Shown: piece after piece, positions 1 through 64,000 of the stretch
Numbering within the stretch: the stretch's first letter is position 1
Layout of the letters: each line of letters opens with the position of its first letter
DNA from: an uncultured Poribacteria bacterium
GTDB taxonomy: Bacteria; Poribacteria; WGA-4E; WGA-3G
Length of the DNA: 64,000 bases
Direction of reading: 5' to 3'
Assembly (NCBI GenBank): GCA_951813565.1
Contig: OX638351.1
Location: 256,001-320,000 of the forward strand
Program-made: the position numbers and the translations under genes
Notes under the pieces: generated by a model
What the model saw: the letters and a program-made list of their open reading frames with translations, nothing else
Told to the model about the DNA's origin: nothing
Database searches by the model: none

Positions 1-155
1 ACTACAAATGCAGGATCAAAAGCGTTGAGTTGTTCAATCATCTTTTCATAAAGTGCTACACTGTTTTTTTGCTGTTGTAGTCCACCCGCAAAGTTCTGGG
101 TAGCATTAGGATAAAGATGTGTGTCTGTAATAAAAGCAAATTTAAAAGGTGTCAT
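1..155 (-). CDS. Metallophosphoesterase family protein, N-terminal part (runs off window)
   Basis: Manual translation MTPFKFAFITDTHLYP...DPAFVV shows the calcineurin-like D-x-H motif; ATG overlaps the stop of the upstream methyltransferase (ATGA). Confidence 0.7.
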   Translation of the reverse strand, partial: MTPFKFAFITDTHLYPNATQNFAGGLQQQKNSVALYEKMIEQLNAFDPAFV

Positions 156-892
156 GATGAAACTCGTTTATTCAAAATTGCAACATAAGTTGGTTTGTCG
201 GAATCAATATAGCGTTCAATTGTCCAACTTGTCCCAACGAGAATATTTTCCAGTTCTGATTTTGAAACGAATAGGTAGTCGAACCAAGGGGTGGCGTATT
301 GTTTGTAGCGTATCCGTAGCCTTAGTTGTCCACTCATTCTACCGCGCTCTCGGTTAGATTGATGGTAAGCGAGATGGGCAGGATTTTCCGTCTGGTATGG
401 GTCCATCGTTTCAGCGATGATTTTTCCATCATCTGTTGTCATACTCGCGAATCGCTTCAATAACCACTTTGCCCTCTTAATACTACCAAAAAGTCCGAAA
501 TTGTGTCCCATCATAAGAATTGTATTGAATACACCAGCTTTTGCATTGAGTTGTGTTATCGGTGCTACCAAAGCGTCTTTGAGTCCTCGTTGTTGACAAA
601 GTTTTATGGCTAAAGGGGAGATATCAGTAGCTAAGACATCATGTCCTTTTTCTTGAAGATAGAGGGAGTGTCGTCCTGCACCACACCCGATATCTAAAAC
701 ACGTCCAGTAACATGTTCTATAGCGAGTTTTTGATGGTCTGTCCACTCTGAATACTCAGCGAAATAAGCGAGTGGTCCCAAGCGACTTATGTCAATATAA
801 CCATCTTCTCGCTCCACGATTTCAACGCTCTGTTCTCCATTGTGATAATCGGTAAGCAGGTGTCCAAAAGCATCTTGTTTATCGGTTAACAC
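152..892 (-). CDS. Class I SAM-dependent methyltransferase
   Basis: Motif I VLDIGCGAGRH followed by acidic residue (ATDIS). Confidence 0.9.
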   Translation of the reverse strand: MLTDKQDAFGHLLTDYHNGEQSVEIVEREDGYIDISRLGPLAYFAEYSEWTDHQKLAIEHVTGRVLDIGCGAGRHSLYLQEKGHDVLATDISPLAIKLCQQRGLKDALVAPITQLNAKAGVFNTILMMGHNFGLFGSIKRAKWLLKRFASMTTDDGKIIAETMDPYQTENPAHLAYHQSNRERGRMSGQLRLRIRYKQYATPWFDYLFVSKSELENILVGTSWTIERYIDSDKPTYVAILNKRVSS

Positions 893-910
893 AATACTGC
901 CTCAAATAAC

Positions 911-1056
911 CGTAACTGTCAACTTAAGCAAAAAATTGATGGATTTCTCTTGTGGGAGGGAGACCTTGTCCGCCCGATATTACGAGATCCAATCAGTTAA
1001 ATCGGGGTTGAAAACCCCTCCTACAAGAGAGAATATACGCTCAATTGACACCTATG
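911..1056. mobile_element. IS4-type MITE enclosing an inverted REP pair
   Basis: Ends cgtaactgtcaacttaag / ctcaattgacacctatg resemble the ends of the IS4 at 11598-13141; inside are gtgggagggagaccttgtccgcccgat and atcggggttgaaaacccctcctac. Confidence 0.6.
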
Positions 1057-1058
1057 CC

Positions 1059-2417
1059 CTACTGCCTCACATACCCAGTCGTACCGTTCCGCTCTGCCTT
1101 ATGTGCTTCCCAATGCTCTTCAATACCTTGTCGCCACGTTTGTGCTGCTTCTGTCAACTCAGCAGTAAGTTCTGGATGTTCGTCTTTCAAATTGGTCGTT
1201 TCCCCCATATCAGTTTCAAGGTCAGCAAGGTGCACATCATCTTCAGGAGGCGCGCCCTCTATCAATTGACCATTCAGGACTAATTTCCACTTGTCCCGAC
1301 GTACTGCAGTCTGTTTCCCCATTTCCCAAAAGATATCGGTATGAGGTGAAAACCCTCCATCAGTCACCACCCCTATTTGGCTTAATCCGTCAAGTTGATA
1401 TTTTGATAAATCTCCATCAGCAGCAGATAGAAAAGTCGGGAAAACATCCATTGCTGCACCACATAGATTAGGGTGATTTAGGACGTTGCCAGGTGGAATT
1501 TCTTTAGGCCATTTCATAATCCCTGGTGAACGGATACCGCCTTCATATAGACTAAACTTGTGTCCTTTAAGTTTACCTGCACTGCCGCCATAATATGGGT
1601 CTTGTGTGCCATCTAACCAATTTCGGGTTTCACGCGATGGTCCGTTGTCACTCTGAAAATATGAGAAGGTATTTTCAGCGATACCTTGACGCTCCAATTC
1701 AGCAAAAATTTCTCCAACACTATCGTCAACAGCACTTAGCATCGCAGCCATAATCTGTCTATCCCAAGGTAGCTCAGGAAACCTGTCTACATATTCTTGT
1801 GGGGCATGCATCGGATAATGTGGGGCATTGTAAGGCACATAAAGGAAAAAGGGTTTGTCAAGCGCAACTGCTTTTCGGATATATTTGACTGCGTATTCCG
1901 TAATCAACTCTGTAAAGTATTCACCATTTCGGTATATTTCCTCACCGTTTTCCCAAAGGTCATGGGTTTGGTCAAAATCTGGTCGTCCCAATGCCCAATA
2001 GAAGATGTGTGAATAGAAATCAATGCATCCCGCCATAAATCCGAACCAATCATCAAACCCGTGATCTTCAGGTCTTGAACCCTCTGCAAGCCCAAGATGC
2101 CACTTCCCAGACATTGCTGAGTAATAACCGAGTTCCTTCAGCGCAGTCGCAAGCGTAGGAACAGAGGGAGGCAATCCTGTTGCAGTGCGATGCCCAGCTA
2201 AGATTGATCGCACACCTGCATGGCAGGGATACCGTCCTGTCAATAACGCAGCACGAGATGGTGAACAGACAGGTGAGTTGGAGTACCAATCTTTAAAAAG
2301 GATACCTTCAGCTGCCATTCTATCCAGATGCGGTGTTTTGAAATCTGTAGCACCCATGCATGAAAGGTCACCGTAGCCTTGATCATCAGTTAAAAAGATA
2401 ATAAAATTGGGTTGCAT
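1059..2417 (-). CDS. Sulfatase (arylsulfatase A-like, formylglycine type)
   Basis: PNFIIFLTDDQG, CSPSRAALLTGRY (CxPxR), GKWHLG, SDNG, KGHKFSLYEGG. Confidence 0.95.
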   Translation of the reverse strand: MQPNFIIFLTDDQGYGDLSCMGATDFKTPHLDRMAAEGILFKDWYSNSPVCSPSRAALLTGRYPCHAGVRSILAGHRTATGLPPSVPTLATALKELGYYSAMSGKWHLGLAEGSRPEDHGFDDWFGFMAGCIDFYSHIFYWALGRPDFDQTHDLWENGEEIYRNGEYFTELITEYAVKYIRKAVALDKPFFLYVPYNAPHYPMHAPQEYVDRFPELPWDRQIMAAMLSAVDDSVGEIFAELERQGIAENTFSYFQSDNGPSRETRNWLDGTQDPYYGGSAGKLKGHKFSLYEGGIRSPGIMKWPKEIPPGNVLNHPNLCGAAMDVFPTFLSAADGDLSKYQLDGLSQIGVVTDGGFSPHTDIFWEMGKQTAVRRDKWKLVLNGQLIEGAPPEDDVHLADLETDMGETTNLKDEHPELTAELTEAAQTWRQGIEEHWEAHKAERNGTTGYVRQ

Positions 2418-2498
2418 TATTTCTCCTTCGTTCTTGAATTTGCTGTCTCTTTGAACCTGTTTACGGCACGCGGAGCGTGCCTACTACCTTTAAGTGCT

Positions 2499-4040
2499 TT
2501 AATTTTTCCAAAAACTTCTATCTAAACTCCGATATTGTATAGCCTCAGAGACGTGTACCGTTTCTATATTTGGATTTTCATCCAGATCGGCTATGGTGCG
2601 CGATACTTTCAAAATGCGGTCATAGGCTCTTGCACTCAATCCTAACTGATTGATGGCGACGCGAAGTAGGTCCTGTGCTTGCGATTCAATTGGACAATAC
2701 TCTCGGATCTGCTTGGATTCCATATTGGCGTTCGCGTGTATTGTCGTGCCATCAAAACGTTGATGCTGAATTTGGCGTGCTGCTTCCACCCGCTCACGCA
2801 CTGTTGCTGACGGTTCACCTGTGACCTCCGCCGAAAGTTCGGCATATTTCACTGCAGGCACCTCAACTTGGATATCTATCCTATCTAACAGTGGTCCAGA
2901 AATCCGAGAGACGTATGTCTGTATCTGTTTGTGCGTACATTTACACTCGCGATTTGGGTCGCTGAAAAAACCACATGGACACGGGTTCATCGCTGCAACA
3001 AGCATAAAATTGGCAGGATAGGTAAGCGATGCAGCAGCACGCGAGATCGTCACGTGCCCATCTTCCAAAGGTTGTCGCATGACTTCAAGTACGTTCCTGC
3101 GGAATTCGGGCAGTTCGTCAAGGAAAAGCACACCATTATGAGAGAGACTTACCTCACCGGGACGTGGTACATTCCCACCGCCGATTAGTCCAGCGTCAGA
3201 AATGGTGTGGTGTGGAGAACGAAACGGACGCGTCATTACCAGTGGCGTATCGCTCGGTAGAATGCCGACAATACTCTGTATTTTTGTCGTTTCTAAAGAT
3301 TCATCCATCGACAACATTGGCATAATCGAAGGAATTCGCTTAGCGATCATGGTTTTGCCGGAACCAGGTGGTCCAATCATAATAAGATTGTGTCCGCCAG
3401 CTGCAGATACCTCAACCGCACGTTTTACATGTTCCTGTCCTTTAACATCAACTAAATCGAGGAGGGATTCTGCGCCTACTTTTTCGTCGACCGTTGTGCT
3501 AAGTGTCGGAGGTTCTGGCAGTATATCTTTGGCAGAATTTAGGAATGCGGCAGCTTCCGATAGACTTTCAACGGGATAAACTTTCAACGCATCAACAATT
3601 GCTGCTTCTTTTGCGTTTTCAGCAGGTAGGATGAGATTTTGCACGCCATTCTCTTTTGCTGCAATGGCTATAGGAAGTCCGCCTTGTATGCTTCGAATGT
3701 TGCCATCAAGTGCAAGTTCACCCAATACCATCGTGTTTTCAAGGCTGCTTAAATCTACTTGTTTCGTGGCAGCCATCACACCGATGGCGATAGGCAGATC
3801 GAAAGCGGATCCAGCTTTTCGGATATCGGCAGGTGCTAAATTAGCGGTAATTCGGCTTGGCGGAAAATAAAAACCAGAATTTTTTATGGCTGCTGTGACC
3901 CTTTCCCTGCTCTCTTTAATGGCACTGTCCGGTAAACCGACGGTACTGAATGCAGGGAGACCGTCCGCCACATCTACCTCTACTTTGACAATATAAGCAT
4001 CAATTCCAAGCACTGCACTGCTGAGGACCGTTGCGAGCAT
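2499..4040 (-). CDS. comM: YifB/ComM family Mg-chelatase-like AAA+ ATPase
   Basis: [70 protein letters not shown]. Confidence 0.95.
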
Positions 4041-4130
4041 ACGGTTGCTTCCTTTTCAAATTATTTATAATAACGACTTGTGCCAGTTAACATTTTGTTT
4101 TGTTGGTTTTCACATATATTTGCATTTGTG

Positions 4131-4311
4131 CTATAAACATATCGTCCCTACCAAATCAACGCCAAATGCGCTAAATCAACGGTATGAATGCCTTTTGGCA
4201 TTCCCCGTATGGCATTTGTCGGGACTAAAGAGTGCTCGTCCAATCATTTTCTATAAACATATCGTCCCTACCAAATCAACGTCAAATGCGCTTATGGCAT
4301 TTGTCGGGACT
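4131..4311 (+). repeat. Two direct copies of palindromic unit ctataaacatatcgtccctac|gggact, each interrupted by an AATCAAC-hairpin micro-insertion
   Basis: Uninterrupted versions occur at ~35310-35340 (reverse) and ~62133-62160; inserts at 4152-4220 and 4272-4305. Confidence 0.85.
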
Positions 4312-4416
4312 GAAGAACATATAAATATATGATAATGGCTTACAAACATTTTCTTTTGTGAAATAAAGTTCTACAAACGGTTATTTAGCACAACTCGTAG
4401 TGTTAACTTATTCTTC

Positions 4417-4634
4417 TACTTTCTTATCAACATTTTTTCGTAGCAGTGAAATCCCCTGCTATTAGTGTATAAAAATAGATTCCACTTGCTACAAGTTCAC
4501 CCGTACTGTTCCTACCATCCCAATACGCTGCACGACCGCGACTCTGATAGATACCAGCTGCCTGATATCCCAACATTAAAGTTTTAACTATTTTACCATT
4601 TGCAGCATAAATTGTCAAACTCACTTCAGCAGGT
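4417..4634 (-). pseudogene. Remnant of a FlgD-Ig-like/T9SS-type C-terminal domain
   Basis: PAEVSLTIYAANGKIVKTL...AAYWDGRN..GELVASGIYFYTL.AGDFTAT; 1-nt frameshift before MLIRK*; 5' part absent, ends at a gggtgtgtaaa element end (4635). Confidence 0.75.
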
Positions 4635-4711
4635 GGGTGTGTAAAGTTTTTGTAGCAACTCTGATGTCCAGAGTTGTTGCGAGTTACAATAAAAATGGGT
4701 ATCCTATCCTA

Positions 4712-4868
4712 ACGTGAGTTTGATAATTAACTGGACAGGCAAAAATTGAACAGAGAACGGGCATATTTGCTGAAAAAATCGTTATTTTGGTGTTTTTAAC
4801 CCCTAAATCCCCTTATCAGAGAACTTTAAGAGGAAATGTAGAATCCTAACTATTTATCAAACTCACGT
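4712..4868. mobile_element. MITE with IS982-type ends
   Basis: acgtgagtttgataa ... ttatcaaactcacgt, same TIRs as the IS982 at 6847-7857; no coding capacity. Confidence 0.8.
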
Positions 4869-4918
4869 TACATTAGAAAAACAAGATGGACTCTTCGCAA
4901 ATTGAACCGATGTAACAA

Positions 4919-6638
4919 CCTACACTCCGCAGTTGTTTAATCAGATTTTGAGTATTTATGTTATACTCTTTATATCTTGCATATAAGGAGGTAATATCAT
5001 TACTCAACCTACTTTTACAACTCAGCGTTTAGATCACCTCGGCATAGTTGCCGGTGTGTGTGATCGTATTGGCTTGATAGACACGATTGATACTTTTATT
5101 GGTCCAACGAAACGGAAAGTTTCAGTGGGTGAAGCTGTGTCCGCAATGATCTTGAATGCTTTAGGTTTTGTTTCACGCCCTCTCTACTTGACACCAGAGT
5201 TTTTTGAAAATAAACCTGTAGACCTGTTGATCCGTCCTCACCTCTGTGCTGCCGATTTTACGGACGATAGTCTGGGGCGTGCCTTAGATACACTTTATGA
5301 AAATGGGGTCACTGAACTTTTTGCGACGATTGCGTCCAAGGCGTTATCAACATTTGACATAGACCATCGTTTTGTTCATCTGGATAGCACTACTTTTAGT
5401 TTTCATGGGAACTATGATACCGAAACAGATGATGAACACGCGATCCAAATCACTCACGGGTATAGTCGTGATCAGCGCCCTGATCTCAAACAAGTGGTTG
5501 TTCAACTTCTATGTTCTTATCGGTCTCAGTTCCCTGTATGGTTCAAAGCACTTGATGGAAATCAGGCTGATAAAACAAGTTTTCCTGACACGATCCGAGC
5601 GTATCTGGCTCAAATGCGTGGCAGTGATGCGCCCTATTTTGTAGCGGATAGTGCGCTTTATACTGCCCGTAACATTGCTGTGCTCAGTGATGTGCGTTTC
5701 ATTACGCGTGTTCCTGAAACACTCAAAGCTGTCAAAGAACTTTATCAAACTATCTCTACTGAAGATATGCAGCCAGCACCGCTTGAGGGGTATCGTTATC
5801 TTTCGGTGGATAGCAGCTATGGAGATATCCCGCAAAGATGGCTAATTGTTTATTCCGAAGCAGCGTATCATCGTGAAGTGGCGACTTTAGAAAAAAAGAT
5901 TGCCAAAGCACAGACTGTTGCTGAAACATCTCTCAAACGCTTGCGAAATAAATCGTTTGATACCAACTCAGCGGCTGAAGCTGCCGTGTCAGAAATATCC
6001 AAGTCTTGGAAGTATCATAAACCTTGCGTCTCCATTATCTCTGTTCCACATTACACAACATCGGGACGACCGAAAAAAACAGATAACCCCACACACTTTC
6101 GTTATCGTATTGAGGGCGAAGCTGTTGCGAATATAGAAGCGATTGAAAAACTCAAACGCAGCAAAGGCAGATTTGTGTTAGCTACCAATGAGTTAGATAC
6201 AACTTTACTTGACGATGCCACTATTCTTGAAGCCTATAAAGCACAGAACATCTCTGTGGAACGCGGTTTTCGGTTTTTGAAAGACCCTTTATTCTTTGCC
6301 AATAGTCTATATTTAGAAAAACCCCAACGGATCATGGCATTACTGATGGTGATGGGACTTTCGCTACTTGTTTATGCGCTTGCGGAACAATGGGTTCGGT
6401 TGGAATTAGAAAAACAGAAACAAACAATACCCAACCAAGTCGGTAAACCCACGCAAACCCCAACGCTCCGACGCATCTTTCAAATGTTTGAAAATATTGA
6501 CGTATTATTGATAGAACAAAACGATCATATACAACGCACTATCGTAAACCTAAATGTAATACAGTCTAAGATTATCAACATATTAGGAATAGAAGTCAAA
6601 AATGTTTATTTTCCAGATCCATAACTGCGGAGTGTAGG
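4919..6638 (+). mobile_element. IS1634-family insertion sequence
   Basis: Perfect 16-bp TIR cctacactccgcagtt / aactgcggagtgtagg; 6-bp target duplication taacaa (4913-4918, 6639-6644). Confidence 0.93.
4999..6624 (+). CDS. IS1634-family DDE transposase
   Basis: LDHLGIVAG, HLDSTTF, GYSRDQRPDLKQ, VADSALY, VERGFRFLKDP. Frame is open upstream of the listed 5056 start to ATT at 4999, which follows GGAGG. Confidence 0.9.
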   Translation: MTQPTFTTQRLDHLGIVAGVCDRIGLIDTIDTFIGPTKRKVSVGEAVSAMILNALGFVSRPLYLTPEFFENKPVDLLIRPHLCAADFTDDSLGRALDTLYENGVTELFATIASKALSTFDIDHRFVHLDSTTFSFHGNYDTETDDEHAIQITHGYSRDQRPDLKQVVVQLLCSYRSQFPVWFKALDGNQADKTSFPDTIRAYLAQMRGSDAPYFVADSALYTARNIAVLSDVRFITRVPETLKAVKELYQTISTEDMQPAPLEGYRYLSVDSSYGDIPQRWLIVYSEAAYHREVATLEKKIAKAQTVAETSLKRLRNKSFDTNSAAEAAVSEISKSWKYHKPCVSIISVPHYTTSGRPKKTDNPTHFRYRIEGEAVANIEAIEKLKRSKGRFVLATNELDTTLLDDATILEAYKAQNISVERGFRFLKDPLFFANSLYLEKPQRIMALLMVMGLSLLVYALAEQWVRLELEKQKQTIPNQVGKPTQTPTLRRIFQMFENIDVLLIEQNDHIQRTIVNLNVIQSKIINILGIEVKNVYFPDP

Positions 6639-6846
6639 TAACAAGATTTGTACACACCTATTCTTTCTTTGCTACTTGACGAAGGAAGGTTGAACGATGT
6701 GCACTGAACGAAGACGAATACGGGTGGCGACTCACGGGTGCAGAGTTTCAGAGACGACATGAGAAAAACAAAGATACGGAGTATCAAGATGAAAATCCAA
6801 AGCGGTAGTGGAAAAGATATGAGATATTGCTATAATCTTAATAGGA

Positions 6847-7857
6847 ACGTGAGTTTGATAATTAAAAACTGGTAAATAGAGAACCCCTTTGTTATTATGA
6901 AGTATACCAAATACTCACAAAGGAGTTCTCTGATGGATATCATAACACTTTTCTGTAAAATTGACGACTTTTTTCTTTTGTATGAACAATATCAAGCACA
7001 ACACCAGTTGCCAGAAATATCCGGAACAAGCAATACCCGTGGCAGACTTAGGTGTCTTCATCCGAGCGAAGTTATGACAATACTTATTTATTTTCATCAA
7101 CATAAGTGTAAAAACTTCAAAAGCTATTATCAAGAGCATGTCTGTGGCAACCTCCGTTGGGCGTTTCCAAACCTTGTCAGCTATAGTCGGTTTGTGCAGC
7201 TTGCCCAAGAGGTTTTGATGCCGTTGTCTATTCTTCTAAACACCCGTTTCGGTGAATGTAATGGGACTTCCTTCATTGGCTCAACGCCACTTCCAGTTTG
7301 CCATAATCGTCGGATTTCAGCGCATCGTGTCTTCGCTGATGGGGCAGAACGATCCAAAACCTCTATGGGATGGTTCTACGGGTTCAAACTGCATCTCGTC
7401 ATCAACGATCAAGGTGAGTTGTTGTCTGCTATGGTGACACCCGGAAACACAGATGACCGGAAACCTTTGCCACAGTTGACCAAAGGGCTATTTGGCAAAC
7501 TTTATGCCGATAAAGGGTATATCAACAAAAAGCTGCGGGATAAACTGCGGGAAGGGGGTGTGTCACTTGTTTACAAAGTGCGCAAGAACATGAAACCTGA
7601 ACCTTTGTCTCAGGCTGATGCAGCACTTTTACGAAAACGGATGCTCATTGAGTCGGTGAATAAAGAACTCAAAAGTCAGACAGAAGGACAACACACACGG
7701 CATAGAAGTCCTGTTAACTTTCAAGTGAACACAGTTGCTGCCTTGATCGCTTGGACCTGTCTGACGAAGAAACCTTCACTCAAACACAAAGAACTCCAGG
7801 AAAATGACTATCAGTTGCCAATGATATGTAACTTCTAATTATTTATCAAACTCACGT
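6847..7857 (+). mobile_element. IS982-family insertion sequence
   Basis: 15-bp TIR acgtgagtttgataa / ttatcaaactcacgt; 8-bp target duplication taatagga (6839-6846, 7858-7865). Confidence 0.93.
6897..7838 (+). CDS. IS982-family transposase (first catalytic Asp replaced by Gly)
   Basis: LFCKIDDF, SEVMTILIYFH, FPNLVSYSRF, SFIGST (family FIDST), GWFYGFKLHL, ADKGY, KRMLIESVN. Confidence 0.9.
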   Translation: MKYTKYSQRSSLMDIITLFCKIDDFFLLYEQYQAQHQLPEISGTSNTRGRLRCLHPSEVMTILIYFHQHKCKNFKSYYQEHVCGNLRWAFPNLVSYSRFVQLAQEVLMPLSILLNTRFGECNGTSFIGSTPLPVCHNRRISAHRVFADGAERSKTSMGWFYGFKLHLVINDQGELLSAMVTPGNTDDRKPLPQLTKGLFGKLYADKGYINKKLRDKLREGGVSLVYKVRKNMKPEPLSQADAALLRKRMLIESVNKELKSQTEGQHTRHRSPVNFQVNTVAALIAWTCLTKKPSLKHKELQENDYQLPMICNF

Positions 7858-7876
7858 TAATAGGAGGTATATTTGA

Positions 7877-10800
7877 ATGGAACGCTCAAAATTGTATTTC
7901 TTTTCACTCATTTTCATGTTAATCACAGCGGGTGCTTTGATGACAGGACCTGAGGCACAACAAACCGATGAGGCCACTGAACAAAAGCGCATGATGGCAC
8001 AAGAATTCGTAAAAAAGGCACAAGAATTCGTAAAACAAAACCGAATAGAGAAAGCAATAGAAATCTACGAAAGAATTGCCAAAGCGGTACCTGAAAATCT
8101 TGAATCACGCGCGGAACTTGCAAAACTCTATGCCCGCACAAATCAACACGATAAAGCTGCTCAAATCTGGAGCGAACTGCTTGACACTGCCCCAGAAAAC
8201 TTAGCGTATCAAGATGCGCTTTTTAATAGTCTACAAGCTGCTGGCAAACTGGACGAGGCAATTGAACTCGCGGAGGCATATATCCAAACGCAACCGGAGG
8301 TTGGTGTCCATTACGCACGGCTTGCCAAACTTTATGAAGACGAGGGAAACTTAGATGCAGCCATCACCAACTATGAAAAAGCGATTGAATTAGCATACGC
8401 TGATAAACAAACTTATGTCAAACTCGCAAGACTTAATTTTCTCAATGAGGACATAGACGCTGCCGAAATAGCGTTGAGGAATGCCATTCTATCTTCCACA
8501 TCAGTCCGAGAACAGAGAGATTTGGAACGACAATTGCTTAATCTCTATCGTTTTTATGGGAATTTAGAAGAGAAGCTACAAAAGGCTGAAAATGATGGAA
8601 CAACCACTTATGAGATGCAGAAAGTACGAGCAGAATACTTTTACAAAAATGACGAATTAGAAAAATCAGTAAATGCTTATAAGAAAGCATACAACATGAC
8701 AATCAGTTCCAATGAGAAAGAAAGAATATCTGCGGACTTACTCAAGGTATATGTACAACTCGGTGAAATGGACTCTGCAATAAAACCCTATGAAACAGAG
8801 GCGAATTCGAATACAAACAGCAATACACGATCCTTTACTTCGGCAAGAATTACAGTGACTTCGGCAAGAATTGCAGCGACATATAAATTGGAGACTGAAC
8901 GCGATTCATTGATTAGTGCTTTCAAGAACCAAGATAAACTTGAAATGTTAAAAACACATTATGAGGGTAAACTTGGAAAAAATAAAGATAATCCTGTGGC
9001 ACTCATAATATTGGCAAGAATATATTGGAATGAAAAGAATTATCAAAAATCTGCTGAAATGTATGAAGCACTTGGCAAAGCAGAATCAAACGATGTCCGT
9101 TATTTTTATTATGCTGCGGCTGCATTGAAAAAAAACAATCAGCCTGAATTAGCCAAAGAGATGCTCAATCAAGCTAAACAGGCACTTGCATCCTGCAGTG
9201 AAAAAGATGATGTGTATTTTCTTGGTGCGCTCGCAACAATTTGCAGTGAAAATAGGATGTTTGAACCGGCAATTGAACTGTCTAAATCCGCGATTGATAA
9301 GAGTAATAGCGATACAGATAGTAGGATTCAAGATACTTTGCGCAATATACTTGCAAAAAGTTACCGTGAAACAAAACGTTATATTGAAGCTGTTGATATG
9401 TATCAGGAAATTGCAAACAAATCCAGAAGTGCCAGCACACGAAATATAGCAAAAAGAGCGATCCGTGAAATCTCCGGAGAACGAAAACCCAATGAAAAAT
9501 TGATCCTGCAACAACTGAATGAGGTTGAAAAGAACCCTAACGATCCCAACCTCATCTTGGAACTTGCCAAAAGTTATGAAGCTACAGATAAAATTAAACA
9601 AGCAATTGAGCAGTATCAAAAACTTACTAAACTGCAACCTGAAAATGTCCGGTGGTACATAAAGTTGGGGGATATGTTTCAAAGAGTGGATCGTCCGATA
9701 GACAAAGTAATAGAAAGCAATGCACTTAGCTTAGATGGAAATGGGAGTTATGTCGAAATCGTGGACAGCGAGACCATTAACAATATTTCCGAGCAAGTTA
9801 CGATCTCTGCATGGATCAAACCCACAGATTTTCTAAACATCTATACGACTGTGTTATTCAAAGGAGACAGACGGATTCCGGACATTTCGCATCGTCAATT
9901 CACACTTTGGTTGTTTGATGAAGGCAAAATTCTCTTTAATGTATCACCGGACGGACATCCACAGAAATTTATCTGGTCTCCGCCAGATACGATTGAAAAA
10001 AATAAATGGTACCATGTTGCGGGAACAATTGATGCTAAAAATGACATCATGAAGTTATATCTCAACGGTGCTGAAGTTGGAAGAAATGACTTTAAACAGG
10101 CGTTACATTTACGTAAAACCACACTTCCATTCCGTATCGGTTGTTCTCATGAAGAAGAAAGGTGGGATCATGCTTCTTTTATCGGACAAATTGATGAGGT
10201 GCGTGTGTGGAACATTGCACGTACTGAAAATGAAATTCGTTCCGATATGAACAAGCAGTTGAAGGGAGATGAATCCGGTTTAGTCGGATATTGGAAATTT
10301 GACGCTGAAACGCAGGGACGCACTTCCGATAGTTCACCGAATAAAAATGATGGTAAACTTATCGGAAATGCTAAACTTGAACCTTACACCCGTCCAATTT
10401 TTGGAAATGTAAAGAATGAGGACTTGAGAAAAGCAGTAGTCTATTATGAAAAAGCGATAGAACTTAATCCAAAAATATACCAATCCCGCAATCTGTTAGC
10501 AAATTTATATATAAAACTGAACCAGATATCAGATGCTGAAGCGGTATATCTCCGAGCATTAGACGCACCTTTGACACAAGCGAGGCATGATTCCTTAATT
10601 CGCGCTATCTCCAAGCTTTACGTTGACGAAGGACAAGAGCACAAACTCGTTGCTATCCTTGAAGAAATAGAACCTAAAATGCAGGAGAGTGTAGTCTTGT
10701 ACGAACTTTTAGGAGACCTCTACAATAAAATAGGTGAATCCGATAAAGCTGAACTTGCCTACGTCGAGTGGTTGCAAATGAGAGAGAAGGAAGGAAATCT

Positions 10801-11161
10801 ACAGAGCGCAAAATATCAACGTTGGTTTGCTGAAGAACTTCTTGAAAAGGGAGTTCTTCCAGAAACAACACTAAAATATGCGAAACGTGCGTTACAAGAG
10901 GATACGGGGACGAGTTATTACTACCCCATGACACTTGGACATGCATGCATTGCGAATGATCTCTATGATGATGCGCTTCGATACTATAAATACGCTTTCA
11001 GTATGTTATCTGCCAATTCTTCATCGGACTATATCTGGAAACAGATCGCTGACGCAAGCAAGAATGCTAACGACAAAGAACGTTACATTCAAATGTTAAA
11101 TGCGTTGAAAAATTCCCTCCCACCGGAGTATTCAGGTTCTGTGTCAATGATTACTGATTAA
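7877..11161 (+). CDS. Secreted TPR-repeat protein with internal LamG/concanavalin-like domain
   Basis: N-terminal signal peptide; many TPR motifs (YEKAIEL); LamG motifs TISAWIKP, WYHVAGT, LYLNG, GQIDEVRVWNIART, GLVGYWKFD. Confidence 0.88.
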   Translation: MERSKLYFFSLIFMLITAGALMTGPEAQQTDEATEQKRMMAQEFVKKAQEFVKQNRIEKAIEIYERIAKAVPENLESRAELAKLYARTNQHDKAAQIWSELLDTAPENLAYQDALFNSLQAAGKLDEAIELAEAYIQTQPEVGVHYARLAKLYEDEGNLDAAITNYEKAIELAYADKQTYVKLARLNFLNEDIDAAEIALRNAILSSTSVREQRDLERQLLNLYRFYGNLEEKLQKAENDGTTTYEMQKVRAEYFYKNDELEKSVNAYKKAYNMTISSNEKERISADLLKVYVQLGEMDSAIKPYETEANSNTNSNTRSFTSARITVTSARIAATYKLETERDSLISAFKNQDKLEMLKTHYEGKLGKNKDNPVALIILARIYWNEKNYQKSAEMYEALGKAESNDVRYFYYAAAALKKNNQPELAKEMLNQAKQALASCSEKDDVYFLGALATICSENRMFEPAIELSKSAIDKSNSDTDSRIQDTLRNILAKSYRETKRYIEAVDMYQEIANKSRSASTRNIAKRAIREISGERKPNEKLILQQLNEVEKNPNDPNLILELAKSYEATDKIKQAIEQYQKLTKLQPENVRWYIKLGDMFQRVDRPIDKVIESNALSLDGNGSYVEIVDSETINNISEQVTISAWIKPTDFLNIYTTVLFKGDRRIPDISHRQFTLWLFDEGKILFNVSPDGHPQKFIWSPPDTIEKNKWYHVAGTIDAKNDIMKLYLNGAEVGRNDFKQALHLRKTTLPFRIGCSHEEERWDHASFIGQIDEVRVWNIARTENEIRSDMNKQLKGDESGLVGYWKFDAETQGRTSDSSPNKNDGKLIGNAKLEPYTRPIFGNVKNEDLRKAVVYYEKAIELNPKIYQSRNLLANLYIKLNQISDAEAVYLRALDAPLTQARHDSLIRAISKLYVDEGQEHKLVAILEEIEPKMQESVVLYELLGDLYNKIGESDKAELAYVEWLQMREKEGNLQSAKYQRWFAEELLEKGVLPETTLKYAKRALQEDTGTSYYYPMTLGHACIANDLYDDALRYYKYAFSMLSANSSSDYIWKQIADASKNANDKERYIQMLNALKNSLPPEYSGSVSMITD

Positions 11162-11313
11162 ATTTTAAAACATTATTCTGGTTACGCTCAAAGCAGGTAT
11201 AAACACAATTCTTGTCAAAGTTTGTAATGAGGAAAAGGATTGGGGATTCTATCTGCGGATTACGGATGCTGACGGAAAACCTTTTGAAGATTTCAATATT
11301 TCGGAATAAATTC

Positions 11314-11597
11314 GTAGGTTGGGTAGAGCGAAAGCGACACCCATAGCCGTCAATTTAAGGATAGATTTTCTTGTAGGAGTGAATCAACGCAGCATGCGCG
11401 TGTGGCATGCTGCGGGTTTGTAACCCCGATTTAATTAGTTTAGGTTCACAAAATCGGGGGTTACAAACCCGACAAATCATGTAGAATGCCATGCGCGCAT
11501 TCTACCAAGCGCATTTGGCGTTGATTCACTCCCACAAGAGACAATCCGGTAATTATGTGCTTAAGTTGACGCCTATGGGTTTCGCGTTCGCTCTACC
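11314..11597. repeat. REP(+) - IS4-type MITE (11342-11578) - REP(-), with an inner REP pair carrying two micro-insertions
   Basis: gtaggttgggtagagcgaaagcgacacc; catagccgtcaatttaag...cttaagttgacgcctatg; ggtttcgcgttcgctctacc; inserts 11380-11413 and 11471-11528. Confidence 0.8.
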
Positions 11598-13141
11598 CAT
11601 AGGTGTCAACTTAAGGATTTTCAGCATTCTTTAGTTGCCTGTAATACCAAATTACCCTAAATCGTAGGGGCGGGTCTCTGTGCCCGCCCTTACCATCGGC
11701 AATGAAAACAATGCAATTCTCGTTAATTTGGTATAAGTTGTCCGCTTTCCTGCTCTATGTTTTCCATAGTCGCTGTATCGTCCACCCTGTTTTATGTATC
11801 TAAGTGTTCTATAAAAAGCTGTTTTAGATTTGTGAAAACTCATTGTGAGTGTGCGTGCGTGCCTCCCAATAAGTTTTGCTGTTTTGATGAGATCGTGTCG
11901 CATACATTTCCATCCAGTTGCTAACATAATCCAGTGTCTTATAAGTTGTGCGATGAGTTTGGCGGACACCTCACATAAGGGACGCTCAGGTTTGGTGCTG
12001 CGGGATGTATTCACCTTACCAACGCTTTTGAAGGATTTAAACTCAACTCAACTTGCCATCGTATCCGGGCGATAGTGGCAACCTGTTCGGCGGTAAGTCG
12101 TGTCGTCCCAATATTTGTAATGTAGATGTCCCAACCGGCAAGTTGTAAGCTTGTTTTGAGGGTGTTGTCCATCTCCGTTTAGCATCGCGTCTGATGTTTC
12201 GGCGACGCTTGTTTGCTTCTGGTTCGGAACATCGCAGCGCAACAAGCCGTGCTGACAGACGCTTCTTTGCGCCAACGAAGCAGTTCTGGTCTATAGTGTC
12301 TAAGTTTGTTGCTTTGAGGTGCTTATACAAGCAGAAAGGTTCTCCTTGTTCATCAAAGAGTTTACAGTTTACTTTCAATCTTGTGATCCAAAAGGCACCT
12401 GTTTGTGTCAGTTTTCCAAACGCGTCAAGTGAGAAATAGCTGAGGTCTGCTAAACGTAAACTTCCAGCGGAGAGCGGTTCAAACTCCTTTTCTGCTGTGC
12501 TATCGGCAATGATACCATCAGTGAGTTGGAAGTGTACAAAAGCACCCGTGAGCACATCAAAACGGAGGTGAAGTTTTATGGGAGCTTTTTTATGTTCGGT
12601 TCTACAACCGGTTTCCTTCCAAACGGATCGGAGTTCATCGGGGAGCGCAATCCAAGTGCTGTCCTGCAAATAGACACCTGTGAACTGTTTTAGCAAAGGG
12701 AGTGTCTGCGGTTGTGCCGAAATAACTTGTGTTGCGGCTACTTCAAGCGTTGATTTTAGGGTTTGTGCAGCCTCATAAGTCATCCGTTTTTCAATCGCTT
12801 GACGGGTGACATGCACATCTAAGCGCGTGCTGTTTGTGCCAAATCTGTATAACTTGCATCGGGAGTTTCAAGCCACCCGAATACGAGCATCTGGACGAAA
12901 GCACTTCCGGAAAGTTTGCGTATTCTTTGGACGAACCCGCAACTCAAAGCTGATGCGTTAGCGGTGGTTTGTAGTATCTCTTGCATTTTATCGGAAACCT
13001 ATGTTAGAATAGACATCGGAACACCTCTTTTGTAGGAATAAGTAGAAGTTATTTTCTCCATTATGCAAGAGGTGTCTCCATTTTGCAACGCTTTTCTAAT
13101 ACCTAAAAAGACACATATCTGTTCTTAAGTTGACACCTATG
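11598..13141 (-). mobile_element. IS4-family (IS231-like ends) insertion sequence, defective
   Basis: Perfect 18-bp TIR cataggtgtcaacttaag / cttaagttgacacctatg. Confidence 0.88.
11652..13016 (-). pseudogene. IS4-family transposase pseudogene
   Basis: Start MSILT* at 13016 with early stop; frameshifts near 12825 and 12150; motifs LQDST, LADLSYF; fragments 12043-12816 and 11652-12014. Confidence 0.85.
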
Positions 13142-13249
13142 GGTAGAGCGATAGCGAAACCCATCCTAAAATATTATAATAAAATATTAAAGGGTGTGAT
13201 AAAATGCGTCAAAAATATAGAAAACTAAATAACCCTGCCTGAAACAAAT

Positions 13250-13278
13250 TTGCATTGCCAATAAAAAAATGGTATTAT
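13250..13278 (+). promoter_or_regulatory. Candidate sigma70 promoter of the yggS operon
   Basis: TTGCAT-17 nt-TATTAT with extended -10 TG. Confidence 0.45.
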
Positions 13279-13321
13279 AAAGTGACCGATTTTAGCCTTC
13301 GGTCTGGGACCAAAGTGAGAA

Positions 13322-13663
13322 TTGAAAATGCGTCCTTTTTTTGTATCGTTATCAATCTTAACAAGTATTATAGGTCTCATCTTTATCATGCGTGGTTGTG
13401 TACATCCTGCAAAATATCAGAAGGAGTTATCTAAGGAAACACCAACTGCAGTTAGAGTAACCCAAATTTACACTGAGGCCACTCATCTTGTTGTAGTCGG
13501 TATCGGGGTTGTTAGTTTAGGGATACTGATAGTTTTTATCGGGACACTTACCCGCATTGATGAATGGAAAAATCTGTATTCACGCTTAATAGGTAAAACT
13601 ACGAAGAATTCAATAGTTGCGGATGAACCTGAAACTTCACAGCGTGAGGAGAACGAAAATTGA
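13322..13663 (+). CDS. Hypothetical membrane protein (two hydrophobic segments)
   Basis: Two TM-like stretches; stop overlaps the yggS start. Confidence 0.7.
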   Translation: MKMRPFFVSLSILTSIIGLIFIMRGCVHPAKYQKELSKETPTAVRVTQIYTEATHLVVVGIGVVSLGILIVFIGTLTRIDEWKNLYSRLIGKTTKNSIVADEPETSQREENEN

Positions 13664-14376
13664 ATCGGATTGTTGAAAACCTTGCGAATGTCAAGGAACG
13701 TATGGCGGCATCTGCAGAACGAAGTGGTCGCGCACCGGATTCAATTAAGCTTGTTACGGTTACAAAAGGACGTTCAATAACAAATATTCAAACAGTCCTT
13801 GCTGCTGGGGCGACAGATATTGGTGAAAACCGTGTGCAGGAAGCACAGCAAAAATTCGACCTAATTCAATCGTTTTGTGAAACAGTACCAAACATTCAAG
13901 CATGTGAATGGCACCTTGTAGGACACCTTCAAAGAAATAAAGTTAAGTCTGCCTTAGATATGTTTACGCTAATCCACTCAGTGGATAGTTTGAGACTTTT
14001 AGCAGAGATAGCACGGCGGGCAGAAGCACGTAAGCAACAAACAGAAATACTAATTCAAATAAATACAACTGGCGAAGCAAGCAAGTTTGGTATAGATTCG
14101 GAGGATGTGCGGGATTTTATAGAAAAGTCGCTTACCTATTCAGGCGCACGTATTGTTGGGTTAATGACAATGGGAGTATTAAGTTCTTCCCCAGAAATAA
14201 ATCGCCCAGCTTTTGCTCTGCTGAGAACACTTTCGGAAAAGGTAAAGGCTGAGAAGTTTCCCGGAATAACAATGGAGTACCTCTCCATGGGGATGACAAA
14301 CGATTTTGAGGTAGCAATCGAAGAAGGAGCGAACCTTGTTAGGATAGGTAGGGCAATTTTCGGAAACGCAGGTTAA
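13660..14376 (+). CDS. yggS: YggS/PLPBP pyridoxal-phosphate homeostasis protein
   Basis: VTVTK, GENRVQE, WHLVGHLQRNK, LSMGMTNDFEVAIEEGANLVRIGRAIFG. Confidence 0.96.
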   Translation: MNRIVENLANVKERMAASAERSGRAPDSIKLVTVTKGRSITNIQTVLAAGATDIGENRVQEAQQKFDLIQSFCETVPNIQACEWHLVGHLQRNKVKSALDMFTLIHSVDSLRLLAEIARRAEARKQQTEILIQINTTGEASKFGIDSEDVRDFIEKSLTYSGARIVGLMTMGVLSSSPEINRPAFALLRTLSEKVKAEKFPGITMEYLSMGMTNDFEVAIEEGANLVRIGRAIFGNAG

Positions 14377-14514
14377 TAGAATAGTACTTACGCACTTTGC
14401 TTATTTTCGGTTTTATTTATCGTGAGATCCAATTTATTGCGTGATTACTGATGAAGTTAAAACAATTGATATAAATCTGTTCTCATTAACGCTGTGGATA
14501 TTGTGAGGAGTAAA

Positions 14515-15333
14515 ATGGTGGTAGACAACCTAAAATTGGGTGTGATTGGTGTCGGAAAGATGGGCGGTATACTCGTAAGGAGTATCGTTGGACGCTTGTT
14601 TCCAGCGCAACAAATTTGGATTACCGATCTGGACAAAAATCTGGTTAACCAACTCTGTGATGAAAAAGGTGTGAACGCTACGTCAAACATTGAGGAACTT
14701 ATCAAAAAGACAGATATTATCCTCTGTGCCGTTCCACCCGTGGCGGTACCGCACATTCTACCACAGGTATCACACAGTCTCTCATCACCACAATGGATTA
14801 TAAGCATCGCAGCTGGCGTCGCGACTGAAACGCTCGAATCATATTTTAAAACCCCGCCTCCAATTGTTCGCGTGATGCCAAATATAGCAGCTTCGGTTGA
14901 AGCGGCAATCTCTGTGTTGACAGCAGGCAGTGCTGCTGATGAGCAACATCTCGCCATAGCGCAAAAGGTATTCAACACTTGCGGAACTACATTAATATTG
15001 GAGGAACGACACCTAAATGCGGTTACAGGAGTCAGCGGCAGTGGTCCTGCTTATGTTGCGCTTTTTATAGAAGCATTAGCAGATGCCGGTGTCCATGTCG
15101 GTTTGCCACGGCAAGACGCGCAAACTTTGGCGATACACACAGTTTTGGGTGCAGCTTCAATGTTAGCACAATCCCAAGAACATCCTGCTGTCCTGAAAAA
15201 CCGAGTCACAACACCGGGCGGGACAACAGCTGCAGGACTCCACGCACTTGAACGAGGTGGTTTGCGCGCAACACTTGCCGAGGCAATACTTGCTGCAACG
15301 GAACGTGCCAAACAACTTGACACGGTAAAATAG
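14515..15333 (+). CDS. proC: Pyrroline-5-carboxylate reductase
   Basis: IGVGKMG, ISIAAGV, VRVMPN, SGSGPAY, VTTPGGTT; ATG 14515 follows GAGGAG. Confidence 0.96.
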   Translation: MVVDNLKLGVIGVGKMGGILVRSIVGRLFPAQQIWITDLDKNLVNQLCDEKGVNATSNIEELIKKTDIILCAVPPVAVPHILPQVSHSLSSPQWIISIAAGVATETLESYFKTPPPIVRVMPNIAASVEAAISVLTAGSAADEQHLAIAQKVFNTCGTTLILEERHLNAVTGVSGSGPAYVALFIEALADAGVHVGLPRQDAQTLAIHTVLGAASMLAQSQEHPAVLKNRVTTPGGTTAAGLHALERGGLRATLAEAILAATERAKQLDTVK

Positions 15334-15349
15334 GAAGGGAATAACCGTA

Positions 15350-15619
15350 ATGCCTATTCTTGCCAAATTGCTCAGTCACCTTCTTGATATTTACATGGTA
15401 ATTGTTATCGCTAACGTGTTACTTTCATGGATAGTGTTCGGAACGCAAAATTTAGTCGTTCGTCGAATCTATGTGGCCACAGGTCAATTGGTCGATCCGG
15501 TATTACAACCTATTCGAAACCTAATTTATCCGATGACTCGCAATATCGGTATTGACTTTTCGCCAATAGTGTTAATTGTTCTCTTACAAATTCTCAGTTC
15601 ATGGTTGCGTCCTTCGTAA
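15350..15619 (+). CDS. yggT: YggT family membrane protein
   Basis: LLSW, DPVLQPIR, GIDFSPIV; synteny with yggS-proC. Confidence 0.93.
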   Translation: MPILAKLLSHLLDIYMVIVIANVLLSWIVFGTQNLVVRRIYVATGQLVDPVLQPIRNLIYPMTRNIGIDFSPIVLIVLLQILSSWLRPS

Positions 15620-15679
15620 ATTATTTATTGAGTTCGGCATATATCAAACTATTTCACAATTTCATCCTATCTATTAGGA

Positions 15680-18283
15680 ATGACCACTTGCTTTATGAAA
15701 AAGGCAAATTCTTCCCCAAAGGACACTACAGTTAAACGTTCCAGTACTAAATCTAAGAAAAAGAAGTTAAACTCAGTTCAGACTGAGGACGTTTTACATA
15801 GTTCCCACGAAGCAGAAATTCTTAAATTGTGGACAACTCAAAATGTCTACAAGGTTGAAGAAAAAAATGCCGTGTCGCCAACCTATGTGATCAGAGAAAT
15901 GCCAACGCCTGTGGATGCACTAAGCCTTGACACACTTCGAAGAAAAATTTATCAAGATATTTTCCTCAAATGTGAAATGCTCCGGGGACGTAGTGTTGTA
16001 TATTCGCCGTTTTGGGAAACCTTTCCCTTTAGCGTTGAAGCGACCGTAATAAAAGAAAAAATGGCTACAGTTTCAGGAAATATCATCAATTTTCGAAAGC
16101 AGTGTAGACAACTTTACAGTGAACAATTAAAAACGCAAGAACAGAAATTACAGAAACTCGGTATTTTTGCAGATTGGACTTCCGCTGAAAAAACATTGGA
16201 GGCACGTCATGAGACTAAACTCTTTAGCTACTTTGATAGATTACGAGACACTAAATTCTTACGTGATGAATTGAAACTCAGCCATTGGTGTCCAAAATGT
16301 GCTTCACCGTTGGAAACAGGAAAAACAGTTACACCGGTTTCCAATAGCGTTTTAGATACCTATGTAAAGTTTCCACTCAACAGCGGTTTTGAAGAATTTG
16401 GAAAAGATGTCTTTTTCGTTGCGCGTTTTCCACTGTCTCAATTGTGGCGGATTGCAGGAATGATCGCAATGGGAATTTTTGAAAATGCCACCTTTTTACT
16501 CACCGAATTTGAAAACCAATATCTAATTTTTTCTGAACAGCAATTGAAAAAATTTGTTGATCCAAACACTAAACGTAAGAAATATCCTGTACCTATTGGG
16601 AAATTAAAAGCAACACAGTTTAACAATTGTACTGTCTCACACCCGCTATTCTCACTAACTGATCTACCTTTTTATTCATTACCAGAAAAAATAGTTGGAA
16701 CCATTTCTGATTCATCACAAAAAAAGGAATTGATGGAGGGCATCATACCTCTAAACCCTGCACATCATTTGCTTAGTTATAGTATTTCCAATGTGTTAGC
16801 AAGCATTGATAACTCTGCCAAAGCAAAATTTATATCATCTACTCCAACAACACCCATTTTTGATGAAACTGGCAGGTTTACAGAAGATGCGGATGCCTTA
16901 TGCGGATTAAAATTGTCTAACGCGATTCAACTTATTACTGATGAATTAGAGAATCGTGGGGGCTTAATTAAAGGAAGAAAACATAAAATAAAACAACTTG
17001 AATGTCAACACTGTAATGGTTTGTCAGTTTCGCGTCCTTACAGGCACTGGGTATTTTCCATTACCTCCAGCAATATTCAAGAAGATGTCTCAAATTTACC
17101 AGAATATTGGGCGCATTACGACGACGAAATACGGGGGGACATTCAAAGTGAAATGATGAATGCCTCCGATATGCCAATTTCTTCGCAACGCCAATGGGGA
17201 ATACCGCTCCCAATTCTGATGTGTGATAGTTGCAACAATATTATTACAGATAAAAAAACGCTTCGGGCAGTTCGTAGTTCTATCCGACGCGGTTCGGAAC
17301 ACTGGTTCCGTCTGAGCGTAGAAGAACTATTACCCGCAGATACGGTCTGCATACATTGCCATTCAAAGGACTTCCGAAAAGAGGCTACTTACATTGAAAG
17401 TCATTTTGCTAACCTACTTCAGGCACTTGATACATCAGATTTCAAAAAACCAATTATTGGGTCTTGCACGAATGTTACTTTTGCACCCCGTGCCGCTTTC
17501 TTAAAATGGTTAAGAGAGTTGAGTGTGCTTTCAGCATCACTTCAACTGAGTCGACCTACTAAAGAGAGCCAACCCTTTAAATTCTTAAAACTAAACAGTA
17601 TTGCTGAAGAAGTTTGGGACACCGTGATAGAAGAAAATTTGTATAAAAAATATCCTGCGGATGTTCTACGCCTAATCTCAATAGTGCCAGACTTACATCA
17701 AGTTCAACTTAAAGAAGATGACACTAAACAACTTGAAGAGTTGATAGAGGTGTACAATCAAAAATACGGACAACTTAAAGAGGTATTAAATCAGGCAGTC
17801 CAATTGCTATCTGATCTGCAGAATAGGACTAATTCTAATAAACGTATGACCACCTCTAATAAACCTGACGCGAATGTTTGTGAAATATTATTGAAACATG
17901 ACGCACTTGCCATTTCTTTGACTAATCAACTTCTCAGCAGTGTTGAGGCAGCTTACACAGAAAGAGATTTTTATGGTATGTGGCAATTATTATTAGATTT
18001 CTGTCGTACAGATCTTCAATTTTATATCGAATTTTGTGCTGCGAAAAAAGTAGCTAAAGGGGTAGTCTCTGCACAACTTGCTTTTTCATCAATATTCACA
18101 GCCATTTTACAATATCTTGCTCCGATTACTCCTTTCTTAGCTGAAGAAATTTTTGTTCAGACAAATTCCGCTTTCACCAGCATATTTCAAAGTAAGAGGA
18201 GTCAATTACCAAAAATCTCTCAGCAATTTGATACAAAGGTTGAATGGGAGTCGTTAAAGAATAGCTATCAACCAAAAACCTAA
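15680..18283 (+). CDS. Degenerate isoleucyl-tRNA synthetase homologue (predicted catalytically dead)
   Basis: IleRS-like segments LGIFADW, HWCPKC, YVKFPL, DETGRFTE, ISSQRQWGIPLP, KYPADVLRL, LAPITPFLAEEI; position between yggT and lspA; HIGH and KMSKS absent. Confidence 0.85.
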   Translation: MTTCFMKKANSSPKDTTVKRSSTKSKKKKLNSVQTEDVLHSSHEAEILKLWTTQNVYKVEEKNAVSPTYVIREMPTPVDALSLDTLRRKIYQDIFLKCEMLRGRSVVYSPFWETFPFSVEATVIKEKMATVSGNIINFRKQCRQLYSEQLKTQEQKLQKLGIFADWTSAEKTLEARHETKLFSYFDRLRDTKFLRDELKLSHWCPKCASPLETGKTVTPVSNSVLDTYVKFPLNSGFEEFGKDVFFVARFPLSQLWRIAGMIAMGIFENATFLLTEFENQYLIFSEQQLKKFVDPNTKRKKYPVPIGKLKATQFNNCTVSHPLFSLTDLPFYSLPEKIVGTISDSSQKKELMEGIIPLNPAHHLLSYSISNVLASIDNSAKAKFISSTPTTPIFDETGRFTEDADALCGLKLSNAIQLITDELENRGGLIKGRKHKIKQLECQHCNGLSVSRPYRHWVFSITSSNIQEDVSNLPEYWAHYDDEIRGDIQSEMMNASDMPISSQRQWGIPLPILMCDSCNNIITDKKTLRAVRSSIRRGSEHWFRLSVEELLPADTVCIHCHSKDFRKEATYIESHFANLLQALDTSDFKKPIIGSCTNVTFAPRAAFLKWLRELSVLSASLQLSRPTKESQPFKFLKLNSIAEEVWDTVIEENLYKKYPADVLRLISIVPDLHQVQLKEDDTKQLEELIEVYNQKYGQLKEVLNQAVQLLSDLQNRTNSNKRMTTSNKPDANVCEILLKHDALAISLTNQLLSSVEAAYTERDFYGMWQLLLDFCRTDLQFYIEFCAAKKVAKGVVSAQLAFSSIFTAILQYLAPITPFLAEEIFVQTNSAFTSIFQSKRSQLPKISQQFDTKVEWESLKNSYQPKT

Positions 18284-18305
18284 CATCTAAGGGATAACTC
18301 AGGAA

Positions 18306-18800
18306 GTGATTTCTCCGTTTCAATATTTTAAAAATGTTCTGCCATTAATAGTGGTAGCAATTCCATCATTGTTACTTGATATCGTTACCAAATGGCTGGT
18401 ACGTATGCATATCCCTAAAGGGAGAGGCTATTCAATTATTCAAGGCTTTTTTAATTTAAGGCATGATAGAAACTCTGGTGCTGCTTTCGGAATTTTATCA
18501 GATCAGCGGACGTTGTTAGTTATAATAACGATCGCTGCATTGATCTTTATTTTCGTCTATTCTTTCAGATTCAGACAGAGTCGATGGATGCAAACCGCGT
18601 TAGGTTTTCTCCTTGGTGGAGCAGTAGGAAACTTTATTGACCGTCTTTTTTTAGGTGAAGTTGTCGACTTTCTGCAGTTTGGTATAGAAAGCAAAAATTT
18701 GTATTGGCCCACTTTTAACGTCGCTGATGTGTCTGTATGTATAGGCGCGGGGATGCTCATCGTTTATCTGTTTCGTATTCAGAATCGGAGCACTAATTGA
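18306..18800 (+). CDS. lspA: Lipoprotein signal peptidase II
   Basis: DIVTK, NSGAAFG, GGAVGNFIDR, VVDFL, WPTFNVAD. Confidence 0.96.
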   Translation: MISPFQYFKNVLPLIVVAIPSLLLDIVTKWLVRMHIPKGRGYSIIQGFFNLRHDRNSGAAFGILSDQRTLLVIITIAALIFIFVYSFRFRQSRWMQTALGFLLGGAVGNFIDRLFLGEVVDFLQFGIESKNLYWPTFNVADVSVCIGAGMLIVYLFRIQNRSTN

Positions 18801-18810
18801 GGTAGTAGAT

Positions 18811-18840
18811 GTAGGTTGGGTAGAGCGTAGCGAAACCCAT
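18811..18840 (+). repeat. GTAG-type REP hairpin
   Basis: gtaggttgggtagagcgtagcgaaaccca; related copies at 11314, 13141, 29503, ~30015, ~51123 (reverse). Confidence 0.8.
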
Positions 18841-18889
18841 CTCTTTGTCCTTTTTCGTAGGACTTTCACAAAAAGCAAAAGGGTAAACC

Positions 18890-19474
18890 ATGTTTAAATT
18901 TAGAATTCGTATATATGTGGTCGCGTTAGCAGTAATTTTCGCATTAGTACCGCAATCAGAAGCGCAAAATCGAAGTGTTCCCCCTACAGAGCAAACTCAA
19001 GGAACACAACAAGAGGAATATAGCGAAAGTGCTTTACGTCGATTTGAGATTGTTACGTTAAGCGCACTCCCCTTCACCGCAGTCCATAGTTATTTGGGGG
19101 TTCGCGGTATAAAAATGGCACAAACAAATAAAATAGCACCAGAGTTAACACCACAGAATTACCGTGTAATGGGGATCACTGCTGTTTCGTTATCACTATT
19201 TATCGGTTTTTGGGACTGGCTACATACCCGTAATGTAGACAGGTCAGCTCCGAGTGTGCCAGAACGCAAGCCACCATCATCTCCTACTGAAGAAGGGATT
19301 CCTCCAGATGGGAGTATTGCTCGTATTCCTATTTTCGGTCCACATGCAAACATATACGGTATCTCAACATATTTTCCGCAACAACAACTATACTCAGTAA
19401 ATAACCAGTTGAATATGTGGTCAGCTGAACCATCTGTCGGCTTTGTTATTCCACTCCTTGAAATACGATTCTAA
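18890..19474 (+). CDS. Hypothetical exported/membrane protein
   Basis: Signal peptide (SEA|Q), two further hydrophobic segments, terminal Phe. Confidence 0.7.
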   Translation: MFKFRIRIYVVALAVIFALVPQSEAQNRSVPPTEQTQGTQQEEYSESALRRFEIVTLSALPFTAVHSYLGVRGIKMAQTNKIAPELTPQNYRVMGITAVSLSLFIGFWDWLHTRNVDRSAPSVPERKPPSSPTEEGIPPDGSIARIPIFGPHANIYGISTYFPQQQLYSVNNQLNMWSAEPSVGFVIPLLEIRF

Positions 19475-19523
19475 TAACACTTTATCGGACTCAAAACTGA
19501 CAGAAGATAGGTATTATACAAAA

Positions 19524-20483
19524 ATGCGTGTTCTCTTTATGGGCACCAGTGACTTTGCGATACCAGCACTGAAAGAACTTATTGCCCATCATTTCGAAGT
19601 CATAGGCGTTGTAACGCAACCTGACCGTCCCAGTGGAAGAGGCAAAAAGCTAAGTCCGCCACCGGTAAAACAGATTGCAATAGAAAATAACCTTCAGGTT
19701 TTTCAACCTGAAAAGGTTCGAAAACCAGAATTTGTTGAGACTTTGAAACAACTTACGCCAGACGTTATTATTGTTGCTGCTTTCGGTCAGCTTTTACCCC
19801 AAGCGGTGTTGGATATTCCACCATGTGGTGTCATTAATTTACATCCTTCTCTGTTGCCGAAATATAGAGGTGCAGCGCCAATTCAATGGGCATTAATTAA
19901 TGGGGAGAATGAGACAGGTGTAACGCTTATGCTGTTAGACGTTGGTGAAGATACCGGCGATATAATTTGCATGGAGCGAATACCAATTAGAATTGAAGAT
20001 ACAGCAGAAACATTGCATGAACAATTAGCAGATATTGGAGCGCGACTTCTGGTGGAAGTTTTGGCTAAATTGCCGCAAGGACAACCTCCAGCCGCAACAC
20101 CGCAGAATCATGCTGATGCTACGCATGCACCACGTCTAACGAAAACCGTTGGACATATCAAGTGGAATGAATCTGCCACTACAATTCACAACCTAATTAG
20201 AGGCACAGCTGGCTGGCCTGGTGCCTATACCTTTTTTCGAGAAGGTATGCTTCTTAAGATTATTCAATCTTTGCCGCATGAATATGAGCAGAAAATAAAG
20301 CAAAACATCTCTCAAGAAAAACCTGGTACCATAAAAATCACTTCAGAACGACAGTTGTTTGTGGCTACAGGTAAAGGTGAACTTCAGCTATTGCAAGTCC
20401 AACCAGCGACTAAAAAGATTATGGAAGTTTACGATTTTGTCAACGGGTATCAGTTAAAAACAGGTGAAAGTTTTTCAGTCTAA
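19524..20483 (+). CDS. fmt: Methionyl-tRNA formyltransferase
   Basis: MRVLFMGTSDFA, VVTQPDRPSGRG, INLHPSLLPKYRGAAPI, DTGDI. Confidence 0.97.
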   Translation: MRVLFMGTSDFAIPALKELIAHHFEVIGVVTQPDRPSGRGKKLSPPPVKQIAIENNLQVFQPEKVRKPEFVETLKQLTPDVIIVAAFGQLLPQAVLDIPPCGVINLHPSLLPKYRGAAPIQWALINGENETGVTLMLLDVGEDTGDIICMERIPIRIEDTAETLHEQLADIGARLLVEVLAKLPQGQPPAATPQNHADATHAPRLTKTVGHIKWNESATTIHNLIRGTAGWPGAYTFFREGMLLKIIQSLPHEYEQKIKQNISQEKPGTIKITSERQLFVATGKGELQLLQVQPATKKIMEVYDFVNGYQLKTGESFSV

Positions 20484-20524
20484 GAATGTAATTCGAGGGA
20501 GTCCGTATAGGGTTCAGCAATGAG

Positions 20525-21493
20525 ATGAACAAGCTTAATAAAACCTTATGGGGAATGGTCAAACTCGCCACCTATTGTCTGATTGTAATCGGGATAATAG
20601 GATTATTGATTGTTTTTATTATTATTCCACAGTGGGTAAAGTCCACGGAGATACTTGTTCCCAACCTTGACGGTAAACACTATTACCAAGCATTACACTC
20701 TCTTTCTGATGTAGGTTTAGCACCAGAAAATACAATTTATCAAGCAAGTAGTAGTGAACCGAAAGGCAATGTAATTGATCAAGACCCACCTGCGAATCAT
20801 AGCATCAAACCGCATCATAAGGTCAAAATCACAGTCAGTACTGGAGCAGATATGACACCTGTTCCGTCAGTAGTTGGTAAATCGCTTGATGCAGCACGTG
20901 AAACGCTTGAAACAGCGGATTTTCGCCCAAATACCATTGCTCGTGTCTATTCAACAAATTATTTATTGGATACCGTCATTGCGCAAAGCCCAGCAGAAGG
21001 GACGCCAAAAAAACGCCGCAGCCCTGTAAACTTGTTGGTAAGTCTTGGAAGAAAACCACAACCCATTCAACTACCAGACCTGAAAAACCAACTTGTTAGC
21101 GAGGTTTTACCTGCACTTGAAGCAGTTGGTCTGAATGTTGAAATTATAAATAGTCCACACCCAACAATTGAACACGGAAGGATCATTAACCACGAAAAAC
21201 TTGTTCATAGCGGTGACTTAATTACACTGGAAGTTAGCGGCAAACGGGATGAAACCGAAAACAGTGGAAGATGGTTGACCCACAAACACACCGTCAGTGG
21301 AGAAGGGAATCAGACAATAGAGGTTAAAATAGTTATTATTGATGACTACGGTGAACGCATTGAAGTCAATAATGTTTTTTATGCTCCAGGAGCAATAATT
21401 GACTTAGAAAAGAGAAGAGTTAAAGTTTTTGGTCCGGCATTGGTAATTGTGTTTGAAGACGGCAAAAAATTATACGAAAGGCGTTATCAATAA
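20525..21493 (+). CDS. Membrane-anchored PASTA-domain protein (three repeats, no kinase domain)
   Basis: N-terminal TM; VPNLDG..VIDQDPPA, VPSVVG..VIAQSPAEG, LPDLKN. Confidence 0.88.
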   Translation: MNKLNKTLWGMVKLATYCLIVIGIIGLLIVFIIIPQWVKSTEILVPNLDGKHYYQALHSLSDVGLAPENTIYQASSSEPKGNVIDQDPPANHSIKPHHKVKITVSTGADMTPVPSVVGKSLDAARETLETADFRPNTIARVYSTNYLLDTVIAQSPAEGTPKKRRSPVNLLVSLGRKPQPIQLPDLKNQLVSEVLPALEAVGLNVEIINSPHPTIEHGRIINHEKLVHSGDLITLEVSGKRDETENSGRWLTHKHTVSGEGNQTIEVKIVIIDDYGERIEVNNVFYAPGAIIDLEKRRVKVFGPALVIVFEDGKKLYERRYQ

Positions 21494-21642
21494 TCTTGCA
21501 AAGAACGTCCGTAATTGAAATTTCGGTAGACACTCCACTAGAAATCTGCTGAAATTACCACTGTTTTAGTTATAATTATTTAATAAATGCTGCAAATTAT
21601 GTAGGTCCTAACTGTTCTATTGAAAATTGGAGGATATGTCAA

Positions 21643-22302
21643 ATTTTAAAACCCCCTAAAATCGCGCCGTCACTTTTAGCAGCAGACTTCAGTCGTTTCG
21701 GTGAGGAAGTCGAACGAGTTGTTGAGTCTGGTGCTGACTTACTCCATTTTGATGTAATGGATGGTGAATTTGTACCAAACTTTGGTATAAGTCCTCTATT
21801 AATTGCTGCAGTTCGTGAAAAAACGGATGTGCTTTTTGATGTCCATATTATGGTGAGACACCCACTCCGATATATTGATGCGTTAGTTGATGCCGGGTCC
21901 GATATGATTACCTTCCATATTGAGAGTGATGATGAACCCAATGCAGTGATTTCCACAATTAAAGACCACAACATAAAAGTCGGATTAGCGTTTTCACCAA
22001 ATATAGAAAATGAGAAAGTTATACCATATCTGTCGGATATTGACCTTGTGTTACCGATGAGCGTTGAGCCAGGATTCGGGGGACAAGCATTTATTCCGAC
22101 TACTTTACAGAAAATTGCGAAATTACATCAAAAGATACAAGAAATTGATAATTCACCCGAAATTTCTGTTGATGGCGGTGTAACAGTAGATATAGGTCCA
22201 GACGCTGTTCGTGAAGGTGCAACAATTCTTGTCGCAGGCACAGCAATTTTTAAGAGCCAACACCCGAAAGCAGTTATAGAAAAATTACGGACTGTAGAAT
22301 AA
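21643..22302 (+). CDS. rpe: Ribulose-phosphate 3-epimerase (start codon anomalous)
   Basis: KIAPSLLAADF and LHFDVMDG lie in frame upstream of/at the listed 21757 start; DVHIM, ITFHIE, MSVEPGFGGQ, VDGG, VAGTAIF. Confidence 0.93.
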   Translation: MLKPPKIAPSLLAADFSRFGEEVERVVESGADLLHFDVMDGEFVPNFGISPLLIAAVREKTDVLFDVHIMVRHPLRYIDALVDAGSDMITFHIESDDEPNAVISTIKDHNIKVGLAFSPNIENEKVIPYLSDIDLVLPMSVEPGFGGQAFIPTTLQKIAKLHQKIQEIDNSPEISVDGGVTVDIGPDAVREGATILVAGTAIFKSQHPKAVIEKLRTVE

Positions 22303-22337
22303 CTCAAAGTTTCTGGTTGGTTGTGTTAGGATGAAAG

Positions 22338-23057
22338 ATGCATACGTTCTATGCCCCTCCAACTCAGATCAATGAGGAGATAGCCACGATTACCGGTTTA
22401 GAACAACACCATCTCCGAAATGTGCTACGATTGGAACCTGGCGATACAATCCGAATTGTTGATGGAGAAGGAAGTATCTGTATAGGCGAAATATATAAAA
22501 TGAATGCGGAGGCAACAGAAGCAAAGGTATTAAGACGTAACTTTCACGAGAGAAATAGACCAGTCCTAACGCTTTTCCAGGCGTTGCCAAAAAACGATAA
22601 GATGGAGTTGATTTTGCAGAAGACAACCGAACTTGGCGTAACACGTATTGTCCCTATGAACACAGAACGTTCATTACAAAAACCGAGTCAAAATCGTTAT
22701 GAACGTTGGCATCGTGTTGTCCTTTCCGCAACAAAGCAGTGTAAACGCGCGTGGTTACCTGAACTTCATGAGGTACAAGAATTCGGTGAATGTCTGAACA
22801 TGATTCAAAAATATACACGCAGTCTAATTTTCTGGGAAAATGAAAAGCAACAACATATCAAAGCAGTGTTGAGAGAAGCACCAAAGGTAGAATCTATTGC
22901 ATTTTTAGTAGGTCCAGAAGGGAGTTTTACCGATAAGGAGGTCAACGCTGCAATTGAAAACGGATGTATCTCGGTAACGGTTGGTTCAAATACCTTAAGA
23001 ACAGAAACCGCCGCAATAGCGGGAATTACCATCGCCGCTTATGAATACCAACTGTGA
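22338..23057 (+). CDS. rsmE: 16S rRNA m3U1498 methyltransferase
   Basis: HHLRNVLRL, QKTTELGV, VGPEGSF, LRTETA. Confidence 0.95.
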   Translation: MHTFYAPPTQINEEIATITGLEQHHLRNVLRLEPGDTIRIVDGEGSICIGEIYKMNAEATEAKVLRRNFHERNRPVLTLFQALPKNDKMELILQKTTELGVTRIVPMNTERSLQKPSQNRYERWHRVVLSATKQCKRAWLPELHEVQEFGECLNMIQKYTRSLIFWENEKQQHIKAVLREAPKVESIAFLVGPEGSFTDKEVNAAIENGCISVTVGSNTLRTETAAIAGITIAAYEYQL

Positions 23058-24382
23058 TCCAACATAAAACCATGAAAACAGCAAAACTCATTACAATGGG
23101 CTGCAAGGTAAATCAATACGACACGCAATCAATGCGGGAAGCACTCGTCTGCAACGGATACGCGATTGTTGATGAAACACTACCTGCAGACTTATATCTC
23201 ATTAACACATGCACGGTAACGAACACCGCTGATCAGAAAGCACGTCAAGTTATTCGGCGGGCAATCCGGCAGAATCCGAACGCTGATGTGTTGGTTACAG
23301 GATGTTACGCTGAAAGTGATCGAAAAGCAATTGAGCAGATACCGGGTGTGACGGTTGTCTTCGGAAATCGTGAGAAAGCAGATTTTCAAACCTATCTTGA
23401 TAAGTTGCATGCCGAAACACCTCTACAGATTCAACCCGTTCAACACGATGCAATTCGGGAACACGCGCGTTTTAGCAGTGGTGTTAGCAATGCCGGAAAA
23501 CGCACACGCGCGCTCATCAAAGTGCAAGATGGCTGCAGTGCATTCTGCACTTATTGCATCATTCCTTATGTACGAGGCAGGATGACAAGCCGTCCACTTA
23601 CAGAGATTGTTGATGAAGCGCAACGCATTGCCGACAGCGGCATCAAGGAAATTGTAATTACCGGTGTACATCTTGGTGCGTATGGACAAGACACAGGAAG
23701 GGATAAAGATATCGCAGACATCTTGGAACAGATACATGACGTCGAAGGGATTGAACGTATCCGCTTTAGCTCAATTGAACCGATGTATTTTCCAGATATC
23801 CTCTCGGAACGGATGTCTGCATTACCGAAGTGTATGCCTCACTTCCATATCCCTATTCAATCAGGATCAGATAATGTTTTACGCCAAATGCGCCGCCGTT
23901 ATACGACCACTCAATTCGCACACCTTGTTGATAACCTACGTGCACGCTTTACTGATGATGTTGGTATTACTACAGATATAATGGTTGGATTTCCCGGTGA
24001 AACCGATACAGATTTCAAGGATTCACTTCAGTTCGTTGAAAAAATTGGATTCAGTCAACTACATGTATTTCGGTATTCCCCGCGTAAGGGTACACCGGCA
24101 GCAACTTACTCGGAGCAAGTTGCACCACGCATTTCCGCAGAACGAAGCAGCGCAATGATTGAATTAGGAAATCAACTCAATTCAGCGTTTCGCAAACGGA
24201 TGCTTGGCAAACAAAAAAACGTGTTAGTCGAAGAAAGCAGGGAAGGTCCGAAAAACTTCCTTGCAGGATTCACAGATAATTATCTCCGTGTGCTTTTAGA
24301 TGCCCCAGATACTGCGATAAATCAAATTCTTCGGGTTAAGTTAACAACTTTAGATGATGAATTCGTTTATGGAATGTGTTAA
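23054..24382 (+). CDS. mtaB: tRNA t6A37 methylthiotransferase
   Basis: TMGCKVNQYD, INTCTVT, TRALIKVQDGCSAFCTYCIIPYVRG, GFPGET; follows rsmE. Confidence 0.95.
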   Translation: MIQHKTMKTAKLITMGCKVNQYDTQSMREALVCNGYAIVDETLPADLYLINTCTVTNTADQKARQVIRRAIRQNPNADVLVTGCYAESDRKAIEQIPGVTVVFGNREKADFQTYLDKLHAETPLQIQPVQHDAIREHARFSSGVSNAGKRTRALIKVQDGCSAFCTYCIIPYVRGRMTSRPLTEIVDEAQRIADSGIKEIVITGVHLGAYGQDTGRDKDIADILEQIHDVEGIERIRFSSIEPMYFPDILSERMSALPKCMPHFHIPIQSGSDNVLRQMRRRYTTTQFAHLVDNLRARFTDDVGITTDIMVGFPGETDTDFKDSLQFVEKIGFSQLHVFRYSPRKGTPAATYSEQVAPRISAERSSAMIELGNQLNSAFRKRMLGKQKNVLVEESREGPKNFLAGFTDNYLRVLLDAPDTAINQILRVKLTTLDDEFVYGMC

Positions 24383-24461
24383 TGATGCTCTTCACAATAA
24401 GATTGAGGCACGAAGCCTTGTTTTTATCTTCAGGACTTATTATTCCCTTGGAGAAAACATT

Positions 24462-25649
24462 TTGCCTAAAATAAAAATTATTCTGTTATTATTTGTAGTC
24501 CTATTTGCCATGTCAGGATGCGAAAAAATTACGGATAAAGTAATATTACCGCCCGATACGACACCGGCAGATACGCAACCTCTCACAGTGATGACCTATA
24601 ATGTATACGTTGGCAGCAGTGCAGATCCGCTCTTATCCGTAGAGAATCTTGGACAAGTGCCGGGAGAAGTTACCAAGATGTACAACAATGTCATGGCATC
24701 CGACTTTCCAAGTCGTGCAGTTGCAATCGCTAAATCCATAAAAACGCATCAACCACACCTAATCGGACTACAAGAAATTTCTTTAATCCGCCACCAAAGT
24801 CCAGGTGACTTTATTCCGAACAATCCGACTCTTGCTGAAGAGGTCGTCTTGGATTTTCTCCAAATTTTGATGGATGCGCTTCAAGCAGAAGGCTTAAGTT
24901 ATCAAGTCGCTGCGCAAGTTGAAAATTTAGATGTTGAAATGCCAATGTTTACTGCTACCAGTATTGATGATGTTAGGTTGACCGATTATGATGTGATAAT
25001 GGCTCGTAGTGACGTTGAAATATCAAATCCAATGACGGCTAACTACGAAAATGCGCTTAAAATAGAAATGCTTGGGCTGCAAATAAAAAGAGGCTATGTT
25101 GCTGTAGATGCTACTGTGTCTGGTGTAACTTACCGTGTTGTCAATACACATCTTGAGGCATTTGCAGAAGAAAACAGGGTGGAACAAACACAGGAACTTG
25201 TGGATATTCTTAGCAGCGAGACCATGCCGATTATTTTGCTCGGAGATTTCAATACGAGAGCAACCGATGGAGCTGGCTACCAAATTTTATTGTCGGCGGG
25301 TTACGCTGACGTTTGGCTCCTTGATAATTGGTCTTATGCTTGTTGTTTAGATGGTAGTCCTGGATGCATAGCTTGCCAGATGGGAAATCGTAAGGCTAAT
25401 GATATTATACGCAAACTTCATGCAATGAGAGCTGGAAACGAGTCTGGCAATACGTGCTGTCAAGACGATGACATATTAAATGAGGTGAGCGATCTCACGG
25501 TCCGGATTGACCAAATCTTTGTGCGAAATATGGATCTATTCCTGCCTGTCGTGTCATTCACGGTCGGAGATAAACCATCTGACCGACTCCCTTCAGGCTT
25601 ATGGCCATCTGACCATGCGGGTGTTGTTGCACAGTTTACATTTGAGTAA
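24462..25649 (+). CDS. Endonuclease/exonuclease/phosphatase family lipoprotein
   Basis: Lipobox MSGC; VMTYNV, LIGLQE, NTHLE, GDFN, RIDQI, SDHAGV; TTG start after GGAG. Confidence 0.9.
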   Translation: MPKIKIILLLFVVLFAMSGCEKITDKVILPPDTTPADTQPLTVMTYNVYVGSSADPLLSVENLGQVPGEVTKMYNNVMASDFPSRAVAIAKSIKTHQPHLIGLQEISLIRHQSPGDFIPNNPTLAEEVVLDFLQILMDALQAEGLSYQVAAQVENLDVEMPMFTATSIDDVRLTDYDVIMARSDVEISNPMTANYENALKIEMLGLQIKRGYVAVDATVSGVTYRVVNTHLEAFAEENRVEQTQELVDILSSETMPIILLGDFNTRATDGAGYQILLSAGYADVWLLDNWSYACCLDGSPGCIACQMGNRKANDIIRKLHAMRAGNESGNTCCQDDDILNEVSDLTVRIDQIFVRNMDLFLPVVSFTVGDKPSDRLPSGLWPSDHAGVVAQFTFE

Positions 25650-25669
25650 CGTAAAACTTTGGTAAAAGT

Positions 25670-25713
25670 AAAGCGCGCTGCAATGGAATTGAAAATCCAT
25701 CGCAGCGCGTTTC
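25670..25713. terminator. Hairpin between convergent genes, probable bidirectional terminator
   Basis: aaagcgcgctgcaatgga...tccatcgcagcgcgttt. Confidence 0.6.
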
Positions 25714-25731
25714 TATTTGTAGGATAGATCT

Positions 25732-26907
25732 CTAATCAAAGACTTCAAGTTTACCATTTTTTACAATTAAGACAACTGGGTCGTAAATCGCGTCTCCGTT
25801 AGAATCAAAAGAAAACTTACCTAAAATGGTGTCAAAATCCTTAATCTCAGCAAGCGCAGCAGCAATTGCCTCTGAACCTGTTGATTGCGCGTTTCTGATC
25901 GCCTCTGCAAGGATATAGACAGCGGCGTATGGTTTTGCAGCCCAAACGCTCGGTTCAAAACCGTATTTCTCGGTGTATTTCTGAACGAAGGCTTGATTCC
26001 TGGGCGTATCTGCGGTGCTAATCCATGCTGAAAATGTAATTGTCCCCTCGGCGGCAGCTCCGGCACTTTGGATCAGATCTCTGGACAAGATAAGGGAAAT
26101 AAAGGGAATTTCAGTGGGGATCCCAAGCTCGCGTGCCTGTGTGAGAATATGAATCAACTCTATGTCTTGTGCGGAGACAAAGATCGCATCTGGATTCAAC
26201 GTCTTTATCCGGGTTAATTGGTTGGAAAAGTCGGTATCACCGGTCACGAATGTCTCCGTCGTCAGCACCTTAACCCCATTATCAGTGAGTGTTTGCCTAT
26301 ATACTTCGTCGCTCACCTGAGAAGCGAAGTCAACCGTGTCTGCTATCGTAGCTATTCTTTGGTAACCGAGTCTCTCCTGCGTTACCTTGACTCCCTCAAG
26401 AATCAGTACTTCTGTAGAGAGACTGGTTCGGAAGATAAAATCACCGATAGCAGTCAAGCCAGAAGCGAGGACGACCGGACTAAAAGCCACAACCTGGTTT
26501 TCTTGCGCAATAGGAAAAACGGATTTGGCAATGTGTGAGGTCCAGACACCGAGAATGACAGGGACCCTATCTTGATGGATTAGTTTATTAAAAGCTGTAA
26601 CTGCACCTTCTTTAGTGCTCATATCGTCTTCAATAATGAACTTGAGAGTTGCATCCCCGAGCAATTGAGATGTATTGATCTCCTCAAGTGCCATGTTAAA
26701 ACTATTTTCCATCACCAAGGCACCCGGACCGAATTCACCTGGTCCTAAGTGACCTGTCTGAGGTAAAACGACACCAATGGTAATTTCCCCACTGAGACCT
26801 TCAGGCTGAGCGGTAGGTTGCACAACTTGTTCAATTCGTTCACAGCCAATAATGCCACCAACCAACATTATAATTACGAATACATACGCAAAAGTTGTTA
26901 TCTTCAT
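25732..26907 (-). CDS. LivJ-type ABC transporter substrate-binding lipoprotein
   Basis: Lipobox IIGC; IGVVLPQTG, GDFIFR, GDTDFSNQLTRIK, GKFSFDSNGD. Confidence 0.9.
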   Translation of the reverse strand: MKITTFAYVFVIIMLVGGIIGCERIEQVVQPTAQPEGLSGEITIGVVLPQTGHLGPGEFGPGALVMENSFNMALEEINTSQLLGDATLKFIIEDDMSTKEGAVTAFNKLIHQDRVPVILGVWTSHIAKSVFPIAQENQVVAFSPVVLASGLTAIGDFIFRTSLSTEVLILEGVKVTQERLGYQRIATIADTVDFASQVSDEVYRQTLTDNGVKVLTTETFVTGDTDFSNQLTRIKTLNPDAIFVSAQDIELIHILTQARELGIPTEIPFISLILSRDLIQSAGAAAEGTITFSAWISTADTPRNQAFVQKYTEKYGFEPSVWAAKPYAAVYILAEAIRNAQSTGSEAIAAALAEIKDFDTILGKFSFDSNGDAIYDPVVLIVKNGKLEVFD

Positions 26908-26933
26908 CTTAACCTCCTAATTTGCCAAAATAT

Positions 26934-26980
26934 AAACAAGTCCGAGTTCTCAATGATGTGAGAACTCAGACTTATTTGTA
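26934..26980 (-). terminator. Hairpin between the two LivJ-type genes
   Basis: aagtccgagttctca...tgagaactcagactt. Confidence 0.45.
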
Positions 26981-27005
26981 TAAGTATTGTCTTTCAGTAT
27001 TATGT

Positions 27006-28155
27006 CTACTCAGGTGCCGCCTCAATTATGTCATCCTGCGGCATACCGTTAAGAATTTGGCGCACGCCGACGCTTTTGATGGGATTTCGGTTTTCATCAA
27101 AACGAAAGATGGTTGTCGCACCTTCGTAGTTTGTGATATTTGCGATGGCATCTCGAATCGCAGCCGGATCATCGGTTGAACCTACTGTCTCAATTGCTAT
27201 TGCCAAAATTTTCATGGCATCATAACCTGCTGCTGCAATGCCATCAACGGAGCCATATTTTGCCGTATAAGCAGAAATAAAACCCACAGCATCCGGATCT
27301 AAGTTGGTACAATAGTAACCATCAACAGGTTCATTATCCTCCAAAGTCGAAGACATTAGCGGATCGTCCCAACCATCGCTACCGATAAAGATAGATTCAA
27401 TTCCCATGTCCAGTGCTTGTGCCATTATCCGTGGTACTGATTTAGGAAAACTGGCGAGAAGAAGCACATCAGGATTTGCCTCTTTAACTGCAGTAAGTTG
27501 GGAATCAAACATCGTTCCGCCGTTCCCTTCATAGGTTTGTTCAACAACTACACTCCCACCAAGTTCTGTAAAACTTGCCTTAAATGATTGCACAAAACCC
27601 TCAGAATATACATCCATATTTTGCCAAATCATAGAGGCAGATATTGCATTGAGTTGCTCTACGGCAACTTTTGCCAAAAGATTTGCCTGCAGGACATTGG
27701 AACCAGCAACGAGAAACATGAAATCGTTTGGGTCTGTTGCATCTGCCGTAACTTCTGCCCTTGTTGCTCACAAAAGCACAGGAACAGTGGCAACCGGACC
27801 AACTTTTACGGCATGGCTTGAAAAGAGGGGGCCTAATATAGCAACAACATTTTCCATTTCAACCAATTCTGTCGCTGACTGAGTAACGGTATCTGTCGTT
27901 TTTTCCTTAAAAATCAACTCAATCTGCATGACAAGGACGCCACCAGCTGCATTGATTTCAGCTTGGGCAAGTTTTGCCCCGTTACCAAAACTGGTGTAAT
28001 TTGGCTGCGGATGAATCAATCCCACTTTAAGTGTAGACACCATTTCGTCATCCGTAGGCGGAACCATATCCATCATTTTTTCACAACCCAGATAGCCAAG
28101 CGACTGAGAATGCAAGTAGGACGCATAGCACAACCCTAAAAATTTTTGTGTTCAT
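27006..28155 (-). pseudogene. Second LivJ-type substrate-binding protein, two frameshifts
   Basis: Signal peptide from ATG 28155 shifts frame at the lipobox (~28090); second shift ~27770; EINAAGG, ILGP, GSDGWD, GYDAM. Confidence 0.85.
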
Positions 28156-28339
28156 AAATTGCTCCTATTTTGTAGACTACCTTCACAGTGCAAGGTAGTT
28201 GAGATTTCTTATTTTTTATTTTATAATGTAATTATAACATTAATGTGTGTAAAAAGTTACATTTCTATGAACAAGTTGGCTCAGAGTGAGACTTTGCGTC
28301 CGGCAACGCGAACGCAAAAGTCTCTACAGATAATTTTAC

Positions 28340-28776
28340 CTATTCACTGGCACCGTTACGCAGCAAGTGTGCTCCCAAAGCACCATTCAACAACGGAAGT
28401 AGGGCATCAAAAAAATCCATACAGTTGATCGGGTTTCGTCTCCGACAGCAGTAAAGGTTGTGGCATTGAGAATACCAAACCAATTCCAAAAAAATAAAAT
28501 AGCAGCAAACATGAACCCGTAGAATAACGTGTTAGCCGCTATGAACTCTTGAACGCTTGAATTATCCGCGACTTTGTTCAAGCGAATGTAACTAAATATT
28601 AAACCCAACACTATTGAAATCGCGGAGAGTACGTTAATATAACCCTAAACAGAACTATACGGATTGTCACTGTTGGGATCAGAAGTGTGGTATAATGGTT
28701 CAATAACAGTGTGGATTGCAACTATTGTCGCAATTATGATGAGAACAACGCCTATAACTTTCTTGAGGGCATCCAT
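28340..28776 (-). pseudogene. Small multi-TM membrane protein pseudogene
   Basis: MDALKKVIGVVLII.. with in-frame TAG at 28645-28647 and a likely frameshift in the poly-T near 28410. Confidence 0.65.
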
Positions 28777-28951
28777 GATATTTCTCCTGCCCTGATCGGG
28801 TTTATAGAATATATCCCATAAACTAATTTTGTTGGTATCACTGTGTTCAACTAACCTAAAAAATTATAGGTTAATTATTCGGAGATCGCTGACAGGACGC
28901 TTCTAAAGAGCATCACAGTAAAATTGCCACACATTATCGGATTTGTTGATT

Positions 28952-29111
28952 ATAACCCAAGTTGCTACCTATATCGCGAATGCTCTTGTAGGAGGGGTTT
29001 CTAACCCCGATTTAGAAAAGAAAGCATAAGAATTAGCTGGAAATCCTTGTTTTTCAGTAAAAAGCAATGTCTGCAAGCTTGAAATCTTGTCCGTAGCAAC
29101 TTAGGTGATTA
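28952..29111. mobile_element. MITE-like element enclosing a GTAG REP
   Basis: ataacccaagttgctac / gtagcaacttaggtgattat inverted ends; gtaggaggggtttctaaccccgat inside. Confidence 0.55.
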
Positions 29112-29153
29112 TAGTGAAAAAGCAATTCAATGTCAAGCACAAACAATCGCATT

Positions 29154-30097
29154 CAGAGTTATTTAGTTTTCTATATTTCTGACGCATTTTATTACACGTG
29201 TTAATCCTTTATAACAGTATTGTAACGCGAGTGATAATTAATTTGATGAAAAACACAAGTATCGTCATCACCTCACTTATATGAAGTCTACAAGGACGAT
29301 TGCGCTTGTTAGAGGTATCACTATCCTTGAAGATTGAGAAACCATTGTTTTTGATAATAAGAAAAAAGTCGTGAATTTCACAGAAAAGTTGTATAATACA
29401 CATGGAGTCCTTCTTTGACAGAAAGGATTTAATTTCGTTATACATAGGAGTTTTCTTTTATCAAACCATTTTCTTACACTAAACTCACGTTATTGTGGTA
29501 TTGTAGGTTGGGTAGAGCGGAGCGAAACCCATAAATCAACGCTATGAATGCCCTTATGGCATTCAGCCAAATCAAGGCCAAATTCGCTTTTGGCCCTACA
29601 AGGTTTGACGGGATTTATCCCTTAAATTGACGCCTAATGAGTTTTGACGTTCAAATCGGGCAAACTTTCCTAATGAAGTAAGTTCGACATTAATATTAAA
29701 TATTAAAGGAAACGGAATGATGTTTCACGTCTATTACATTCAATAACAAATGTGTTCTTGCACGCCAGCGGCGTGCTATGAGGGATTGATCACATACCGC
29801 ACCCGCTAAATGCCTTGCGCGCATTTGGCGTTGATTCACGGAGCGGGGGTGCGGTGTGTGATGGTTGCTATAAACATATTGCTCCTACGGAGCAAAGTAT
29901 TTGTTTTGGTTTCTGGATTAGATAGACGTAAGCGAAACATAACATCTAAATTTTATTTCTTTTATCGAACTCACGTTAAATGAAATTACCTCTTTTGATT
30001 GTCAAAGTTCATTAGGGTAGAGTTTACGAAACCCAACGGACAATATAAACTTCGAGTAACACTCATTACTGAAAATCTTTAAAACTAAAATACCCTG
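29154..30097. mobile_element. Composite of decayed elements bounded by ISAs1-like CAGGG ends
   Basis: cagagttatttagtttt ... aaaactaaaataccctg; encloses an IS982 remnant, IS982 ends (~29490, ~29976), an IS4 end (~29620), REPs and three micro-insertions. Confidence 0.6.
29209..29490 (-). pseudogene. IS982 transposase 5' remnant with left end
   Basis: IIQLFCEIHDFF...RPCRLHISEVMTILVFF matches the N-terminus of 6897-7838; end motif aaactcacgt near 29481-29490. Confidence 0.8.
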
Positions 30098-30172
30098 AGT
30101 ATATTCAATAATATTGATTTTTTAGTCAATCTGTGATATAAAATCAGAAAAGTCTTTTGAAGAGGAATACCT

Positions 30173-31123
30173 GTGAAACTTGTTACATTCAAAAAGTCAT
30201 CGTTAGACGAACATTCCCGGCTTGGTGCATGGGTTGATGGTGATAAGATTATTGATCTTAACTTAGATGTCTCTGATATGCCTCAGTTTTTTGAACAGAA
30301 TTGCACCGCAGATGCACAAAAACGTATTGATACAGTCCAACAGCAACTCAGTGACGGTTCCAATTTGTCCGATGTTGTTTTCTCGGTTTCCGATGTTCAA
30401 TTGCTTGCGCCATTTCCACGTCCCGCGAGTTTGCGTGATTTCGGTGTGTTCAAAACGCACATGGACGCTGCCTCACGTATCACTGGAAAGGAAATATCTC
30501 CTGAATGGTTTAAATTACCGAACTATTATCGCGGCAGCACAAGTCCTGCTTCCATTGCCGGGCACGAAGCCGTAGTGACCTGGCCCAATTACACAGAAAA
30601 ACTTGATTTTGAACTGGAATGGGGCATCTATATCGGCAAAACAGGTAAGAACATCTCAATTGAAGAAGCCCCTGAGTACATTGCTGGATACACGGTTTAC
30701 AACGACATCAGTGCACGTGATATTCAATTCCGACACATGACACTTTCACTCGGTCCCGCCAAAGGCAAGGATTTTGACAACAGCAACATTATGGGTCCAT
30801 GCCTTGTAACACCAGATGAAATTGGTGATCCATATAATCTGAAAATGACAGCAAGAGTCAACGGAGAAGTTTGGGCAGAAGGTAATACATCAGATATGTA
30901 TTATTCTTTCGCAGAAATGGTCTCATTTGTTTCGCAGTCAGAAACACTATTTCCGGGAGAATTTTTAGGATCTGGTACTGTCGGAAATGGATGCGGTTGG
31001 GAGCTTGACCGATGGATTCAACCCGGGGACGTGATTGAACTTGAGGTTGAAAACGTCGGTGTATTGAGAAATAGAATCGGTGAACCAGAAGAAAACCCAG
31101 CGGCTTGGAAGGAAAAAGTATAA
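30173..31123 (+). CDS. Fumarylacetoacetate hydrolase family protein
   Basis: LDFELE, GYTVYNDISARDIQ, KGKDF, GPCLVTPDE, GSGT. Confidence 0.93.
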   Translation: MKLVTFKKSSLDEHSRLGAWVDGDKIIDLNLDVSDMPQFFEQNCTADAQKRIDTVQQQLSDGSNLSDVVFSVSDVQLLAPFPRPASLRDFGVFKTHMDAASRITGKEISPEWFKLPNYYRGSTSPASIAGHEAVVTWPNYTEKLDFELEWGIYIGKTGKNISIEEAPEYIAGYTVYNDISARDIQFRHMTLSLGPAKGKDFDNSNIMGPCLVTPDEIGDPYNLKMTARVNGEVWAEGNTSDMYYSFAEMVSFVSQSETLFPGEFLGSGTVGNGCGWELDRWIQPGDVIELEVENVGVLRNRIGEPEENPAAWKEKV

Positions 31124-31125
31124 CG

Positions 31126-31875
31126 GTGCGACTTAAAGATAAAGTTGCTATCATCACAGGTGCTGCATCTGGAATCGGCAAAGCTACCGCAAAACTTTTT
31201 GCTGAACACGGTGCAAAGGTCGTTATCGCTGATATTGATGAACATGGCGGGAGCCGGACCGTCACCGACATTCAAGACGCAGGTAACGAAGCAATATACG
31301 TAAAAACCGATGTGACAATTAAAAATGATACTGAACAGATGGTAAATCAAACCGTAAAAACTTACGGCAAACTTGATATTCTGTTCAATAATGCTGGCAT
31401 CGCAATGCGCTTGCCGGTTTCAGAACTCCCTGAAGAAGACTGGCACCGTTGTTTAGATGTGAATCTTACGGGTGTTTTCCTTTGCGCTAAAGCAGCAATT
31501 CCAGAAATGCAGAAAAACGGTGGCGGTTCCATCATCAATATGTCCTCCATTTACGGTATTGTTGGTGCAGATGTTCGCGCAGCGTATGTTGCATCCAAAG
31601 GCGCTGTTACAAACTTGACACGCGGCATGGCTCTTGATTACGCGGAAGACAATATCCGTGTAAATTGCATCTGTCCAGGTTTTGTGGAAACGCCTTTAGT
31701 CGCTGGAGTCATCAAAAACCCAGAAGAATATCAGAAACTTGCGAATAAACATCCGATGCGTAGACTTGGCCAACCTGAAGAAATTGCTTATGGTGCATTA
31801 TACCTTGCTTCCGATGAATCTGCGTTCGTTACAGGCATTGCACTGCCCATTGATGGAGGCTATACCGCAGGATAA
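31126..31875 (+). CDS. SDR family oxidoreductase
   Basis: TGAASGIG, NNAG, YVASK, IRVNCICPG, IDGG. Confidence 0.95.
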   Translation: MRLKDKVAIITGAASGIGKATAKLFAEHGAKVVIADIDEHGGSRTVTDIQDAGNEAIYVKTDVTIKNDTEQMVNQTVKTYGKLDILFNNAGIAMRLPVSELPEEDWHRCLDVNLTGVFLCAKAAIPEMQKNGGGSIINMSSIYGIVGADVRAAYVASKGAVTNLTRGMALDYAEDNIRVNCICPGFVETPLVAGVIKNPEEYQKLANKHPMRRLGQPEEIAYGALYLASDESAFVTGIALPIDGGYTAG

Positions 31876-31981
31876 ATATAGTAAAAATATGTAATATGTT
31901 GAGCAACTAAACTGATAAACCTTCAAAGTAAATCTAATAATAGGTTGAGGCAATATGCTTTAGCCTTTTGCAGGTGAATTA

Positions 31982-34645
31982 ATGCGTAAGTTTTCCGTAT
32001 TGGCTTTTCTCATATTACTACTCAACAGTGCATATTTATTCAGTTTTGGTGAACCCACTCTTTTCTACATTTTAAACATCCTTTTCCATATTGGACTCGG
32101 AATTCTTCTCATAATTCCGTTCACTGTCTATCTCTATCAAAAATCAAAAAACATCTCATACATTGGACGTATTGGCATTTTCGGGTTAATTGTTGGTATC
32201 ATTAGCGGCGGTTATCTGATGGTCGTCGGTGCGACTACGTCGTATCGCTGGCTTCTCATTTCACACATTATCAGTATAAGCATTGGAAGTCTCCTTTTTT
32301 GCATTCACTTGTTGAAGGACAGTACTAATCTTTCACCAATGTTCAAAAAAGTAATTGTTGGCGTATTAGTTGGGGTTGTGTTCTTCCCGATTGGCGCAAA
32401 ACTTTCGCAACGCTATTTCCCAAATGCGGAGTATCTCGTTAAAAATCCTGCACTTCCACCAACAAGTATGTACGAGGAAGGTGGCGGAACAACCGGGCAC
32501 TTTTTCCCAGCATCCGTTGAAACTGAAACGGGGAACCTGATTCCGACAGATTTCTTTCTCACATCCGAGACTTGTGCCACAAAGGGGTGTCATCCCGATA
32601 TTTTTCGGCAGTGGAACGAATCTGCTCACCATTTTTCTTCTTTCAATAACCAGTGGTACCGAAAGTCAATCGTCTACATGCAGGAAGTGAACGGCATTGA
32701 ACCTTCTAAATGGTGCGGAGGATGCCATGATCCAGCGATTTTACTCAACGGTATGATGGATAGACCGATTGAGGAAAATCTGCATACGCCTGCTGCGCAA
32801 GCTGGGTTAGCCTGTACCGCATGCCACTCTATTGAAAGCGTAAAAGATACAATGGGAAACAGTGGATATGTGATTAAATATCCACCTTTGCATGACATAG
32901 CCTCAAGCGACAATCGTATCATCCGAAGTTTACACAATTATCTCATTCGTCTTGACCCTGAACCACACAAAAAGAGTTTTCTTAAACCTTTCCACCGCGA
33001 CAATACAGCAGAATTTTGTTCAACTTGCCATAAGGTGCATCTGGATTTTCCTGTCAATAATTTCAAATGGGTACGTGGTTTTAACGATTATGATCAGTGG
33101 CAAAAAAGTGGTATTTCCCAGCAAGGTGCACTCTCATTTTACTATCCCGAAAAAGCTAAGAAATGTGCTGATTGCCACATGCCGCTCGTAGATTCTACAG
33201 ATGCAGGAAATATCAACGGTAAAATTCATAGCCACCGTTTTCCTGCTGCGAACACTGCACTCCCCTTTGTAAATAAACATGAAGAACAGCTCCAAACCGT
33301 AATAGACTTTTTGCAGAATGATGTAATAACGTTAGATATGTTTGCGAATGGTATGCCGATTCCAAAAAACGGAATTGAAGTGACGCGAGGTGAAGACCCT
33401 CTCATTGAGGTTGTGGTGCGAACGCGAGGTGTCGGTCATCAATTCCCTGCTGGAACAATTGATGCATTTGATATTTGGCTTGAGGTGAAAGCCACCGACG
33501 AAAACGGAAAAATTGTATTCTGGAACGGCAGGATCGATGCGCCTGATGGAAACGGACCTGTCGATCCGAGCGCGCATTTTTATCGTGCTTATATGTTGGA
33601 TGCACACGGCAACCTAATCAATAAACGAAATGCGTGGGCAATGCGGACTGTGCTGTATTCACGTACTATCCCACCTGGTGCTGCCGATACTGTTAGGTAT
33701 CGCCTGGAAATTCCATCCGATTGTGGAGACACTCTCTTCGTAGAAGCGAAACTGAATTATCGTAAATTTAACTGGTGGCATACGCAGTGGGCTTATGCTG
33801 GTGTTCGTGACCCCGAAGATACAGATTTTCAAGTGGATAAAGGCTACGACGATGGTAAGTGGGTTTGGACAGGCGATACATCCGATGTTGCTGGTAAAAT
33901 CAAAGCTATTCCGAATCTACCAATTACTATGATGGCAGAGGCAAAAGCAACGCTTCATGTGATGACATCATCACAAAATATGCCGAAACAAAAAAGAGAA
34001 GTGGCAAATGCGCGTGAACGTTGGAACGATTACGGCATCGGACTTCTCCTACAAGGTGATCTTAGAGCAGCGCAGGGAGCTTTTAGGAAAGTAACCAAAA
34101 TTGACCCTGACTACATGGATGGGTGGGTGAATATCGCACGATGTAACATCAAAGAAGGGGATATGCGCGGTGCCGAAACTATGCTTGACAAGGCGTTTGA
34201 GATTCAGAAAACATTGCCTTCAGAAAGCCTACATCGCGCAAAGGTTAACTATTTTTATGCCCTCGTTCAAGAGTCTTATGGAAACTATGACATAGCAATT
34301 CAGCATCTCCAACTTGCTGTCTCGCAATTCCCCCGTGATACCCGTGTTCGTAACGAATTGGGACGCATGTACTTTCTAAAACGTGAGTATGAATCTGCTT
34401 TAGGACATTTCCAGAAGACGCTTGAGGTTGATCCGGAAGATGTGGATGCACATTACAATATGATGCGGTGCTATCGCGCACTCAAGAATCCTTCTATGGC
34501 TGAGAAATCACAAAAGCTATACCTACGATTTAAGGCGGATGAGTCCGTTGATGCAATTACTGGCATTGCTCGTCGCGCTGACCCTGATGCCAATAGAGAA
34601 CGGCAGCCAATCCATGAACACGTAAATAGTTATTTCACTGATTAG
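31982..34645 (+). CDS. Membrane-anchored multiheme cytochrome c (c554-like) with C-terminal TPRs
   Basis: About five N-terminal TM helices; CATKGCH, CGGCH, CTACH, CSTCH, CADCH; VGHQFP; TPR tail. Confidence 0.85.
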   Translation: MRKFSVLAFLILLLNSAYLFSFGEPTLFYILNILFHIGLGILLIIPFTVYLYQKSKNISYIGRIGIFGLIVGIISGGYLMVVGATTSYRWLLISHIISISIGSLLFCIHLLKDSTNLSPMFKKVIVGVLVGVVFFPIGAKLSQRYFPNAEYLVKNPALPPTSMYEEGGGTTGHFFPASVETETGNLIPTDFFLTSETCATKGCHPDIFRQWNESAHHFSSFNNQWYRKSIVYMQEVNGIEPSKWCGGCHDPAILLNGMMDRPIEENLHTPAAQAGLACTACHSIESVKDTMGNSGYVIKYPPLHDIASSDNRIIRSLHNYLIRLDPEPHKKSFLKPFHRDNTAEFCSTCHKVHLDFPVNNFKWVRGFNDYDQWQKSGISQQGALSFYYPEKAKKCADCHMPLVDSTDAGNINGKIHSHRFPAANTALPFVNKHEEQLQTVIDFLQNDVITLDMFANGMPIPKNGIEVTRGEDPLIEVVVRTRGVGHQFPAGTIDAFDIWLEVKATDENGKIVFWNGRIDAPDGNGPVDPSAHFYRAYMLDAHGNLINKRNAWAMRTVLYSRTIPPGAADTVRYRLEIPSDCGDTLFVEAKLNYRKFNWWHTQWAYAGVRDPEDTDFQVDKGYDDGKWVWTGDTSDVAGKIKAIPNLPITMMAEAKATLHVMTSSQNMPKQKREVANARERWNDYGIGLLLQGDLRAAQGAFRKVTKIDPDYMDGWVNIARCNIKEGDMRGAETMLDKAFEIQKTLPSESLHRAKVNYFYALVQESYGNYDIAIQHLQLAVSQFPRDTRVRNELGRMYFLKREYESALGHFQKTLEVDPEDVDAHYNMMRCYRALKNPSMAEKSQKLYLRFKADESVDAITGIARRADPDANRERQPIHEHVNSYFTD

Positions 34646-34766
34646 GAATTGATTGAACCACGAAGTGAAATAACGGTGCTGGGATTATTCTTGTCAAAAT
34701 TATAAGAGTATGTTAGTATCTCTGCATAGTTGATTGCCTTTCATACATTAAAATAAGGAGACGGAT

Positions 34767-35189
34767 ATGGCAGTATTTCTACATACACGGGTTCGCGTCA
34801 GCGACCTTGATAACTCTATTCAATGGTATTGCGACCATTTGGGGTTCAAAGTTTTGAGTCGGAGCGATAAATCCCCGGCAGGTAACCAAATTGTGCATCT
34901 TGAACTTCCGGGCAATGCACACACATTGGAGTTAACCTATTCACCCGATTTTGATCTTCAGGTACAGGAAGACCTGATGCATTTTGCTATCGGTGTTCCA
35001 GATATTGTCGAATTTTGTGACGGTTTGGAGAAAGCTGGATTAGAGATTTGGCCGGACGAGTGGCGCAAACAGTTTACTTCCGGTGGCATGAAGATGGCGT
35101 TTATTACCGATCCCGATGGATATGAGGTTGAGTTGTTGGAACGGAAAGATACTTCGGGCGACCCGCTTGATGTTCTTGAAGAATCCTAA
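34767..35189 (+). CDS. VOC/glyoxalase I family protein
   Basis: FLHTRVRVSDL, LELT, HFAIGV, FITDPDGYEVELLE. Confidence 0.9.
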   Translation: MAVFLHTRVRVSDLDNSIQWYCDHLGFKVLSRSDKSPAGNQIVHLELPGNAHTLELTYSPDFDLQVQEDLMHFAIGVPDIVEFCDGLEKAGLEIWPDEWRKQFTSGGMKMAFITDPDGYEVELLERKDTSGDPLDVLEES

Positions 35190-35231
35190 TCTATCTTTAA
35201 ATATAGAGATCCGTTTGTAAGCGCGCCGATT

Positions 35232-35507
35232 TATAGTAAACCTATAATTAATGGGACACTTCTGTAGCGCAAACTTTATGAAGATTAAAAAATAAATTCG
35301 GTATTTTCCTTAGTCCCGTAGGGACGATATGTTTATAGAAAACGTTGCGGACACGCTCTTTAGTCCCGACATATTCAGAATATACCTAACAAGAAATTAC
35401 CGAATTAAAAAATTAATCTTCATAAAATTTGTGCTACAACTTCTGTTGTCCGTTATGTTTCCAAAATAAGTTTATCAAGCGTCCCAATAATTTCAAAGTT
35501 CACTATA
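35232..35507. mobile_element. Nested MITE stack (three concentric inverted-repeat pairs)
   Basis: tatagtaaac..gggac / gtccc..gttcactata; gtagcgcaaactttatgaagattaa / ttaatcttcataaaatttgtgctac; aattcggtattttc / gaaattaccgaatt; central agtcccgtagggacg. Confidence 0.7.
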
Positions 35508-35517
35508 AAATGAAGTT

Positions 35518-36333
35518 TTAGGCATAAGGCCAGAACTGATTCCACGCTGTCATCCAATCTTTTGCGCGGCTCTCAGCTGTGACGGGACCCGTTATTTCAA
35601 CGCCTGGTCTCCCTTTGAAGTCAGCAAGTTTATCTACACTGGAAACTTCAATTTTGATTGTAGTGGGTTGAGCAGGCACATAAGGACGAACCCTTGTTAA
35701 ATCTGAGAGAGCATCTTTGGTTGCGTCTTCTATCATTTGACGGGCACGAACTGGTGGGATTTGTCTTGCGCTGTACCGGCTGAGTCCTTTTTTAACGGCA
35801 ACAGTTGGCAGCGTGTCCCCGAGCAGTTCTTTAGCTTCCCTACACACTGCAGTATCACCTGTGACAAGCACAATCGGAACGCCAAAATGCCCGTTAAGCG
35901 CTGCATTTACACCGGTTTCCCCTACAAGATCATCGTTGAACCAAAGATTCCGATATTGGACGGTAGAAATAGTATGGCACAGCACACCATCGGGAGTACC
36001 ACTTCGGGCATGCATCCCGATGAGCAAACAAGCATCGCACCCATCTTTCCACATGTCGTCAAACCGTCCCCATCCGTGGTGTGCCACCCATTCACAATCC
36101 GGATGTATTTTGTCTGGGATAAGCGAATTAAATGTCCAGCCTCGCCCGGCACCATGGCAATCAACAACGACGATCTCCGTAGCACCAGCAGCTTTAGCAC
36201 CGCGCACCGCAGCGTTAATCTCTTCAGTGTAGAGAAGTCTGCCCTCTTCAAACATCGCAGCGCCGCCATCAACTTGATCCCATACAACGATGCCGCTTAC
36301 GCCCTCCATATCAGACATAATCAAAACTCGCAC
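35518..36333 (-). CDS. dppA: M55 family D-aminopeptidase (DppA-like)
   Basis: SDMEG, VVDCHG, IGMHA, GVLCHT, GET, VTGD. Confidence 0.92.
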   Translation of the reverse strand: MRVLIMSDMEGVSGIVVWDQVDGGAAMFEEGRLLYTEEINAAVRGAKAAGATEIVVVDCHGAGRGWTFNSLIPDKIHPDCEWVAHHGWGRFDDMWKDGCDACLLIGMHARSGTPDGVLCHTISTVQYRNLWFNDDLVGETGVNAALNGHFGVPIVLVTGDTAVCREAKELLGDTLPTVAVKKGLSRYSARQIPPVRARQMIEDATKDALSDLTRVRPYVPAQPTTIKIEVSSVDKLADFKGRPGVEITGPVTAESRAKDWMTAWNQFWPYA

Positions 36334-36486
36334 AGTTCTATTTCCTTCTTTGTATTAAGTTAGTGTGTTTTAGTTTGAGTATAAATCAGTTGCTGTTAAA
36401 TTGCAAGCGCAAATTGGATCAGTAAAGTTAGGATACGGTAGGGATGGCAAAAGAATTGTTTATACAGCAGAGCAGTAAGGATATGA

Positions 36487-37875
36487 ATGAATAAAACACG
36501 GGGTGATTTGACTCAAGGTAGCCTGCTACGCCATCTGTTACAGCTTGCAGTGCCGATAACGTTCGGTTATATTCTCCAAGACACATTCAATATTGTTGAT
36601 ATGATTTTTGTTGGCAGATTAGGGCCAGCTGCAATCGCAGCCGTTGGGGTAAGCGGTAATTTGTTAAGGTTAATTGCTGTTTTTTCGCTCGGTATCTCAA
36701 CCGGTGCGGGGATTATGGTGGCACAATACTTGGGAGCAAGGAATCACGCGCAAGCCGGACACGTGGCAATGCAGGCAATTCTATTAGCATTTTTCTTTGC
36801 CATCGGTATCGGTATTGTCGGCTACCCATTAGCAGAATTTGGTTTACGGGCTGTCCGAACAACTGATCTGGAGGTGATACAACTCGGCACAACTTACATG
36901 CATATTATTCTTGTTGGTATCAGCACGATGTTTTTGTCAATGACACTTGGCTCAATATTCCGTGCTGGTGGTGATGCTATTACCCCGATGGTAGTGTTAA
37001 TTTTATCCACGTTGATTAACATTGTACTTGATCCGCTGTTAATTTTTGGACTATGGAAATTCCCGAAACTGGGTGTAGCAGGTTCAGCTTACGCAACGCT
37101 CATTGGCAGAGGCATCGGTGTCATTATTCTACTTTTTCTATGTTTCAGCGGACGCGCCCCAATATCCTTACGAAACGTACAATTTCGCTCTGATCTCGTA
37201 GAAATGCTTGACATTTTACGATTAGGCATTTATAGTTCTATGCAAGGTTTCTGGCGACATTTATCTCGCCTCGGTTTCCTGTGGGTTATAGGTCCCTACG
37301 GCAAATATGCAGTTGCTGCCTATACCATCTGCATGCGTCTCCGAATACTGGTAATGAACCCAGGTTTTGGAATTGCGAATGCTGTTGCCCCTGTAGTCGG
37401 ACAGAATTTAGGTGCAAATCAGATAGAACGCGCAGAAAAATCGGCTAAAGTGGGAAATATGTTAGGGACAACGGTTATGGCAGGTATTGGTGCGCTTTTC
37501 CTCATTTTTCCGGAGATGTTTATTCAGATTTTTACCAATGACTTAGAAGTTATAAAAATTGGATCTGTTTACCTTCAGTTTCTATCGCTCACATTTGGAT
37601 TTATAGCATTTTCCTTAGTATTGGGCAAAGCACTTAACGGTGCAGGCGATACCCTTTCACCAATGATTATTACCCTCGCTGCTCAGATGGGAGTCGGTTT
37701 AGGGCTTGTTATTTTATTGTCACATTATATCGGGCTGAAAGGCGTTTGGATCGGAATTGCACTTTCAAATGTAGTACAAGGTGCAGCTATGTGGCTTTGG
37801 TATCGAACCGGAAATTGGAAAACAATAAAGATTGTCAAAAATGGTAGAGGAAATGCTACCAGAAAGGTGGTTTGA
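36487..37875 (+). CDS. MATE family efflux transporter
   Basis: DLTQG, DMIFVGRLG, AQYLGA, NIVLDPLLIFG, GQNLGA, NGAGDT. Confidence 0.95.
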   Translation: MNKTRGDLTQGSLLRHLLQLAVPITFGYILQDTFNIVDMIFVGRLGPAAIAAVGVSGNLLRLIAVFSLGISTGAGIMVAQYLGARNHAQAGHVAMQAILLAFFFAIGIGIVGYPLAEFGLRAVRTTDLEVIQLGTTYMHIILVGISTMFLSMTLGSIFRAGGDAITPMVVLILSTLINIVLDPLLIFGLWKFPKLGVAGSAYATLIGRGIGVIILLFLCFSGRAPISLRNVQFRSDLVEMLDILRLGIYSSMQGFWRHLSRLGFLWVIGPYGKYAVAAYTICMRLRILVMNPGFGIANAVAPVVGQNLGANQIERAEKSAKVGNMLGTTVMAGIGALFLIFPEMFIQIFTNDLEVIKIGSVYLQFLSLTFGFIAFSLVLGKALNGAGDTLSPMIITLAAQMGVGLGLVILLSHYIGLKGVWIGIALSNVVQGAAMWLWYRTGNWKTIKIVKNGRGNATRKVV

Positions 37876-37877
37876 AA

Positions 37878-38714
37878 ATGGCGTACAAAGGTTATGAAAA
37901 CCCTCAACTCGTAATTTCAGTTGAGGAATTGAAAAGCAATCTTGACGATGCAACGTTTTGTATCGTTGATACACGTCCGACGCATGAATATCAACGCGGA
38001 CATATCCCAGGCGCGCTTCATCTTGATCTGTTTGGGTTGAGCCTCATCAATACCCGCAAAGAGACATTTGATACTTTTATGTGGATGATTGCTTACCTGT
38101 TTCAACAACGAGGTCTTGACCACGCTAAAACAATTATATGGTATGAAAACATTTCAGGAACACGTGCCTCACGCGGATTATGGTTTTGTGAGTATTTGGG
38201 TCATTCTGATGTCCGTTTACTTGATGGCGGTTTCAAAGCATGGGTAGCCGCAGACGGTCCGGTCAGCACTGAAGGCGTTGAACCGCCTGAAGTGCCACAA
38301 TTTCCGATAGAAGCAAAACGTAGTATACACATGGATGCGGATGTAATTCGTGCATCACTAAACCAAGAAGATTTCATTTCCTTGGATACCCGTACAGATG
38401 ATGAACACTACGGGAGGGTTGCTCGCGCTGAACGCGCAGGTGCAATTCCCAGTTCTATCCATATAGAGTGGCTCAAAAACCTTGATGAAAACGGCGCATT
38501 TAAATCCGCAGATGAACTCAAGCAAATGTATGAATCAGTTGGGATCACGCCTGAAAAACAGGTAATGTGTTACTGACAGGGTGGTTACCGCTCTTCCCAA
38601 ACCTATTTGGCGTTGCGGCTTATCGGTTATCCGAAAGTAAGCAACTACATTGGGTCTTGGAAAGAGTGGGGAGACCGGCTGGATTTGCCGGTTGAAATAC
38701 CTAAGGAAAAGTGA
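37878..38714 (+). CDS. Tandem-domain rhodanese/sulfurtransferase, probable selenoprotein (TGA 38574-38576)
   Basis: [25 protein letters not shown]; the frame continues past TGA as [33 protein letters not shown] to stop at 38712-38714. Confidence 0.88.
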
Positions 38715-38749
38715 GTTTATAGTAAAATCAAAATATGTGTACATTCTTG

Positions 38750-38837
38750 GTAGGTTCGGTGAATCAACGCCAAATACGCCAAATGCCATACGCGCATTTG
38801 GCGTATTTGGCGTATTTGGCGGGAAACCGAACCTACC
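38750..38837. repeat. REP hairpin interrupted by an expanded AATCAAC micro-insertion
   Basis: gtaggttcgg [tgaatcaac gccaaatac gccaaatgc catacgc gcatttggc gtatttggc gtatttggc] gggaaaccgaacctac. Confidence 0.8.
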
Positions 38838-38856
38838 GCCCCAGCTAATAGAGCGA

Positions 38857-39594
38857 TTAGGAAAATGTCTCCACAAAATTAGTGCAAATTTCAGCCACTT
38901 TTGCTGGACATTCGTGCGGCAAATAGTGCCCCGCATTAGGCACCCATATCAACTGAATATTTGGATTAGTTGGAATTCTCAACTTCTGCTCAGTTGATTC
39001 ATTTTTACCCATACCACCAAATACCTCATAGATAGGAATGCATGTTTTTTCAAGGTAACTGTAAGCATCATAATTTTTGACAGATGTCCAAAAACTTCCC
39101 CAGACATTTGGTGTAAAACGGTTTCGCGTCTTTTCAGCTTTCCGTTGAATGTTTTTAATCTCTGTATCGGACAATGAACCGTAAAACCTTCCTGTGTCAA
39201 AAGCACTTCCTGCAGATGAGAGACTCGTCCACCCCTCAAGTAAAACGAGTCCTGCGATACAAGATGAACGCTTTGCAGCTTCCATTGCAACCATGCCACC
39301 AAGACTATGCCCAACAAGAATCAATTTTTGAATTCCAATTGAATTTACAAGGTGTAGGACATCATCAGCAAGGTTAGCTAATGTAAACAGTTGGGTGGGT
39401 ACACTACTCTGTCCATGTCCACGGAAATCAAGTGTTATATGACGTTGCTGGTGGGGTAATTGTTCAATAACCGATTTCCAATCCGATGAATTACATCCTG
39501 TTCCATGCAAGAAAAGCAGGGGATTACCTGAAACGCCAGTATCCAAGTAAGCCATCTTTCCCCAATATGCAATGCGTGTTGTTACGCTTGCCAT
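38857..39594 (-). CDS. Alpha/beta hydrolase
   Basis: LFLHG, DFRGHGQS, GHSLGG, AGHY. Confidence 0.92.
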   Translation of the reverse strand: MASVTTRIAYWGKMAYLDTGVSGNPLLFLHGTGCNSSDWKSVIEQLPHQQRHITLDFRGHGQSSVPTQLFTLANLADDVLHLVNSIGIQKLILVGHSLGGMVAMEAAKRSSCIAGLVLLEGWTSLSSAGSAFDTGRFYGSLSDTEIKNIQRKAEKTRNRFTPNVWGSFWTSVKNYDAYSYLEKTCIPIYEVFGGMGKNESTEQKLRIPTNPNIQLIWVPNAGHYLPHECPAKVAEICTNFVETFS

Positions 39595-39605
39595 AACGGT
39601 ATTAT

Positions 39606-40808
39606 TTAGTGCAAAAATTGCGCATCTACGGTCTCGCCTGCATGTAAAGTCACGCCAGATGGAATGGTTATCAATCCGTTTGCTAACACAAGAGAATGGA
39701 GGATACCAGAGCCTTGCGGTCCCGTTGTTTTAGCAGTGTATTGCCCATTCTCTTCTGTAAGAATCGCACGCATATAATTTACGCGTCCATCTTTGTTCGT
39801 AATGTCTGCTGCTAAGGTAGCTTTGAAAGTAGGACGTAGTAGATCGGTGTGACCTGCCATTTTCAGAAGGGCAGGACGTACGAAAAGTTCAAAGACAACG
39901 AGTGAAGACACAGGATTACCCGGTAATCCAAAAATCGGTTTTCCATCTATAATACCGTAAGCCTGTGGTTTGCCCGGTTTCATTGCAACACGCCAAAAAT
40001 TCATCTTACCCAATTTCATCAGGACGTTTTTTACTATATCATGCTCTCCCACCGAAACACCGCCACTTGTAATCAAAGCATCTGCTTGCGAAAGAGATTC
40101 ACGGAAGATACGCTCTGTTTCTGATTCATCATCGGGCGCAATACCCATATCAATTGGGATGCCGCCAGCATTCTGAACTTGTGCGGACATACCGTATCGA
40201 TTGCTATCCCGAATTTTGCCGGGCATCAACGGTTCACCGAGTGGCGTAAGTTCATCACCTGTGGAGACAACGGCTACCATCGGTTTTCGATGCGCCCTCA
40301 CTTCTGCACAATTAAGTGAAGCAAGCATGGAAACTTCAGGTGGACGAAGCACTTTTCCGGGAGACATTACACAGTCTCCCTGTTTCACACTTTCACCAGC
40401 GAAGCGAACATTTTCGTTTTTCTCAACGTTTTCAAAGATTTTGACCTTATCCCCAATAAGTTCAGTTACCTCTTGCATCACCACAGCATCTGCTCCATCA
40501 GGCATCATTGCACCGGTCATAATTCGCGCAGCTTGTCCACTTGAAACATGTTTTTCTGGGGCATACCCTGCAGCGATAGTTTCAACAACTGAAAGCACAG
40601 CAGGATTCTTTTTAGATGCGTCCTTTACGTCTGTTGAACGGACAGCAAAACCATCCATCGCAGAATTGTCAAACGGTGGAATATTTTCAGTGGCATGTAG
40701 TGCTTCGGCGAGAACATAACCCGCACAAGCGAGAATCTCCCGCTTTTCTGCTGGCAAAACAGGGATAGTGTCTAACATTTGTTGACGTGCTTCTTCAACA
40801 CTTAGCAT
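39606..40808 (-). CDS. moeA: Molybdopterin molybdotransferase
   Basis: PPFDNSAMDGFA, IMTGA, STGDEL, TSGGVSVG, KPGKP, LPGNPVS. Confidence 0.96.
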   Translation of the reverse strand: MLSVEEARQQMLDTIPVLPAEKREILACAGYVLAEALHATENIPPFDNSAMDGFAVRSTDVKDASKKNPAVLSVVETIAAGYAPEKHVSSGQAARIMTGAMMPDGADAVVMQEVTELIGDKVKIFENVEKNENVRFAGESVKQGDCVMSPGKVLRPPEVSMLASLNCAEVRAHRKPMVAVVSTGDELTPLGEPLMPGKIRDSNRYGMSAQVQNAGGIPIDMGIAPDDESETERIFRESLSQADALITSGGVSVGEHDIVKNVLMKLGKMNFWRVAMKPGKPQAYGIIDGKPIFGLPGNPVSSLVVFELFVRPALLKMAGHTDLLRPTFKATLAADITNKDGRVNYMRAILTEENGQYTAKTTGPQGSGILHSLVLANGLITIPSGVTLHAGETVDAQFLH

Positions 40809-40869
40809 TTAATTCGCTCCAGTCGAGTTTTATTTGATACATTCACAAGTAATTTAACTGATCCTCTCT

Positions 40870-41364
40870 TTATTTCGCATGTCCTATGAGGAGCACCGCA
40901 GCAGGCAAAGAAGTTTCCGCAGACTTACGATAAGCCCATTCAATACTAAATAGATCGTCATCAGATTCTAAAAAATAATACGGTAAATTCCATGCTTTGA
41001 GCGTCGGTTCGAGAAAGGCAGCTACAGAATCAACCCATTTTCCATCAGCATCACGATTATGATACCCACGATAGCCGATGAGGACGACAACAGGCACTTG
41101 CATATTTATAACAGTGCCACGGATTGCATCACCAGATTCTAAGAAGCCTGTATTTTGTATGATAATAACAGGTTTTTTGCCACCCACATACAATCCTGCT
41201 GCGATAGCGAATGCCTCTCCTTCGCGGGTTACCGTAATAACCTCAATTTCCTGATCTGCCCGTAATAGTTCGTAAATTCGCGCACTGCCGTTGTCTGGTA
41301 CGCCAACGGCATGGGTGATATTATGTTTTTTCAACGCATCTACAATTTTTTGTGCTGATGCCAC
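40870..41364 (-). CDS. Sulfopyruvate/phosphonopyruvate decarboxylase alpha-subunit-like (TPP enzyme PYR domain)
   Basis: GVPD, VTREGEAFAIAAG, IIQNTG, LIGYRG. Confidence 0.8.
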   Translation of the reverse strand: MASAQKIVDALKKHNITHAVGVPDNGSARIYELLRADQEIEVITVTREGEAFAIAAGLYVGGKKPVIIIQNTGFLESGDAIRGTVINMQVPVVVLIGYRGYHNRDADGKWVDSVAAFLEPTLKAWNLPYYFLESDDDLFSIEWAYRKSAETSLPAAVLLIGHAK

Positions 41365-41625
41365 AAGTGTTCCTCACTCATGCAATTGGGCAGGCACACG
41401 TACCTGCCCTTATGAAATTAACTCACATTTATAGCAGATTTTACAATTAATGATACACTGTTGTTTGGTGCTTTTACAAGCGTTCCACAGTTTTAACCAT
41501 AAAGTCGCGAGCTGGAGCTCGCTCCTACAGGAAGAGACGTAAAAAATTACGCAACTACAAACGCTTCAACTTAAAAGAAAATGTCTACTTATTTTCCTAA
41601 TTCACTATAAACAATACATTCAACT

Positions 41626-43569
41626 TTACTGTCTGCCTTCCACCAACGCGTCAACCACTGTCGGATCAGCAAGGGTAGAGGTATCACCGAGATTAGAAAT
41701 ATCACCTTCTGCTATTTTACGGAGAATACGTCGCATAATTTTACCCGAACGGGTCTTTGGTAATGCAGGCGTAAACTGAATCTTATCTGGTGTAGCAATG
41801 GGACCAATATGTTGCCGCACTGCCTGTTTGATGCCTGTTGCCACTTCATCTGATGCAGATTCACCCGTCATAAGCGTGACATACGCATAGATACCTTGTC
41901 CCTTGATGTCATGCGGGTATCCGACAACAGCAGCTTCTGCAACAGCATCATGTTGCCCGATAGCACCTTCAACCTCAGCTGTGCCTAACCTGTGTCCAGA
42001 AACATTCAGCACATCGTCTACACGACCAGTAATCCAGTAATAACCATCTTCATCACGCAACGCACCATCGCCTGTCATGTAATAGCCAGGGAACCTACTA
42101 AAATAGACATCAATAAAACGTTCGTGGTCCCCATATACTGTACGCATGATGCCGGGCCAAGCCGTTTTAATACAGAGATAACCGGTCGCAGGATTGCCTT
42201 CCACTTCATTTTCTTCTTCATCTAAGATCACAGGTTCTATGCCGAAAAATGGGAACGTTGCAGAACCGGGTTTCAGCGGAGTCGCCGCGGGTAAGGGTGT
42301 AATCAGAATTCCACCCGTTTCTGTCTGCCACCATGTATCAACTATCGGACACCGTTTATCACCAACAATATTATAATACCACAACCACTCGGGTTCTTTA
42401 ATCGGTTCACCGACTGTGCCAAGCAATCGGAGCGTAGACCTATCGTATTTTTCTACCCATGAATCTCCCTCTTTCATCAAGGCGCGCAGGGCTGTGGGGG
42501 CAGTGTAGAAAAGATTAATTTTATGTTTCTGGACGACTTGCCAAAATCTTCCAAAATCAGGGTAATTCGGGACACCTTCAAACATGACGCTAATTGCACG
42601 ATTAGCCAGCGGACCGTAGATAATGTAAGAATGTCCGGTAATCCAGCCTATATCTGCTGTGCACCAATATACATCACCTTCATGGTAGTCAAAAACCTGC
42701 TGATGCGAATATGAGGTATACACCAGATAGCCGCCTGTGGTATGCAAAACACCTTTCGGTTTTCCTGTTGACCCAGATGTATAAAGAATAAAAAGCGGGT
42801 CTTCAGCATTCATCACTTCAGGTTCACATTCGGCATCTGCTGTTTCCATTGCTTCGTGCCACCAAACATCGCGCGATGCGTCAAAATCAACCGCATCCCC
42901 TGTACGTTTCACGACAACAACTTTTTCAATAGACGGGCAATTTGCAACTGCGGCATCGGCGTTTGCCTTCATCGGGATGTCGCTTCGAGCACCGCGCAAT
43001 GCTGTATCCTGCGTAATCAAAAGTTTACAAGCAGAATCGTTAATGCGATCTCTCAGTGATTCTGCTGAAAACGCACCAAAAACGATGGAATGAACCGCAC
43101 CAATCCTTGCACATGCCAACATCGCAATAGCCAACTCTGGCACCATTTGCAAGTAGATACAGACACGATCACCTTTTTCAACACCTTGTGATTTCAACAC
43201 ATTGGCAAACTTTTTGACCTCTGCAAGCAATTCACTAAAACTAAATGTCTTATCTTCGGAAGGGTCATTTCCTTCCCAAATAATAGCTGTCTCATCCCCG
43301 TGTCCTGCTTCCACGTGCCGATCAACACAGTTATAGCAAGCATTCAACGTGCCGCCTTCAAACCATTTTATCTGTGCTTTAACAAAGTCGTAATCTCGAA
43401 CGGTATCCCATTTTTGATACCACGTCAACCGCTCAGCAATTGTTGCCCAAAAACCTTCCGGGTCTTGAATTGATTCAGCATATTGTGCCTGATACGCTTC
43501 CAAACTGTTGACGTGAGCGTCACTGATTGGATAGGCAGTCTCCATCGGTGGAAAAATATTGTTAGCCAT
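41626..43569 (-). CDS. acs: Acetate-CoA ligase (acetyl-CoA synthetase)
   Basis: [47 protein letters not shown]. Confidence 0.97.
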
Positions 43570-43719
43570 TTTATATTTTCATCTCCTCTAAAAATCAATC
43601 TACAGTTCTCAACACGCCTTTACAAGTTGTATAGGACATATTTTATTGGAAAACGGTAATCATGTCAACTGCAATTTGAGGATATTTTTATGAGAACGTG
43701 AGCTTGGTCAAAGATAGGC

Positions 43720-43853
43720 GGGTGTGTAAAATTCTTGACACGCAATTATGTGAAGTCCTCCCTTATAGCATAAACTGTTAGTTTGTGCCTCGTCCTTTCA
43801 CAAACCTAAAAGGTCTCCTTCTGAAAACTCGCTGCGAAAATATTTACACACCC
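43720..43853. mobile_element. MITE with gggtgtgtaaa ends (IS256-like, tentative)
   Basis: gggtgtgtaaa / tttacacaccc; the same end occurs at 4635; a degenerate IS982 end lies at ~43696. Confidence 0.6.
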
Positions 43854-44008
43854 AAAGTGCCATTTTATGTCTTATCAATCTGGATTGGCATTTGCTTTAC
43901 CGGATATGATATAATTGCACTGAGAGTGAAACTTGTCGAATCATTTGTGATTTCTCATAAATTTTCATTCAACTAACATTGGGACGGATTGAAATAGGGA
44001 GGTAAGCA

Positions 44009-46366
44009 ATGGATTTTGAAGTAGCAACAGAAATCCTCAAATCTGGAGTCGTAACAGACATCTTTAAAAAGGTCTGTGAGTTAACTGGGGAGGAATATAA
44101 CAAGTTAGAGGTGAAAATCGCCAATGCTTGTCACCAGTACGATAAAAATTACAGAGGTCGTCACGGCCAACTCAAAGTCTTCTGTGTCGGAATGCGGCAA
44201 CCTATACCGCTTGATGATGTTTATGTTGGGGTTCAGTTTTTAGATGAGCACAATGCATCACGGTATAAGTCACGCGAAGCGGTTGAAAAAGCGTTCCGAG
44301 AAAGGAGTGGGTGGGATTTCGATTTAATTTTGTATGAACGCAAGGATGGCACACAAGTTGCCAATGACAAACAGTATCTGATGGTGCTCGGGGGTCCTGG
44401 TGTTGGAAAATCAACTTTTCTCCGAAAAGTCGGACTTGAAGCCTTAAAAGGAAAGGATGGGAACTTTGCACACGAATGCATCCCGGTCTTCCTTGAACTA
44501 AAGAGATTCACAGAAGGGCAAATCGATATTGAAGTCCTGATTACCCAGGAGTTTGAGACATGTGGTTACCCTTATCCGGAGCAGATGACAAACGCTGCGT
44601 TGAAATCCGGTAAACTCTTAATACTCTTTGATGGGCTTGACGAGGTGCCAACGGCGAATGTTGACAATGTTATTCGTAAAATTGGAGATTTCGTCGATCA
44701 GTATAGCCAAAACCGCTTTATTGCTTCATGCCGTACAGCAGTATATAGAGGAGGGTTCACAAGGTTTACAGAGGTAGAGATGGCAGACTTTGATGATTCA
44801 CAGATTGAGTCGTATATCAAAAATTGGTTTGATTCAACGCCTCACCAATATCGGTATCAACTTGACAAGGAAATGAAAACTGCTGAACAGTGCTGGATGG
44901 CATTGAACACAATAGGACATCACGCAACAAAAGAGTTGGCACGTAATCCGTTATTGCTCACGCTACTGTGCATGGTTTACGACAACTCACAAAACTTCCC
45001 GCAAAATCGGGCGGATCTCTATGAAAAGGCACTCAGCATATTTCTCGAGGAATGGGCGGCTGAAAAGCGAATCCGTCGAGAAGAGTCAATCAGTCAGTAT
45101 CTGGACATTGCGGATGAGAAGCGGATGCTCTCTGAAATTGCGGCGAAGAATTTTGAGGAAAACCGTCTTTTTTTTAGTGAAGACGAAATCCTTGCACAGA
45201 TTCGAGAATTCGGTAAAGGGAATGCCAATACACCCCCAACGTTTAATGCTCCCAAAATTTTAGAAACAATCCTTATAGATCAGGGGCTTTTCGTTGAACA
45301 AGTTAGAGGTTCCTACTCCTTCTCTCATCTAACGTTTCAGGAGTATTTAACGGCGAATTATTTTGTGAGGGATACACAATCTATTAGACGATTGGTAAAG
45401 AAGCATTTACATAATGAACAGTGGAGAGAAGTCTTTTTACTGACATCCGGACTGATGCACACAGCGGACGATTTGCTTGAAGCAATGAAAGCGGAAGCCG
45501 CTAAGTTGATTAATACCGATGGACTCAGAGCCCTCTTCCAATGGACAGAACGGATTACAGACACCTCAAATGATCAGTACAACGGAATTGCTAAACGATC
45601 ATTTGCCCTGTACCAATATTTTTCTCTGTATGTGCTCAATAAAATTTGTAAGATAGTTGAGAATTTCGTTGAGCTTAAGCGATACCAAGAGTTCGACCGA
45701 GACCTCTACCAAGAGTTCGACCGAGACCTCTACCGAGACCTCTACCAAGAGCTCTACCAAGAGCTCTACCGAGACCTCTACCCAGAGATCGATCGAGAGC
45801 TCTACCGAGACCTCTACCTCGACCTCTACCCAGAGCTCGACCGAGACCTCTACCGAGAGCTCTACCGATACCTCTACCGATACCTCGTCCGATACGTCCA
45901 CCGAGACCTCTTCTACCGAGACCTCTACCGAGAGCTCTACCGATACCTCTACCAAGATCCTTACCGATATATGGATGCTAATTTCTATCCACTTGTGCCC
46001 GATGAGCTCCGGGATCGATTTGATAAGGAATTGCAGGAACGCATAGCACTTGTTGAACGTATAGAACAGATGAAAATCTTCAAAGGTGTGGATTTACAGC
46101 AAATGGGCACGCGGTTCAATGAACAGCGGAAATTTATCCAGGCGGCAGCGGCGAGAAAAGATGTTGAACCCCCGGCGAAGTCTATTCACGATACCTGGCT
46201 CTCTGTTTTAGATATCACTGACGAGATGCTCCATATTTCACCCGAAGAATTAGATGCCTATCTTCAGTATCTTCGCGCAGTAGATCTCATCGTTGCGTGT
46301 AAAAAAGCAGCTGGACGTGTTTCGCCTAAAGTATGGCAGAAAATTGAGGAGAAGCTGCTGACTTAA
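44009..46366 (+). CDS. NACHT-domain NTPase (bacterial NLR-like)
   Basis: Walker A GGPGVGKST, Walker B ILFDGLDEV, SCR, NPLLLTL, SFSHLTFQEYLTA, WREVFLL. Confidence 0.93.
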   Translation: MDFEVATEILKSGVVTDIFKKVCELTGEEYNKLEVKIANACHQYDKNYRGRHGQLKVFCVGMRQPIPLDDVYVGVQFLDEHNASRYKSREAVEKAFRERSGWDFDLILYERKDGTQVANDKQYLMVLGGPGVGKSTFLRKVGLEALKGKDGNFAHECIPVFLELKRFTEGQIDIEVLITQEFETCGYPYPEQMTNAALKSGKLLILFDGLDEVPTANVDNVIRKIGDFVDQYSQNRFIASCRTAVYRGGFTRFTEVEMADFDDSQIESYIKNWFDSTPHQYRYQLDKEMKTAEQCWMALNTIGHHATKELARNPLLLTLLCMVYDNSQNFPQNRADLYEKALSIFLEEWAAEKRIRREESISQYLDIADEKRMLSEIAAKNFEENRLFFSEDEILAQIREFGKGNANTPPTFNAPKILETILIDQGLFVEQVRGSYSFSHLTFQEYLTANYFVRDTQSIRRLVKKHLHNEQWREVFLLTSGLMHTADDLLEAMKAEAAKLINTDGLRALFQWTERITDTSNDQYNGIAKRSFALYQYFSLYVLNKICKIVENFVELKRYQEFDRDLYQEFDRDLYRDLYQELYQELYRDLYPEIDRELYRDLYLDLYPELDRDLYRELYRYLYRYLVRYVHRDLFYRDLYRELYRYLYQDPYRYMDANFYPLVPDELRDRFDKELQERIALVERIEQMKIFKGVDLQQMGTRFNEQRKFIQAAAARKDVEPPAKSIHDTWLSVLDITDEMLHISPEELDAYLQYLRAVDLIVACKKAAGRVSPKVWQKIEEKLLT
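45683..45970 (+). repeat. Coding minisatellite, ~24 degenerate 12-nt units (TAC CGA GAC CTC)
   Basis: Encodes YQEF-DRDL-YRDL-YQEL-YPEL-YRYL tetrads. Confidence 0.92.
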
Positions 46367-46457
46367 AGTACAGAAGAACACGTGAAGTTCTTATATCCGA
46401 TATACCAAGGGTCTATGAAACAGATTCCAACCAATCAATAGCAGTTTTTCGTTCTTT

Positions 46458-47377
46458 TCAATGGCGATTTCGACGGACAGAAACACTCTCTGTGCCGACG
46501 TTCTCTTTTTTCAAAGCAGTTAACGAATCCTGCGCGAAACCTAACCAATACATCTCCAATTGGTGGGTTCTCGGATAGTCAACAGCATTCACATACGGCG
46601 GAGAGGTTACCGCGAGATGAAAATAATCTTGCTCATACGTGATATTCCTTGCATCCATATTCTCTGGAAAATGAACAGTAATGTCGGATGGATAATTTTC
46701 GGAAAACGCAACCATTTTTGGCACTTTGGTGAGAACTGTTTTTGCGAATCGGTTCAAAGCATCGGAGGGTTTTACTAATTTGTTCAATTTCTTTCAAATT
46801 ACTGTCCGGGTACAATTGTCATCGGCATTAGAAACAGAACGAATAATAGATGAAAGACAAACTTTGAAAAAGTCTTTGATCTTACCGTTAGCATCAAGTT
46901 GTTGAATATGTTTTCTTAAATAGGTTAATTCATAAAGAATTTCTATGTTAAACCAGTTGTCTCTATAAGGGAAATTGGGCAAGTCAGATTCGGTAACCTG
47001 TGAGGAATCGTAATTAAGGATAGCCTCCAAAAACGACTTTTGCGCGGACTTGAGTTCTGTTTCTGGCAAAGGGGTAACTTTTACTTTTGAAATGAAGCGG
47101 GAAAATGGGTCAACATCAATTCCAACAGAGTTTCGCTTTGAAAGGAGTGCCTCAACATTTGTTGTGCCGCTTCCAGCAAATGGATCTAGGATTTGGTCGT
47201 GTTCTTGAGAATATCTTTTGATGAGCCAACGTGGTAATTCGGGGAAAAACTCTGGTCGTGGCTGATAAACAGAAATCTGTCGCCATCCTTTGCATGCAAA
47301 TCAAACGGAATATCACCATCTACTTGAACGATACTTTCACCAAAGTCATTGATGATTTGTGTAACGTTATCCTTCAT
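46458..47377 (-). pseudogene. Amino-DNA methyltransferase (SPPY type, probably N4-cytosine) pseudogene
   Basis: Fragments in different frames: FFPELPRWLI, ILDPFAGSGTT, GIDVDP, VTSPPY; breaks near 47255 and 46795; 3' end missing. Confidence 0.85.
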
Positions 47378-47472
47378 TATTCTTCAACCTGTCCACTTTA
47401 TCATATATTTCAAATTATAACACAATTACTACACCAATGCAATAACTCATCGAAAGTACTACGAGATTAAAT

Positions 47473-47501
47473 TTGACTTTTTTGGTAGGGTATATTATAA
47501 T
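47473..47501 (+). promoter_or_regulatory. Sigma70 promoter of the cys operon
   Basis: TTGACT-17 nt-TATAAT. Confidence 0.75.
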
Positions 47502-47506
47502 ATAAT

Positions 47507-47532
47507 ATAGTCACCTAAATTGGTTAGGATTT
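47507..47532. promoter_or_regulatory. Candidate Rrf2 operator
   Basis: atagtcacctaaattggttaggattt containing dyad cctaa-n5-ttagg just downstream of the -10 box. Confidence 0.45.
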
Positions 47533-47551
47533 AATAGGGGGAGGAACACAG

Positions 47552-47989
47552 ATGCAATTATCCGCCAAATTAAAATATGTAGTTTGTGCTATGTTGGAAC
47601 TCGGTCTGCAGTATCGTAAAGAGTTCGTTTCGGTCACGGTGTTGGCTGAAAAACGCCGTATTCCAGGTCCGTTTTTGGAAAAACTTCTTTTACAACTCAA
47701 AGGTGCTGGGTTAACTACAAGCCGCCGTGGTCCTGACGGTGGGTATAGTTTAGCGCTACCTCCAGATAAAATACGGATAGGTGATATCTTTGCTGCTGTA
47801 GAGGGTCCCGTTGATTTCACAAAAGGTTTTGAAACACAACAATCGTCTGAAATTGGGACTTTTTTCGCTGAAATTGAGGAAGAGGTCCGCGATGTATTAA
47901 ACACAAAAACCCTACATGAACTCTGTTGTCACGCGCGTAAATTTAAACAGTTGTCGCAACCGACACATTCACATCTGTTCTTTATATGA
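47552..47989 (+). CDS. Rrf2 family regulator (CymR-like)
   Basis: FLEKLLLQLKGAGL, SRRGPDGGYSL, AVEGP; lacks the IscR Cys triad; overlaps cysK start. Confidence 0.92.
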   Translation: MQLSAKLKYVVCAMLELGLQYRKEFVSVTVLAEKRRIPGPFLEKLLLQLKGAGLTTSRRGPDGGYSLALPPDKIRIGDIFAAVEGPVDFTKGFETQQSSEIGTFFAEIEEEVRDVLNTKTLHELCCHARKFKQLSQPTHSHLFFI

Positions 47990-48936
47990 GAATCGCTACA
48001 AACCTGACAAAACTTATCGGGAATACGCCGATGGTTCGCCTGAATGCGTTGCCAGAGAAAGAGGATGCCACTATCTTTGCAAAGTTAGAATCCTACAACC
48101 CCGGTGGTAGCATTAAGGACCGTATTAGTTATGCAATGGTCATTGACGCTGAGGAACGTGGCATCCTAAAACCGGGTGATACTATTGTTGAACCAACAGC
48201 TGGCAACACAGGCATCGGTCTTTCTATTGTTGGGGTAGCACGTGGTTATCAAGTAATTTTGACAATGCCAGAGAACGTTAGTAGCGAAAAATATGCGCTC
48301 CTGTCTGCGTTTGGTGCTAATATTGTGCTTACACCGGAACATGGTGGTATGGCAAGTGCAATCTGGGAAGCCGAGGAAATCCTTCGACGAAATTCACGAC
48401 ACTATATGCCGAACCAGTTTACGAATCCCGCGAACCCACGGATCCATCGTGAGACGACTGCTGTTGAAATTTTGGATTCTGTAGGAAGTAATATTGATTT
48501 TGTTGTTGTTGGGGTAGGAACAGGAGGAACGTTAACAGGTATTGGCGAAGTCCTTAAAGCACAAAATCCGAAGACAAAAGTCGTTGCTGTAGAACCTTTG
48601 GTGTCATCTGTACTTTCAGGAGGAATGCCTGGACCGACACGGATTGATGGGCTTGGCGCAGGTATGGTGCCTGAGGTCTTAAATGTAGACATCGTTGATG
48701 ATGTCATTGCGGTTTCTGAAGAAGTAGCGTATCAAACCATGAAAGATATTTCAAGAAAAGAAGGTTTGTTGGTGGGTATGTCGTCTGGCGCAAATGTACA
48801 TGCAGCATTGCAGGTAGCTAAAGCACAGGGACCTGATAAAACTGTCGTCACCATTCTCCCAGATACGGGTGAACGTTACTTCAGTTTAAGCCGCTATTTT
48901 GAACTTGAAACCGATATAATGGAGACACTACCATAA
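47986..48936 (+). CDS. cysK: Cysteine synthase
   Basis: IGNTP, NPGGSIKDR, EPTAGNTG, GVGTGGT, PDTGERY. Confidence 0.93.
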   Translation: MRIATNLTKLIGNTPMVRLNALPEKEDATIFAKLESYNPGGSIKDRISYAMVIDAEERGILKPGDTIVEPTAGNTGIGLSIVGVARGYQVILTMPENVSSEKYALLSAFGANIVLTPEHGGMASAIWEAEEILRRNSRHYMPNQFTNPANPRIHRETTAVEILDSVGSNIDFVVVGVGTGGTLTGIGEVLKAQNPKTKVVAVEPLVSSVLSGGMPGPTRIDGLGAGMVPEVLNVDIVDDVIAVSEEVAYQTMKDISRKEGLLVGMSSGANVHAALQVAKAQGPDKTVVTILPDTGERYFSLSRYFELETDIMETLP

Positions 48937-48962
48937 AAGGAGTCTAAACAGGAAAAAACGGA

Positions 48963-49721
48963 ATGGCATTTCAAATTGAAACTGCTTCAGTGATGAAATT
49001 GAAACAGCAAATTAGCTTAAAAGAGGACCCGCAAGAAATCCTTTTCTGCCTCTTTAAGCAGTTTAATGATCGCGCAGCTATTGTGACAAGTGGTCAGTTG
49101 TCGGGCATGGTTCAGATACATCTCGCCGCTGAAAGTAAATTACCTTTTAGGGTGTGTACGATAGACACACATCGTCTCTTTCCTGAAACCTATGCCTTCT
49201 TTGATCAAGTTGAAGAACGTTACGGTATTGAGATTGAACGCATCCAACCAGACACTACTGAAGTAGAAAAAATGGTTGACGAACATGGTGAATACCTCTT
49301 TTTTGACAGCAAGGCAAAACAGAAGTATTGCTGTGACATTAGAAAAATTAGGCCGATGCAACGACTTTTAGAGACGTTAGATGTTTGGATTACTGGAACA
49401 CGGAGAGATCAATCCGAAACCCGTCAAAATTTTCAGAAGACAGAAATCATTTCATCTAATACGCATCCTATCCTTAAAGTAAGTCCACTGATACATTGGA
49501 CAACTGAAGATGTGTGGAATTTTGTGCGTGAAAATGATGTACCTGTGAATCCACTCTTTAAACCGGATGCTAATGGGCACTATTATGATTCACTCGGATG
49601 TATGATCTGTTCGACGCGAATCCGACCGGGTGAATCTAAACGTGCAGGTCGATGGCGTTGGCAAAACGCAACAGACACTGAGGAAAACGACAAAGAGTGT
49701 GGGTTACACTACGCTATTTAA
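48963..49721 (+). CDS. cysH: APS/PAPS reductase (Fe-S APS-reductase type)
   Basis: IDT, CCDIRK plus SLGCMIC (CC...CxxC), WITG, RAGRW, KECGLH. Confidence 0.93.
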   Translation: MAFQIETASVMKLKQQISLKEDPQEILFCLFKQFNDRAAIVTSGQLSGMVQIHLAAESKLPFRVCTIDTHRLFPETYAFFDQVEERYGIEIERIQPDTTEVEKMVDEHGEYLFFDSKAKQKYCCDIRKIRPMQRLLETLDVWITGTRRDQSETRQNFQKTEIISSNTHPILKVSPLIHWTTEDVWNFVRENDVPVNPLFKPDANGHYYDSLGCMICSTRIRPGESKRAGRWRWQNATDTEENDKECGLHYAI

Positions 49722-49815
49722 CACTAAACAAAACGGTGGATTTCTTAACCACCATTACACTATATTTCCACAAGCAGCACGACGTCAGAACTCTGACCCG
49801 ATAAAGGAGAAAAAA

Positions 49816-50103
49816 ATGGCTGTAATAGTTCGTATTCCAACCCCGCTGAGACGGTTAACACAGAATCTCGCGGAGGTTGAAACTGAAGGCACAAATATTG
49901 AAACCATCATCGAAAATTTGGAATCAGACTATCCTGGGATGAAAGAACGTCTTTGCGATGAGGGCGGGAACATCCGTCGGTTTGTAAATATCTATCTCAA
50001 TGACGAAGATATTCGTTTTCTTGATGGAAAAGCAACACCTGTCACTGATGGTGCTGAAATATCAATTATTCCCGCTATTGCTGGCGGCACACTATTTTCC
50101 TAA
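49816..50103 (+). CDS. MoaD/ThiS/CysO-type sulfur carrier with C-terminal extension (GG-TLFS)
   Basis: VRIPTPLR, RRFVNIYLNDEDIRFL, IIPAIAGG; ATG 49816 after AAGGAG. Confidence 0.92.
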   Translation: MAVIVRIPTPLRRLTQNLAEVETEGTNIETIIENLESDYPGMKERLCDEGGNIRRFVNIYLNDEDIRFLDGKATPVTDGAEISIIPAIAGGTLFS

Positions 50104-50176
50104 AATGGCATTTCGTGTAGGGCGGATATCCCATCCGCCCGCATACGATTCGCATATTTAATTCTTAATAAATGAT

Positions 50177-50890
50177 ATGGTAACGCTACTACCGAAAACC
50201 TTCAATGAGATATGTGCACATGCAAAGGCACAATTTCCTGAGGAATGTTGTGGTGTAATTTTGCAGGCAGATACACAAGAGTTTGTGAGACCGTGCCGAA
50301 ATATCCAAAACGAAATGCATAGGGATGACCCTACCGCATATCCGCGTGATGCACGCACAGCTTACATAATGCATCCTGATGACCTAATTTCTGTGCATAA
50401 AGAGGTAGAAACACAGCATCGTCCGATTAAAGCGTTTTATCATTCGCATCCGAACCATGAGGCATACTTCTCTGAAAAAGACAAATCGGACGCGATGGTA
50501 TGGGGTGAACCTGCATATCCAGGAGTGGTATATCTCGTCATCTCAATATACGAAGACACAATCCGCATTGTCAAGGCTTATGCTTGGGATGAAGTTAAAT
50601 CTGATTTTATTGAAGTTGTGGTTCAAAAGACTCCATCAGGAGCGATGCAAACAGCCTCTTTAAAGGTACGTCTAACCTTTCCACCTGAAAAAATCACTGA
50701 ACCTATAATTTATTACATTGGACAACAATTCCGTGTGGTCACCAATATCCGCCGCGCTAACGTAACTGAAGAATCGGGTTGGGTCATGTTAGAAATGAGA
50801 GGTGCTTCAGATGAAATTGAACGCGCTATTGATTACCTAAAAAACATCAAAGTCCAAGTTGAACCTGTTGAAGGTGATGTTGTCCAATAA
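50177..50890 (+). CDS. JAMM/MPN (Mec-like) metalloprotease fused to a NIL domain
   Basis: PEECCG, YHSHPNHEAYFSEKD; C-terminal VRLTFP..EPIIY..TNIRRANV..GWVMLE. Confidence 0.88.
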   Translation: MVTLLPKTFNEICAHAKAQFPEECCGVILQADTQEFVRPCRNIQNEMHRDDPTAYPRDARTAYIMHPDDLISVHKEVETQHRPIKAFYHSHPNHEAYFSEKDKSDAMVWGEPAYPGVVYLVISIYEDTIRIVKAYAWDEVKSDFIEVVVQKTPSGAMQTASLKVRLTFPPEKITEPIIYYIGQQFRVVTNIRRANVTEESGWVMLEMRGASDEIERAIDYLKNIKVQVEPVEGDVVQ

Positions 50891-50938
50891 ATCATCATAC
50901 CTAATTTTCCAAGTTCTGTTATAATCAGCCAAAATTCA

Positions 50939-51206
50939 CAGGGTTATTTAGTTTTCGATTTTTCGGCTATATTTTTCACATTTTAATATAGACTAATACG
51001 TATGCAAAGTAATAGGCACACGCCGTGGGTTTCCGTCCACCCAAAATGTAAAGCGGACGGCACGCGGCGCGTGCCTACTACCATGTCTAAATCAACGTCA
51101 AGTGCGCTTTTTGGCATTTGTCGCGTTTCGCAAACTCTACCCGACGGACGATATAAACTATCAGTAACACGCATTAACTGATAATTCTTAAAACTAAATA
51201 ACCCTG
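50939..51206. mobile_element. ISAs1-like MITE with REP and micro-insertion cargo
   Basis: 17-bp TIR cagggttatttagtttt / aaaactaaataaccctg; 9-bp target duplication caaaattca (50930-50938, 51207-51215). Confidence 0.85.
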
Positions 51207-51292
51207 CAAAATTCACTTTTTTCTTGAATTTAATATGGAAATAAGCCATAATTAAGGTTGAATCAAAAACACTACCATTATGGGAGCGGATA

Positions 51293-51913
51293 TTGAAAAA
51301 TAGGTTGAGTGTAATCCAATTTTTATTGTGTACTATCATAATCAGCAGTTTCATTGGGTGTGATTCTCCAAACGCCAAGAAGCAACCTTACGAAACACTC
51401 GTTTTTGATGTTGATGAAACCCTGCTTGAGCCTGTATTAATGGATACTTTACTCAAGATCAAGATAGCCTCACCTAAAAATTGGAAAAAGATTGACAATT
51501 CAATGTTTGCACAAGTCATCAACAAATTGGATACCCGACTCACGGAGGACATAAAGCTGGTGCCGCAATTGATATTTTTGAATGAAGGTTCGCGGGCACT
51601 GTGTGTCGTGTCAAAGTTAGATGGTGTAGATATTGCGCCAAACGAAACTTTATTAAAAACGCTAACAACTGCTTACCGAGAGCGTTTTCCAAACGCTACA
51701 GTTGAGCAAACTATTTTTATGAAAGATGCTTTTCGCATCCACCAAGTGATGGTCGTTGCTGCCGATTTTGTACTTATCAAACTGATATGCGATGCACCCG
51801 AAACACTTGTTTTTGAGGTTGACTACCGTATTCCCAGAGATGTTTACCAAATTGAACTGAAAGCGATTGAATCATCAATTGGATCTATCAATCTGATCAA
51901 TAACAGTCGGTAG
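51293..51913 (+). CDS. Hypothetical lipoprotein
   Basis: Signal peptide with lipobox FIGC. Confidence 0.75.
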   Translation: MKNRLSVIQFLLCTIIISSFIGCDSPNAKKQPYETLVFDVDETLLEPVLMDTLLKIKIASPKNWKKIDNSMFAQVINKLDTRLTEDIKLVPQLIFLNEGSRALCVVSKLDGVDIAPNETLLKTLTTAYRERFPNATVEQTIFMKDAFRIHQVMVVAADFVLIKLICDAPETLVFEVDYRIPRDVYQIELKAIESSIGSINLINNSR

Positions 51914-51950
51914 ATGTGCTTTGGAAGTCCGTCACCGAAAGGAGATATTT

Positions 51951-52244
51951 ATGTTCACAAAAGTTTCTGCTGTCCTACTTATCGTAGGAATCTTATTTGT
52001 TATTGGCTGTGCCGCACATGTCCACCAAGTTGGGAACGGTGCACAAGGCAATCAAACTATGGAAGCGCGCCAATGGTATGTCTTGTGGGGTTTAGTACCT
52101 ATCAACGATGTCGACACAAATATGATGGCGGGCCAAACAACCGATTATGAAATCACGACTTCAATCACGCCAATTGATTTCATCATTAGTGCAATTGTAG
52201 GTTCTATATCAGTCAATTGTCGAACGGTAACCGTTCGGAAATAA
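51951..52244 (+). CDS. Bor/Iss-like small lipoprotein
   Basis: Lipobox VIGC, QWYVLWGLVP, terminal RTVTV; ATG after AAGGAG. Confidence 0.7.
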   Translation: MFTKVSAVLLIVGILFVIGCAAHVHQVGNGAQGNQTMEARQWYVLWGLVPINDVDTNMMAGQTTDYEITTSITPIDFIISAIVGSISVNCRTVTVRK

Positions 52245-52266
52245 CCGATAACAGCTTTTAAAATGT

Positions 52267-54660
52267 TTGGGCAAATCAAATATCACTTTCATTTTGATGT
52301 TTGCTTTGCCCTTTGTTATAGCTATCTACTCACAAGAGAAATTGATGTCCATCTTGCAAACAGGACGTTTCCGCTCCCTCCAAAGATTACTACCAGACTT
52401 TAACGTAAGTTACAGTATTCATCTCCGTCCTTACGTGTGCCTTATTGTGATTTCAGCATTCTCGCTCGCAATTGGATTAGGCATAGCACTTCAGAACTAT
52501 CTCGTATTTGAATTTCATGACAATTCGGGTGTAGTTGGTCGGATAAGTGTTGATCAATACCCCAAACAACAAGAATTTTTCTACTACCTACTTGCACTTG
52601 TAGGAATCCCCGCCACTATTTGGCTTTATTGGTTCGGGTGGCTTACTTACTCACAATGGGCAGCCCAAGCAACTAATCAATCGATACACCGCGTGCTGAA
52701 ACTGAACGCGCTTGCTTCAGTGCCTTTGTGGTTGAGTTGGCTACAGATTTATAATTTTGATCAAGCTGGATTTTTGGGATTAACACTTCCAATCGGTTTA
52801 ACATTCCTATTTAAGTTAGTTCTATTCAGTCTCAGGTTTCAACCTATTGAAGGGAAAGAGGATACTATTTCATCAGAACCCCTTACTTTTCAAAGTGGTA
52901 AGATCTTTACAATGCCAAGAAGTGTGCATGTTTTGTTCCGTGGGTGTGAATATATTCTCCTGCCGTTATTTATTTACTTGCTTATATATAATGGCAATAT
53001 CAATGGTGGCATTGATATGTTCCATGAAGGTGAACGGTTAGCACCACTGAATGAGATGCGCCATGGTGGCGTAGTATTCCGTGATATTTATGTGCAACAT
53101 GGTCTCTTTCAGAATGCGTATTTAGCATGGTTCGGCAGTAAAATCTTTGAACCGACACTGATGGGGGTACGCGCTATGGAACGTGTCTTGGGACCACTCG
53201 GTTACATAGCACTATATCTGCTCGGTTTGCAAGTATTTCGAGGACGCTTTTTAACAGCCTTCTTATGTTTCCTAATTGCTTCTGGGAACAACTTTTCTGT
53301 TTCCCCAAGACACAGCCTTGGTTTACTCAGTTTTGCTTGTATTGCAAATTATCTAACATACAATCACGAGAAAGGATTTTTTGTGCCTTGGCAACGCAAT
53401 TTGTCTGAAAGACCTACATGGATATTTTTCCTCCTTAGGTTCGGTTGGAAACTTATTCTGGCAGGATTTTTTACCAGTTTAGCGTTCTGGTATAGTACTG
53501 AAGTTGGCTTGTATACACTCGGTGCAATCGGTCTTTTTCTGACAATTTACAGCGGACAACGGAGAATTCAACTACACCTACGACCTTTACCGTTGGGCGC
53601 TTATTGTTGTGGACTTCTGTTGGGCTTTCTTCCAGTGGCTATCTATTTTCTGTCTCACGGTGCGCTGGACGATGCAATCTGGAATTCGTATATTCAGTGT
53701 AAATATCAGCTTGCCACGTGGGGACTAAAATTTCCATCCTTATCTGGGACGCTTGCTATTTTATCAGAACAAGGATGGCAGGCGTTTTTCCTCAGCACAG
53801 GATTTCGATGGTATCTTCCGATCTGTGTCTTTGTGGTTACAGCGGCATATCTTACCTACCAACGGTTATGCAGAACTAATGTTTCCGTAGAAGACGCGTT
53901 GAAACTTCTGCTGCTGTTACTTGGCGGAATTGCATTTTTCCGAACTGCACTCGGTAGATCGGATGGTGGACATCTGAATTTCGGTGCTACCTTCTTATGG
54001 CTTCTCTGCCTGTTTCCAATAGACAGAGGTATATCTGGATTGTTAAACAACCTTTTTGGAGGAGAATCTGGCGAAAATCTCCGCTCCCGTCTCTCTTTAC
54101 TGAAAGATAGGGCACGCTGGCAATCTGTACTGAAAGCGGCATGGATACTTATTCCAATAGCGATGTTTGTTTGGTATGTTGGCGAAGTGCACCAACCTCT
54201 TACAAATTTTTCAGGTAAATGGGAGCGATTGCGTCAGAATCCGTTTAAGCGTAATCTTGCCGCTGCGGAGTTAGAGCGGGCAGGACAGATGGACATCCCA
54301 GATGATCAGGTTGAGCAGATCCAAAAAGTTGTGGCTTATATACAAGAAAATACTGCCCCGAATGAAAAGATTTTTGATTTTACAAGTCAAGGAGCATATT
54401 TTTTCTTTGCAAATCGGCCGAGTGTCACCCGATTTCATATGGTGTCGTATGCCTCAACACCTGGGATGCAGCAGGAGGTTGTCTCTGCGCTTGAACGCGA
54501 TCAGACGCGTTTGGTTATTTTCAAAACAGGGGGTTGGTTTGATAATGTTGACGGTATCCCTGTGGAGGAACGCCATCCGCTTATTTCAGAATACTTGGAA
54601 AAGCACTACGAACTCGCGATTAACATAAATGCTACAGAAATTTTATTGCGAAAAATGTAG
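52267..54660 (+). CDS. Polytopic membrane protein, possible GT-C-type glycosyltransferase
   Basis: Many TM segments; DMFHEG, RDIYVQHG, YFFFANRPS. Confidence 0.6.
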   Translation: MGKSNITFILMFALPFVIAIYSQEKLMSILQTGRFRSLQRLLPDFNVSYSIHLRPYVCLIVISAFSLAIGLGIALQNYLVFEFHDNSGVVGRISVDQYPKQQEFFYYLLALVGIPATIWLYWFGWLTYSQWAAQATNQSIHRVLKLNALASVPLWLSWLQIYNFDQAGFLGLTLPIGLTFLFKLVLFSLRFQPIEGKEDTISSEPLTFQSGKIFTMPRSVHVLFRGCEYILLPLFIYLLIYNGNINGGIDMFHEGERLAPLNEMRHGGVVFRDIYVQHGLFQNAYLAWFGSKIFEPTLMGVRAMERVLGPLGYIALYLLGLQVFRGRFLTAFLCFLIASGNNFSVSPRHSLGLLSFACIANYLTYNHEKGFFVPWQRNLSERPTWIFFLLRFGWKLILAGFFTSLAFWYSTEVGLYTLGAIGLFLTIYSGQRRIQLHLRPLPLGAYCCGLLLGFLPVAIYFLSHGALDDAIWNSYIQCKYQLATWGLKFPSLSGTLAILSEQGWQAFFLSTGFRWYLPICVFVVTAAYLTYQRLCRTNVSVEDALKLLLLLLGGIAFFRTALGRSDGGHLNFGATFLWLLCLFPIDRGISGLLNNLFGGESGENLRSRLSLLKDRARWQSVLKAAWILIPIAMFVWYVGEVHQPLTNFSGKWERLRQNPFKRNLAAAELERAGQMDIPDDQVEQIQKVVAYIQENTAPNEKIFDFTSQGAYFFFANRPSVTRFHMVSYASTPGMQQEVVSALERDQTRLVIFKTGGWFDNVDGIPVEERHPLISEYLEKHYELAININATEILLRKM

Positions 54661-54987
54661 GCGGACTAAGTTTTATAAATTCGAGTTTGTTAACAAGTCT
54701 ACAAGTCACTGATCAGCATAGACGGCTATATCAGGAGCACTTTACAACTCCGAAGACCCAATCCTACAGGTTTTCGACTCTTTTTTTGTCCAAATTCTTC
54801 AAATTCACGAATTTCCATATTTTTGAATTTATACTTGATTTTTTTTTGCAATATTGTATCATTATTGCAAATAGTAGATAAATGGACACAGTGGTCCCAT
54901 TTTTCGCGCGATTTAGATTATCAATCCTCTATCTTTTTCAACAGACACACCATGCCAGTTTGTGTCATAAACAAAAGGAGGTATAAG

Positions 54988-55734
54988 GTGTTCAACAAAT
55001 GGATTTTTGGCGGCATTTGCTTCCTGATAGTGTTCGTTGTTGCGTGCGTGTTGTGGTATCAGTGGACCACTGCTCCCTATAGACAGGAAGCAGCCGATGC
55101 TGAAAAGCTGCTACGCCAATGGGAACTTTCTCAAGAAACCGATACAGGCAGCGAGGTGGAACAGGTAACCGATACCCCTGCGGAAAGCAGCGCGCAATCC
55201 GTAGAGAAACCTATAACCAAAACACCTACCGTAGTTTTAGAATCGGATGCAAACATAGGTGAGACAGCATACCTTGTTTCCGATTCCATGCAGAAAGTGA
55301 AAGTCGTTGAGAAGAGGCGTGTTTCTCCTCACGGCTTCGGTCCTTATCCTGAAGTGCCATCCAGTTTTGTTGAAGCTCTTGGTATACCTATTTGGCAGCA
55401 GGATGAGGAAAAATATTTCAAATCTACTATGAAAAGTCGACGTAACTTTGAACTTATGCATCGAGTTCTCATCAAACTATGGAACGAAGGAGATCAAGAT
55501 GTTTTAGGTGCTACTTTTGAGAACGGTAAGGTTTATCCTACCTATAGAGATGTCATATATTTAACGGAAAAAATAGAAACAGGGCCGGATGGCATTATCC
55601 GGGTGCATAGATCCGGACTTTCGGGGCAACCTGTTCAACTTTTTCCCGTAAAAGTCATTCCTGAAGGAATGCGTATCATAGACAGAGAAACTGGAGGGAT
55701 TGATCCCTATCAGTTTCTAAATCTGAACCAATGA
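54988..55734 (+). CDS. Hypothetical membrane-anchored protein
   Basis: GTG after AGGAGG; N-terminal TM; SPHGFGPYPEVP, GIDPYQFL. Confidence 0.75.
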   Translation: MFNKWIFGGICFLIVFVVACVLWYQWTTAPYRQEAADAEKLLRQWELSQETDTGSEVEQVTDTPAESSAQSVEKPITKTPTVVLESDANIGETAYLVSDSMQKVKVVEKRRVSPHGFGPYPEVPSSFVEALGIPIWQQDEEKYFKSTMKSRRNFELMHRVLIKLWNEGDQDVLGATFENGKVYPTYRDVIYLTEKIETGPDGIIRVHRSGLSGQPVQLFPVKVIPEGMRIIDRETGGIDPYQFLNLNQ

Positions 55735-55744
55735 GGAGCATACA

Positions 55745-55845
55745 ATGCAAAAGAAAGTTGTTTTTTTACTCGCTTCTATTTTCGTAGTTTTTTTTACAAT
55801 AGGGGTTGCATATAAGGTGCATTCACATCATGTTGTCACTGCAAT
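55745..55845 (+). pseudogene. 5' stub of an exported protein truncated by an IS982 fragment
   Basis: GAGGAG plus ATG, signal/TM MQKKVVFLLASIFVVFF, then abrupt junction to IS982 sequence. Confidence 0.65.
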
Positions 55846-56067
55846 AACGGATGCTCATTGAGTCGGTGAATAAAGAACTCAAAACTCAGACAGAAATACA
55901 ACACACACGGCATAGAAGTCCTGTTAACTTTCAAGTGAACACAGTTGCTGCCTTGATCGCTTATACCTGTCTGACGAAGAAACCTTCACTCAAACACAAA
56001 GAACTCCAGGAAAATGACTATCAGTTGCCAATGATATGTAACTTCTAATTATTTATCAAACTCACGT
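55846..56067 (+). mobile_element. 3' fragment of IS982 with right TIR
   Basis: Near-identical to 7636-7857. Confidence 0.92.
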
Positions 56068-56096
56068 TGTCCATAGCAACTTTAGTTAAAATACCA

Positions 56097-56579
56097 TCAT
56101 GTTAACGGCTCATCATCAATATCCATGCCTAATTGTTTAGCAAGTGCTTTCTGAATTTGGTTGAGTTGCGCACCAATTCTACGTTCAATTCCATCAACCC
56201 GTTCTTCAATTCTATCAACTCTTTCGTTGAAAACACTAACATCTTTCTGTAGCAAACCGAATTTCGCGTTCATCTCACTGAGTTGTGTTTCGAATTTCGC
56301 GTTCATTTCACTGAGTTGCGTTTTAATTTGAAGGGTTAAAACGAAGATAGAGATAAAGGACGCTGCGAGCAAACCAACAACCCACATAATGAGCGTATCC
56401 AAACGACCGTCTATCCTACTCACATTGCTTTCTATTCTGCTAATGCGTTGGTCCATCTGCTCCAAAGTTACTTCAATGCGTGTAAGGCGCGTTTCCTGAT
56501 TATCAGCATCTTTTTGCGTCATCCCGACTGGTGACAGAATCAAAAAAAGAAACAAGCATAGCAATAATTTACGTTTCAT
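56097..56579 (-). CDS. Coiled-coil membrane protein
   Basis: Signal peptide, heptads, central TM, duplicated TQLSEMNAKF. Confidence 0.7.
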   Translation of the reverse strand: MKRKLLLCLFLFLILSPVGMTQKDADNQETRLTRIEVTLEQMDQRISRIESNVSRIDGRLDTLIMWVVGLLAASFISIFVLTLQIKTQLSEMNAKFETQLSEMNAKFGLLQKDVSVFNERVDRIEERVDGIERRIGAQLNQIQKALAKQLGMDIDDEPLT

Positions 56580-56802
56580 GATAGGAACGCCTCCAAAGTG
56601 CATCTCACTGTAATTTTCCTGAACAAGATTAAGTATATCTACTGCAAAGTCAAAATGCAAGATTTTTTACAACTACGACAAGTTTATTTTTAGCGGATTC
56701 TACAATTAACTGGACATCTGAGCTGTCCGAGGGAACTCCGATTCCCGACTAACAGTGGTTTCATCGCGATTCGGAGATCGCTCCTACAGAATATATGTGA
56801 AC

Positions 56803-57888
56803 TTATTTACATAATTTACTATAATCCTCTTGTTGTGCAACGAAGACGCGATAGATGTCTTCAAACAATCTTACATCCGTTAGCGTATCTTCAGCAGAAG
56901 AGCGGAACGGCTCAGGATTACGAAGGTTTTTAACAAAATATTCCGCTTCTCTGTGATATGCCCATGTCCAAGAAGGTCTCGGAATAGGTCGTGTTATCTC
57001 CTGCTCTTCGCCGGCGCGGTATATTTCAACCTCTGCAGGTGTGTTCTTCAGCAATAGTGGCGGTGCCCATGTGTGAATCCAGCCGTGTTGAAAATAAATC
57101 TGTGAATGCTCATCCCAACGGTAATGGGAAACATGTCCTGTTTCCAGCGTTACTCGTGTGCCAGCCATATCAAAAATTACAACACCTGTATACCCGTTTT
57201 CATTCAAATCAACTGCTTTAACGGTAACGTTATCACCAGCATCAAGAAACCACCGCATTAGATTGATATTGTGTGTATACTGCTGAAGGTATCCGATGTA
57301 TCCACCCCACCATTTTTCCGGAAGCCAATCAGGGAATTTCTGCGGTGCGCTCGGTTTCGGTTCGTCTGTACTGTCCATAGGAGTATCAAGATTACACACC
57401 CAGTCACCACCAAAACCGTGATTGCGGGCATAAGTCAACCGTCCAAGTTCATCCGTTTCACGAAATTGCATTATCTTCGCCTTGACAATTTCGTTGCCAG
57501 CATCGTAGCGTTTCATGTAGCCTACCATCAATTTCTTGCCAGATTCCTTTGAAGCATCTACTATCGCTTGTGCTTGTTCAACTGATACAGCCATCGGTTT
57601 TTCCATGAAGACGTGCTTTCCTGCATGCAGAAGGTCTATCGCAATCTCACCCTGTAAAGCAAAATCGGCGGATACTGCGACCGCTTCAATATCGGTATTT
57701 TGGGCAAGTTCAGTGTGGTCTCTATAGAGATGCGGAATGCCGAATCGTTGTTGGACTTTTTTTCCAAGTTCAGTACGCACCTCTGCGAGTCCGACGATCT
57801 CACATTCTGGAATACTTGCAAAATTCGGAATATGCACCTTCTGTGCCATGAACCCGCAACCGATATAACCGATTTTAACTTTTTCCAT
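56803..57888 (-). CDS. Gfo/Idh/MocA oxidoreductase
   Basis: IGCGFMA, GKHVFMEKPMA, VGYMKRYD. Confidence 0.93.
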   Translation of the reverse strand: MEKVKIGYIGCGFMAQKVHIPNFASIPECEIVGLAEVRTELGKKVQQRFGIPHLYRDHTELAQNTDIEAVAVSADFALQGEIAIDLLHAGKHVFMEKPMAVSVEQAQAIVDASKESGKKLMVGYMKRYDAGNEIVKAKIMQFRETDELGRLTYARNHGFGGDWVCNLDTPMDSTDEPKPSAPQKFPDWLPEKWWGGYIGYLQQYTHNINLMRWFLDAGDNVTVKAVDLNENGYTGVVIFDMAGTRVTLETGHVSHYRWDEHSQIYFQHGWIHTWAPPLLLKNTPAEVEIYRAGEEQEITRPIPRPSWTWAYHREAEYFVKNLRNPEPFRSSAEDTLTDVRLFEDIYRVFVAQQEDYSKLCK

Positions 57889-58332
57889 CTATCGGTCCCC
57901 TTTATTTGCAAGCGATTCTATCTGTTCTACTGCTGTTTGTGCACCCTCCCGCACGAGTGCAGAGGAATCATTTTGTGCCAGTTGTTTGAGTTTGTTTAGG
58001 CAAAGTTTTGCCTCCAATTTGCCAAGTGCTACTGCTACGAAATAACGGACATCCGCGTCCTCATCATCAAGTGCTTCCAGCAATGTTTCCGTATCCGAAG
58101 GGGTGGCGAGGTGCCGTTCCACATCACCGATATTGATCAATGATTGTGCTGCAATGCGTCGAGAGTGGATATCACCATGACGTAAGGACGCAAGTAATTC
58201 GTCATTGCCGGTGCCAATCGTCTTAAGAGTATCCCAATCACAATCCAAGCAGAACCATGAATTCGCATCTAACTGCTGGACGTTCCTTTTACCGCACTTA
58301 GGGCATTCCCCATACCCTTGTTGTTGATTCAT
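57889..58332 (-). CDS. Zinc-ribbon plus HEAT-repeat protein
   Basis: CPKC..CLDC; ALDDEDADVRYFVAVALG, DSSALVREGA. Confidence 0.8.
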   Translation of the reverse strand: MNQQQGYGECPKCGKRNVQQLDANSWFCLDCDWDTLKTIGTGNDELLASLRHGDIHSRRIAAQSLINIGDVERHLATPSDTETLLEALDDEDADVRYFVAVALGKLEAKLCLNKLKQLAQNDSSALVREGAQTAVEQIESLANKGDR

Positions 58333-58703
58333 GATGGACCTATTGCCTCCATTTCTGGTAAATCTCGCCATATCTCTGGACCTTCTGGCTTGAAATTAAT
58401 TGTCGCAATGAACTGCATACCATGATAAAAGTTGATTTTAAACTTTCCGCCGCCAAAATTTTGTTTGAGATAATCTAAAGGTGCATCAATCAATGGACCC
58501 ATTTCGTCAGCATAGTAGAAAGCAAGTGGTTTGAACCTCACGGTGTTTCCTACAGGCTCCTGCACTAACAGTTGGGCGGAAGTAGCAGGAAAGAGCATTT
58601 GAAAAGCATCCCACAGGTCAGCGACAGTAGGATTCGGATTTCCGATTCGCTTTTTGAAATCATTCTCAAGATATTCAGAAAATGTATTAAAAACCCAGTC
58701 CAT
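58329..58703 (-). CDS. Hypothetical protein
   Basis: Open frame whose stop overlaps the next start (ATGA). Confidence 0.7.
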   Translation of the reverse strand: MDWVFNTFSEYLENDFKKRIGNPNPTVADLWDAFQMLFPATSAQLLVQEPVGNTVRFKPLAFYYADEMGPLIDAPLDYLKQNFGGGKFKINFYHGMQFIATINFKPEGPEIWRDLPEMEAIGPS

Positions 58704-58744
58704 GATTAGTGTCCTGTTCAAGTTACCGATGGAATTTCAAAGTG

Positions 58745-59317
58745 TCAATCCAAATTAACGCGTGTGTAGATGTCGCTCAGAGATAGTTTGCATCCGGTGG
58801 AAGGAAGTGATAGCGTGTCTTGAAGTTCGTGAAACGTTTTCAACTTCCACTCCGTATCTTGAAGCTGGTAATGTTCTACATGAACTTTGTCTTGTGATAC
58901 AAGGATATATTCTTTTAAGGATGCTATTTGTTTATAGTATTCAAATTTCTCACCTCTGTCGTAAGCCTCAGTTGAAGGTGAAAGCACCTCTATGATAAGA
59001 ACTGGGTTGAGAAGTGTGTCAAGGGTATCATCCTCAAATTCTGGTTCGCCGCAAAAAACGACTACATCTGGATAGAAATAGGAAATGATCGGAGTAGTCT
59101 TTACACGCATATCGTTGGTAACTACTTCACACTCCTGTCCTCTCAATTGAATGTTAAGTTCAGTGGCTATATCCAATGTGATGCGTGTATGCGATAGACT
59201 TGCTCCGGACATCGCGAGTATCTCTCCGCTGAGGTATTCGCTTTTGAGTGTCGCCTTGCGTTCCAAAGAGATATATTCCTCTGGTGTATAGAGTGTTTGT
59301 GCGCTAAGAGAAGACAT
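58745..59317 (-). CDS. Uma2 family endonuclease-like protein
   Basis: YTPEEY, AMSGAS..H, YPDV, IIEVLSPST..YDRGEKF. Confidence 0.93.
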   Translation of the reverse strand: MSSLSAQTLYTPEEYISLERKATLKSEYLSGEILAMSGASLSHTRITLDIATELNIQLRGQECEVVTNDMRVKTTPIISYFYPDVVVFCGEPEFEDDTLDTLLNPVLIIEVLSPSTEAYDRGEKFEYYKQIASLKEYILVSQDKVHVEHYQLQDTEWKLKTFHELQDTLSLPSTGCKLSLSDIYTRVNLD

Positions 59318-59518
59318 GCGTATCTCCTTGAATGTGGTTGTAGAAGAGTTTACAGTTATTAGACCATTTTATCCCACGTTGCTATTCAAACACTGTTCAA
59401 AATGTAAGAGGCGCAATAAATTGCGCGACTACAAACGCATCTATTATAACCCAGGAGCCTTCAAGAAGTCCTTCCAATCAAAATTTGGCAGAGGGAACTC
59501 CTCTGTGGCTTTACATTG

Positions 59519-59932
59519 TCAGAACGTGGCAGCATTTTCAAAGAACTCAATATCCACACGTTCAATTTGTGCGGAACGCGCATTCTCTGCCACACGTTGC
59601 ACAACCATCTCCCGCACAAATGGAATGGGAATGCGTTTTACGCGATGCACTACTTCTTCCGTACAAGGCACATTGGTATTGTCAAGAAAAGGACCGTCCT
59701 GTGCCGCTGCTTCTGCGGGATGATCGCAGGTCTCAGGTACAAGTTGCTGTAAACGCATTGAGACGTAATCGGTCACCCACTGTTGAAACTTTTCGGTGTT
59801 TTCAGATTCTGCAACATTGGATTGTGGTGTCTGTTCCAACTTTTCATTGATGCTGGTAAGCAGGTTTTCCAAACGTGCCAAACGGTCTTCAACACTCGTC
59901 AATCGTTCTTGAACGTTAGTTTGCTCGCTCAT
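59519..59932 (-). CDS. Coiled-coil protein with C-terminal PCP_red-like domain
   Basis: RVKRIPIPFVREMV..VAENAR resembles the tail of 60733-62037. Confidence 0.7.
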   Translation of the reverse strand: MSEQTNVQERLTSVEDRLARLENLLTSINEKLEQTPQSNVAESENTEKFQQWVTDYVSMRLQQLVPETCDHPAEAAAQDGPFLDNTNVPCTEEVVHRVKRIPIPFVREMVVQRVAENARSAQIERVDIEFFENAATF

Positions 59933-59941
59933 GTTTCCTCC

Positions 59942-60661
59942 TTAAATTACCCAGTATTTCCATAGGTCTTCCGGAATTTCGTATCTAATTTCTTCACGCT
60001 GTTTATGATGATAGCGTGCAAATATGCCGACGCGTGGAATATCTCTGATATTGCCAGAACCCGTATGGCACAGATATGCGTGCCATAGCACAACATCCCC
60101 TGCCGCGCCTATAAACTCTCGTGGTCCTTCTGGTGATGAATCTGAAAAAACATTCCAACCCCACCCTTCAATATCCCTAAAACTACCATCAACCTGTTCA
60201 GGATATTTGAGGAAGTATTCATGTGTTGTGTGATGGCTCTTGGGCCAAAAGACGAAAGCCCCACCGCCAGGTTCTACATCGTATAGATAGGTTGTTGCCC
60301 CCATCATAAACGGACTCCAACCGCCAGGGCCGTAGGCATCAATGTGTCCACTACCCGGCATAGACCATTCTGCATCCGGATTAGGCCATTTCACAAGTGG
60401 GGCACCGCCTCCACCTGCAAACTCACCGCCACCGAGTTGATTAATAATCGCTTGCATAGCAGGCAATTGTCCAAAGTTTGGAGAAAAACCGAAGTTTTCT
60501 ACCACGTAATTGTCAGGCCATGTCTCTGGAGTCTCCAAACTGGAATTGAAATGCTTCCAAATTTGTTCCCGCCACCCATCAATTACATCTGGATCGATCG
60601 AGTTTTCAAGGATAAGGTATCCGTTTTCTTGAAAAGATTCCACCTGTTTTGTTGTTAGCAT
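59942..60661 (-). CDS. Phytanoyl-CoA dioxygenase (PhyH) family protein
   Basis: FQENGYL, HID, PKSH, AGDVVLWH..CH.G..N...R. Confidence 0.9.
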   Translation of the reverse strand: MLTTKQVESFQENGYLILENSIDPDVIDGWREQIWKHFNSSLETPETWPDNYVVENFGFSPNFGQLPAMQAIINQLGGGEFAGGGGAPLVKWPNPDAEWSMPGSGHIDAYGPGGWSPFMMGATTYLYDVEPGGGAFVFWPKSHHTTHEYFLKYPEQVDGSFRDIEGWGWNVFSDSSPEGPREFIGAAGDVVLWHAYLCHTGSGNIRDIPRVGIFARYHHKQREEIRYEIPEDLWKYWVI

Positions 60662-60732
60662 ACAAGTTGCCTCTATTGTTAAATGTAGAAATCGGGATTA
60701 CAAATCCCTCCTACAGAAGAAGATACAAAAGT

Positions 60733-62037
60733 CTAACGCCGCGGTCGAAAAGAGGGAATGCCAGTTTTGTCAAACCTCTCTTTGACTGCTTTCATAAGTT
60801 CAGGCGTTATTTCGCGATAACCGTGTTCACGAGCGTATTTTTCAACACTCTTGACAACCATGCCACGTGCAAATGACGGAACGCGCTTTAATCTCGCTTC
60901 CGCCGCCTCATTCCACTGCAAATCGTAATCGGGTTCTGACGCGAAAGCAGTTCGTTTCTCAAGTTGAACAGGTTGTTGTCCTTGCTGCCTTGGTTGATAT
61001 TCACAAGACTCATCTGCGGCAAGGTAGTTGCCGGTAGTGGCATAAGCACGTGCTCTACATCCACCACACACCTCTCTAAATTCGCACGCACCACATTTAC
61101 CCTCAAGCATATCCCGATTTCGCAAGTCATGGAAAGTTTCCGATTCATTCCACAGTTTGACAAAACTCTGATCTTTGAGATTACCAACACTGACAGGTAG
61201 ATACGGACACGGCGTCAGTTCACCTTCGGGACTGATGCGACAATAATAGATACCGCAAGGACACGTACCACTCGGATAACCTTGCAGGAACGCTGAATCA
61301 GACTGCTGTTCATAGATAACGCGTTTGTAGTGTGGCGCGCATTTCGCAGCGATGAGCATCTTCCCGCTGTATTCTGCTTGTAGTTGGAACATTGTCTCAA
61401 GCATCTTTTCATATTGCGTTGGGGTAATGTCCATTACTGTTTTGCCTCTCCCAGTACGCACGAGAAAATAGAGGTTTAACACCTTCGCTCCCAACTGATA
61501 GGCAAATTCCACAATCTCAGGGATTTCATCGTAATTCCACTGCGTTACAGAGGTTTGGACGAGAAAATCAAGTTGTGCGCGCTTGAGTGCTTCAACACCG
61601 TTCATTGTCGCTTTCCACGCGCCTTCCATCCCACGAAATTTGTCGTGATCTGATGGTTGGATAGAGTCAATGCTTAACCCTGCCCCCGTAACACCGTTCT
61701 GTTGCATCTTCTCAACCACTTCGTCATTGAGTAAAACACCGTTTGTTCCCATCACAACAAGAAATCCTGTGTCTGAAGCGTATTTTGAAATCTCCAGAAT
61801 ATCGGGACGCAACAGCGGTTCACCACCCGTGAGTATCAGCAGAATATGTGGATTGATTTCGGCTATCTCATCAATGACACGGAAACACTCTGATTGGCTT
61901 AACTCTGTATCTCTATGATAACCTTGCGGGAACTCGTCTGTGTCAACAAATCCTGCAGGAAGATAGCAGTGCGTACATTTCAGATTGCACAATCGGGTGA
62001 TATTCCATGAGACTGCCTGAACTTTGGTTTTTTCCAT
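60733..62037 (-). CDS. Radical SAM/SPASM protein, AhbD/NirJ-like, with PCP_red-like tail
   Basis: CNLKCTHC, TGGEPLLR, TGRG, KCAPH, CPCG..CRI.PEG..PCPY, GKCGACEF..CGGCRARA. Confidence 0.85.
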   Translation of the reverse strand: MEKTKVQAVSWNITRLCNLKCTHCYLPAGFVDTDEFPQGYHRDTELSQSECFRVIDEIAEINPHILLILTGGEPLLRPDILEISKYASDTGFLVVMGTNGVLLNDEVVEKMQQNGVTGAGLSIDSIQPSDHDKFRGMEGAWKATMNGVEALKRAQLDFLVQTSVTQWNYDEIPEIVEFAYQLGAKVLNLYFLVRTGRGKTVMDITPTQYEKMLETMFQLQAEYSGKMLIAAKCAPHYKRVIYEQQSDSAFLQGYPSGTCPCGIYYCRISPEGELTPCPYLPVSVGNLKDQSFVKLWNESETFHDLRNRDMLEGKCGACEFREVCGGCRARAYATTGNYLAADESCEYQPRQQGQQPVQLEKRTAFASEPDYDLQWNEAAEARLKRVPSFARGMVVKSVEKYAREHGYREITPELMKAVKERFDKTGIPSFRPRR

Positions 62038-62306
62038 TTATTGTCAAACCTATAATTACGAATCTGATTGCCTCGGTTTTCAGATATTTACATTCCGCCC
62101 CTACGGGGCTAAAGACGTGAGACTACACCGTTCTATAAACATATTGTCCCTACGGGACTTTAAGGTATCTTACAATTGCCAATATACTGACGATCCCCGC
62201 CTTACAAACACTAAATCAAGCAATGCGCGGACGGCACGCGGAGCGTGCCTGCTACCATGTGTATACTTATTTTGGACGCCACCATAATTCTCAATAGCAA
62301 CGCGAA

Positions 62307-62765
62307 TTAATTTCTCAATAACAACGCAAACGCGAACACAATTAATCCTGAAAAAAGCGTTAAATGTCCAAAAACATTGATATGACGAGGAACGATAACT
62401 CTGCTATCTGGTTGTGCTGTCTCAAGGTACCGCCTATAGAATGAACTGTATAGTCCCCAAAAGAGTGCCATCAATCCGAATGCTGCTAACTTTGCAGCTG
62501 AATATATCATATACTCCGATTTTAATTCCATATTACTATTCCATGCAACGATAAAAATTACAATCCCGCCTGTTAATAAAAGCATGTTAATCATCAATCG
62601 TATCCAGTGGCGAAATCGATTGTGAATCTCTAATAGGTCTTGCGCTGGTAGATTTTGCCGAACAATTGGCATTGCAATCAAGGTTGAAAAAACAACACCT
62701 CCAAACCAGACTATCGCTGCAATAAGATGGAGACTTCGGAGGAAAAGTTCTACAAACGTTCGCAT
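62307..62765 (-). CDS. CopD-like four-helix membrane protein
   Basis: LHLIAAIVWFGG, LLTGG, K in helix 3. Confidence 0.7.
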   Translation of the reverse strand: MRTFVELFLRSLHLIAAIVWFGGVVFSTLIAMPIVRQNLPAQDLLEIHNRFRHWIRLMINMLLLTGGIVIFIVAWNSNMELKSEYMIYSAAKLAAFGLMALFWGLYSSFYRRYLETAQPDSRVIVPRHINVFGHLTLFSGLIVFAFALLLRN

Positions 62766-62807
62766 AGTTTGTTTTTTGCTGGATTTGCCTTACAATTAGG
62801 TATGGGA

Positions 62808-63126
62808 TTATACACCCCCACATTTCTCATAAAAGTTCACCCCAACACGTTCAATTTGCGCAACCATATCAGGATTTCCTATCTTGCTGAAAACGGATAG
62901 ATCAATCGTATAAGGTAAAAGCAGATCATCAAGATCAGTGTCAATTTTAGTGAATAAGTACGCTGTGCGTTAATCCCTCACCACAGACGGTTAGGTCAAT
63001 GTCGGATCCGTTTCTATAGGTGCTTGTAGCGCGTGAGCCGTCCAAAATCGCCTTTTCTACTTGTGGATACTGCTTGAAAACACCGTGTATTTTTTCAATA
63101 GTCTTGTCTGATAAGCCGTATTTCAT
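62808..63126 (-). pseudogene. MNT minimal nucleotidyltransferase antitoxin, frameshifted
   Basis: Manual translation MKYGLSDKTIEKIHGVF..GSRATSTYRNGSDIDL, shift near 62950, then DDLLLPYTIDL..IERVG. Confidence 0.85.
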
Positions 63127-63297
63127 AGCGACTCTTCTTGTTTTATGTGTTCTATTTTTGTCAATAACGTCTCAAAGTGCTTCTAAATCTGAAAGTTTTC
63201 GTTGTTTTGCGAGTTCCACTGCTTCTTTTAGTCGGGAAAACGCTTTTCGAAAACTATCAGCCTTCTGTGTCCAACGGATGTTTGGATGATTCATCAT
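63123..63297 (-). pseudogene. HEPN (HI0074-like) toxin, internally deleted
   Basis: MMNHPNIRWTQKADSFRKAFSRLKEAV..LSDLE joined out of frame to a short C-terminal piece whose stop overlaps the MNT ATG. Confidence 0.7.
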
Positions 63298-63342
63298 GAG
63301 CGATCTTTTTATTGGTCCCAAAAAATTGTGTTGAATAGGCTA

Positions 63343-64000
63343 TTACGAGCGTGCTTGCAAGTGCTCAAGTTGTTCTCGGAGTTGTGCGACTTCCGCTTCT
63401 GCTTTCTCTCGTGCTGCGGCTTCCTGTGCTGCGCGTGCTTCAGCGGTTTCCGCACGTGTTGTTTCCTTCTGTCGTTCAGTGGCTTCTTGTTCTGCACGTG
63501 CTTCAGCGGTTTCCGCCCGTGTTTTTACCCACTCACTCGCAACCGGATCATAGATACCTATTTCCTGATCCCTTATGCGGAAATCTAAGCCCAGAGACGA
63601 TGAACGAACACCACCATTTTCATCTGGTTGAACTTCTACATAGACACCATTAACTAACTCAAAACCTATCAGTTGTGATGGCAAATACAGCCCCTCCGCA
63701 TCATACAAGAAATAGTTCTGTATCTCAAGAGAGGCATAAATTTCCATCTTGTCTGTTAAGTCGTTTTGATATGTGTTTTTGCTGCTGAACTCCATCACAA
63801 ATTCTGGCACTTTCCCCTCTTCCCAGACCAAGTATGTCCGCCTTGCCTTCATTCCTATTCCGAAAGAGACAAGAACATCTGGAGATATAGACTTATTAGG
63901 TGAACCTTCTACATAATACATCAGAATATCACCAGAGATATAGACAGATGGGTTATGTGAGAAATGTGCCCCAAGTGCTTCTAATGTCCAAAACAACTGA
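63343..64000 (-). CDS. Uma2 family protein with coiled-coil tail (5' end beyond window)
   Basis: ISPDVLV, WEEGKVPEFVMEFSS, YFLYD, AETAEARA repeats. Confidence 0.88.
   Translation of the reverse strand, partial: QLFWTLEALGAHFSHNPSVYISGDILMYYVEGSPNKSISPDVLVSFGIGMKARRTYLVWEEGKVPEFVMEFSSKNTYQNDLTDKMEIYASLEIQNYFLYDAEGLYLPSQLIGFELVNGVYVEVQPDENGGVRSSSLGLDFRIRDQEIGIYDPVASEWVKTRAETAEARAEQEATERQKETTRAETAEARAAQEAAAREKAEAEVAQLREQLEHLQARS

Follow-up and report, generated by a model that had tools for sequence, protein, structure and literature searches.

The open reading frame at positions 15680-18283 of the window, by which we mean the whole 64,000-nucleotide stretch of Poribacteria DNA analyzed here, is the ancestral ileS1 gene of this phylum, which has lost the residues for charging, proofreading and tRNA reading and is kept by selection. 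The original prediction had proposed a gutted isoleucyl-tRNA synthetase (IleRS) with a new non-catalytic role, and its outline is supported by fold, selection, synteny and the presence of a second IleRS, which together suggest such a role for the protein, here termed pseudo-IleRS1.

The frame comprises 867 codons and is located between yggT (PF02325) and lspA (PF01252). Because most orthologues begin with MKK at position 15695, the ATG at this position is probably the true start, giving a protein of 862 amino acids. The gene and its neighbors are arranged as follows:

13660..14376, + strand: PLP-binding protein, presumably yggS/PipY-like, conserved upstream neighbor
14494..15333, + strand: pyrroline-5-carboxylate reductase, which we take to be proC-like from its sequence family, conserved upstream neighbor
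15350..15619, + strand: yggT, conserved upstream neighbor
15680..18283, + strand: pseudo-IleRS1 frame, 867 codons from 15680 (probable start 15695, 862 amino acids)
18306..18800, + strand: lspA (signal peptidase II), conserved downstream neighbor
18890..19474, + strand: hydrophobic protein of 194 amino acids without Pfam match, conserved after lspA

The frame showed no indels and no stop codons in four of four DNA runs from two studies (one of the runs may be the source of the assembly), and it is therefore not an assembly artefact. Across these runs, we found three SNPs in the gene (one missense, two silent). Among eight runs listed, none was an RNA run containing the gene, which weighs neither for nor against expression. 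A search for Rfam RNAs, including T-boxes, near pseudo-IleRS1 or IleRS2 gave no matches in four loci.

The assignment to IleRS at the ileS locus held: the protein is a full-fold type-1 IleRS with an intact frame. It matches PF00133 and PF08264, and scores 164.8 bits against the ileS equivalog TIGR00392, below the cut-off of 621.4. Its best sequence matches are IleRS1 proteins, and a FastTree phylogeny places the pseudo-IleRS1 clade outside IleRS2 and ValRS, on long branches; these results support descent from the IleRS1 side of the family, as does the position before lspA. The AlphaFold2 model is confident (mean pLDDT 84.2, pTM 0.84) and its best Foldseek matches are 8c9f and 8c9e, IleRS1 of P. 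megaterium (E ∼1e-34, TM 0.55). As predicted by this model, the IleRS1 fold is kept, that is, a class Ia fold with CP1, CP2 and a helical anticodon bundle. An ESM Atlas search returned generic Ile/Val synthetase clusters only.

Relative to bacterial IleRS1 (P. megaterium 8C9E/8C9F, S. aureus 1QU2/1QU3), which provide the best sequence and fold matches and share domain order and the place before lspA, pseudo-IleRS1 is only ∼18-21% identical. It has neither HIGH nor KMSKS, its isoleucine pocket is lost, the Thr motif and the Asp of the editing site are gone, and it has also lost the anticodon-region residues together with the C-terminal zinc finger. All motif substitutions listed in the original prediction are present and align as it described to P. 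megaterium IleRS1 and 30 intact IleRS1 proteins. The positions concerned are:

15893..15946, + strand: PPYANG-HxGH motif position, degenerate (residues 72-89)
16007..16039, + strand: GWDxHGxPxE isoleucine-pocket motif position, degenerate (residues 110-120; P, W and E kept)
16424..16450, + strand: editing WTTTPWT motif position, threonines lost, only W256 kept
16733..16780, + strand: editing GTG..H.APGHG.DD motif position, catalytic Asp lost in this gene (S366)
17585..17629, + strand: KMSKS loop position, shortened, motif absent
17720..18280, + strand: helical anticodon-binding bundle, fold kept, anticodon-region residues lost, without C-terminal zinc finger

Using reference residues that we chose from known functional sites and from invariance in the alignment, this gene keeps 0 of 22 in the synthetic site, 3 of 15 in the editing site and 1 of 11 in the anticodon region, compared with means of 21.8, 14.6 and 10.6 in the 30 intact IleRS1 proteins. 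(Averages of residue retention over 64 copies leave out L266, L088 and L263.) The KMSKS loop is ∼9 residues shorter here. The same pattern extends to the family, for which we counted 63 full-length copies, leaving out two contig-edge partials (L266, L088) and two possible duplicates (L039, L040): HIGH and KMSKS are both missing from all 63, with neither the first His and Gly of HxGH nor the KMSKS signature in any copy. The editing Asp persists in 19 of 63 and the anticodon-region Arg in 9 of 63, while the C-terminal zinc finger, whose loss from this gene had been noted correctly, is confined to the deepest class. Judged from these motifs, pseudo-IleRS1 has presumably lost catalysis. The anticodon bundle had also been described as kept, which applies to its fold but not to its anticodon-region residues.

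The separate functional IleRS postulated elsewhere in the genome was found: the host encodes an intact IleRS2 with all motifs, including GVHH and KMSKS (G000:C1:1669137-1672280), so that pseudo-IleRS1 is not its only IleRS. Among 43 genomes tested, 40 gave an IleRS2 match. Pairing of pseudo-IleRS1 with one IleRS2 type was rejected, as a longer IleRS2 clade occurs both in genomes that lost pseudo-IleRS1 (10/10 of genus g5, 4/4 of genus g3) and in genomes that keep it (7/8 of the other family f3 genomes tested, and G057); G025 lost the gene and carries the standard IleRS2 type. Pseudo-IleRS1 has also persisted where the host IleRS2 was exchanged for one from a clade with only ∼44% identity, which argues against specific pairing with IleRS2.

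We detected orthologues across most of the phylum, in 158 of 176 genomes (156 plus two contig-edge fragments). The family is monophyletic and its tree follows host taxonomy. Among the phylum-wide matches listed, which leave out 59 rows, orthologue frames are open and synteny is conserved, without the frequent disruption expected of a decaying gene. In one analysis of 19 loci, three for which a wrong frame had been picked were dropped. Pseudo-IleRS1 stands before lspA in the loci read, and lspA follows in all 64 loci holding both genes. The gene is absent from 11/11 genomes of family f2 and 4/4 of genus g3; in the five genomes read, a clean deletion leaves yggT beside lspA, and tblastn with six queries detected no remnants in these five loci. 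Since two lineages deleted the gene cleanly, its role is accessory, and we infer a regulator, adaptor or chaperone. Gutted IleRS1 genes distinct from this family were also found in Armatimonadota, a deltaproteobacterium and Wallbacteria, and such genes recur before lspA in unrelated lineages. One origin with these was unsupported by FastTree, in a tree made weak by long branches. DivIVA as an obligatory partner was rejected: tblastn with two DivIVA queries found none in G000.

Pseudo-IleRS1 is under purifying selection on the protein. Its dN/dS is 0.218 (95% interval 0.20-0.23; 10 disjoint pairs), about threefold that of IleRS2 (0.07) and not near 1, the value by which functional decay was to be recognized; the two closest pairs gave 0.54 and 0.36. 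In a simulation of neutral change, 5% change would leave ∼6 stop codons, and none of 300 simulations was without a stop. GC3 is 0.31, compared with 0.47 for IleRS2. Constraint has shifted, the slowest regions of pseudo-IleRS1 now being the CP2 zinc knuckle, with a dN/dS of 0.09 (0.076 for CP2/Zn in IleRS2), and the entry strand of CP1 (0.12). In IleRS2, both catalytic halves rank with the slowest parts (0.033 and 0.026), whereas they reach 0.19 and 0.18 in pseudo-IleRS1. The anticodon bundle is loose (0.29).

The features kept or newly conserved in the family are:

15695..15799, + strand: Lys/Ser-rich N-terminal tail, predicted to be disordered (pLDDT <50), host's family only
16205..16207, + strand: R176, family-specific conserved Arg (60/63 copies; 2% of intact IleRS1 representatives)
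16289..16300, + strand: CxxC pair 1 (C204, C207)
16373..16402, + strand: new invariant motif P232-xxx-G236-x-E238-xx-G241 at the CP1 domain entry (63/63)
17003..17014, + strand: CxxC pair 2 (C442, C445), presumably sharing one zinc with pair 1, by analogy with IleRS structures
17168..17395, + strand: CP2 / second zinc knuckle (C515, C518, C557, C560) with family-specific R532 and R537, most constrained

All four CxxC pairs seen initially (C204/207, C442/445, C515/518, C557/560) were confirmed, and each of the eight Cys is found in 60-63 of 63 copies versus 18-29 of 48 intact IleRS1 representatives. G236 and E238 occur in none of these 48. The Lys-rich tail is indeed present, although it is restricted to the host's family and is the fastest-evolving part of the protein (dN/dS 0.44). 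Conserved residues are mostly Trp, Gly, Pro and Cys and may only keep the fold. Net charge ranges from +8 to −47 across the family, and general nucleic-acid binding is therefore not favored. A self-association test of residues 192-575 scored 0.00, which carries no weight for or against self-association.

Based on these observations, we lean, with modest confidence, towards a non-catalytic, zinc-stabilized scaffold that binds RNA or protein through its CP1/CP2 surface. The phylum ancestor would have gained IleRS2, to which charging of tRNA-Ile passed; in IleRS1, the sites for ATP and isoleucine would have disappeared first, followed separately in individual lineages by the editing site, anticodon reading and the zinc finger, while the protein would have been retained in a folded, non-catalytic form. 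Two zinc sites may hold the CP region rigid, and this region together with G236, E238, G241, R176 and R532 could form the binding surface for one macromolecular partner, with the new invariant residues probably on one surface. Given such a scaffold, RNA is the marginally favored partner, either a tRNA backbone or another structured RNA, with the Ile anticodon unread; a protein is nearly as probable. Specific binding of tRNA-Ile through the anticodon bundle, one form of the tRNA binding first suggested, is disfavored: this bundle is weakly constrained and has lost its anticodon-region residues, the zinc finger is missing, and selection acts on the CP2 knuckle and CP1 entry.

Several other explanations were weighed against such a scaffold. 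The gene could have no function of its own, its frame staying open only because disruption would have polar effects on lspA and downstream genes and its sequence being held only against misfolding. The invariable presence of lspA behind it, selection weaker than on working synthetases, the structural nature of many invariant residues and the recurrence of gutted IleRS1 before lspA in unrelated lineages all fit this idea. We nevertheless regard it as unlikely: clean deletion is feasible, so a useless 2.6-kb gene would hardly last phylum-wide; 9 of 64 loci have a gap of 90-546 nt before lspA, showing that close coupling is not a conserved feature; and neither the new invariant residues nor a CP2 constraint near that of the working enzyme would be expected. 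A still working IleRS with relocated catalytic residues is extremely improbable. In 10/13 other f1 copies and 4/6 f4 copies, a Lys lines up with the second Lys of KMSKS, but it is absent from this gene, from 24/24 copies of its genus and from 9/9 f3 copies. AxHH-like strings are present in 6 of 63 copies but are located several residues ahead of the motif position, and the HIGH loop of the family contains neither a conserved Lys nor a conserved Arg. One study describes non-canonical signature motifs in IleRS2, while reporting that IleRS1 is intolerant even of a GxHH swap (10.1101/2023.01.31.526100).

The remaining alternatives assign the protein a different activity. It could act as a trans-editing factor that assists IleRS2, its CP1 still clearing mischarged tRNA-Ile of Val or norvaline; in favor of this, WIGTPWT, GTG and the zinc finger are still present in the deepest class. 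Outside this class, however, the Thr-rich motif is gone; the Asp is missing from this gene and from all 37 copies of its family, the anticodon-region Arg is rare, and the host IleRS2 has its own intact editing site, which makes trans-editing rather improbable. A zinc buffer or thiol/metal sensor, with the eight cysteines as the function, would agree with their retention in this family, although they are optional in intact IleRS1, and with the CP2 zinc knuckle as the slowest region. We consider it improbable, since an 860-amino-acid protein is costly for holding two ions, the sites may simply be inherited from the ancestral enzyme, and the invariant non-Cys motif at the CP1 entry would stay unexplained. 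A new enzyme could also have arisen from the synthetase fold, for example a transferase that depends on aminoacyl-tRNA, as do SbzA and the cyclodipeptide synthases; in the latter, aminoacyl transfer needs no ATP site, which counts for this idea. We judge it very improbable: the former active-site motifs hold no new invariant polar residue, the isoleucine-pocket residues are lost, and the neighborhood consists of housekeeping rather than biosynthetic genes. SbzA is a full-length IleRS homologue with a non-canonical job that transfers Ile from Ile-tRNA, but it keeps HIGH and KMSKS with slight changes, retains residual charging and belongs to a biosynthetic cluster (PMC6331615). Pseudo-IleRS1 has neither near-intact HIGH/KMSKS motifs nor such a cluster; what we did find are two hallmarks of a pseudoenzyme, coexistence with an intact enzyme of the same specificity and purifying selection on the protein.

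Most known synthetase descendants that no longer charge tRNA are single domains, class II proteins or copies with part of their chemistry left, and a scaffold of this kind would differ from them. LeuRS-I of Sulfolobaceae and LeuRS2 of Halobacteria are likewise full-length second class Ia synthetases with lost or very low charging that are kept in their lineage; both are archaeal, LeuRS-I still makes leucyl-adenylate and binds tRNA-Leu, and LeuRS2 keeps tRNA affinity (PMC9437257). In contrast, pseudo-IleRS1 has lost ATP, amino-acid, editing and anticodon sites and represents the original copy, still at its ancestral locus. SLIMP, an insect mitochondrial SerRS paralogue, and HisZ are also non-charging descendants with scaffold or regulatory roles, but they belong to class II, and SLIMP pairs with SerRS. 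Bacilli similarly carry both IleRS types in one genome, type 2 being of the mupirocin-resistant kind; both are active there, whereas type 1 is dead by sequence in Poribacteria. We found no description of this dead family in the literature, supplementary alignments of IleRS phylogeny papers being outside the scope of the search. A full-length class Ia enzyme lacking all three working sites, kept since the origin of the phylum, points to a new job for the fold. The family also forms a natural separation-of-function series, running from the deepest class, where the zinc finger and part of the editing site are still present, to the host's family, which has neither, and it offers a short list of residues to mutate.

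More speculatively, and we hold this doubtful, IleRS1 may generally have a second, non-charging function on the CP1-entry/CP2-zinc surface that IleRS2 cannot supply, so that the gene before lspA tends to lose catalysis yet stay whole. Poribacteria would then be the oldest and most complete case, and Armatimonadota, the deltaproteobacterium and Wallbacteria independent younger repeats. If true, the dead copies would isolate a moonlighting role of a core translation enzyme.

Pseudo-IleRS1 genes are currently annotated as 'isoleucyl-tRNA synthetase', 'class I tRNA ligase family protein' or 'hypothetical protein', and under such names they can mislead annotation and marker-gene trees. As for the frameshifted dead genes reported nearby, the claim was borne out in part: a DDE transposase is split at 11652-12816, and the start of rpe carries an apparent frameshift.

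pseudo-IleRS1 descends from IleRS1, is folded and kept under selection, and lacks the residues needed for charging. Its gene was located as follows:

window 15680-18283, pseudo-IleRS1 ORF, 867 codons, flanked by yggT and lspA

The start is probably at 15695, because the majority of orthologues start at that site. The protein matches PF00133 and PF08264 and reaches 165 bits with TIGR00392, where 621 are required. The closest solved structures are the type-1 IleRS of P. megaterium and S. aureus, which were again the top Foldseek matches of the AlphaFold2 model (mean pLDDT 84.2, 70-sequence alignment as input). The frame had been described as intact and free of stops, and it is indeed open, without indels or stops, in contigs from four DNA runs of two studies, one run possibly being the source of the assembly.

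We scored pseudo-IleRS1 against 30 intact IleRS1 at positions picked by structural knowledge and alignment invariance. It keeps 0/22 synthetic-site residues (mean of the intact proteins, 21.8), three of 15 editing-site residues (14.6) and a single one of 11 anticodon-region residues (10.6). The noted absence of HIGH and KMSKS extends to the family: of the 63 full-length Poribacteria copies (a single copy from each genome), none keeps KMSK and none keeps the first His or the Gly of HxGH (0/63 each), and the HIGH loop of these orthologues contains no conserved Lys or Arg as a relocated catalytic residue. At the KMSKS column, Lys is present in 10/13 other copies of the host's family and 4/6 of family f4, and absent from pseudo-IleRS1, its genus (0/24) and family f3 (0/9). 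AxHH-like strings occur in six of the 63 copies, all preceding the HIGH motif position. A GxHH swap alone is reported to abolish IleRS1 activity (10.1101/2023.01.31.526100).

The original prediction had also postulated a separate functional IleRS. Judging from its motifs, this is an intact IleRS2 of 1047 aa in the host genome (C1:1669137-1672280) with GVHH, WTTTPWT and KMSKS; the genome also carries separate ValRS and LeuRS genes, each with its own signature motifs. GVHH is described as a signature tied to mupirocin hyper-resistance (10.1101/2023.01.31.526100). IleRS2 was matched in 40/43 Poribacteria genomes tested, and a TIGR00392 search of 20 Poribacteria genomes identified every gene above the cut-off as IleRS2, with no intact IleRS1 seen. 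In the deepest class, IleRS2 (loci L080, L081 and L083 of genomes G043, G041 and G042) reads TIAH where HIGH would be expected, which fits neither HxGH nor GxHH, and has an intact KMSKS. A longer IleRS2 clade (~1120-1190 codons, ~44% identical to the host's) in family f3, genus g5 and genome G057 (L103, L104, L084) suggests replacement by gene transfer inside the phylum.

Overall, pseudo-IleRS1 is a real phylum-wide pseudo-synthetase, with a putative non-catalytic function. It was matched in 156 of 176 Poribacteria genomes, including 111/111 others of the host's family, and when the 20 misses were searched with a profile, along with three controls, contig-edge fragments turned up in two more (158/176 in total). 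Neither the protein match nor the profile search found it in 11/11 genomes of family f2, 4/4 of genus g3 and three single genomes (completeness 91%, 73% and 61%). In all five f2/g3 genomes read, yggT adjoins lspA with at most one short unrelated ORF and no pseudo-IleRS1 remnant in between. Among the matches listed, single stops within some orthologue matches accompany full-length open frames of 804-891 codons and therefore sit at the alignment edge. The recurrent order in the phylum is yggS-proC-yggT-(divIVA)-pseudo-IleRS1-lspA-194 aa protein-(def)-fmt (41 wide loci). The 194-aa hydrophobic protein (window 18890-19474) has no Pfam match and is kept after lspA phylum-wide, even where pseudo-IleRS1 is deleted; in L265 it forms a fusion with a longer N-terminal domain.

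In FastTree trees, a branch with support 99 and 100 sets the Poribacteria copies apart from the other sequences; among these copies, branching tracks class, order and family. The deepest-class version (931 aa) lacks HIGH and KMSKS and keeps the zinc finger, WIGTPWT and GTG. The conserved editing Asp named in PMC4861432 is present in 9/9 f3 copies versus 0/37 in the host's family. In the simplest history, its order inferred, the phylum ancestor would have lost the synthetic site first, and the other sites would have gone stepwise later.

A profile search yielded 146 new representatives, of which 123 spanned both scored regions. Among these 123, 15 without the Poribacteria motif keep at most 14 of the 22 synthetic-site residues; the named ones belong to Bacillota, Armatimonadota, Myxococcales/Deltaproteobacteria and Wallbacteria. 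An Armatimonadota genome has the gutted IleRS1 upstream of lspA and an intact GVHH IleRS2 elsewhere; among 16 readable loci of its relatives, KMSKS is lost in five and 11 are seemingly intact. Deltaproteobacterium NP119 (L281, 5001-11400) carries a gutted IleRS1 before lspA and two lgt-like genes, and an intact IleRS1 on another contig. Most of the non-Poribacteria copies retain the Ile pocket, the anticodon-region Arg and the zinc-finger Cys, and none groups with the Poribacteria clade in FastTree, where long branches weaken the tree. They look like younger, independent repeats. In P0175 (Ca. Wallbacteria) and P0214, an IleRS1 that is wholly or partly gutted is joined to a Glu/Leu/Phe/Val dehydrogenase-like domain, possibly as a fusion that senses amino acids; P0141 is similar in length.

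Selection was assessed by Nei-Gojobori dN/dS. Within the host's genus (30 non-independent pairs with dS <1), the median is 0.19 for pseudo-IleRS1 versus 0.054 for IleRS2, 0.078 for ValRS and 0.10 for lspA. Pooled over 10 disjoint pairs, dN/dS across relatives is 0.218 (bootstrap 0.20-0.23), and hence not near 1, as predicted for a retained gene. Eight pairs used for both genes give 0.216 for pseudo-IleRS1 versus 0.072 for IleRS2; the two closest pseudo-IleRS1 pairs show higher values (0.54 and 0.36). Under neutrality, ~6 stops would be gained in the gene after 5% change.

Constraint inside pseudo-IleRS1 has shifted relative to IleRS2. In IleRS2, dN/dS is 0.033 and 0.026 in the catalytic halves and 0.076 in CP2/Zn, the region of the second zinc knuckle. 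The pseudo-IleRS1 values are 0.19 and 0.18 for the catalytic halves, 0.29 (0.25-0.33) for the helical bundle, 0.12 (0.07-0.19) for the CP1 entry and 0.09 (0.07-0.12) for CP2/Zn. Identity among 12 Poribacteria representatives versus 10 intact IleRS1 is 39% versus 42% in CP2/Zn, and 19% versus 47% in the first part of the bundle. Eight Cys are each kept in 60-63 of 63 pseudo-IleRS1 copies versus 18-29 of 48 intact IleRS1 representatives. The CP1-entry residues P232, G236, E238 and G241 are each present in 63/63 copies, R532 in 62 and R176 in 60; in intact IleRS1 representatives, G236, E238 and R532 occur in 0% and R176 in 2%.

We propose that pseudo-IleRS1 acts as a non-catalytic scaffold. Its working surface would consist of the CP2 knuckle, held by zinc, together with the CP1 entry next to it; the conserved residues may cluster on this surface, which would bind one partner. 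The new conserved Arg slightly favor RNA as putative partner. Anticodon reading is ascribed to the helical bundle and C-terminal domain (10.64898/2026.02.03.703510); reading of tRNA-Ile by pseudo-IleRS1 is disfavored, since the anticodon-region residues are lost and net charge varies from +8 to -47 across the family. In deeper Poribacteria, divIVA sits directly before pseudo-IleRS1, unlike in the host, and DivIVA is an unlikely partner, as tblastn found no match in the whole host genome. IleRS2 is also unlikely: pseudo-IleRS1 outlasted its swap to the ~44%-identical clade, and the swap is unlinked to loss. The gap to lspA measures 90-546 nt in 9/64 loci, and tight coupling to lspA is therefore not conserved.

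The accessible part of review PMC9437257 has only IleRS2 and SbzA as IleRS entries and counts LeuRS-I, LeuRS2, SLIMP and HisZ among the relatives that charge weakly or not at all. SbzA is reported to retain HIGH and KMSKS (PMC6331615), whereas the pseudo-IleRS1 family has neither. Such an IleRS paralogue is not mentioned in the accessible part of PMC11580382. We found no published description of Poribacteria pseudo-IleRS1 in a search that left subscription papers largely outside; large IleRS alignments in such papers and their supplements could contain copies of it.

A 31-base element after lspA (window 18810-18840), with 14 genome copies at ≤2 mismatches and 62 at ≤4, looks like a REP-type repeat. 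Two further features were recorded:

window 7877-11161, TPR protein of 1094 aa, secreted-looking, into which a Laminin G-like domain is inserted
window 11652-12816, minus strand, DDE (PF01609) transposase broken into two ORFs, seemingly an insertion element that is dead

The gene rpe (window 21629-22302; 223 aa in relatives) has a GGAGG site, and its ATG at 21636 does not share the reading frame of the conserved part. The frame breaks at A and C homopolymers, by either a true frameshift or an assembly error.
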